Below are positions 1 to 52,166 of a stretch of 52,166 bases of DNA, one piece after another. The stretch lies in assembly GCA_028873295.1 (NCBI GenBank), contig JAGWKO010000003.1, positions 1-52,166 of the forward strand, given 5' to 3'. The stretch's first letter is position 1, and every line of letters begins with the position of its first letter. A program made the position numbers and the translations under genes. Below the pieces are notes generated by a model. That model was not told the origin of the DNA. It did not search any database and saw only the letters and a list, made by a program, of their open reading frames with translations. Source of the stretch: Verrucomicrobiota bacterium (lineage in GTDB: Bacteria; Chlamydiota; Chlamydiia; Chlamydiales; SM23-39).

Positions 1-108
1 TTTTTTGGGGGACTGTATCAAACTTCGTATACAGCCCCCCAAAAAAGAAGCGAAATTCGGCTCAAAAGAACCCGAAAATCGACGAAGCCTCATTACTGGA
101 ATAGGTTC
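1..108. repeat. Palindromic repeat element family A, copy 1 (cut by window start)
   Basis: Near-identical to 34960-35067: shared core GGGGACTGTATCAAACTTCGTATACAGCCCCCCAAAAAAGAAGCGAAATTCGGC and terminus CTCATTACTGG(A/G)ATAGGTTC. Overlaps the stop codon of ORF 93-1379. Confidence 0.9.
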
Positions 109-1379
109 TTAAGAGCCACATTGCGCAGCTCCACATCCTCGATCTTCTTTACAGCCGTCATGATCTCTCCTACATGTTGAGCTCTATTTTTTATTTGATT
201 CGCAACAATCGCGATTTCCCCCATGTCGCAATGATAAAGGACCATTGCGCAAATGCACTCTATAAGAGCCTGGCGCTGCTCTTCCAGATCATTCATTGCG
301 TTTGAGATAATCAATAGATCGCTGCTGCTGTAGCTGTTGGAGGGCATCTCGCAGAGAATAGCTCCCAGAGTTGTGTCTCGCAAAGTTTTATCTTGTGAGT
401 TTTCCAATTCGTTTACAATGGTTAAGATCTCCTCTGCACTGCGCTGGGAGGAGACCATTACAAAAGCGATTTCCTCTAAAGCAAGGTCATGAGTAGTTCC
501 TTTGATTTCATTTGCAATACCCAAGAGTCCTTCCACGCTATAATTTAAAGAGGCCATTTTTCGGGCAGCATCCTGTAGGATGTAATCATGTTCTTGCACA
601 TTGGCGGCTGCGGTTGCAATATCCAAAATTTTATCTGTGCTGCAGCAAAAAGAGGCCATCAGATAACTAACATCCCGCAATTGGGTAGAGCGCAGTCCAG
701 TATGCTCTATCGCGTTGATAATGCTTAAGGTCTCATCTGTACCGCGGTCGATGGCAACCATTATGCGGCTGACTCCTTGCAAAACCCGATCGCGCGACCA
801 GCTATCGTTTATTTCACGTGTAATTTTCAAGATCTCTTCTGCGGTGTGGTCCCTAGTGGCCATATGCAAGGCAATGGATTGAAAAGCGTGCAAGTGTTCC
901 ATTGGGTTTTGTATCTCTCTTGCGCGCTCATGCGCAAGGTTAAATGCTGCAAGGCGTGCGAGTATGCCCACATTCTCATCAGAAGCGTTTTCTCGACATG
1001 CCATGGAGCAACGAGCGACTCTTTGTAAGAGTGGAGGGACAATGGAGGAGATCTTTGCAAGTGAGGCTGCCTTCAGGTTGGGAGAGAGGAGAACGGATGA
1101 TTCTATTTGGTTTAGTTCTTTTTCCTGGATGGCTGTGTCTGATACGGTTGTCTTTATTGAACCATGCAAGAGGGCCCAAGAGCGCGTGAAATATATTGCA
1201 GCGCGGTTCATCTCCTTGCAAACAAGAGAGCATTGGGCCATCTCCCTGGTGTTGAGGTATCCAAAAAGATAGACGAGAATATCTGGGGACAAAGTGTTGA
1301 TTTTTGTTGCTTTTTTGTTTTTGGCAACTAAGTGATGTGTATTTATTTGTGTTAGATTGTTTGTGATTGATTGTGTCAT
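93..1379 (-). CDS. F-box domain protein with ~34-aa helical (TPR-like) repeats; candidate secreted effector
   Basis: N-terminal LSPDILVYLFGYLNTREMAQCSLVCKEMNRAA fits the F-box consensus (LP.EIL..IF.YL....L...SLVCK.W). C-terminal half has about 7 repeats at a 34-aa period (AEEILKITREI / TDETLSIINAI / TDKILDIATAA ...). Confidence 0.75.
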   Translation of the reverse strand: MTQSITNNLTQINTHHLVAKNKKATKINTLSPDILVYLFGYLNTREMAQCSLVCKEMNRAAIYFTRSWALLHGSIKTTVSDTAIQEKELNQIESSVLLSPNLKAASLAKISSIVPPLLQRVARCSMACRENASDENVGILARLAAFNLAHERAREIQNPMEHLHAFQSIALHMATRDHTAEEILKITREINDSWSRDRVLQGVSRIMVAIDRGTDETLSIINAIEHTGLRSTQLRDVSYLMASFCCSTDKILDIATAAANVQEHDYILQDAARKMASLNYSVEGLLGIANEIKGTTHDLALEEIAFVMVSSQRSAEEILTIVNELENSQDKTLRDTTLGAILCEMPSNSYSSSDLLIISNAMNDLEEQRQALIECICAMVLYHCDMGEIAIVANQIKNRAQHVGEIMTAVKKIEDVELRNVALKNLFQ

Positions 1380-1422
1380 TTTTTTTTTGATGGTAATTTT
1401 ATCGAAAATAGGTGTAATTGTC

Positions 1423-1593
1423 TATACCCAAAATGGTTCAAGAGTTGACAACTGGCCTTTGGTCTCAGGAAGAAAACATGATGGGAAGGATGTGCATGAT
1501 ACGCATGATAAATTTATCATGCACATCCTTCCCATCATGTTTTCTTCCTGAGACCAAAGGCCAGTTGTCAACTCTTGAACCATTTTGGGTATA
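1423..1593. repeat. 171-bp perfect palindrome with ERIC/MITE-like TATACCC...GGGTATA ends
   Basis: 79-bp perfect arms (1423-1501 and 1515-1593) around a 13-nt loop; TA at both termini. Confidence 0.9.
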
Positions 1594-1605
1594 TCATTAT
1601 TTTTT

Positions 1606-1634
1606 TTGACATGGCGATTTTTTTGGATTAGAAT
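1606..1634 (+). promoter_or_regulatory. sigma66/sigma70-type promoter for the Cys-rich small protein
   Basis: TTGACA-17 bp-TAGAAT, followed by a GGAG RBS before ATG 1659. Confidence 0.65.
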
Positions 1635-1658
1635 GGAAGGAGTTAGGACTGGAGTTTT

Positions 1659-1967
1659 ATGAAAAATAAAAGATGGATATTGCTGTTCTCTCTCCTTGTC
1701 GTTGCTGGATGGACAGCGGATCAGGGAATGAGCGGAGATCCGAGTGGGGATCTTCAGCAGGAGCAGTCCGAAGAGTCTGCCCAGCCAAAGACGCCCAATG
1801 CAGAAGAGTCTAAAGAGAGCGGCAATGCGCCTGCTGCATCTGAGTCCTCAACGAGCTCTGTTGGAAGCAAGAAGAAGTGTTCTGGAGACAATTGTCATGA
1901 GGAGTGCACTGGAGAGATGTGCGGGAATGAGTGTTGCTGCACTCCGACGACTTGCAATTGTAAGTAG
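1659..1967 (+). CDS. Small secreted protein with acidic linker and Cys-rich C-terminus
   Basis: Signal peptide MKNKRWILLFSLLVVAG, low-complexity E/S/Q linker, then CSGDNCHEECTGEMCGNECCCTPTTCNCK (9 Cys). Has a promoter and RBS. Confidence 0.75.
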   Translation: MKNKRWILLFSLLVVAGWTADQGMSGDPSGDLQQEQSEESAQPKTPNAEESKESGNAPAASESSTSSVGSKKKCSGDNCHEECTGEMCGNECCCTPTTCNCK

Positions 1968-1975
1968 AAATAATT

Positions 1976-2890
1976 TTATTTTGCATCGGGGTTTTTAAAA
2001 GTTTCAGCGAGGGACTCGGGTCGTTTTTTCAAAATGTAGGTGAGAGTCCCTCCGAGAATGATAAAGAGACTGCCGATGAAGGTCTGCACTGAAGGCAGGA
2101 TGTCGAAGAGCAGCCAGCTGATGAGGGCTGCGTAAATCACTGTTGAGTAGCCCAGAGGCGAGAGATAGGAGGCTGTGCCGAAGCGGTAGGCGATTGTTAA
2201 GAGGATCTGTGCGATCAGAGTTCCAACGCCGATTCCCAGGAGTTGCAGCCATTCTAATGGAGTGGGGGTTGTCCAGGAGATCAGGGCAAAGGGAAAAGAG
2301 AGGATAATACCAAGAGAGAAGTAGTAGGAGAGGATACGCTCCATTGACTCGCGGCGAAGGTTGAGAATCCTGAGGGCGCAAAAAGCAAGAGCTGAAGAGA
2401 TGCCTGCAAAAAGACCATAGACGAACCCAAGCTCAAAGAGGGGCCGAGAGGGGTTTAAAACAATTGCTACGCCGATAAAACCCACGATAATAGCCCACCA
2501 GACGTTGGGGCCTACTTTTTGCTTTGTCCAAATCCACCAAAAAATCGGAATGAAGAAGGGAGTAGAGTAGTTGAGGAGGGTTGCATTGGTCAGATCCCAA
2601 TCCTGAATGGCAAGAAAATAGAAAAAATAGCTTCCCACCCCAAACAGATCGCGCAAAAGGTGTTCTCTGGGACAGGTTGTTTTGAGCGCTTTAATTCCCT
2701 TACGGAGAACTAATGGGGAAACAAGAAGAAGCGCGACAACATTTTGGAAAAAGAGAATTTGAGCAATAGGAATCCGTTCAATTTTCCAGACAATTGAGCT
2801 TACCGTAATAAAGAAGAGATAGGCAATCAGCGTCATGCCGATTCCTAGAAGAAGGCGAGGAGGGATTGGCTCGTGGGAGTGGTGTGCCAA
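1976..2890 (-). CDS. DMT/EamA family transporter
   Basis: About 10 TM segments, two EamA halves, motifs ATLLNYSTPFF and ASYLSPLGYSTV. Confidence 0.85.
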   Translation of the reverse strand: MAHHSHEPIPPRLLLGIGMTLIAYLFFITVSSIVWKIERIPIAQILFFQNVVALLLVSPLVLRKGIKALKTTCPREHLLRDLFGVGSYFFYFLAIQDWDLTNATLLNYSTPFFIPIFWWIWTKQKVGPNVWWAIIVGFIGVAIVLNPSRPLFELGFVYGLFAGISSALAFCALRILNLRRESMERILSYYFSLGIILSFPFALISWTTPTPLEWLQLLGIGVGTLIAQILLTIAYRFGTASYLSPLGYSTVIYAALISWLLFDILPSVQTFIGSLFIILGGTLTYILKKRPESLAETFKNPDAK

Positions 2891-2942
2891 GATATGTGAA
2901 TTTCCTTCATTATATGAAAAGTCCTTTTACCGGGATAGGGTC

Positions 2943-3578
2943 TTGAAAGCGCGTTGGAGAAACTGGTTTCTTGCAGTACAGAGCTCACTGCAGCGTTCTT
3001 GGAGCGATTTTCTCTCTCCTCCTTTTTGCCATTGTTGTCTTGCTTTTAGAGAGCAGGCTTTCTTGTGTAGAGAGTGCTGGCAATGCTGCGAGCTTCTGGA
3101 TTCTGTTGGAAGGTGTATCCATTGCTTTGAAGAGACAGAATCGCCACCCCTCTGTATGCGCTGCACAGCAGCGCCACTTCTTCCGATCCCGATAGCTTCT
3201 CTTTTTGCACCTTCGGAACCGGTCATGCTGCTTCTTCGTAGAACAGAACATGCTCCAGAAGCGATCGGTGCCTATTTCTGGCTTCAGTGGGATCGTTTGG
3301 GATGGCCTCTTCCCGATAGGCTTCTTCCCCTTCGAGGAATGTCGCGTGTCGCGCTCGCCATTGGCGATCTGATGGAACGCCCCATCTCTCCAGTGCTCAC
3401 TTTCCCCTGGTTTGATGCGGAAATGTTGGAAAAGGGGGGTACTTTTCTTGTGATCGCCAGAACAAAGATGGGGGTGGAAAAAGCTGTTCGCAATCTGGGG
3501 GAGGCGTTTCCAAAAAGAGTCTATGCGTTAATCCTTATTCATGGGAAGCTCGACTTTGCAACTTTTGAGCATCGCTGA
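2943..3578 (+). CDS. ComF-like protein (double zinc ribbon plus degenerate PRTase domain); start approximate
   Basis: PPFCHCC...LCRECW...RCIHC...LCMRC is the ComF N-terminal pattern. The PRPP-binding VDDV.TTG motif is missing. Confidence 0.6.
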   Translation: MKARWRNWFLAVQSSLQRSWSDFLSPPFCHCCLAFREQAFLCRECWQCCELLDSVGRCIHCFEETESPPLCMRCTAAPLLPIPIASLFAPSEPVMLLLRRTEHAPEAIGAYFWLQWDRLGWPLPDRLLPLRGMSRVALAIGDLMERPISPVLTFPWFDAEMLEKGGTFLVIARTKMGVEKAVRNLGEAFPKRVYALILIHGKLDFATFEHR

Positions 3579-3633
3579 ATCAGTCGGGCGCAGCCCGACT
3601 GATTCAGCGATGCTCAAAAGTTGCAAAGTCGAG
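3549..3633. repeat. 85-bp perfect palindrome (family B) overlapping the comF-like stop codon
   Basis: 41-bp perfect arms CTCGACTTTGCAACTTTTGAGCATCGCTGAATCAGTCGGGC with a GCA loop. Confidence 0.9.
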
Positions 3634-3711
3634 TTTAAACCAACCGCCGAACATGGATTCAAATCCATAAAATTTCGCTATATCATTGAATTTTTTTTTA
3701 AGATTTTATAA

Positions 3712-4758
3712 TCAGTATCTAATTCCTGTCTCCAGGGTGAGTCCCTGGAAGGTTAGGTTGCCCTGGGTCTGAGAAACAGAAGCGCCGGCGGTTGTCTCAT
3801 TCAGCTCATCGATGTAGCGCAAGAGACCATTCTGTTTCCACCAGACCTGTGTCTCATAGGCAGCGCTGACAAAATAGTCAACGGAGCGGAAGGAGTGCAG
3901 AAAAGAAAATCCTAAAGAAAGATCGGCTTCCGGACGGAATGTCCAATATTTTTCGGTGAGATCGACAGAATCTGTGAGGAGGGATCTCTCCTCTAAAAAA
4001 AGATCTGTTTCTGCGCGTCCGAGGTGGAAATAAGAGGCAAGAAGCGCTGTGGAGAGATGCCCGAAAAGAGAGACCCCCTTGCCGAGAGCCCAAAGCGTTT
4101 TTAGCCCGAAAAAAGGCCCCACGTTATTGGAAAAGCAGTTCATGTCGATGGATGAGGAGAGGATACGAATCGAGGAGGTGACCTGATTGCCTTCTGAATA
4201 ATCGACATTATAGTTCTGATGGATCCAGGCAGAGCGAAGACCCCATTCAGGTGCAAGAGTGAAGCGCGTGCCGATTAGACAGTCGCGTTCCAGAGCAAGG
4301 TCAAGAAAGGAGTTTTGCATCTTCCAGTGGCTCTTTGCATGAAGAAAGCGCGCTGTCGTATTGTTGCCAAGAAAAGCAGCGGGATTAGTCCAGACAGCGA
4401 TGAGTCCAGGACCAGGGAGAGCAGTGGGATCAAAACTGGCAGAGGTGCTGCGACCAAGATGCGATGCATAGTAGGTATAGGTGGCTTCCAAATTCCAGTT
4501 GTCATAGGGAAGCAGTCCGCCTGCTCTTAAGCGAAAGGCGGGGAGAAATTGAAAGTTGGGCTCGTAAAAGGTGAGATTCTGATCGTTTTGAGATCCAGAA
4601 TTTTTGTAGGCGAACTCCAGCCCATCCTCCACCGCATCCCAGTAGAGAAAATCAACGGCGAATGAAAAAACCTCTTCTTTGGGAGGGGGAGATTCAAGCG
4701 ATGAGGGAGCCGCTGCAAAAAGAGAAGAAGAAAGAAGCAGGAGAACGAAATATACCAT
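3712..4758 (-). CDS. Lpg1974/MOMP-like outer-membrane beta-barrel porin (paralog 3)
   Basis: Signal peptide, Pro-rich linker, DFLYW..EDGLEFA, YETQVWW, GNLTFQGLTL and terminal aromatic Y. Confidence 0.75.
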   Translation of the reverse strand: MVYFVLLLLSSSLFAAAPSSLESPPPKEEVFSFAVDFLYWDAVEDGLEFAYKNSGSQNDQNLTFYEPNFQFLPAFRLRAGGLLPYDNWNLEATYTYYASHLGRSTSASFDPTALPGPGLIAVWTNPAAFLGNNTTARFLHAKSHWKMQNSFLDLALERDCLIGTRFTLAPEWGLRSAWIHQNYNVDYSEGNQVTSSIRILSSSIDMNCFSNNVGPFFGLKTLWALGKGVSLFGHLSTALLASYFHLGRAETDLFLEERSLLTDSVDLTEKYWTFRPEADLSLGFSFLHSFRSVDYFVSAAYETQVWWKQNGLLRYIDELNETTAGASVSQTQGNLTFQGLTLETGIRY

Positions 4759-4759
4759 G

Positions 4760-5785
4760 TTAATAACCTACTGTAGCAGAGAGAGAGAGACCTTGAAAAA
4801 GAAGGTTGCCTCGATTGTTGAACGCAGCAGAAAAGAGGGCGCTGTCGGCAGTGCGAATTGTCATATTTTGCTCCCAGTATTGCTGAACTTCATAGCCTGC
4901 TTCACAGGAAAAAAGGCCGCTTTTCCCCCAAAGAGTCTCCCAGACAAACGCTACCTTCATCTCCAAAAGAGGTCGCCATACCCAGAAACCCTCATGCAGA
5001 TGCGCTCTAACCTTGTCGAGGGCTCCGTCAATGAGACCAAGAGCAAGATCGATTCGTCTTGTTTTCATCTGTGAAAGAACAGCTGCTGCAGCAATGTCCC
5101 CATAGAGAGAAAGTCCGTGCGGGAACTCCCAACGCGTTCCCCAACCTGCTCTGGGACCGACGCCATGACAGTAGGTCTTTGTGTGTGCAGAAGATTGCAG
5201 CATGCTGCTTGTTTCAAAAGAGGCGCCATCAAAATAGGAGACATCGTAGGTTTGGTCGATGAGAAGAGCCTTTAGCCCTCCAAAAAGTGTAAAGAAGAGA
5301 GTGTCCGAGAAAGAACCACTGGAGGCAAGCTCCAGATCAAGCTCATTGAGGTGTAGTTTGAGTGCAGAAGAGCTCTTTGCATAGCGGGGGGCGGGGATAA
5401 TGGCAGCCCCCTCAGGGATCCAAAGAGGCAAAAGACCCTCTCCAGAAACAGTGACAGGAGAGGTAGCATGAGTTGTTGAGGAAAAAAAACCCCATGTCCA
5501 GCGCGCAATAGCATCCCATCCGATGTCCTGAAAATGATACCCGACAAGAGTTTTGCAGCCCGGATTCCAGGAAAAATCAGGAGAGACAAGGTTGGCTGAT
5601 ACCTGTAAAGGGGAGGAGGGATTATTTGATGCGGCAAATTCAAGCCCATCTTCTATGCACTGCCAATAGAGAAAGGTCGCCTCAATGCGCAGCCCGTCTG
5701 CCTCTTGTTGTTCAGGGAAAGAGGGTTTTGGGGGCTCCGGAAGCGCTGCGAAAAGAAGAAGTGGAAGAGCAAGAAGTTTTTTCAT
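4760..5785 (-). CDS. Lpg1974/MOMP-like outer-membrane beta-barrel porin (paralog 2)
   Basis: Start at MKKLLALPLLLFAA; FLYW..EDGLEFA, GYEVQQYW, GNLLFQGLSL, terminal Y. Confidence 0.75.
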   Translation of the reverse strand: MKKLLALPLLLFAALPEPPKPSFPEQQEADGLRIEATFLYWQCIEDGLEFAASNNPSSPLQVSANLVSPDFSWNPGCKTLVGYHFQDIGWDAIARWTWGFFSSTTHATSPVTVSGEGLLPLWIPEGAAIIPAPRYAKSSSALKLHLNELDLELASSGSFSDTLFFTLFGGLKALLIDQTYDVSYFDGASFETSSMLQSSAHTKTYCHGVGPRAGWGTRWEFPHGLSLYGDIAAAAVLSQMKTRRIDLALGLIDGALDKVRAHLHEGFWVWRPLLEMKVAFVWETLWGKSGLFSCEAGYEVQQYWEQNMTIRTADSALFSAAFNNRGNLLFQGLSLSATVGY

Positions 5786-5793
5786 GTTTGAAC

Positions 5794-6891
5794 CTAGTAT
5801 CGATAGGAAGCTGTTGCTGTCAGTCCATGCATTTGCAAATCGCCGCGAGAGGGGAAAGTGCCTCCGGGGAGGAGATGGGAATAGCCTCTTCTCAAGAGAT
5901 TTTGTCCCCACCAGTATTGAAATTCATAAAGAACCGCAAGGCCTACTTCACTTGTGGTGAAAAAGTCATATTTCCAATCAATGCCAAATTGTGCTTCGAG
6001 CACCGGCTCAAGGCCATGTGAGTTTGTGTGCTGCGTGAGGTGATAGGGTACCTGACTTGCAGTATCTACCTGAACGTTGAGATCCTCCTGGTCCCGCGTC
6101 GTTTTAAGAGCGGAGTAGAGCAGGGAAAAGGCAGTGTTGATCTCGAGTGCAAGCCCCCAGCCAAATTTCCAGCGAGAGTCAAATCCCAAACGAGGCCCTC
6201 CTCCCCAGGTTCTATTATCGAACGAAACAGTGCTTTGTAGAAGCGAGTAGACGACGTGCTCTCCTCCTGCGATAAGGGCATCGACGGTGGACCCGTTGGC
6301 ATATTCGACGCGGTAATACTGGTGAATCCAGGCGCCCTTCAGCCCCGTAAAAAAGTGCCAATCGCTCAATCTGCCGAAGGTGGATAAACGCCCCATCTCA
6401 AGATCGATGGAATCAAAATAGTGGCGCCAGCTCGAAGTGGAGGAAGAGAAGCGAATAACGCTTGGTTCATGAACTGTATAAAAGGGATAAAACCAGAGAG
6501 GAATAATTCCCATACCCTCAGGGGCGATCTGCTCCTCGAAGTGTTTTTTCAAACGTGTCGTCTCACCTCGATACCAGGTCCAACGGGCATCCAGATCCCA
6601 CTTGTCTGCAGCGAATTGATAACCGACCTCCAGTTTTGCGCCAGGCCGCCAGGCAAAGTCCGGAACGGAGATGTTTTCCTTTAAAGCGGCATGTAGAGTC
6701 TCTTCCTCTGTTGGCTGCGTCGACTTGGCAGAAAATTCTACACCCCACATCTTCGATTGCCAAATGAGAAAGGAGACGTCGACAAAAGGGCTCCCCTGTG
6801 GTGTAGGCTTAGGAGGGGTGGCAGGAGGAGTGGAAGGGAGAGAGCAAAAAAGCAGCGCAGGAAGGAGCGTAATAGGCCAAAGATAATGCAT
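5794..6891 (-). CDS. Lpg1974/MOMP-like outer-membrane beta-barrel porin (paralog 1)
   Basis: Signal peptide, Pro-rich linker, SFLIW, YEFQYWW, GDLQMHGLT, terminal YRY. Confidence 0.75.
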   Translation of the reverse strand: MHYLWPITLLPALLFCSLPSTPPATPPKPTPQGSPFVDVSFLIWQSKMWGVEFSAKSTQPTEEETLHAALKENISVPDFAWRPGAKLEVGYQFAADKWDLDARWTWYRGETTRLKKHFEEQIAPEGMGIIPLWFYPFYTVHEPSVIRFSSSTSSWRHYFDSIDLEMGRLSTFGRLSDWHFFTGLKGAWIHQYYRVEYANGSTVDALIAGGEHVVYSLLQSTVSFDNRTWGGGPRLGFDSRWKFGWGLALEINTAFSLLYSALKTTRDQEDLNVQVDTASQVPYHLTQHTNSHGLEPVLEAQFGIDWKYDFFTTSEVGLAVLYEFQYWWGQNLLRRGYSHLLPGGTFPSRGDLQMHGLTATASYRY

Positions 6892-6922
6892 AGCTCGGTT
6901 TGGGGTTCCAAAGAGGTTTTAT

Positions 6923-7137
6923 CCCCTGGACGCGAGAAAACTCGGCCCTTTAGGGCCGAGATGAATCGCGACTTTTGCTTTTAATTTCTTCCCATACTAA
7001 ACTATACTGCGTAGTTCGGCAAGACCTTCCTGGGACAAGTTCCCCTAACCAAAATTGCCAAAGTTTTAGCCCTGGGGTAGCATGGCTTGGGTATCCAATC
7101 CCTAGAAGCCTTCGGCTTTAGCCGAGGGAGCTGTCAC
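6923..7137 (+). mobile_element. Non-autonomous IS200/IS605-family mini-element (no tnpA/tnpB)
   Basis: Preceded by TTTAT (6918-6922). Left hairpin CTCGGCCCTTTAGGGCCGAG. Right end CCCTAGAAGCCTTCGGCTTTAGCCGAGGGAGCTGTCAC has the related hairpin and terminal TCAC typical of tnpB-carrying elements. No terminal IRs or target duplication. Confidence 0.75.
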
Positions 7138-7157
7138 GTCACGATGTTGTTAAGGAG
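7010..7157 (+). ncRNA. Putative orphan TnpB omegaRNA (reRNA) scaffold plus flank-derived guide
   Basis: TTGCTT-17-TAAACT promoter candidate (6975-7003), then about 128 nt ending at the TCAC right end. The guide would be the flank GTCACGATGTTGTTAAGGAG. Inferred from IS605 architecture. Confidence 0.45.
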
Positions 7158-7975
7158 CGACTCACAGCCCTGCGGAAAGCATCTGACTCATCTGCCCAGA
7201 TGCGGTCCAGAGTGCGCTGACAATCAGCGGAAGAGATATCCCCCCGATTTCTTACCCCTTGTGAAGGGAGTTGTCTTTGAATTAACAGACAAATAAAAGC
7301 CTGACGGAAGGCTAACGCATTTTTAGCTGAGGGGATCTCTTTAAAGGAATGCCTCTTTATGTAGAGGTCGAGAATGCCAGACATAAGAGGATAATGACGC
7401 TCGCCGTCAGAGCAGATAAAAAGTGCATAGTAACGATTGATAAGAGCCTCGTCACTCTCTTGCCGAGTGAAGAGGGGAGCGATCCATTCTTCTTCAAAAG
7501 AGAGAAGCTGTCTATCTTTTTCTTCCTCTGAGAGAGATTCTGTGTGGCAATGGAGATATGCGATTGCACATTTTGTCTCTCTGGAGAGTCTTTCCCAAAA
7601 AAGAGGTCGGATCGCATCGTGCAGTTCTGTCGGGTTGTACGCTACACTTACAGGATTTCCTCGAAGGTTCATCTGCTTTGGCGGATGACGCATGGCACAG
7701 TAGACAATGGGAATAGAGGCAAGTTGTAGCATGGGATCATTGCACAAGAAATAGTGACGCGCTTCACCAATTTCAAGAGGAAGTGGGTAGATTCTCTGCA
7801 TGAGATGTCTCTCATGTGGCACTTCTCTTGAAGCGCAACAGGGGAAAATCGAAAGGGCAATTCGTGCAATGCGGGAGAGGCCGGATGCAACTGCTCTATC
7901 ATCGGGAGTAGCTGGAAGAGGGGTATTTCGCTCGACGTGCGAAGAGGGGGCTGTGTGCTGTATCATATGGGTCAA
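7139..7975 (-). CDS. Hypothetical protein (possible effector)
   Basis: 278-aa ORF with a low-complexity P/S/T-rich N-terminus; no recognised domain. Confidence 0.55.
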   Translation of the reverse strand: MTHMIQHTAPSSHVERNTPLPATPDDRAVASGLSRIARIALSIFPCCASREVPHERHLMQRIYPLPLEIGEARHYFLCNDPMLQLASIPIVYCAMRHPPKQMNLRGNPVSVAYNPTELHDAIRPLFWERLSRETKCAIAYLHCHTESLSEEEKDRQLLSFEEEWIAPLFTRQESDEALINRYYALFICSDGERHYPLMSGILDLYIKRHSFKEIPSAKNALAFRQAFICLLIQRQLPSQGVRNRGDISSADCQRTLDRIWADESDAFRRAVSRSLTTS

Positions 7976-8104
7976 CGATTGTAAAGAATTTGTTTAGGAA
8001 TGCAAGGAAAAAAATGAGGGTCAAGTTTTTTTGTTTTTTTTGGTATACTTTTGAGTCGTTTTGAATGTAGATATCGCAACGTTTTTGATATTAGAGGTTT
8101 GATT

Positions 8105-9337
8105 ATGGATGTGGCTCAAGAGAAATCGTGGAAAGAGACCTTGCTCGAGTGCAAGGCAGCGGAAGAAAGAATCGTATGCGGACTCGGATTTATGAGAGAA
8201 GCTCTCTCAAGAGAGGGATTGGTGCGCTTTCGCGATTTCTGGGAGATGCGCAGAGAAATTTTGCCTCTTTTCAAGGAGAACATTTCTGGAGGCAGACGTC
8301 ACAAGCTGTGGGAAGAGTATGTAGATCTCACTGTAGAGGCGCGCTGCCTGAAGAAAAAAAGAGAAGAAGAGGGCGCTTTTGCCATGGAACAGCTGGAGAT
8401 CGCTCTGCAGGCTCTTGAACAAGAGGTAGAAGCGGGACTTATAAAAGAAGCTCTTCCCAAAGAAGGTCTGGAGCGATATAGCTCGCTGCAAAGAGAGTTG
8501 GAACTTCTTGGCGTCTGGACGAAGCGCACGCAGGCGCTCCGCAAGGATGTTGTTGCAGCTGTCGCGCATCTGAATTGGAAATCCAAACTTCTGGATCGCC
8601 TCGGCAAGCTTGGCGATCTTCTTTTCCCAAGAAGAAGGAGCCTGCTTGGCAGTGCGCATCAGGAGTTTGAGCAGGAGGTAGCGCGCTTTGTCAAAGATCA
8701 TTTCTCTGGGGAAGAGATTGCAGGCGCTCCTCTTCATCGCCTGAAAGATGAGGTTAAGGCTTTGCAGGAGATTGCCAAGGGGCTTGCTTTGCCGGCTGAT
8801 CTTTTCCATCGCCTTCGACAGGATCTCAGCAGTTGCTGGGAGCGCGTCCACGGCGTAGAAAAAGAGGCGGTGGCCAAGAGACGGGAAGAGGAAGAAAAGG
8901 AGCGCGTGGAAGAGGAGGCGCGCAGAAAAGTTCGAGAAGAGGAGAGGGCAAAAGAGAAAAAAATGCAGGAAAAGCGAGTGGCGTGGCGCGAGCAGTGCGT
9001 GCGTTTTCAAAAAGAGCCCTTTACAGATCAGGAGCTGGAAGAGTTGCGCCGAGAAGTTGCACGGGAAGGAGACAAGCGCGAGTGGACGCTTTATCTTTCC
9101 AGACTTGAGCATCTTGCAGCGGAAAGAAGAGAAAAGGAAGACGGGAATCTGCCAGTTGTGTTACAGCAGAAAAAAGAACGGCGTCAGAAACTCAAGGCGG
9201 AGTATGACCTCTATCGCAAAGAGCTTGGAGGATCGAATTTGAGCTTTGAGAGAGCGATGCAACTGCGAGAGTGGATCGATTGGGGAAAAGAGCAGCTGGA
9301 CCTTTTGGAAGAGAAGATCCTCGAGATGGAGGAATGA
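8105..9337 (+). CDS. Conserved chlamydial coiled-coil protein (CT768-like)
   Basis: E/K/R-rich helical protein upstream of rsfS-fabF-NUDIX, the position CT768 holds in Chlamydia. Confidence 0.6.
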   Translation: MDVAQEKSWKETLLECKAAEERIVCGLGFMREALSREGLVRFRDFWEMRREILPLFKENISGGRRHKLWEEYVDLTVEARCLKKKREEEGAFAMEQLEIALQALEQEVEAGLIKEALPKEGLERYSSLQRELELLGVWTKRTQALRKDVVAAVAHLNWKSKLLDRLGKLGDLLFPRRRSLLGSAHQEFEQEVARFVKDHFSGEEIAGAPLHRLKDEVKALQEIAKGLALPADLFHRLRQDLSSCWERVHGVEKEAVAKRREEEEKERVEEEARRKVREEERAKEKKMQEKRVAWREQCVRFQKEPFTDQELEELRREVAREGDKREWTLYLSRLEHLAAERREKEDGNLPVVLQQKKERRQKLKAEYDLYRKELGGSNLSFERAMQLREWIDWGKEQLDLLEEKILEMEE

Positions 9338-11127
9338 GTCTCTTTCACATCCAGCAGATGGAAAGATTTTTGCCAAAGAGGGTCTTTCAAAATATTAAGG
9401 CCCTCCGCGAAGGCAGGGAGGCTTTTGACCCGAATCTGGCAAAAGCAGTAGCCGCAGCGCTGCAGGAATGGGCGCTTCGAGAGGGTGCGACGCACTTTAA
9501 ATATCTTGTCCATCCGATTACGAGCGGTCATTTCAGCAGTTCTGAACGACTTGAAGGCCTGAATGGAGAGAAACTTCTTCGGGGAGAGGTTCTTCTCAAG
9601 GGCTGGAAAGAGAGAGAGTCCATCACTGCTTATGCGACCTGGGATCCCACATCAGATCCTTTTCTTTTAGATTCTACCCTTTGCATCCCCTCCCTTCTTT
9701 TTTCAGCGCAGGGGCGGGCGCTCGACCATCGCATTCCGCTTCTTCGCTCTGAAGAGAAGCTCATCGATGCGTTCCATCGTCTGATACGACTGCAAAATCT
9801 TTCTGTCGCCCGTGTGATTCCCATGCTTGCGATTGATCAGGAATTTTGTCTTGTCGACCGCTCTCTTTATGAAAAGAGGCCAGATCTTCTCTCTCTTGGA
9901 AAAATGGTTTTTGGAAGAGAGGAGAAGGAGGAGCTTTTTTCTTCCAATGAACGCATTGAAGAGCTGCTCAGGGCAGTGGAGGCAAAGGCCCTTCTTTTGG
10001 GCATTCCAGTGCAGCGGTGGCAGAAGGGGAGAGCTCCTTCGCACTATCGGGTGACAATGGGGCCTGTTCGCGCCTTGCTTGCTGCGAGGAATAATCTTCT
10101 TTTGCTCTCGCTCTTTGAGCAAATGGCGCTGGATGCGGGTTTTGCACTTCTTGTGCAGGACCTCCCTTTTGCGCCTCTGAATGGATCTTGCAAGGTTTTG
10201 CACTGGTCTTTTGCTTCAGAGACGGAGAAGGAAATTCCAGGTGCTCCTCTCTTTCCCCTTACGCTGCTCGCTGCAGTAGCAGGCGCTCTTGCGGATCGAT
10301 CAGAACTGCTTCGATCCCACTTCACCTCTTGGGAGGCATTGCGCCACACAGAGACAAATGTACCTCTTCTCTTCTCGATGGCTCTTGGAGAGGAACTGGA
10401 GGGGTGGATCAATCGGTTGATTCATGAAAGAACCTTTCCTGAGAACATTGTGCGCGAGATCCCCATTCCGGAAAAAGAGGAGATGAACAGCGACAAAAGA
10501 GCCGCTTTTCTCACCTATGCAAGGGGTGTATTTACCCTGCGCGGTGTCTCTTCTTCTGTAGATCCGGCGCTCCCTCTTTCTCTTTTCCACGCGATGGTAG
10601 CAAGTGAACTTCATCGCATTGCAGATGAGTTTGAAAAGGAGGGCCCTCTCTCTTTAAAGCGCCCTTTTCACTCTTTTTTTGCAGGGGAAAAGACGCAAAT
10701 TTCCAGTGCAGCTTCTCCCTTTTCTTCCTGGCTTGCGCCCAAAGAGGAGGATCTTTTGCAGGGGATTTTGAGTAGAGAAGAGATTCGCGAGCGCTATGAA
10801 GTGGAGACGGAGCGATATGCGCGCAGTATACTGAAAGAGGCCCACTTGATGGTGCACGTTTTTCGCACGCAGATTGTGCCGCACATCGCAAAGGTGTCTG
10901 CTGCAGAAAAGCTGATAGAGGATCTGAAAGAGTCGATGCAGGAGCTGGAAAAAATCGAGGCGCAGACGGAAAATTTTGGCTGGGAAGCCAGGGCAGATGT
11001 ATTTAGAGAACTTTTGGAGCCCAGGATCAGAAGAGCACTCTTGCAGTTTGCAGAATTGGAGAGCTCTGTGGATGCTTCTCTTTGGCCCTTCCCGAAGTTT
11101 CAGGAACTTTTTTGGGTGCACAGTTGA
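9334..11127 (+). CDS. Glutamine synthetase type III homologue with degenerate active site
   Basis: EWALREGATH, ATWDPTSDPF, TLCIPS, GRALD.R.PLLRS, RPDL..LG, PFAPLNGS.K...WS and C-terminal WPFP.F.EL are GSIII landmarks. ATGA overlap with the upstream gene. Confidence 0.8.
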   Translation: MSLFHIQQMERFLPKRVFQNIKALREGREAFDPNLAKAVAAALQEWALREGATHFKYLVHPITSGHFSSSERLEGLNGEKLLRGEVLLKGWKERESITAYATWDPTSDPFLLDSTLCIPSLLFSAQGRALDHRIPLLRSEEKLIDAFHRLIRLQNLSVARVIPMLAIDQEFCLVDRSLYEKRPDLLSLGKMVFGREEKEELFSSNERIEELLRAVEAKALLLGIPVQRWQKGRAPSHYRVTMGPVRALLAARNNLLLLSLFEQMALDAGFALLVQDLPFAPLNGSCKVLHWSFASETEKEIPGAPLFPLTLLAAVAGALADRSELLRSHFTSWEALRHTETNVPLLFSMALGEELEGWINRLIHERTFPENIVREIPIPEKEEMNSDKRAAFLTYARGVFTLRGVSSSVDPALPLSLFHAMVASELHRIADEFEKEGPLSLKRPFHSFFAGEKTQISSAASPFSSWLAPKEEDLLQGILSREEIRERYEVETERYARSILKEAHLMVHVFRTQIVPHIAKVSAAEKLIEDLKESMQELEKIEAQTENFGWEARADVFRELLEPRIRRALLQFAELESSVDASLWPFPKFQELFWVHS

Positions 11128-11693
11128 AAATAGGATTTTTTGGCGGAACGTTTGATCCGATTCATGTTGGACATCTCAATTTAGCGCTTCAGCTTTCGGA
11201 GAGCGAAGGACTGGATGAGGTGATTTTCTCTCCGGCATATTGCTCTCCATTCAAGGAAGCAAGACCTCCTGTTGCAAGCGGAGAGGATCGCCTGGAAATG
11301 GTGCGTCTTGCTATACAGGATATTTCTCGTTTTCGCGTGACAGATTATGAGGTGCGAAAAGAGGTCCCCTCCTACACTATCGATGCGATCCGCCACTTTG
11401 CCAAAAACAGTCCCGCATTTTTCCATCTTATTTTGTCAGAGGAGTCGGCTCATCATTTCTTTGAGTGGAAGGAGGCCGACCTTCTCCTTCATAAGGCTTT
11501 TCCTCTGATCGGTGTGCGCTCTTTTTCACAAGAAGTTCCAGAAGCCTTGCGCGCTGGTGTTCGCGAGATTCGGGCGATGGATATCTCCAGTACAGACATT
11601 CGCGATCGATTGCAGCAAGGACTCTATTCTGGCCATCTCGTGCCACATGCAGTACTTTCCTACATCCATAAACGGAGGCTATACCAACAGTGA
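11124..11693 (+). CDS. nadD: Nicotinate-nucleotide adenylyltransferase
   Basis: GFFGGTFDPIHVGH, SYTID, ISSTDIR motifs. Confidence 0.93.
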   Translation: MKIGFFGGTFDPIHVGHLNLALQLSESEGLDEVIFSPAYCSPFKEARPPVASGEDRLEMVRLAIQDISRFRVTDYEVRKEVPSYTIDAIRHFAKNSPAFFHLILSEESAHHFFEWKEADLLLHKAFPLIGVRSFSQEVPEALRAGVREIRAMDISSTDIRDRLQQGLYSGHLVPHAVLSYIHKRRLYQQ

Positions 11694-12043
11694 TGAAACC
11701 CTTACAGCTTCTTCAGCGCATTGCGCAGATTATCGCAGATAAAAAAGGCTTTAACACTCTTGTTCTCGATGTGACAGGATTTTCCTCAATCTCCGATTTT
11801 CTCTTCATTGCGGAGGGAAATGTCGATCGCCATCTGATCGCGATTGCGAAGGCGATTATGGAAGAGTTGGGAAAAGAGGGAATTGAGCCTCTTTATGTGG
11901 AGGGGCTCCAAACAGGGGATTGGATCGCCATTGACTATGGCGAGGTAATGATTCACCTCTTTGCCCCAGGTTTTCGCGAACGCTATGCTCTTGAAAGACT
12001 GTGGAAAGAGAGTCAGATCGTGGAACTTTGTCCCTGCGTGTAA
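11693..12043 (+). CDS. rsfS: Ribosome silencing factor
   Basis: DKKG..LDV, W..IDYG.V.IHLF, RERYALERLW. Confidence 0.93.
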   Translation: MKPLQLLQRIAQIIADKKGFNTLVLDVTGFSSISDFLFIAEGNVDRHLIAIAKAIMEELGKEGIEPLYVEGLQTGDWIAIDYGEVMIHLFAPGFRERYALERLWKESQIVELCPCV

Positions 12044-12096
12044 CTAAAATTATTAAATAATAGACTAAATAATGTATTTATGGTATAATATATATT

Positions 12097-13332
12097 ATGA
12101 GTTTATTAAGTGTTGATTTTAGAGTCCCTTCGATTGTAGGAGGCAGCCGCGATTTCTCTTTTCAAAGAGCGCGGGGAAGACGTTATCAGACGATCTATCA
12201 AAGATGGTATGCACAGCTATCTGAACAGAAGAGAAATGTGGAGTTCAGGTACAGAGAAAATGTGCTTTGGATAGCAGGGGAGGTGATCCCTGCTATTGGA
12301 ATGGCCTTTGCTCGTTTGGCACAACACGTTCAGACTCTAGTGGATAACATCTTTCTCTTCCTGCGCATCCTGCGCAATCCCGGAGCAGCACTGGTTGTCC
12401 CCGCAACTCAGATGACAGCGCCCTCTCTTGAGATTTCCGATGATTTCGCTCCTTTCTTCCCTGAGAATGGGCAGGATTCCCCTTATGTCTGTTTAGGCTC
12501 TCTTGATGGGAGAGGTATTTGGTTCCCGTTCGGTTGGGAATTACATCCTGTTGAACTTGAGGTTGATGGACGAAAGATCCATGGAATGAAGGTGGGGAAA
12601 GCAAAGCATTTGAATAATGGAAAGTGGGTTCTCTACTCAAGTGGCAATGGTCAATTTTTTGAACACACACTGTTATACAGTGATGATTTCTATGCTCAAA
12701 TGGATCACTTTGAATACAATGTCCTCCTTTTTCACTATCCCGGTGTTGGAAAGAGTGAGGGACCCTGCACGAAAGAGAGAATGGTGAAGAGTTACTCTGC
12801 TCTTCTCTCTTTTTTGGAAAATGAGATGAGTGCAAAAGAGATCATCGGGTGGGGATTCTCCATTGGAGGAGGTGTTCAGGGAGAGGCTTTAAAAGAGCAC
12901 CAATTGAAAGAGACTGTTCGATACTGTTTTGTCAAAGATCGTACTTTTTCCGATCTGAGTAGTGCGGCAAGGGATCTTGTTCGTCCCTCTTTGATAGGGG
13001 TCATTGCAGCGCAGCTCGTCCGTGCTTTTGCTTGGGATTTCAGTTCTGTTGAATCGTCCCGCGAGCTTAAGGCTCCCGAGGTCATTATTCAAACCGGTGA
13101 ATGGAGGGATGCTGCGCTCATGAAAGAGAGTGGTGATCTCAGTGAAACCGATGAGATTATTACCAAAAATGCCTCGCTTGCTCACAAATTGTTTAGTGAC
13201 TTTCACTCTTCGCACAATAAAAAATTTATTGTCGTGCCAGAGTGGCACTGCGGTTCTCTTTCTTCTGACAGTGTAAGGCTTGTTCTCTATACCGCTCAAC
13301 AACTCATGTCTGATTCCGGAAATTTTTTTTGA
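12097..13332 (+). CDS. Chlamydial CHLPS 43 kDa / DUF818-type alpha/beta hydrolase
   Basis: WVLYSSGNG, YPGVGKSEG, nucleophile elbow GFSIGG, KDRTFS. AT-rich insert between rsfS and fabF with its own TAGACT-17-TATAAT promoter. Confidence 0.75.
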   Translation: MSLLSVDFRVPSIVGGSRDFSFQRARGRRYQTIYQRWYAQLSEQKRNVEFRYRENVLWIAGEVIPAIGMAFARLAQHVQTLVDNIFLFLRILRNPGAALVVPATQMTAPSLEISDDFAPFFPENGQDSPYVCLGSLDGRGIWFPFGWELHPVELEVDGRKIHGMKVGKAKHLNNGKWVLYSSGNGQFFEHTLLYSDDFYAQMDHFEYNVLLFHYPGVGKSEGPCTKERMVKSYSALLSFLENEMSAKEIIGWGFSIGGGVQGEALKEHQLKETVRYCFVKDRTFSDLSSAARDLVRPSLIGVIAAQLVRAFAWDFSSVESSRELKAPEVIIQTGEWRDAALMKESGDLSETDEIITKNASLAHKLFSDFHSSHNKKFIVVPEWHCGSLSSDSVRLVLYTAQQLMSDSGNFF

Positions 13333-13384
13333 CTCCTGATTCTTGACTTGTCGCTCTCTTTCATCTTTGCTATACTGCTGAGCA

Positions 13385-14659
13385 ATGAAAAGAAGAGTTG
13401 TTGTGACGGGTATGGGGATTGTCTCCTGCTTCGGCACAGATGTCGATGAGTTTTACGCAAAACTGCTTGAAGGCAAGAGCGGCATTGGATCTATTGAAAG
13501 TTTTCCTTGTGCTGATTGGCCCACGCGCTTTGCTGGAGCGATCCGTCAGTTTGATCCAGGCAGCTACATGGAGAAAAAACAGGCGCGCCGTGTCGATCCC
13601 TTCATTCGCTATGCGATGGTAGCGGGAAAGAAGGCGCTCGAGCATGGTGGGCTGACTGCCGAGGCGCTTGCAAATCTCAAGAAGGAGCGCTGTGGGATTA
13701 TTGTCGGTTCCGGTATGGGCGGCATGACGGTTTTCCATGATGGCGTCGAAACGCTTCTTACTGGTGGTGGCTATAAGAGGCTGACGCCCTTTTTTGTCCC
13801 CTACATCATCACAAATATGGCAGGAGCCCTTCTTGCGATTGATACCGGGTTTATGGGACCCAACTACTCGATTTCGACTGCCTGTGCGACAGCAAATAAC
13901 AGTATTCATGCTGCAGCAGAGCAAATTTTTCAGGGAAATGCCGATCTGATGCTTTGTGGAGGAGCTGAGGCTCCCATTTTGCCAATTGGTCTTGCTGGCT
14001 TTGTGGCAATTAAAGCCCTCTCGACGCGCAACGAAGCGCCGGAGAAGGCTTCCCGTCCCTGGGACCGCGGTCGCGATGGCTTTGTGATGGGGGAGGGCGC
14101 CGGTGTGCTTCTCCTGGAGAGTTTAGAACACGCTTTGGAGCGGGGCGCTCCCATTTATGCAGAATATCTGGGAGGGGCGGCCAACTGCGATGCCTATCAT
14201 ATGACCGATCCAAGGCCTGATGGCTCGGGAGTTGCTTTTTGTATCGAAGAGGCTTTGCGCTCTGCAGGAGTTGAGAAAGAAGCGGTGAACTACATCAACG
14301 CACATGCTACTTCGACGCCAACGGGTGATCTCGGAGAGCTTACTGCAGTGCATCGCGTTTTCGGTGCGCATACGGCAAACATCAAGATCAATGCGACCAA
14401 ATCGCTGGTCGGGCACTGTTTGGGAGCAGCGGGCGGTGTGGAGGCTGTTGCGACAATTCAGGCGATTCGCACTGGCTGGCTCCATCCTACGCTCAACCTG
14501 GAGGACCCGGAGCCTCTACTGGGCGATCTCGACCCCGTTGCAGGAGAGAAGAAGGCGCATGCTGTGCGCGTTGCTATCTCCAACTCTTTTGGCTTTGGCG
14601 GCCACAACGCAGTACTTGTTTTTGCCCCCTATCGACCTCTTGCATATGTATCACGATGA
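13385..14659 (+). CDS. fabF: 3-oxoacyl-ACP synthase II
   Basis: RRVVVTGMG, STACAT, NAHATST, GHCLGAAG, SNSFGFGGHN. Confidence 0.96.
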   Translation: MKRRVVVTGMGIVSCFGTDVDEFYAKLLEGKSGIGSIESFPCADWPTRFAGAIRQFDPGSYMEKKQARRVDPFIRYAMVAGKKALEHGGLTAEALANLKKERCGIIVGSGMGGMTVFHDGVETLLTGGGYKRLTPFFVPYIITNMAGALLAIDTGFMGPNYSISTACATANNSIHAAAEQIFQGNADLMLCGGAEAPILPIGLAGFVAIKALSTRNEAPEKASRPWDRGRDGFVMGEGAGVLLLESLEHALERGAPIYAEYLGGAANCDAYHMTDPRPDGSGVAFCIEEALRSAGVEKEAVNYINAHATSTPTGDLGELTAVHRVFGAHTANIKINATKSLVGHCLGAAGGVEAVATIQAIRTGWLHPTLNLEDPEPLLGDLDPVAGEKKAHAVRVAISNSFGFGGHNAVLVFAPYRPLAYVSR

Positions 14660-15068
14660 GTCTTTTGGAATCATTCCTCTGCGGCAACAGGCAGGGGAGT
14701 GGCAGGTCTTTTTAGTCCACAGCAAACGCAGCAGCTATTGGGGGATTCCCAAGGGGCATGCAGAAGAGGAGGAGACCCCTTGGCAGGCAGCAGAGAGGGA
14801 GCTTCTTGAAGAGACGGGGCTGCGCTGCTTCCGTTTGGTGCGCAAAGAGCCCTTTGTGGAAGAGTATTGCTATACTTCTGCAAGAGGTCCTGTATCCAAA
14901 CGCGTCCTCTACTTTGCAGCAGAGGTCGTAGGGGAGATTCTTTTACAACAGGAAGAGGTAGACGATGGTATTTGGATGGCTCTCTCGGCGGCTGGGGATT
15001 GCATCACCTACCCCCAAACAAAAAGGCTCCTTGTCACCCTTGCGAGCTTCCTCTCCGCCCCGCGTTGA
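14646..15068 (+). CDS. NUDIX hydrolase (Ap4A hydrolase-like, CT771-like)
   Basis: Nudix box GHAEEEETPWQAAERELLEETGL; downstream of fabF. Confidence 0.88.
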   Translation: MYHDESFGIIPLRQQAGEWQVFLVHSKRSSYWGIPKGHAEEEETPWQAAERELLEETGLRCFRLVRKEPFVEEYCYTSARGPVSKRVLYFAAEVVGEILLQQEEVDDGIWMALSAAGDCITYPQTKRLLVTLASFLSAPR

Positions 15069-15750
15069 AATTTTCTCTCGCCACGCCTTTTTTTCTACGG
15101 TGAGCGCTCACAAGAAGCGCCCTGCTCACTTCACAAGGGAAAAGTGCTTTCAGAATCTGCTTGCCACGACTGATTTTTCCAAAGCCCATCTGCATATCCT
15201 CTTTGACCTGGCGCGCGGTCCAAGGGAAAAGCACTTTTTGCATCGAGAGACGCGATTCCCCATTGTCGAATTTGCAGGAGGCACCGAGTCGGCCTCTTTT
15301 CTTTTTCTTTTAGACTATGTGACAAAGCTCTCTCTTGATCCCGAGACGATTCTCTATTTTGTGGAAGATGATTATTTTCATCGCCCGGGATGGCTCGATC
15401 TTCTTCTTGAGGGGTTTTCCCTTCCCAAAGCAGATTACATTACTCTGTATGACCATCCGGACAAATATCTTTTGCCGCAACAATCAGAAGTTTTTACTAC
15501 GGATTCCTGCCATTGGCGCACTACTCCCTCAACCACCAACACCTTCGCCGTGCGCCTGCAGACTCTCCTTGCCGACCTCCCCATTCATCGCAAATTCTCT
15601 TTGAACTGCGACATCAGTCAAGACCATAAAAAATTTCTTGCTCTTGGAAAAAAGGGACGCACACTTCTTTCCTCCATTCCAGGAGGGTCGACCCACGCAG
15701 AGCCCGATTTTATTTCTCCTTGCATCTCATGGGAACTTTTCTTACACTAA
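14965..15750 (+). CDS. GT-A fold glycosyltransferase-like protein (start uncertain)
   Basis: YFVEDDYFH (DXD-type motif), YITLYDHPDKY, WRTTPSTTNTF. Confidence 0.6.
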   Translation: MVFGWLSRRLGIASPTPKQKGSLSPLRASSPPRVEIFSRHAFFSTVSAHKKRPAHFTREKCFQNLLATTDFSKAHLHILFDLARGPREKHFLHRETRFPIVEFAGGTESASFLFLLDYVTKLSLDPETILYFVEDDYFHRPGWLDLLLEGFSLPKADYITLYDHPDKYLLPQQSEVFTTDSCHWRTTPSTTNTFAVRLQTLLADLPIHRKFSLNCDISQDHKKFLALGKKGRTLLSSIPGGSTHAEPDFISPCISWELFLH

Positions 15751-15755
15751 ACTCT

Positions 15756-16310
15756 ATGAATACATTGTTTCAGACACTCTCTTCTCAAACATTCTCTTCT
15801 TCTCGAGTTAACCCGGTGCTTCTTACCCTGCTCGCAGCCGCTCTCATTTCGCTGAGCGGGCCACTTTCAATTTCTCTGCCCTTCACTCCTGTGCCTCTCT
15901 CTCTTCGCCCTCACCTCGTGCTTTTGATTGCGGCGCTTCTCGGCTCTCGGCAGAGTATGACAGCTGTATCGCTCTTTCTCGTGCAGGCGGCTTTGGGACT
16001 GCCGGTCCTTGTTGGGGGTGCCTCGCTTTTTGGCCCTACTGGTGGCTATTGTATTGGCTATCTCGTCGCTGCAGCTCTTGTAGGAACTCTTGTAGAGAGA
16101 CTGAAGAATCAAACGCCGCTTCGCCTCTTTGCGATTCTTGCGCTTGGCAGTAGTGCTATTTTGTTTCTTGGCATGTGCCATCTTGCTCTTTTTATTGGTT
16201 GGGAGAAGGCGTTTCTGTGTGGTGTTGCTCCATTCCTCCCAGGGGACCTTCTTAAACTTCTTCTTGTTACATGCACAGTTCAAGCAGCTCGGCGTCGTTT
16301 CGCTTCCTAG
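15756..16310 (+). CDS. bioY: Biotin transporter BioY
   Basis: PFTPVPLSL, GLPV, GPTGGYCIGY, PFLPGDLLK. Confidence 0.92.
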   Translation: MNTLFQTLSSQTFSSSRVNPVLLTLLAAALISLSGPLSISLPFTPVPLSLRPHLVLLIAALLGSRQSMTAVSLFLVQAALGLPVLVGGASLFGPTGGYCIGYLVAAALVGTLVERLKNQTPLRLFAILALGSSAILFLGMCHLALFIGWEKAFLCGVAPFLPGDLLKLLLVTCTVQAARRRFAS

Positions 16311-17056
16311 GGACGGGAGCCTCCGCGGGGGTGCCGGTGATCGGCTGTTCCTGTGTGGTTTGTCTCTCCTCCTCTCCTTACAACAAGCGGCTGAGGCCCT
16401 CTGGTCTTCTCTTTGTTGGAGAAAAGAAGATTCTGATCGATGCGGGGCCGGATCTGCGCATGCAGGCCCTTACTGCGCATATTTCAGGGATTGATGGGCT
16501 CTTTTTAACGCACACACACTTTGACCATATCGCCGGCATTGATGACCTGCGCGCCTTTTATCGAAAGACAGGACGCCCTATCCCGGTCCTGCTTTCTCGC
16601 GCAAGCTATGGGGAATTGGAGCGCCGCTATCACTATCTTTTAGAACCTGGAGGCTCCTCGGCACAGCTTGAGTGGTCTCTTCTTCCAAGTGATGCGGGGG
16701 AGACGAGCTTCCTTGGCCTTGCTGTTCGTTACTTCACCTATCAGCAGGGAGGGATGCTTGTTACTGGTTATCGAGTGGGATCTTTTGCCTATCTCACCGA
16801 TATACGCGATTTTCCTGCTACTATCTTCTCCTTTTTGCTGGGGGTGCGAGTGCTTGTGATAGGAGCTCTTTGCAAGGAGCCCACTTCGCTGCATTTTGGG
16901 TTCGAAGAGGCGGTTGATTTTGGTAAAAAAGTTGGTGCAGAGGAAATCTTTATCACGCACATGAACCACACGGTAGACTACGAGGGGACATCCAACATGC
17001 TGCCTCCTGGGGTGCGCCTTGCTTATGATGGTCTGGAGGTCTCTTTTGGAATCTGA
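16271..17056 (+). CDS. phnP: MBL-fold metallo-hydrolase (PhnP-like)
   Basis: FLGTGASAGVPVIGC.C..C, THTHFDHIAG, THMNH, AYDGL. Confidence 0.85.
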   Translation: MHSSSSSASFRFLGTGASAGVPVIGCSCVVCLSSSPYNKRLRPSGLLFVGEKKILIDAGPDLRMQALTAHISGIDGLFLTHTHFDHIAGIDDLRAFYRKTGRPIPVLLSRASYGELERRYHYLLEPGGSSAQLEWSLLPSDAGETSFLGLAVRYFTYQQGGMLVTGYRVGSFAYLTDIRDFPATIFSFLLGVRVLVIGALCKEPTSLHFGFEEAVDFGKKVGAEEIFITHMNHTVDYEGTSNMLPPGVRLAYDGLEVSFGI

Positions 17057-30473: not shown

Positions 30474-31214
30474 ATGAAAGAACGGGTATTTCGTAACGTT
30501 GTGCAATGCCAGAAATTATGGCTAACGCAGCAACTGGGTTCTCTTATGTTCAATTCATCAACTGGGGAGATCGAGCCTGCCAATGCTGCAACTCGTCAAG
30601 CAGCAAAGGGAGCTAATTGGATCCCTGTACAGTTGAAAATAAAAGGACAGGGAGTGCCTCACTGCTATCTTGCAGGTAAGGAAGGTCGTCCCTTTAATCT
30701 TTCTGAAGTGGATGCTGTTGCTGCAGAAGTGGCAACGGAAACATTACAGGCAATCGATGAGATGATTGACACGCACGCAAGGGCGAGTCTTCCTCATGTA
30801 GGCCCTGTGATGAATCGTCAGGAGGCAGAGCGTGTTTTACAAGGGCAAAAGCCGGGAACTTACATGATCACAGAGGCGGATCCCTCTTTGGAGAATGTAG
30901 CCCAGTCTCTTTCCCGAACGAACAATGCGCTTGTCATTACTTACCTTTTGACAATCATTGGGGAGAATAACCGTCCTCAGCAGTACCAGATTTGCGCTTC
31001 AAAATGGGGATGGACGATTTTGCAAGATCAGCCTGATCTGAAAAATCATGTCTATAAGCACCATGCTAACTTCAATGCTCTTTTGGAGACGATTGCTCCA
31101 AAGAACAAGATCCTCTTTAAAGCGCCAAAATCGCAACAAAAAGAGGGTTTTTCACAGAATAAACCTTCCCAGGAAAATCCAGAACAGAGAAAACGACAAA
31201 AACCCTCTTCCTAA
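30474..31214 (+). CDS. Hypothetical protein with SH2-like domain
   Basis: VGPVMNRQEAERVLQGQKPGTYMITEAD resembles the SH2 alphaA-betaB consensus (G.ISR.EAE..L....GTFLVRES). Confidence 0.55.
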   Translation: MKERVFRNVVQCQKLWLTQQLGSLMFNSSTGEIEPANAATRQAAKGANWIPVQLKIKGQGVPHCYLAGKEGRPFNLSEVDAVAAEVATETLQAIDEMIDTHARASLPHVGPVMNRQEAERVLQGQKPGTYMITEADPSLENVAQSLSRTNNALVITYLLTIIGENNRPQQYQICASKWGWTILQDQPDLKNHVYKHHANFNALLETIAPKNKILFKAPKSQQKEGFSQNKPSQENPEQRKRQKPSS

Positions 31215-31229
31215 TTGAAGTCAGAAACA

Positions 31230-31256
31230 GTTCACACCCCGTTCTGGGGTGTGAAC
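31230..31256. terminator. Hairpin between convergent genes (probable terminator)
   Basis: GTTCACACCCC-GTTCT-GGGGTGTGAAC, 11-bp perfect stem. Confidence 0.6.
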
Positions 31257-31262
31257 ATCTCT

Positions 31263-31892
31263 TCAAGTTAAGAGAGGACAGAGTTCTTTGAGAACATCGC
31301 GCAGAACCTCAAGTGGCGTCTGCGTCGCGTCAAATCGTGAAATAAGAGCAGAGGGATAGTGGGAGAGCAGCGGAGTCGTCTCCTGCTGATAAACTTCCAT
31401 TCGCGCCCGCAGAATCCCCTCATCCATATCATCATGTCTTTTTTCAATCAGAGCCCTTCTTCGAAGCCGTTCGAGAAGAATGGCCGGTTTTGGAACTTCC
31501 AAAACGATCAGACGCTCTACGCAAATGTGTGCTTCGAGAAGACGCGCCTGGCAAACTGTTCGGGGAATTCCATCCAGAAGTAACAGTTGTCTTTCCGGAA
31601 AATAGCGATTTGTCGCCATCAACCCGTGCACATAGTGGCGCCAAATTTCAACAGTCACCTCATCCGGCACCAAAAGCCCGCGCCCCGCATAGAGATGATA
31701 AAGCTTGCCAGCAGGCGATTCAGGGGAGAGTCCGCGAAAAATATCCCCGGAGGAGAGATGAAAGTGATTTCCAGCGCTGCTCAAAAATTTACCGAGAGTT
31801 CCCTTGCCAGATCCAGGAGGACCAAACAGCAAAAGAGAGCGCAGCTGCCCGCTATACTCGGAAATCACACGACTCTCTTTGTTGCATTGCAT
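31263..31892 (-). CDS. adk: Adenylate kinase
   Basis: GPPGSGKGT, HLSSGDIFR, LLDGIPRT, R.DD. Confidence 0.9.
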   Translation of the reverse strand: MQCNKESRVISEYSGQLRSLLLFGPPGSGKGTLGKFLSSAGNHFHLSSGDIFRGLSPESPAGKLYHLYAGRGLLVPDEVTVEIWRHYVHGLMATNRYFPERQLLLLDGIPRTVCQARLLEAHICVERLIVLEVPKPAILLERLRRRALIEKRHDDMDEGILRARMEVYQQETTPLLSHYPSALISRFDATQTPLEVLRDVLKELCPLLT

Positions 31893-32039
31893 AGTAGTCT
31901 TACCTCATGACAAAAAAAGAGAGTATATTCGATTTTTCTAAATTGCGCCAGGTTTTTTTTATTTAGAAAAAGTGCGACGTTTGACTTTTTATCTAGTTTG
32001 GCAATACAATTAATGCAGGTTAATTTTTTTGTGGATAGT

Positions 32040-32527
32040 ATGAATGATGTATCTTTGAAGGATTTTTATTATTGTTAATCAGTGGAAAGTTGACGATGGT
32101 GGTTTAAAATTCGATAATGGTGTTCCAATGTATATTAAAGATTTAAGTACATGATTCCCTTATTTGAATGAATCTTCTGGGATCATACGATATAAATGTT
32201 TCCTTCTGACACTCGGGAGTCCAATCATCCAGCCTTGCATGACTTTGGCTTTTCTTGTTACGAGTATTGCGGAGCGTATTTTTTCGAAAGAGCCCGCTGC
32301 AATTCCTCTTGAGGTAGTAGCTCTCAGGGCTCTTCTTGCTCCATTTGTTATCGTTGGGTTGGAACTTGCTGCAATATTATGGCCTCTTCATGCCTCACGA
32401 TGGCAGAAAGCTCTACGCTACGCTTGAGCGCGTTCTCTATGGTGGCGACTGTCTTGCGCCTTGCTTCCAGCCGAGTGCATTTCGCCATCTTTTTCATGGG
32501 AATATTGAAATGCAAAATGCATTTTAA
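32040..32527 (+). pseudogene. Degraded tandem paralog of 32590-33102
   Basis: KDF / PMYIK / YLN..KCFLL.LG.P / GLELAA / MPHDGRKLYATLER / LAP.FQPS align to the next gene across two frameshifts and an in-frame TGA (32152). Confidence 0.8.
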
Positions 32528-32589
32528 ACACTTTGTTTGATAGTTAACATAATTAACATAGTATGCTATAATACATTAACGGTTGATTT

Positions 32590-33102
32590 ATGACATTTGG
32601 TTTAAGTAACGTTAATCATAAAGATTTTGATATTATTAATGAGTGGGAGACTCAATCCTTTCCTGCCTATCCCGATAGTAACATTCCCATGTATATTAAG
32701 GAGATAGGTGCGAACCGCCGCTATCTCAATCAAAGTGCAACAGTTTTGCGAGGTAAGTGTTTTTTGCTTGCACTCGGAACCCCCTTTTTTCATGCTATAG
32801 CAGCGGTGGTCAAGATAGCGGTTGAAGTTGCGTTTATTGCGGGGTTTCTTTTCGGATTTGTGAGTAAGGAAAGTGCCAAAAAGGCGGGATTTGCTCTCCT
32901 ATGCGATCTCTTTTTTGCCCCTGCCACTCTGCTTGGATTGGAACTTGCCGCGCTCTATGGGATCTTTATGCCTCATGATGGCAGAAAACTTTACGCTACG
33001 CTTGAGCGGTTCCAATACAATAGCGCTGTCCTTGCTCCCGGGTTCCAGCCATCGCCGGAAGATGCGGAAAAGTACCGATATAACGACTTTTTTGAGATAT
33101 AA
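32590..33102 (+). CDS. Hypothetical membrane protein
   Basis: 170 aa with long central hydrophobic segments; own TGnTATAAT promoter. Confidence 0.7.
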   Translation: MTFGLSNVNHKDFDIINEWETQSFPAYPDSNIPMYIKEIGANRRYLNQSATVLRGKCFLLALGTPFFHAIAAVVKIAVEVAFIAGFLFGFVSKESAKKAGFALLCDLFFAPATLLGLELAALYGIFMPHDGRKLYATLERFQYNSAVLAPGFQPSPEDAEKYRYNDFFEI

Positions 33103-33104
33103 CC

Positions 33105-34892
33105 TTAACTCTTCAGAACTTCCATGAAGGCGCTTTGAGGGATATTCACTTTCCCGATCTCTTTCATTCGCTTCTTGCCCTCTTTCTGCTTTTCCCAGAG
33201 CTTGCGTTTGCGCGTGATGTCGCCTCCATAGCATTTGGCAGTCACGTTTTTGGTAAGAGCGCTGATCGTTTCGCGAGCGATGATTTTCCCGCCGATAGCT
33301 GCCTGAATGGGGACTTTGAAGAGCTGTTGTGGAATCACTTCCTTGAGTTTGGCGCAAATGGCTCTTCCCTTTGCCTCCGCTTTCGTGCGATGCACAAGGC
33401 AGGAGAAAGCATCGACAGGCTCTTCATTAACGCGAATTTCAAGCTTCACAATATCGCTGGGGGCGTGGCCAGAGAATTCATAGTCAAACGAACCATAGCC
33501 GCGCGTTACTGATTTAAGCTTGTCATTGAAGTCGGTGATCATCTCATTCATCGGAAGGCGATAGGTGAGCAGGAGGGCCGAGGAGCTGAGTGTCTCTGTC
33601 TTGTCCAGAGAGCCGCGTTTTTCCTGACATAGATTCATGATGGCCCCCAGATATTCAGAGGGAGTCATGATGCGCATTGTTACCCATGGCTCTTCGACAG
33701 TATCCAGATGTGCAGGATCGGGATAGCGCACGGGATTATCTACCTCCAGGCGCTCCCCATTCTGGAGTGTGCAGCGATAGATCACGCTGGGCGCTGTCGT
33801 AATGATATCGAGCAAAAACTCTCGCGTGAGGCGCTCTACGACAATTTCCAAATGAAGCAGTCCTAAAAATCCACAGCGAAATCCAAAGCCAAGGGCAAGG
33901 CTGCTCTCCTGCTCGACATGGAGGGCAGAGTCATTGAGTCGCAATTTGGCAAGCGCATCGCGCAGAGCCGTAAAATCGGAGCTGTCGATCGGATAGATTC
34001 CTGCAAAAACTACGGGAGCGATGATCTGAAAGCCAGGCAGAGGATGCGGCGCTGCTTCTTTATGAAGGGTGACGGTGTCGCCAATTTTGACATCACTTGT
34101 CTCCTTGATATGCGCCACAAAATAGCCCACTTCCCCAGGCCGCAAAAGAGATACCGGTGTCTCATGAGGAGTAAATTTTCCTACCTCTTGCACAAGGAAA
34201 GATTGCCCTGTCGCCATGAAGCGAATCTCATCGCCCTTTGCAAGCTCACCGCTGACCAGGCGAACGTAGACCATGACACCGCGGAAGGAGTCATAGTGAG
34301 AATCAAAGACAAGTGCGCGAAGCTTCTCATCAGGTGCAGGCGCCGGAGCGGGAAGACGGGCGAGAATCGCAGCAAGAAGTGCTTCAACCCCAAGTCCTCT
34401 TTTTGCCGAAATAGAGATCGCATCAGAAGCATCAAGACCGATGACTCTTTCAATCTGCTCTTTGACACCTTCGGGATCCGCAGCAGGCAGGTCGATTTTG
34501 TTGATGACAATGAGGATCTCCAAATTGCGCATGAGAGCGAGATGAACATTGGCAAGAGTCTGAGCTTGCACCCCCTGCACGGCGTCAACAACAAGAAGAG
34601 CCCCTTCACAGGCGGCAAGAGATCTGGAGACCTCATAGGCGAAATCCACGTGTCCCGGAGTGTCAATAAGATTGAGCTGATACTCTCCATGCTGCATCGA
34701 AACAGGACGCGCTTTGATCGTAATTCCGCGCTCCCGCTCGAGTTCCATGCTGTCGAGGAACTGCTCCTGCATCTCTCTTGTCTCCACTGTATGTGTGAGT
34801 TCGAGAAGCCGATCTGCCAGGGTCGATTTGCCATGATCGATGTGCGCAATGATAGAAAAGTTGCGAATCTTTTCGCGATTGTAGGAGGTCAT
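33105..34892 (-). CDS. lepA: Translation elongation factor 4
   Basis: [44 protein letters not shown]. Confidence 0.97.
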
Positions 34893-34897
34893 GTGAG

Positions 34898-35067
34898 GAA
34901 CCTATCCCAGTAATGAGCTTCTGTCGATTTTCGGGTTCTTTTGAGCCGAATTTTGCTTCTTTTTTAGGGGACTGTATCAAACTTCGTATACAGCCCCCCA
35001 AAAAAGAAGCGAAATTCGGCCAAAATAATCCCGAAGATCGACGAAGCCTCATTACTGGGATAGGTTC
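34898..35067. repeat. Palindromic repeat element family A, copy 2 (170 bp, complete)
   Basis: GAACCTATCCCAGTAATGAG ... CTCATTACTGGGATAGGTTC termini, imperfect palindrome throughout; 5 bp upstream of the lepA start. Confidence 0.9.
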
Positions 35068-35080
35068 AGACATCTAATAT

Positions 35081-35116
35081 AAAAAAAAAAGGCCCTTATT
35101 GCAAGGGCCTCTTTTT
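35081..35116 (-). terminator. Rho-independent terminator of npt1
   Basis: AGGCCCTT/AAGGGCCT stem followed on the minus strand by a long T run. Confidence 0.8.
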
Positions 35117-35141
35117 CAGCAAAAGCTCTTAGAGTAACAGG

Positions 35142-36734
35142 TTACTTTCGAACACCTTCTACAGAAGCTGTCGCCAGCTGTGGAGAAGATACTGCAGGAG
35201 CTGCTTCCAGCTCTGCTGCTGTTTCCTTTTCTCTTTGTTCAGAGAGAGCGAGGAAGCGCTTGTTCAGAGCAAGTGCACCCACGATCCAGGCTGTAAGAAT
35301 CGCGACGAAAATCGCCATGTTATAAGGAGCTACCTGAATCACGCTTGTCGCATTGAAGACAATGAAGAGAATCTGCTGTACGGCAGCTCCGCCAGATTTA
35401 CCAAGGCGTGCTCCTACAACGTCGATCGCTGCCTTCCCTTTGAGCTTCACTTCAGAATCAAGAGGGATGTAGGCCATCTCTTTCGTAGGATCAAACATTG
35501 AGTACTTCGTTGACTTGGAGAGGATGTTTTGCGCCATTCCAAGTGCAACAGCAAGCATCAGAGGCGTTGTTCCAAACATCGCAATGAACCCGGTCAATTG
35601 ATCGCGGAACATCACGAAGGTAAAGAACAGGAGCCCCGTAATCGCAAGGACGATCGGTGTAAAGAGAGCGCCCGTGCGCCAGCCAAAGCGGCGGATGATG
35701 TTGCTTCCAAGAAGCATCATGCCGATGGTGGTCAGTCCTGTCAGAATCGAGAACCCGCCCATGAAGCGCTGGTAGTCGTTAGGATCTGGATACTGCAGCT
35801 TGAGCTGGCTCTTCCAGGTCACTTCGACGAGGTTGATCGACATTCCATAGCCAATCACAAGAAGTGTGATGCAGCCAAGATAAGGGGAGCGGAGGAGGTA
35901 GAGAAAACTTTCTTTGACAGACATCTTCGGCTTTGATTTCTTCTCTTTCTTCACTTCGCTTGGGTCATAGAATCTTGGATCGGTAAGTACTTCTTTGTTC
36001 ATCCAGTAGTAGAGAACAATTGTCGCACCGCAGGCTACAACCACCGCTCCGATCGTGTAGAAAAGAATTGTTTGCCATGCGTCAACGCCAGCAGGAAGAA
36101 TTGCGCGAAGATCAGTCAATTTTTGAATGAGCATACCGGCAGGAAGCATCGCAATGTTTGCTCCAAGGCCGAGAAGAGCGTAGAAACGCTTTGATTCGGA
36201 TACTTTCGTGATCTGGTTGACAAAACTCCAGAAGAGAAGAGAAAGAGCCACAGAGCCCCACAGTTCCGCCATGATATAGAAAAGGGAGGCAGGCCAGCTG
36301 CGCAGCATTCCGACAAGCCCTGCAAGTCCCTGCGGGAGAGTTGCTGACATCCAGTTAGTGAGAGCTACCGGAGAGAGTAGTTCGCGGTTGGGATAGAGCA
36401 GTGTAACAAAGAGGCCAAAGAAGACCGCAAAAAAGGCGATCGTCCCCATAAAAAGATTTTCTCTCTTCACAACATTGGCAAGTTTTGTAAAGACAACCAT
36501 GAAAAGAATTGCAAAAGGAATCACTCCCCACAATTTGAGAAAGGGGATTGTCTCTGCGCCGGTCGCCGTAACGATCAAAGTATCTTTTGTATCGCGCAGA
36601 ATTGTGTAGTTGAAGTTAATAAAGAAAAAAAGAAAGAACATAGGAAGAAATTTTTTCAGTTCAAAGCCATGAATTGGCCACAACATTGATCTGATCTTCC
36701 CAAAAGGAGCCGGAGCTACCGTTGTTTGTGACAT
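35142..36734 (-). CDS. npt1: ATP/ADP translocase (Npt1/TlcA, NTT family)
   Basis: WPIH..ELKKFLPM, NYTILRDTKD, AELWGS, FDPTKEMAYIPLD, KGKAAIDVVGARLGKSGG. Confidence 0.92.
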   Translation of the reverse strand: MSQTTVAPAPFGKIRSMLWPIHGFELKKFLPMFFLFFFINFNYTILRDTKDTLIVTATGAETIPFLKLWGVIPFAILFMVVFTKLANVVKRENLFMGTIAFFAVFFGLFVTLLYPNRELLSPVALTNWMSATLPQGLAGLVGMLRSWPASLFYIMAELWGSVALSLLFWSFVNQITKVSESKRFYALLGLGANIAMLPAGMLIQKLTDLRAILPAGVDAWQTILFYTIGAVVVACGATIVLYYWMNKEVLTDPRFYDPSEVKKEKKSKPKMSVKESFLYLLRSPYLGCITLLVIGYGMSINLVEVTWKSQLKLQYPDPNDYQRFMGGFSILTGLTTIGMMLLGSNIIRRFGWRTGALFTPIVLAITGLLFFTFVMFRDQLTGFIAMFGTTPLMLAVALGMAQNILSKSTKYSMFDPTKEMAYIPLDSEVKLKGKAAIDVVGARLGKSGGAAVQQILFIVFNATSVIQVAPYNMAIFVAILTAWIVGALALNKRFLALSEQREKETAAELEAAPAVSSPQLATASVEGVRK

Positions 36735-36904
36735 AGAGAAATTTCCCTCGTTATTACCAAGCAGACATGATAACAGAAGACGATTAAAGTGCAAGAGTCC
36801 CCCTATTCAATGCAACTACTGTTAACCGTCTAAAAGTAAAATTGATAGGATTCTTAAAAAAATCTGTCTGGCAAAAAAAATAACTACCATGCACCTTTTT
36901 CTTT

Positions 36905-38302
36905 ATGAATCTGAAAAAGGCGATCTCGTTTGCCCTTCCATTTATTTTAGGTCTTCTGCTCTGGTTTCTTCCTGCGCCAGAGGGTCTGCTTCGCGACGCG
37001 TGGCATCTCTTTGCTCTTTTTGTCGCGACGATCCTCGGTATTATTCTGCGCCCCTTCCCTATGGGGGTGATCGCTCTTTTTGGCCTCACCCTTGCTGTGA
37101 TTACGGGACTGCTTTCTTTCGAGCAGGCCTTCAGCGGCTTCAGCAATGAAATTGTCTGGCTTGTCGTCTTTGCTTTCTTTATCTCGCGCGCCTTTATTCA
37201 ATCGGGGTTGGGAGAGCGGATTGCCTATTCTCTGATGAGTCGGATCGGGAAGGAGACCTTGGGGCTGGGTTATGGTCTTGTCGCAACAGATCTTTTAATC
37301 GCTCCGATCATCCCAAGTCTTGCGGCAAGAGGTGGCGGTGTCATCTATCCGCTTCTTCAGTCCTTAACGACAATTTTTACAGGCGCCTCACACGATCCGC
37401 GCGTGGGTGCTTTTCTGACACTGAGCGCCTTTCAGGGAATGGCGATCACAAGTGCGATGTTTCTCACGGCAATGGCGGGCAATCCTTTAATCGCCCTCTA
37501 CGCCAAACAGCATGGTGCTACCATCATGTGGGGTGGTTGGGCGCTTGCGGCTCTCGTGCCGGGCCTTCTCAGCCTGGCGATTGCTCCCTGGCTTATCTAT
37601 CGCCTCGTGCGCCCCGTGATTCGCAAAACGCCTCATGCCCGTGAGATGGCAAAGGAGGCTTTGCGCAAGATGGGCCCGCTCACTCTGCAGGAAAAAATTC
37701 TTCTTTTGATTTTCCTGCTGATGATTCTTCTTTGGATATTTGGCCATTTGATTGGCTGTTCGGCGACGGTTACGGCTCTTATCGGCGTTGTTCTCCTGCT
37801 TTCTACTGGGGTTTTGCGCTGGAAGGAGATTCTGCAGGAGGGGAATGCCTGGGATACTTTTGTCTGGTTTGCCATCCTCATTACTCTGCCGCGCTATTTG
37901 ACGGAATTTGGATTTACGCACTGGTTCAGCGATCAGATCGCCTCTTCGCTGACGGGGCCTCACTGGATTGCGAGCTTCCTTGTGCTCTCTTTAGTCTATT
38001 TTTATGCGCACTACTTCTTTGCAAGCAATGTAGCGCACATTACAGCGCTCTTTGTCCCTTTTCTCATCGTTGCCATCTCTGTGGGGACGCCGCCCATGCT
38101 CGCTGCCCTTTCGCTTGGATTCCTCAGCAATCTCTTTGGTGGGCTGACGCACTATGGCTCGGGTCCTGCGCCCATTCTCTTCGGCACGGGCTTTGTCACT
38201 GTGCGCGAATGGTGGAAGATAGGCGCTCTCATCGGCCTTCTCAACATCGCAATCTGGCTTGGCATTGGCGCTGTTTGGTGGAAATTACTCGGTTTATGGT
38301 AA
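36905..38302 (+). CDS. DASS family di/tricarboxylate transporter (YbhI/CT204-like)
   Basis: IPSLAARGGG, TSAMFLTAMAGNP, HYFFASNVAH, THYGSGPAP. Confidence 0.9.
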   Translation: MNLKKAISFALPFILGLLLWFLPAPEGLLRDAWHLFALFVATILGIILRPFPMGVIALFGLTLAVITGLLSFEQAFSGFSNEIVWLVVFAFFISRAFIQSGLGERIAYSLMSRIGKETLGLGYGLVATDLLIAPIIPSLAARGGGVIYPLLQSLTTIFTGASHDPRVGAFLTLSAFQGMAITSAMFLTAMAGNPLIALYAKQHGATIMWGGWALAALVPGLLSLAIAPWLIYRLVRPVIRKTPHAREMAKEALRKMGPLTLQEKILLLIFLLMILLWIFGHLIGCSATVTALIGVVLLLSTGVLRWKEILQEGNAWDTFVWFAILITLPRYLTEFGFTHWFSDQIASSLTGPHWIASFLVLSLVYFYAHYFFASNVAHITALFVPFLIVAISVGTPPMLAALSLGFLSNLFGGLTHYGSGPAPILFGTGFVTVREWWKIGALIGLLNIAIWLGIGAVWWKLLGLW

Positions 38303-38314
38303 AAGCCATAAAAT

Positions 38315-41095
38315 ATGCCTTTACCCAACCCCTTCAACACTCTTCAGTCGCTCTCTTCCTGGTGCTACTATTCGCTCCCCAAACTCGCGCAGGAACTGCG
38401 GCTCCCTATTGAAAGACTTCCTGTTTCGCTTCGCATCCTCCTTGAGTCTCTTTTGCGCTCCTCTGATGAAAAGAGCATTCTTTCTCTTGCAAACCGCACC
38501 TCCGGCGCTGATATTCCTTTTTGCGTAGCGCGCGTTCTTCTACAGGACTTTACAGGAGTGCCTCTGCTCGTCGATCTTGCAGCGATGCGCGATGCGATGA
38601 AAGAAAAGGGTTTTGATCCGCAGCGCATTGAGCCTATTGTGCCCGTCGATCTTGTCATCGACCACTCTGTTCAGGTGGATCGCGCAGGGACAGAGAGCGC
38701 TTTTGCCTTCAATCTCGACTGCGAGTTTAAGCGCAATCGCGAGCGCTATGCTTTTCTCAAGTGGGGACAAAAGGCCTTTCGCACCTTCAGCGTTGTTCCT
38801 CCCGGCATTGGCATTGTGCATCAGGTGCATTTGGAGAAGATCGCGCCTGTTGTCATGGAAAAGGAGGGGGTTCTCTTTTTTGACAGCGTAGTGGGGACAG
38901 ATTCGCATACGACCATGATCAATGGCCTCGGCGTTTTGGGATGGGGGGTCGGAGGGATTGAGGCAGAGGCGGCGATGCTGGGGCAACCCATCTCTCTTGA
39001 GATCCCGGAGGTGATAGGGTTTCATCTGGAGGGCTCTCTTCGAGAAGGGGTGACAGCGACTGATCTTACTCTTTTTGTGACAGAGATTTTGCGCAAAGAG
39101 AAGGTGGTGGGTAAGCTCATCGAGTTTTTTGGTGAGGGAGCCCACTCGCTCTCTGTTGCGGATCGCGCTACGATTGCCAATATGGCCCCTGAATATGGCG
39201 CCACAATGGGCTATTTCCCTGTCGATGAGAAGACAATTGCCTATTTGCATCTGACGAGTCGCCCTGCAGACCTCATCGATCGCATTGAGGCCTACTGGAG
39301 GGCGCAAGGGCTTTTCGGAATGCCGAAAAAGGGGGAGATCGACTATGCGAAGACTCTCTCGTTGGATCTCTCGGAAGTTGTCCCTTCTGTCGCAGGGCCC
39401 AAGCGCCCCCAGGATCGTATTTCTCTTCCTTCTGTGCAGAAACGCTTTCGCGACCTGCTCCGCGCCGAGGTGAGTGCGGGTGGATATGGCAAAAGCGAGA
39501 GCGAATGCCAAAAAGAGGCGCTTATTTCTCTTGCCGAAACGCCAGCTACAGATTCTGGCGGGTCGGAGGAGCCGGAGTCCCTGCAGGCGACTTGGAGCGA
39601 AGAGGAGATGTCTGGCAATCGCCCCTATACAAGGCCTCTTTCTTCCTCCGGTTATCCCGAGAGGCTTATCCGAGCGACGACTCTGGGGCATGGTTCTGTT
39701 GTGATCGCCGCGATTACAAGCTGCACCAACACAAGCAATCCAAGCGTCATGATAGGCGCTGGCCTTTTGGCAAAGAAGGCGGTATTGCGCGGCCTTTCGG
39801 TGCGCTCTTTTGTCAAGACAAGCCTTGCTCCTGGCTCTCGTGTCGTTACCGATTATCTGAAAAGGGCGGGATTGCAGCCCTACCTCGATGCGCTTGGCTT
39901 TCAGCTTGTCGCTTATGGGTGCACCACCTGTATTGGCAATAGCGGGCCTCTTGATGAGGCGGTCGACTCTGCCATTCATAGAGAAGATCTCGTTGCAGCA
40001 AGTGTGTTGAGCGGCAATCGCAACTTTGAAGCGCGTGTTCATGGCTCCGTGAAGGCAAACTTTCTTATGTCGCCGCCGCTTGTCGTCGCCTATGCTATAG
40101 CAGGTTCTGTCAATATCGACCTGACAACCGAGCCTCTTGGATTGGATAAAGAAGGGACCCCTGTTTTCTTGCGCGATATTTGGCCCTCCAGAGAAGAGAT
40201 CGAGCAGACGATGCGCATTGGCCTTGAGTCGCAGCTTTTTGAAGAGCGCTATGCCAATGTTCTGCAGGATAGTTCCCCCTGGGATCAGATTGAAGAGGAG
40301 TTCTCTGCGCAATATCAATGGGATGAAAAGAGCACCTATATTCGCAAGCCGCCCTACTTTGCAGACTTTTCTCTTACCCTTCCCGAGAAAAAAAAGTTCT
40401 CTTCTCTAAGGGCTCTTGCGATTTTTGGAGATTCTGTAACGACAGACCATATTTCTCCCGCAGGTGCTTTTTCAAAAGGGACCTGTGCGGGGCGCTATCT
40501 TCTTGAAGAAGGAGTGAAAGAGAGCGATTTTAACAGCTATGGCAGCAGGCGCGGCAATCATGAGGTGATGGTGCGCGGCACCTTTGCCAATGTGCGCGTG
40601 CGCAACAAGCTTGCGGGCGGTAAAGAGGGGGGGTGGACCAGAGTTTTTCCTGAAGGAGAGCTTCTTCCTGTCTACGACGCCTCTTTGCTCTATGCAAAGC
40701 GGAGTATTCCCTTACTTGTTTTTGCGGGGAAGGATTATGGCATGGGCAGCTCGCGCGATTGGGCGGCGAAGGGAGCTGCTCTTCTTGGAGTGTGCGCTGT
40801 GATTGCAAAGAGCTTTGAGCGGATCCATCGAAGCAATTTGATTGGAATGGGGCTTTTGCCTCTTACTTTTCTTGAAGGAGAGGACTGCGACACATTGGGC
40901 ATCGATGGGACAGAAGTTTTTGCTCTTCGCGGGCTGGAGAAAATTGCTCCACGCCAAGAGGTAATTCTAGAGGTGCAAAAAGAGAAGGAAAAGAAAGAGG
41001 TGTGCCTTCGCCTTGCGATCGAAACGCCGCACGAGGTAGAGTACTATAAAAATGGCGGAATCCTGCCTTTTGTCCTTCGAAAGTATGCCCGATGA
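38315..41095 (+). CDS. acnA: Aconitate hydratase A
   Basis: RVLLQDFTGVP, DSHT, AAITSCTNTSNP, GCTTCIGNSG, TTDHISPAG, GSSRDWAAKG. Confidence 0.96.
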   Translation: MPLPNPFNTLQSLSSWCYYSLPKLAQELRLPIERLPVSLRILLESLLRSSDEKSILSLANRTSGADIPFCVARVLLQDFTGVPLLVDLAAMRDAMKEKGFDPQRIEPIVPVDLVIDHSVQVDRAGTESAFAFNLDCEFKRNRERYAFLKWGQKAFRTFSVVPPGIGIVHQVHLEKIAPVVMEKEGVLFFDSVVGTDSHTTMINGLGVLGWGVGGIEAEAAMLGQPISLEIPEVIGFHLEGSLREGVTATDLTLFVTEILRKEKVVGKLIEFFGEGAHSLSVADRATIANMAPEYGATMGYFPVDEKTIAYLHLTSRPADLIDRIEAYWRAQGLFGMPKKGEIDYAKTLSLDLSEVVPSVAGPKRPQDRISLPSVQKRFRDLLRAEVSAGGYGKSESECQKEALISLAETPATDSGGSEEPESLQATWSEEEMSGNRPYTRPLSSSGYPERLIRATTLGHGSVVIAAITSCTNTSNPSVMIGAGLLAKKAVLRGLSVRSFVKTSLAPGSRVVTDYLKRAGLQPYLDALGFQLVAYGCTTCIGNSGPLDEAVDSAIHREDLVAASVLSGNRNFEARVHGSVKANFLMSPPLVVAYAIAGSVNIDLTTEPLGLDKEGTPVFLRDIWPSREEIEQTMRIGLESQLFEERYANVLQDSSPWDQIEEEFSAQYQWDEKSTYIRKPPYFADFSLTLPEKKKFSSLRALAIFGDSVTTDHISPAGAFSKGTCAGRYLLEEGVKESDFNSYGSRRGNHEVMVRGTFANVRVRNKLAGGKEGGWTRVFPEGELLPVYDASLLYAKRSIPLLVFAGKDYGMGSSRDWAAKGAALLGVCAVIAKSFERIHRSNLIGMGLLPLTFLEGEDCDTLGIDGTEVFALRGLEKIAPRQEVILEVQKEKEKKEVCLRLAIETPHEVEYYKNGGILPFVLRKYAR

Positions 41096-42525
41096 GTCTT
41101 GCCCTATTCACAGACCTTTATGAGATGACAATGGCCTATGGCTATTGGAAGCAGGGGATTGCGGACCGGGAAGCGGTCTTCCAGATGCACTTTCGCAAAT
41201 GGCCCTTCAAGGGGGGCTTTGCCCTTATGGCGGGGCTTGAGAGCTTTATTCGCTTTGTAGAAGAGTGGCGCTTTTCTTCTGATGATTTGGACTATCTCTC
41301 TTCTCTTAAGACAAGTACTGCAGAAGCGCTCTTCCCTCCCGAGTTTCTTCACTTTCTCAAAAGTTTTACCTTTACCTGCGACATTGATGCAGCGCCCGAG
41401 GGAAGTCTTCTTTTCCCCTATATCCCTTTTGTGCGCGTGCGCGGACCTCTCTGGCAGGCGCAATTTTTAGAGAGCGTCCTTCTGACTCTTGTGAACTTTC
41501 AGACACTGATTGCGACAAAAGCGGCGCGGATCTGCATGGCGGCAGCGCCGGATCCTGTGGTTGAGTTTGGCATGCGCAGAGCGCAAGGGATCAATGGAGC
41601 GATCTCTGCCAGCAGGGCAGCCTTTATCGGAGGATGCACCGCTACCTCCAATCTCCTTGCAGCGCGTCTTTTTGGAATTCCCTCTAAAGGGACGCATGCG
41701 CATAGCTGGGTCATGGCATTCGAGAATGAAGAGAAGGCGTTTGAAGAATTTGCGACTCTTATGCCGAGCGATTCCCTTTTTCTGATCGATACTTATGACA
41801 CTGTGCGGGGAGCTAAACTGGCGATCGAGGTGGCCAAAAAGATAAAGGACCCGCGCTTTTCCTTTGGTGGGGTGCGTCTTGATTCGGGAGATCTTGCGCA
41901 GCTTAGCATTCAGGTGCGCTCTCTTCTCGACAGGGCCGGATTTACAAAGAGCGCCATCATGGCGACCTCAGAGCTCGACGAGTATCTCATTCGCGATTTG
42001 AAACAGCAGGGGGCAAAGATCGATGTATGGGGTGTCGGTACGCACCTTGTTACAGGAAAAGAGCAGCCCGCCCTCGACGGCGTCTACAAACTCTCTGCCA
42101 TCAAAGATGCTCAAGGCAAATGGGTCCCCAAGATGAAACTCTCTAATCAGGCGGCAAAAACGACGACACCGGGAATTCTTCAGGTACGCCGCTTCTTCGA
42201 TGGAACTCATTACCTTGCAGATACTATTTACGACGAACTCTTTTCTCTTCCGGACCCGCTGCAAAGCGTCGGCATCCAGGATCCTCGCGATGTACGCTCC
42301 TTCTCCGGCAAACTGCAAAGTGAGGATCTCCTCGTTCCGATCTTTCGCGGGGGAAAGCTTGTTTATACTTTGCCATCGATTCTTGAGATTCAAGGCTATG
42401 GAAAAAGAGAGTTAGAGCGCCTCCCGGAGGGTCGCAAACGTTTTATCAATCCTGATCCCTATTTTGTGGGGCTTGAGAAGGGGCTAGATGAAAGAAAAAT
42501 CTCATGCAGCACTTTTCATCACTGA
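41092..42525 (+). CDS. pncB: Nicotinate phosphoribosyltransferase
   Basis: LFTDLYEMTM, EFGMRRAQ, GTHAHSW, IDTYD, RLDSGD, GVYKL. Confidence 0.93.
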   Translation: MSLALFTDLYEMTMAYGYWKQGIADREAVFQMHFRKWPFKGGFALMAGLESFIRFVEEWRFSSDDLDYLSSLKTSTAEALFPPEFLHFLKSFTFTCDIDAAPEGSLLFPYIPFVRVRGPLWQAQFLESVLLTLVNFQTLIATKAARICMAAAPDPVVEFGMRRAQGINGAISASRAAFIGGCTATSNLLAARLFGIPSKGTHAHSWVMAFENEEKAFEEFATLMPSDSLFLIDTYDTVRGAKLAIEVAKKIKDPRFSFGGVRLDSGDLAQLSIQVRSLLDRAGFTKSAIMATSELDEYLIRDLKQQGAKIDVWGVGTHLVTGKEQPALDGVYKLSAIKDAQGKWVPKMKLSNQAAKTTTPGILQVRRFFDGTHYLADTIYDELFSLPDPLQSVGIQDPRDVRSFSGKLQSEDLLVPIFRGGKLVYTLPSILEIQGYGKRELERLPEGRKRFINPDPYFVGLEKGLDERKISCSTFHH

Positions 42526-43060
42526 TGTGCAGAACGATTTTATTGAGGGAGGAGCGCTTCCTGTTCCGCATAGCCGTGAACTTGTGGAGAAGATTAACAA
42601 GCTGCAACCTCGTTTTAGACACATTCTTGCCGTGCGCGACTGGCATCCTCCCCATCACGTGAGTTTTGCGAGTACGCATGGGAAAAGAGTGGGGGAGAAG
42701 TTTTTGGGGCAGACGCTCTGGCCTGACCATTGTATTCAGAATGAGTGGGGGAGCGCTTTTGCAGAGGGCCTCGACACCTCCCGTTTTGAAAAAGTTTTTG
42801 ACAAGGGGGCAGACCCCCATAAAGACAGCTACAGCGCTTTTGGCAATCCCGAACTTGCGCCCTACCTTCTTTTGCACCATCTCGATCATCTCTACATTGT
42901 TGGCCTTGCGACTGACTACTGCATTCTTGCCACAGTTCTTGATGCAAGAGCTCTTGGATTAAAGGTGACTCTTCTTTTAGACTGTTGCCGTGCTATTGAT
43001 CCCCGGCAGGAGGCGTCTGCGCTTCAACGTATGCGCGATGCTGGTGTAGATTGTATATGA
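42488..43060 (+). CDS. pncA: Nicotinamidase
   Basis: DVQNDFIEGGAL, DWHP..H, WPDHC, DSYSAF, GLATDYC. Confidence 0.93.
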   Translation: MKEKSHAALFITDVQNDFIEGGALPVPHSRELVEKINKLQPRFRHILAVRDWHPPHHVSFASTHGKRVGEKFLGQTLWPDHCIQNEWGSAFAEGLDTSRFEKVFDKGADPHKDSYSAFGNPELAPYLLLHHLDHLYIVGLATDYCILATVLDARALGLKVTLLLDCCRAIDPRQEASALQRMRDAGVDCI

Positions 43061-43061
43061 T

Positions 43062-44021
43062 ATGAAGTTACAAAGCGTAGCGGCCTTTTTGCAGTATTTG
43101 GAGACGCAACCTCCCTGCCGCGCCAATTTGCTCATCGTTCCGGATGCCTATGAGAGGCGCAGCTTTGCAGCCCGTTTGCTCGCTGCCTTCCCCGAACCGC
43201 ATCAGTTTTTAAAAGGGACAGAAGAGGGGGCGGCAGAAACAATCGTTGCCCAGCTTGCCTCCCCTTCTCTTTTTGCAGAGGAGCCGGTGGTTTGTGTGGA
43301 GGGGATGGAAAAGATTTCTGCAAAAACAGCTCTTGCCGATTGGCTGCGCAACCCCGCCTTTGGCTTCCTCATAGGACTGGCAGAAGGTGCATCTCCGCTT
43401 GCTTCTCTTTTTGAAAAGAACGGGCTCCTCTTGGACATGCGCGAGGAAAAGCCATGGGAAAAAGAGAAGAGGCAGATCGATCAGATGGCGCAAAAAGCAT
43501 CGCAAATGGGCAAGAAAGTTGCTGCCGATGTGTGGCCGCTTCTTTTTGAAATGGTCGGAAAGGAGAGCGCTTTTCTTGATTCCGAGTGGGAAAAAGTACT
43601 CTGTTACGTGGGAGAAAGATCAAGCGTCACGCGAGAGGATATTGTGCGCATCGTTGTGGATAATGAGCAGCGCACGCTTTTTTTCTTTGCCGAGGAGATG
43701 GTGTGGGAAAAGCGGATCATTCTCTCTGCTCCCTTTCCCTTTTCTGCGCTTGCCGCTCTCTTGCGCAGTCAATTTCTTCTTGGAAAAACGATCCTTTCTC
43801 TCATTGCCTCCTCACTTCCCATTGCAGAATGGGGCCCCTGGCTTCCCAATAAGCTCTGGCCGCGCCTTCTTGAAAAACGCGCAGAACAGGCACATCGCCT
43901 TGGTCTTGCCTATTTTGAAAAGGGGCTGGAACTGCTTTTTGACCTTGAGCTTCTCGCGCGAACAGGGCAAGTGCATGAAGAGGCTCTTTTCACCCTTTTT
44001 GGAGCTTCCTGTTCAAAATGA
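43062..44021 (+). CDS. holA: DNA polymerase III delta subunit (divergent)
   Basis: SPSLF, E.EK..CYVG....VT.EDI; upstream of the methyltransferase as in Chlamydia CT047/CT048. Confidence 0.7.
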   Translation: MKLQSVAAFLQYLETQPPCRANLLIVPDAYERRSFAARLLAAFPEPHQFLKGTEEGAAETIVAQLASPSLFAEEPVVCVEGMEKISAKTALADWLRNPAFGFLIGLAEGASPLASLFEKNGLLLDMREEKPWEKEKRQIDQMAQKASQMGKKVAADVWPLLFEMVGKESAFLDSEWEKVLCYVGERSSVTREDIVRIVVDNEQRTLFFFAEEMVWEKRIILSAPFPFSALAALLRSQFLLGKTILSLIASSLPIAEWGPWLPNKLWPRLLEKRAEQAHRLGLAYFEKGLELLFDLELLARTGQVHEEALFTLFGASCSK

Positions 44022-44719
44022 GCCTTCTCCTCTTACCCAACCTCCTTGATCCTTCCGCAGATTCTCTTCTGCTTCCCGCTGCTACGGGAGCCGCTCTTCG
44101 TACTCTTTCCGGGCTGATCGCAGAAAATGAGAAGGAGGCGCGCCGCTTTCTTTTCCATTTTCTCACAAGAGAAGAGGTGGGAGCCTTGCCTATTGTTTCT
44201 TTAAACGAACACACTGCATCAGGCCAGCTCGCCTCTCTTCTTGTCCCTATGGAAAAAGGAGAGGCCTGGGGGCTTATTTCTGATAGGGGACTGCCTTGCG
44301 TCTCCGACCCCGGAGCAAATCTTGTTTCTCTTGCACGTCAAAGGGGGATCTCTGTGCGGTCCCTTGGTGGCACCAGCTCTCTTTTGCTCGCTCTGCAACT
44401 CTCCGGTTTTTCGGGGGAGCGCTTTACCTACCACGGATATCTGCCGAGAGAAGAACCGTCTCTTTGCCAGGCGCTGCGCCAGATCGAAAAGGAGTGTGTC
44501 GGAAGAACGCAAATGTGGATAGAGGCTCCCTATCGCACGGCAAAGATGGTGGAGATTGTCCTGCGCACTCTTTCTTCAAACACCCTTTTCTGCGTCGCTG
44601 CAGAACTCACGGGCCAAAATGAACGCGTTATCGTTCAGTCGGTCGCGGAGTGGAAACGCAAAACTCCTTCGTTTGGCAAAGAGGCTGCTCTTTTTTTGGT
44701 TTTTAAGGCAGGGGACTGA
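44018..44719 (+). CDS. SAM-dependent methyltransferase (RsmI/tetrapyrrole-methylase family)
   Basis: LNEHT, GLISD.GLPC..DPG, F.YHGYLP, IEAPYR. Confidence 0.85.
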   Translation: MSLLLLPNLLDPSADSLLLPAATGAALRTLSGLIAENEKEARRFLFHFLTREEVGALPIVSLNEHTASGQLASLLVPMEKGEAWGLISDRGLPCVSDPGANLVSLARQRGISVRSLGGTSSLLLALQLSGFSGERFTYHGYLPREEPSLCQALRQIEKECVGRTQMWIEAPYRTAKMVEIVLRTLSSNTLFCVAAELTGQNERVIVQSVAEWKRKTPSFGKEAALFLVFKAGD

Positions 44720-45561
44720 TGAACCGCTGGCTTGCGCTGGATATTGATGGCACTATCACCAAAGATCCGCATACTATTCCCGCTGCAATTCTTAACCGTT
44801 TGACGCAATTTGCAGCTGAAGGCTGGCACATTGCCTTTGTCACGGGGCGTACGTTGAGGTTTGCGCGCATGGCGCTCTCTGACTTTAAGATTCCTCACCT
44901 GCTCATTCCTCAAAATGGGTCAGGGGCTCTCTGGATGCCCGAGGAGCGTATCATCTGCAAACATTTCCTCTCCTTTTCTGATATTGCTGAGATCGAGCAA
45001 CTTCTTCAGCCGGCAAATCCCGGGCTTTTGATCTATCGCGGTTTTACGGCAAATGATCGCTGTTACGTTCGTGAGGGCAGTTTTCCTCTTGCCATGATGC
45101 ACGAGTTTGAGAAGTGGCAAGAGATACAAAAAGAGCGATGGATTGTTGTTCCGAAGTTTAGACAGGAGGAGATTCCAGAGTTTGCTGTTGCCAAATGTTA
45201 CGGGCAGGAAGAGGAAATCCTGCGTCTTTTCAAGGCATGGAGAGGAGAGGGAAAGTATCAAATTACTCTGTCGCGCGACCCGTGGATTCCTGGGAGGGCC
45301 ATGCTCTTTATTTCTCATCCCCTTGCTTCAAAGGGCGGCGTCCTCAAAGAATCTTTGAACCTCATGAATCAAAAAGGTCCGGTCATCGCAGCAGGCGATG
45401 ATCACAATGACCTGACTCTCTTTGCAGTGGCAGATTTTCGCATTGCGATGACCCATGCCCCCGCAGAGTTGCGCGAAAAGGCCGACCTTATCGTGGAAAA
45501 CAATGGAGACGGATTAGCCCTCATCAGAGCGCTGGAGAAGGGCATCCAGGTCCTTTCTTAA
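44719..45561 (+). CDS. Cof-type HAD hydrolase
   Basis: LDIDGT, TGR, SKG, AAGDDHND. Confidence 0.88.
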   Translation: MNRWLALDIDGTITKDPHTIPAAILNRLTQFAAEGWHIAFVTGRTLRFARMALSDFKIPHLLIPQNGSGALWMPEERIICKHFLSFSDIAEIEQLLQPANPGLLIYRGFTANDRCYVREGSFPLAMMHEFEKWQEIQKERWIVVPKFRQEEIPEFAVAKCYGQEEEILRLFKAWRGEGKYQITLSRDPWIPGRAMLFISHPLASKGGVLKESLNLMNQKGPVIAAGDDHNDLTLFAVADFRIAMTHAPAELREKADLIVENNGDGLALIRALEKGIQVLS

Positions 45562-45740
45562 GAGCTCTTTCGAACTTCCTGTAGTAGCTGCCGTCGCCAC
45601 CCTTCTGCGGTGAGTATCCGATCCTCCTTTTTTGGAGTAGCGGGCTTGGAAGCGACAGACTTGGGGGTAGCAACTTTCGATTTTGACTTGACAGGTTCTT
45701 TTTTGGGCGATTCCTTCGCCTTCTTTTTGAAGAAAATCAT
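45558..45740 (-). CDS. Small basic hypothetical protein
   Basis: 60 aa, K/P/S-rich with C-terminal RILTAEGWRR; fills the gap between the HAD gene and dacA. Confidence 0.55.
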   Translation of the reverse strand: MIFFKKKAKESPKKEPVKSKSKVATPKSVASKPATPKKEDRILTAEGWRRQLLQEVRKSS

Positions 45741-45849
45741 GAGGACAGGGTAGAGGAAAAACCGCGCTCTGTCAAGAGGTTGGTTTTACCTCTGCCCAAA
45801 AAGTGCAAAGTCGAGTAGAATCCACTTACATCTCTTTCTCGAGCCCGCC

Positions 45850-46650
45850 GTGATACATGCCTTCTCCTCACTGAGTCCTTTTATTGAAATCGCGATCATT
45901 GCGATCATGATCGACTACCTGCTTTCCTTCTTTTGGAACACCAAGTCGATTGATCTCATTTTTGGTTTTTTTGCGTTTCTTTTTATCCTTGTCGCTTCGA
46001 CCTGGTTTCATCTTCCCGTTTTGCACAGAATCATGGTGCTTATTGGAAATGTGCTCGTTCTTGCGATCATCATCATTTTTCAGCCGGAGCTCCGCGTAGC
46101 TCTTTCAAAGTTGAGTCTGAAGAGCAAAAGGGGAAAGGGCATCACGGATTTTGATCGCTTTCTCGATCAGCTCGCAAGCTCTGTCTTCCGCATGTCGGAA
46201 AGAAAAATGGGCGCAATTATCGCCATGGAAAACAAGGATTCGCTGGATGACTATGCGCAGAAAGCTGTGCTGCTCGACAGTCAATTTTCTCCGGAGCTTT
46301 TAGAGACGATCTTTTCCACCTCTACTCCTCTGCACGATGGCGCAGTGCTCATGCGCGATAAGACGCTTCTTGCAGCAGCTGTGATTCTTCCTCTTGCGGA
46401 GGATTCGCTTCAGCTTGCCAAATCGATGGGAACGCGTCACCGCGCAGCGCTTGGCCTCAGTCAGGCGACAGATGCTCTTGTGATTGTTATTTCCGAAGAG
46501 ACGGGCAAGATCTCGATTGCTCGAGAGGGCATTATGACTCGGGGGGTCAAAATCGATCGTTTCAAGGGGATCCTGCGCAGCATCTTCAGCCCTCCTGAAA
46601 AACAGCCTCACTCTCAAAAAAAGCGCATGATGGAGTGGTTTCCCAAATGA
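45850..46650 (+). CDS. dacA: Diadenylate cyclase (DacA/CdaA)
   Basis: 3 TMs, FQPELR, PLHDGA, GTRHRAALG, SEETG. Confidence 0.95.
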   Translation: MIHAFSSLSPFIEIAIIAIMIDYLLSFFWNTKSIDLIFGFFAFLFILVASTWFHLPVLHRIMVLIGNVLVLAIIIIFQPELRVALSKLSLKSKRGKGITDFDRFLDQLASSVFRMSERKMGAIIAMENKDSLDDYAQKAVLLDSQFSPELLETIFSTSTPLHDGAVLMRDKTLLAAAVILPLAEDSLQLAKSMGTRHRAALGLSQATDALVIVISEETGKISIAREGIMTRGVKIDRFKGILRSIFSPPEKQPHSQKKRMMEWFPK

Positions 46651-47879
46651 TCTCTTTTCTTAAACGGCTCTTTTTTGAGCATTTTTTTCGCAAACTCCTC
46701 TCTCTTTTTCTCGCAATTATTGTCTGGCTCATTGTCTACCGCTCCATGACCACGGTGAAGACGGTAACAGAGGTCCCTGTGCGGGTGATCAATCTGAAGG
46801 AGGGGAAGACGATTGAGGGAATGCAAACAAATGGTCTTCTCAATGAACGGATCTCTCTTACCCTTTATGGGCATGGGACTCTCCTTGATGCTCTCGGGAG
46901 CCGCGACCTCGAGGTGGTGCTCAATGCCGAGGGCAAGCCCGATGAGTGGATAGCGTCGATCAGCAAACAGGAGCTGGTCTCGTTGAATCCGGAACTGAAC
47001 CTGCGCAAAGGACTTTCCCGTATTGTCTCTTCAGAGCGTAAGATATGCCAGAGCAGTCTTGTAAAAGAGGAGATCCCCATCACGGTGACAGAGCCGATCG
47101 GAGAGGCTCCCAAGGGGTATCAATATCTCGACGTCTTTCCCTATCATCTCAATCTGACTCTTGTCGGCCCTGAAAAGACGATCAAGCGGTTGAAGAATCG
47201 GGGAGGGCTGCAGCTCACCTTCAATCTCAATGAGATCTCTGTAGGAGAACTTGAAGTGCTTCAAAGCATGAATAAGGGTCGCGGCAACGAGGTGAGTTTT
47301 TTTGTTCCCAATGCATGGAAACGCCTTGTCGTTTCGGAACTTTCCGAGGAGAGAGTAGAGATAGATGATCCAAGGGCCAAGGGACTGCGCATCGATTTTA
47401 TTCGGGAGGATCTGCTTCCTGTTCCCAGCTCGATTCCCATTTCTCTTTTCTTTCCCACAGACCGCTCCGCACAGGTCAATCCGGAAACCTGCAATCTGGC
47501 GCTTGGAGATTTCATTGTGAAAAAGAATGGACTGAAAGTGACTGCACCACAGCTTTTTGTAAAGGGAGTGAGCCGTAAATTTCTCGATCTTGTCAAAGAT
47601 CGCCTGCAGATCGTCATCACTCTTTGCAAAGAGCCACTTTGGAATGTTCAGTTTGTCTCACAGCAGGATCTGGAAGATCGCTTTATCGCAAGGGCTATTG
47701 CAGAGTGGGATTATGCGCTCGAGGATCTTTCTCCTCAATTGAGGGAAGAGTATCTGCGTAATCGCTTCCGCAGTTATATGCACTCTTTCCGTCTTTACAC
47801 CGCCAATCAAAAAAAATTGAAATTGGCCATGCGTCTGGAGGGCGACACAGTCCATGTGCTCTCAGAAAACACGCCGTAA
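46647..47879 (+). CDS. ybbR: YbbR/CdaR-like regulator (CT011-like)
   Basis: RKLLSLFLAIIVW N-terminal anchor; ATGA-coupled to dacA. Confidence 0.75.
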   Translation: MISFLKRLFFEHFFRKLLSLFLAIIVWLIVYRSMTTVKTVTEVPVRVINLKEGKTIEGMQTNGLLNERISLTLYGHGTLLDALGSRDLEVVLNAEGKPDEWIASISKQELVSLNPELNLRKGLSRIVSSERKICQSSLVKEEIPITVTEPIGEAPKGYQYLDVFPYHLNLTLVGPEKTIKRLKNRGGLQLTFNLNEISVGELEVLQSMNKGRGNEVSFFVPNAWKRLVVSELSEERVEIDDPRAKGLRIDFIREDLLPVPSSIPISLFFPTDRSAQVNPETCNLALGDFIVKKNGLKVTAPQLFVKGVSRKFLDLVKDRLQIVITLCKEPLWNVQFVSQQDLEDRFIARAIAEWDYALEDLSPQLREEYLRNRFRSYMHSFRLYTANQKKLKLAMRLEGDTVHVLSENTP

Positions 47880-48990
47880 AGTCGTTCTCCTGAAGGGGAC
47901 GCTTCGCTCTGGCGGCGGGTTGGAAAAGTCTACCTACGCAATCGCACGCGCCTTTGCATCCCAGGGAGACGAGGTAACCATTCTCACTGCAAAAGCTCCC
48001 TCTACTTCGCTTCCCTTCTCTATTCAGACTCTGCCTGTGCTGCAATGGCCTCCCTCCCTGCGCCTAGAGCATTTTGATCGAAAAGTAGCCGACTGGCTTA
48101 GCGCCAATCAAGCAGATCTTGTTCTCGGCATGGAGAGGAATCGCAAGCAGACGCATCTACGAGCGGGGAACGGAGTCCATGCAGCCTGGCTCCAGGTGCG
48201 CCGCGCTCTTGAAGGTCAGTGGCGCTACCGCCTCTCTCTGATCAACCCGCTGCATCGCAAAATCCTGGAGATCGAAAAGAGCGCTTTTGAGGATCCCGGG
48301 CTTCGGCGTCTCATCGTCAATTCTTGCATGGTAAAAGAGGAGCTTCTCTCTTTTTACAAGGTAGATCCCGGGAAGATTGCAGTGGTCCCCAACGGCGTAG
48401 AGTGGAGTGCGTGGCAAACTGCTTTTGACGATTGGAAAGAGGGGAGAAAAAGAGCTCTTTTGCGGTGGGAGCTTGATTCTGAAAAGCTCCATCTTCTTTT
48501 CATCGGGCATGGTTATCTGCGCAAAGGTCTTGACCTTCTGCTTCAGGCGCTGAGCCTTTGGGAAAATAGGGAGGTTCATCTCTCTGTTGTTGGCAAAGAG
48601 AAGGATATGGCGCGCTACTTGAGTCTGGTCAAAGCTCTTAGGTTGGAAAAGAGGGTGCGTTTTTTCGGCCCTCAATCGGAGACCCTCTCCTTTTATCAGA
48701 TGGCAGATGCTCTTATCATCCCTTCATGGTATGATCCTTGCGCTAATGTGACTTTGGAGGCTCTTGCGATGGGACTCTTTGTTCTCTCCTCGCGTGCAAA
48801 TGGTGCTATGGAACTGTTGCCAAAAAAGAGCGGTGCCCTGATTGACGATCTCTGCGATCCTGAGGCTCTTCTTGCCCTACTCCGAACGATTCCTCGAAAA
48901 ACGGCTTATTCGGCAGAAAAGATTCGCCAGGGGATCTCTCATCTCGATGCTCCGTTACAGCTGCAGCGATTTATCGAGGCTTGCAGATGA
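47854..48990 (+). CDS. Glycosyltransferase family 4 (WaaG/RfaG-like)
   Basis: GGGLEK, RAGNGVH, VNSCMVK, RKG, YDPCANVTLEALAMG. Confidence 0.88.
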   Translation: MCSQKTRRKVVLLKGTLRSGGGLEKSTYAIARAFASQGDEVTILTAKAPSTSLPFSIQTLPVLQWPPSLRLEHFDRKVADWLSANQADLVLGMERNRKQTHLRAGNGVHAAWLQVRRALEGQWRYRLSLINPLHRKILEIEKSAFEDPGLRRLIVNSCMVKEELLSFYKVDPGKIAVVPNGVEWSAWQTAFDDWKEGRKRALLRWELDSEKLHLLFIGHGYLRKGLDLLLQALSLWENREVHLSVVGKEKDMARYLSLVKALRLEKRVRFFGPQSETLSFYQMADALIIPSWYDPCANVTLEALAMGLFVLSSRANGAMELLPKKSGALIDDLCDPEALLALLRTIPRKTAYSAEKIRQGISHLDAPLQLQRFIEACR

Positions 48991-50234
48991 TCTCCTATTT
49001 TTGTATTCGCCTTCTTGCTCTGCCACTGCAGTGGGTCCCACTTTCCTGGATTCGCTCTCTTGGCAATTTCTTTGGGGGACTTCTTTTTTACCTCGTCCCG
49101 CACTGGAGAAAGCGCGTTCTTAGCAATCTTAGTCTTGCAACTGGCCTTTTTCTTTCAGAAGAGGAGAAACTTCGCGTTGCAAAGGCTTCCTTCCAAAATC
49201 TTGCGATTGTCTGTCTTGAGTATCCTCGCCTTTGGTCTGAAAAAAAACTCTCCTCCTCCATTGTTTGCGTTAATCCTGATGCAGTGCAAAAGATCTATGA
49301 TCAGGGCAAGGGTGTTGTTTTTTTTTGTGGCCATCTCTCCAACTGGGAAGTGCTTTTTCTTGAGGGCAACACGCGCATGTGTGGGATTGCTGCTGGCAAA
49401 CCGATCAGGAACGAGCGGCTCTATCGCTGGATCGTAGCGATTCGGGAGAAGTATGGAGGAAAAATCGTTGCGCAAAGCGCTGTGATGAAAGAGGGGATAC
49501 GCACTCTTAGGCGCGGAGGTTTTGTCGGTATTGTGGGAGATCAGGCCATGCCGAGCAGCGGATACTCTTTTCCCTTTCTTGGACGCCGCGCCTGGACCTC
49601 AACAGCCCCTGCTCTTCTTTCCTATCGAACGGGAAGTCCCCTTGTTGTTACCTGGTCCAAGAGAACGCCGCAGGGCTATCAGATCTTTCGCTCCGATCCC
49701 ATTTGGCCAAATCGCGCTCTTCCTCCCGAACAGGAGATCCCTCGCATGATGGATCGCTCTCTTGAGATTTTTGAGGCGGCTGTGCGAAGCTCGCCCGGAG
49801 AATGGCTCTGGCAGCACAATCGCTGGAAGCAGCAGACTCCTGCAAGGGTATACAAGCGCTTTCGCCACGATGCGGTCGCTCTTTTTCTTCCGCCCAATCC
49901 CGAAGCGTTTCTGCCTCATCTTTCTACACTTCGCAAGATCTATCCGCTCGAGTTTCTCTTTCTGGCAGCTCCCACTTCATGTCAGGGACAAGACCTCTCC
50001 TTTGTCGACGAACTCTTTTTCTACCGGCAGCCGAGCGATCTTTTTCTCAACGATCAGCGTTGCAAGCTCATCTTCAATTTTTCAGGTCACGCGGCTCTTA
50101 AGCGCCACTATCTGCGTCGCTCTGCTTTGGAGGTGATCGATCTTCCTCTTTTGCAGAAGCTGGCGAAACTTCCCAAGGAAACAGATTTATCAATGCTCTT
50201 TTACCGGGCGCTTTGTCGAGGACCCCATGCCTAG
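48987..50234 (+). CDS. htrB: Lipid A late acyltransferase (HtrB/LpxL family)
   Basis: GHLSNWE, VGDQ, PGEWLWQHNRWK plus the chlamydial C-terminal extension. Confidence 0.85.
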   Translation: MISYFCIRLLALPLQWVPLSWIRSLGNFFGGLLFYLVPHWRKRVLSNLSLATGLFLSEEEKLRVAKASFQNLAIVCLEYPRLWSEKKLSSSIVCVNPDAVQKIYDQGKGVVFFCGHLSNWEVLFLEGNTRMCGIAAGKPIRNERLYRWIVAIREKYGGKIVAQSAVMKEGIRTLRRGGFVGIVGDQAMPSSGYSFPFLGRRAWTSTAPALLSYRTGSPLVVTWSKRTPQGYQIFRSDPIWPNRALPPEQEIPRMMDRSLEIFEAAVRSSPGEWLWQHNRWKQQTPARVYKRFRHDAVALFLPPNPEAFLPHLSTLRKIYPLEFLFLAAPTSCQGQDLSFVDELFFYRQPSDLFLNDQRCKLIFNFSGHAALKRHYLRRSALEVIDLPLLQKLAKLPKETDLSMLFYRALCRGPHA

Positions 50235-50937
50235 TCACCGCTTCTTTGTCGATGCCTCACTCTCTTTGCATGATACTTTCTCCATTGAAGGCGAGGAGTG
50301 GCACCACATGGTGCACGTGATGCGCTCGTCTGAAGGGGAGAGCGTAGAGCTGATCAATGGCAAAGGCCTTCTTGCACAGGCAAAAATCATTTCTTTAGAG
50401 CGCCATCGCGCGCATCTCCTCGTGGAATCTCTGCATCAAGTTCCTCTTCCACATTTTCGCCTTCTTCTTGCGATTCCCTTCATGCGGCCTGCAAAGCTGC
50501 AATGGATCGTTGAAAAGGGGACAGAACTGGGGGTGTTTTCTTTTGTTTTCTACCGCGCGCAGCGATCGGAGCTTTCCCAGCTCTCCTCTTCCCAACTGGA
50601 GCGGCTTCACATCCTCGCTGTCTCTGCTCTCAAACAGTCAGGGGGAGTTTATCTCCCAAGCTTCCAGGTCGTTCCAGATCTTGCTTCTCTTCCAGCGGCA
50701 CCTCTTTCTTTATTTGGCGATCCTTCAGGTGAGGTGCTCTCTTTTGATCCGTTGCCCCCATCGCTGCTCTTTGTCACCGGCCCGGAGAGTGGTTTTGCGC
50801 CAGAGGAAAAGGAATTGCTTGAGAAGAAGGGGAGTGGAGTGCGCTATAACCCCAATACCTTGCGCGCAGAGACTGCCCCCATCGCGGCAGCAGCGATTTT
50901 TCTTCATCATGCGATGTATATACCCAAAAAAAGTTAA
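50227..50937 (+). CDS. rsmE: 16S rRNA m3U1498 methyltransferase
   Basis: HMVHVMR, EKGTELG, GPESGF, LRAETA. Confidence 0.93.
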   Translation: MPSHRFFVDASLSLHDTFSIEGEEWHHMVHVMRSSEGESVELINGKGLLAQAKIISLERHRAHLLVESLHQVPLPHFRLLLAIPFMRPAKLQWIVEKGTELGVFSFVFYRAQRSELSQLSSSQLERLHILAVSALKQSGGVYLPSFQVVPDLASLPAAPLSLFGDPSGEVLSFDPLPPSLLFVTGPESGFAPEEKELLEKKGSGVRYNPNTLRAETAPIAAAAIFLHHAMYIPKKS

Positions 50938-50956
50938 GATTTCGATATATGTACAA

Positions 50957-50999
50957 AAAACGCCAGTATGTCTCATAATGCGAGACATACTGGCGTTTT
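50957..50999. promoter_or_regulatory. Perfect 18-bp inverted repeat; candidate AbiEi operator
   Basis: AAAACGCCAGTATGTCTC-ATAATGC-GAGACATACTGGCGTTTT, 3 bp before the abiEi ATG, with a CATAAT -10-like hexamer at its centre. Confidence 0.65.
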
Positions 51000-51002
51000 C
51001 TT

Positions 51003-51638
51003 ATGAGTTTTGAAGAGTTGCGGAGAAATATTAGGACAGAAGAATTTGACTATCAGACGCTTATGTCTTACTTAACAGAATATGCGAATCCAAGAAATGT
51101 GATTCGTCGTCTTTTGCACGGTCAAAAAATTATTAGGGTTAAAAAGGGGTTTTACGTCTTTGGGGCAGATTACCGCAAGGGACTCATTTGTAAGGAAGTG
51201 TTAGCTAATCAGATCTATGGGCCTTCCTACATTAGTTTTGAGTCGGCTCTTTCTTTCCACGGAATGATCCCAGAAAGGGTGGAGACGCTCACTTCAGCAA
51301 CTACTGGCAAAACACGCATCTTTGACACGCCATTAGGGCGTTTTTCCTATCAACACTTGCCGCTCAGCAAATATACCGTAGGAATGATCATAAAACAGAT
51401 GGATGAACATCATCGTATTTTAATAGCGACTCCTGAAAAGGCTCTGATTGATCTGATCTATGTTTATAAGGGGTTGTCCAATCAGAAAAATTGGGAAGCG
51501 ATATTAGAAGAAGATTTCCGCATTGAGAGTGATGCTCTCAGGGCATTGTCTTTTGAGCAGTTGAGTCTGCTTGCCAACCTTTTTGCTCATCGTCGGATTC
51601 ATCAACTGGTTCAATTTATTCAGAAAAATTATGCATGA
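51003..51638 (+). CDS. Type IV TA antitoxin, AbiEi-like
   Basis: IIRVKKGFY, PSYISFESALSFHGMIPE, ATPEKALID. Confidence 0.85.
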   Translation: MSFEELRRNIRTEEFDYQTLMSYLTEYANPRNVIRRLLHGQKIIRVKKGFYVFGADYRKGLICKEVLANQIYGPSYISFESALSFHGMIPERVETLTSATTGKTRIFDTPLGRFSYQHLPLSKYTVGMIIKQMDEHHRILIATPEKALIDLIYVYKGLSNQKNWEAILEEDFRIESDALRALSFEQLSLLANLFAHRRIHQLVQFIQKNYA

Positions 51639-52054
51639 AGCAATTACACAAATGCTACAGAGGTATTCGTGCGATACGACTGCCGATTATCGCAATGCTT
51701 TGAAAGAGATTTTCCAGGACCTTGTCCTATTCGGTCTATGGCGCCATAAGTTTTTTGAGCATGCGGCTTTCCAAACAATTGCATTTGGAAGAGAAAATAA
51801 AAGTAAAATTCGAAGTCGACACAGATCCTCCAGCTTCATTTTACACGCAGGTTTCTCCTCTCTTTTTTCCTGTGCCTTTCTCGGTTCGTTCCTATAAGAT
51901 ATCTGATATTTTTGCTGGGAAGATTTGCGCATTTCTCTTCAGAGAATGGCGCAATCGGGTAAAGGGAAGGGATTGGTATGATTTTCTTTGGCTTGTAGGA
52001 AAGAAAACCGCTCTTCAAAACTTGATCTTATATGATCAAATGACCAACTTTTGA
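51631..52054 (+). pseudogene. AbiEii nucleotidyltransferase toxin pseudogene
   Basis: NALKEI.Q...L.GL....FFEHAAF is joined out of frame to IKVKFEVDTDPP ... AGK..A...R.W..RVKGRDWYD. The GGT and SEDLDF catalytic segment is absent and the C-terminus is short. Confidence 0.8.
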
Positions 52055-52156
52055 TCGGAGGCTACCACGCTCCCGATTTAATTTCCTGGCGCTGTGAATC
52101 TCTTCACGGTTTTGCCCCTGCGGAAGTGTTACCACCCCACTAGGCAAAACACGCCA
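52054..52156 (-). other. Unassigned structured element (multi-hairpin with GNRA loops)
   Basis: Minus strand: GGCG/CGCC and GTTTTGCC/GGCAAAAC stems, GGGGTG-GTAA-CACTTC and GTGAA-GAGA-TTCAC hairpins. May continue beyond the window. Confidence 0.4.
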
Positions 52157-52166
52157 AGCCCATCGT

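Follow-up and report, generated by a model that had tools for sequence, protein, structure and literature searches.

A gene-less IS200/IS605 mini-element with a probable TnpB guide-RNA scaffold in a Chlamydiota assembly

The element and its surroundings

The window analysed here is the whole stretch of 52,166 nucleotides. It is contig C58 of a 1.41-Mb assembly (84 contigs, 97% complete). The Pfam matches in it include DUF818 and three tandem porins of the Legionella_OMP type, which suggests an environmental member of the Chlamydiota. Near its N-terminus, a further protein (93-1379, minus strand) weakly matches the F-box, which is found in chlamydial host-interacting proteins. The three porin genes (3712-6891, minus strand) adjoin the left end of a short IS200/IS605 mini-element, and an open reading frame converges on its right end (Table 1).

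Table 1. Features at the locus, in window positions
Feature	Position	Strand	Remarks
First of three tandem porin genes (Pfam Legionella_OMP)	5794..6891	-	start about 30 nt from the left end of the element
TTTAT target motif (TAM)	6918..6922	+	directly outside the left end; TTTAT or a near variant also precedes the aligned mini-elements and the tnpA/tnpB elements L088, L147 and L148
Protein-less IS200/IS605 mini-element (PATE), 215 nt	6923..7137	+	boundaries from relatives; right end possibly 7142
Left end: AAAA box (6937-6940), hairpin (6941-6960), outer stem	6930-6972	+	same end on tnpA/tnpB elements
Likely sigma70-type promoter (TTG..., 17 nt, TAnnnT)	6975..7003	+	conservation across copies
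5' leader of the predicted RNA, with small hairpin (7032-7045)	7010..7067	+	covariation in copies
Putative omegaRNA core, 70 nt	7068..7137	+	covariation; topology as in ISDra2
Core: stem 1	7068-7087	+	
Core: pseudoknot	7076-7080 with 7131-7135	+	
Core: GGG/CCC stem	7089-7102	+	
Core: AGAAG box	7104-7108	+	
Core: right-end hairpin	7109-7128	+	
Core: TCAC end motif	7134-7137	+	
Flank that would serve as guide	7138..7157	+	its first five bases duplicate those that close the element
Convergent host ORF	7139..7975	-	likely start ATG 7966; stop codon abuts the right end; lineage-specific

A preliminary description of this DNA had named the TTTAT, the left hairpin, a TTGCTT-17-TAAACT promoter candidate, a right end at 7137 and the absence of an ORF. 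All of them lie where it placed them. The left-end hairpin is a perfect 8 bp and is nested in the outer stem. No ORF of at least 100 aa is present inside the element. On the minus strand, i.e. in the direction of porin transcription, the left-end hairpin is also terminator-like.

The boundaries come from the relatives. A 701-nt query with at least 220 nt of flank per side was searched in 61 genomes. It gave matches in 17 of the 60 other genomes. Among the matches listed, all fall inside query positions 215-445, and most have their first base at 218-219 (window 6917-6918) or their last at 438 (window 7137). The flanks themselves had no match in the 60 related genomes and are not alignable there. 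TTTAT or a close variant precedes the copies across the family, and insertion is 3' of this T-rich motif, without target duplication. The ends with subterminal hairpins are common to the element and to tnpA-bearing elements. These edges agree with the earlier claim of a protein-less IS200/IS605 element.

The element and both flanks occur in independently assembled contigs (record X2, 6883-7235; record X3, 5700-7439), with zero differences. A contig from another study spans 6855-7115, again with zero differences. Since contigs from other runs cover the element without differences, it is not an assembly artefact. No excision joint was seen in the contigs from seven runs.

The right end has two candidate positions. 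A second GTCAC (7138-7142) starts the flank, so the true end could be 7142, and this 5-nt repeat is peculiar to the window copy among the copies. The end may lie at 7137 or at 7142, a choice that the sequence does not fix, and an end at 7142 would give a different guide. The convergent ORF has no Pfam family. It has one paralogue in the assembly (on C81) and no homologue in 102 other genomes of the family. The search for an empty site by way of this ORF therefore gave nothing. The empty site for either end leaves the ORF with the same C-terminus.

We surveyed the 61 right ends with enough flank (34 from mini-elements and 27 linked to tnpB). At 12 of them, a convergent frame of at least 100 codons terminates in the TGA that lies opposite TCAC (L016, L027, L044, L054, L065, L074, L083, L085, L088, L119, L125 and L138). 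The other two frames give 1 and 2 cases. The window copy matches this pattern exactly if its end is 7142. More precisely, the TAM and the end motif both read as opposite-strand stops in the same register. Insertion at a convergent stop therefore swaps TAA for TGA and leaves the protein unchanged. The preliminary description had pointed out that the guide is antisense to the 3' end of this ORF. The overlap is real, but it is a by-product, because such elements survive at gene ends.

The guide also matches the excision junction, as previously noted; this is true and simply follows from the design of the element. Besides the empty site, the assembly contains no second target of the window guide preceded by TTAT. 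The guides of the 34 mini-elements are all different. The sequence ACCATT opens the guide in four of them (L061, L073, L077 and L083), at unrelated loci, and no other five-base start is shared. We found no shared site behind these four guides, and their neighbouring genes are unrelated.

The predicted RNA: core, promoter and leader

The core is homologous to the 3' end of tnpB elements whose RuvC D-E-D is intact. We aligned 26 right ends (8 from mini-elements and 18 linked to tnpB). In the core structure, 97.7% of 572 cells are paired, and compensatory changes occur at 13 of the 22 pairs. Slid controls give 40-56%. None of 500 shuffles reaches these values, a count that is not a probability, as the rows are related (which inflates the test) and selection makes the columns of the signature invariant. 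For the pseudoknot, 98.5% of the cells are paired, with compensatory changes at 3 of 5 pairs. Within the long subtype described below it scarcely varies (0 of 5 compensatory). Most of the pseudoknot covariation thus lies between lineages.

The window copy retains all six stem-1 pairs and all five pseudoknot pairs, using its own letters. Compared with the commonest mini-element form, it has altered three pairs in stem 1 and three in the pseudoknot, and all 11 are still paired. The scaffold is in this respect intact, as first supposed.

No role of the pseudoknot in the DNA step of transposition is known. That it is nevertheless kept points to selection on the RNA.

On its own, the window RNA is not folded more stably than its shuffles (z +0.39). 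In a calculation that leaves out the pseudoknot, the pairing probability of stem 1 is 0.01-0.02 once the leader is attached. In the same type of model, the omega-type fold lies above the minimum by 0.6 kcal/mol for the core and by 3.5 kcal/mol with the leader. The tnpB-linked L010 behaves similarly (stem 1 at 0.05-0.07 with leader). The Rfam covariance models gave nothing near the gathering score for the element or its relatives.

A promoter is likely upstream of the leader. It consists of TTGCTT (6975-6980), a 17-nt spacer and TAAACT (6998-7003); a second TAnnnT lies at 7003-7008. The -10 letters T6998, A6999 and T7003 recur in every one of the 27 aligned elements, one of which has a 3-nt gap. 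This box stands 50-65 nt 5' of the core and belonged to no search pattern. Counting the first three candidates listed for each element, 20 of 28 have a -35 box that starts with TTG at 17-18 nt. The consensus promoter scanner did not include the window promoter in its list, and the support for it is the conservation across copies. The candidate of the preliminary description gains from this conservation.

In the leader hairpin, compensatory changes occur at 3 of 3 pairs (25 copies). A hairpin is also present at the R-E-H-x-C-S codons of tnpB, before the last CxxC, with 90 pairs versus 76.9 +/- 3.8 in synonymous shuffles of 17 related genes. Profile comparisons of the leader and of the long-subtype insert with tnpA and tnpB DNA found no homology (best E 0.8). 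The leader probably descends, in degenerate form, from the 3' coding region of tnpB. Elsewhere in tnpB, the codons near NELLSQR and SLSKYQ form the two most over-folded of 117 seven-codon windows (z -5.2 and -5.5, judged against synonymous shuffles) in the genes L087-L090, L147 and L148. They hint at a structured 5' portion of the tnpB message.

Spread, subtypes and helpers of the family

A 22-nt signature occurs at 19 loci in genome contigs. Fifteen are mini-elements without an ORF, in Chlamydiota or unnamed-taxon records, and four are tnpB ends from Chloroflexota and Cyanobacteriota. A mini-specific pattern finds 21 metagenome loci. In a sample of the phylum, 14 of 401 Chlamydiota genomes, from seven families, carry the signature, and all 27 matches are non-coding. 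The reversed-pattern control gave 0 matches in this sample. The covariance model of the family has matches in 17 of 150 genomes, tnpB ends included and with one genome (G071) left unscored; in its own genome it finds only the window copy. Plasmid and phage collections yielded only short end matches, partly beside IS200/IS605 tnpA. Matches are also present in seven viral contigs: five tnpB ends, one fragment and one mini-element. The last of these (L227, on a viral-classed contig) is a long-subtype mini-element, the same element as L066. The contig is a possible vehicle between hosts, or it may be misclassified.

With 26 other copies, the window copy shares 58-73% identity. Three subtypes can be distinguished. 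In the shortest, the promoter stands directly on the core (L040-L042 and L123; also L029 and L204). In the three copies with a recognised left end, about 8 nt separate its -10 box from stem 1, which implies a predicted natural scaffold of about 70 nt. A core with leader is found in the window copy, L056, L058 and L079. Most copies belong to the long subtype, which adds an insert of 50-75 nt to core and leader.

The family is mobile. The flanks differ at every copy, and near-identical copies with differing flanks are found in G131, G065 and G024. Three copies in G131 are one base apart, and G065 holds three similar copies. These copies, and the ends common to tnpA-bearing elements, bear out the proposed mobilisation in trans at the level of the family. 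The core of the mini-elements differs from the co-resident tnpB ends in the middle loop and the pseudoknot letters, and resembles the mini-elements of other families. They are therefore not fresh local deletions. Decayed copies are typical of the helper-less genomes G036 and G063. In G050 (L092, L116, L150-L154), more than 20 decayed tnpB fragments lie beside two long-subtype mini-elements whose folds are largely intact.

Dispersed copies, which the preliminary description had raised as a possible guide library, were not found in this assembly. The window element has one copy there, and the contig ends contain no piece of it.

The same ends are carried by elements with tnpA and tnpB (L087/L010, L088, L148 and L089) and by tnpB elements (L020 and L147). 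The TnpBs of these relatives have 372-373 aa and are 65-83% identical to that of L087. Cognate tnpB elements with an intact RuvC D-E-D thus exist in relatives (7 of 7). Among 16 genomes with mini-elements, a search with a single protein found a full-length matching TnpB in four, fragments in four and none in eight. TnpA is present in 7 of 15 such genomes tested. The recent expansions of mini-elements coincide with a tnpA+tnpB element (G131 and G065).

The earlier suggestion of a TnpB, or a nuclease-dead TnpB, encoded elsewhere in the genome fares differently. Six-frame HMM searches of the assembly found no TnpA and neither a matching nor a nuclease-dead TnpB, an absence that stays provisional in an assembly that is 97% complete and in 84 contigs. 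One tnpB-only element with intact catalytic motifs does occur (C42:4054-5294, plus strand, with TTCAT), as well as a truncated right-end copy with a different flank (C16:149-382). We rejected the C42 TnpB as a partner: it has other ends, its motif is TTCAT, and it is 19-26% identical to the matching clade.

The long subtype can take two mutually exclusive folds. In one of them (27 copies), the last arm pairs with the arm that comes first after AGAAG, and the two enclose a hairpin and a long interrupted helix. Here 95.8% of 1072 cells are paired, 18 of 42 pairs show compensatory change, and 0 of 500 shuffles reach this. In the inserted hairpin, 7 of 7 pairs are compensatory. The alternative is a distal hairpin shaped as the right-end DNA hairpin, with 94% paired and covariation not beyond shuffles. 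This suggests that one may be an RNA fold and the other a DNA fold. Rfam has no match for the long-subtype relatives. A ribozyme-like reading of the insert, judged by eye, was dropped, and Rfam did not support it.

Interpretation and comparison with known systems

Our preferred reading, which we hold with good confidence, is that the window element is a gene-less IS200/IS605 derivative. It keeps both ends, a likely promoter and a structurally conserved scaffold of a TnpB guide RNA, it would depend on a helper, and it is likely an orphan in this assembly. The basis is at the level of sequence: the ends, the family and its mobility, the covariation of stem 1 and pseudoknot, the -10 box, the RuvC motifs of relatives and a helper that was not found. 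As the assembly yields no matching helper, the window copy is probably an ordinary member of the family that has been left stranded, and not one guide in a library of them. A single internal deletion in a tnpB element probably founded the lineage, which would since then have evolved as an RNA, free of coding constraint.

Where a helper is present, its TnpA would excise the single strand between TTTAT and TCAC and insert it after another TTTAT. The element promoter would give an RNA of about 130 nt plus guide, transcribed from about 7010. A helper TnpB would load this RNA in trans and cut the emptied site at TTTAT plus flank, and repair from an occupied copy or allele would retain the element. 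For tnpB elements this chain of excision, cutting and retention by TnpA and TnpB has been published, and for PATEs it has been proposed (10.1101/2023.03.14.532601). Because the core of the mini-elements differs from the co-resident tnpB ends, loading of their RNA by a co-resident TnpB is an assumption. If the end is 7142, the guide of this model gains five extra bases and misses the empty site. Without a helper, a copy would be inert or would act only in cis. The eight of 16 genomes lacking a TnpB of the matching clade could also mean a role independent of a helper.

If the element is read as a MITE, nothing would matter beyond its DNA ends and the fact that it is transcribed: TnpA would move it, and the omegaRNA fold would be inherited baggage that has ceased to load TnpB. 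The helper-less assembly, the weak predicted folding of the window copy and the decay of several copies elsewhere fit this picture. We consider it improbable, given that all 11 pairs of the window copy stay paired after six of them changed, and that the leader and insert helices covary in non-coding copies. Less probable still is the proposal of the preliminary description, a domesticated guide cassette or distributed guide library with which a TnpB, or a nuclease-dead one, regulates or cuts chosen targets. Sites and guides vary between genomes, and no two of the 34 guides are the same. The assembly has a single copy, its only TAM-flanked target is the empty site, and a dead or matching TnpB was not found by six-frame HMM. 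The mobile ends are intact, a trait absent from TldR loci. The conserved promoter and scaffold, the persistence of mini-elements in eight of 16 genomes without a matching TnpB and the division of the assembly into 84 contigs speak for such a library; so does the start ACCATT in four of 34 guides, but those loci have unrelated neighbours.

An equally slim chance attaches to a decoy or regulator, an RNA that titrates the helper TnpB or TnpA, or an insert that acts in cis as porin terminator or antisense to the convergent gene. The extra covarying domain of the long subtype and the terminator-like left-end hairpin would suit it, and titration of TnpA has been suggested for a PATE RNA (PMC4615843). 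Nevertheless, the complementarity between leader and tnpB mRNA is no better than in shuffles (best -24 to -32 versus -26 to -36 kcal/mol), the insertion sites are not conserved, and the window copy is of the short subtype, with core and leader and without insert. 

A bolder extension of the preferred reading, which we think unlikely, is a guide-only lineage without a parent gene that hops between chlamydial families and exploits any related TnpB/TnpA pair, the long subtype using its two folds as a cargo module. As DNA, the distal hairpin would serve TnpA. As RNA, the duplicated arm would rebuild the terminal stem and display the covarying three-way domain. If so, this domain could bring in a further factor, or it could give the RNA an advantage over the guide that the helper itself encodes.

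Gene-less omegaRNA elements are already published, as PATEs and as stand-alone omegaRNAs. Protein-less, omegaRNA-encoding PATE-like elements are known in Geobacillus stearothermophilus (Meers et al., 10.1101/2023.03.14.532601). By its sequence, the window element has the features of such an omegaRNA-encoding PATE. The absence of a protein gene, both IS200/IS605 ends, the TAM/TEM motifs and an omegaRNA needing TnpB in trans are common to both. The G. stearothermophilus PATEs derive from elements of the same genome. In contrast, the Chlamydiota lineage spans at least seven families, its core is unlike the co-resident tnpB ends, it has three size subtypes, and its assembly is often helper-less.

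The stand-alone omegaRNAs of OMEGA systems, as summarised by Altae-Tran et al. (2023, PMC10691335), are mobilised loci without effector or transposase. They have a reported function in trans, and their biological role is described there as unknown. The present element resembles them as a mobilised omegaRNA locus of this kind, in which activity in trans is predicted. They come from genomes that also hold effector loci, whereas the window assembly is without a matching effector. A stand-alone omegaRNA with an effector in the same genome was accordingly set aside, as only the C42 TnpB and the C16 fragment were found in this assembly, which is 97% complete.

Like the ISDra2 omegaRNA (Nakagawa et al. 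2023, PMC10097598), the predicted RNA has a terminal stem closed by a UUUA loop and a 3' guide from the flank. Its pseudoknot joins the stem-1 loop with bases -7 to -3, compared with bases -5 to -3 in ISDra2. The ISDra2 scaffold has 116 nt and overlaps tnpB, whereas the core here has 68-70 nt with a minimal middle stem. This is also below the range of 79-466 nt given for processed RNAs (Nety et al., PMC10278001). In Halobacterium salinarum, a PATE RNA (VNG_R0052) and sotRNAs are expressed (PMC4615843). That PATE likewise has fused left and right ends without a transposase gene and is a precedent for transcription. It is archaeal and its expression was shown, whereas the Chlamydiota element is known from its sequence alone.

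The guide RNAs of TldR (Wiegand et al., 10.1101/2023.11.30.569447) have a TnpB-type scaffold, as here. Their loci are without transposon ends, lie beside a RuvC-dead gene and have conserved promoter targets, and none of these traits is seen here. A domesticated guide of the TldR type was rejected, as transposon ends are present, no nuclease-dead TnpB is nearby, and no conserved guide has a TAM-flanked host target.

We found no description of such elements in Chlamydiota in the literature searched; loci of this kind may appear in the tables of PMC10691335 or PMC10278001. What is new is a lineage distinct from the co-resident tnpB ends, a subtype with the promoter directly on a 70-nt core, and a long subtype whose terminal stem contains a covarying domain. 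It is the family that is of value, as a test set, and not the window copy. This set is clean, with three natural subtypes, matched TnpB and TnpA helpers in the same genomes and orphaned copies in varied decay. It makes the competition of guide-only elements for a borrowed nuclease directly testable. The family also suggests that a 372-aa TnpB, for which a TTTAT motif is predicted, may work with a very compact scaffold that accepts inserts at one position.

The assembly contains a second protein-less mini-element of about 400 nt (C48:13201-13596, minus strand), from an unrelated family and with the ends of the C42 tnpB element (TTCAT). The loci L167, L168 and L169 stand for this family; a full-length homologue (83%) is present in G003 and a partial one in G207. 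It has no Rfam match. It has a likely promoter and a structured RNA of about 300 nt. An insert of about 55 nt precedes its terminal hairpin, at the same position as the long-subtype insert, and resembles a vestige of the tnpB CxxC codons. For this element, in contrast to the one in the window, the assembly does offer a candidate helper TnpB.
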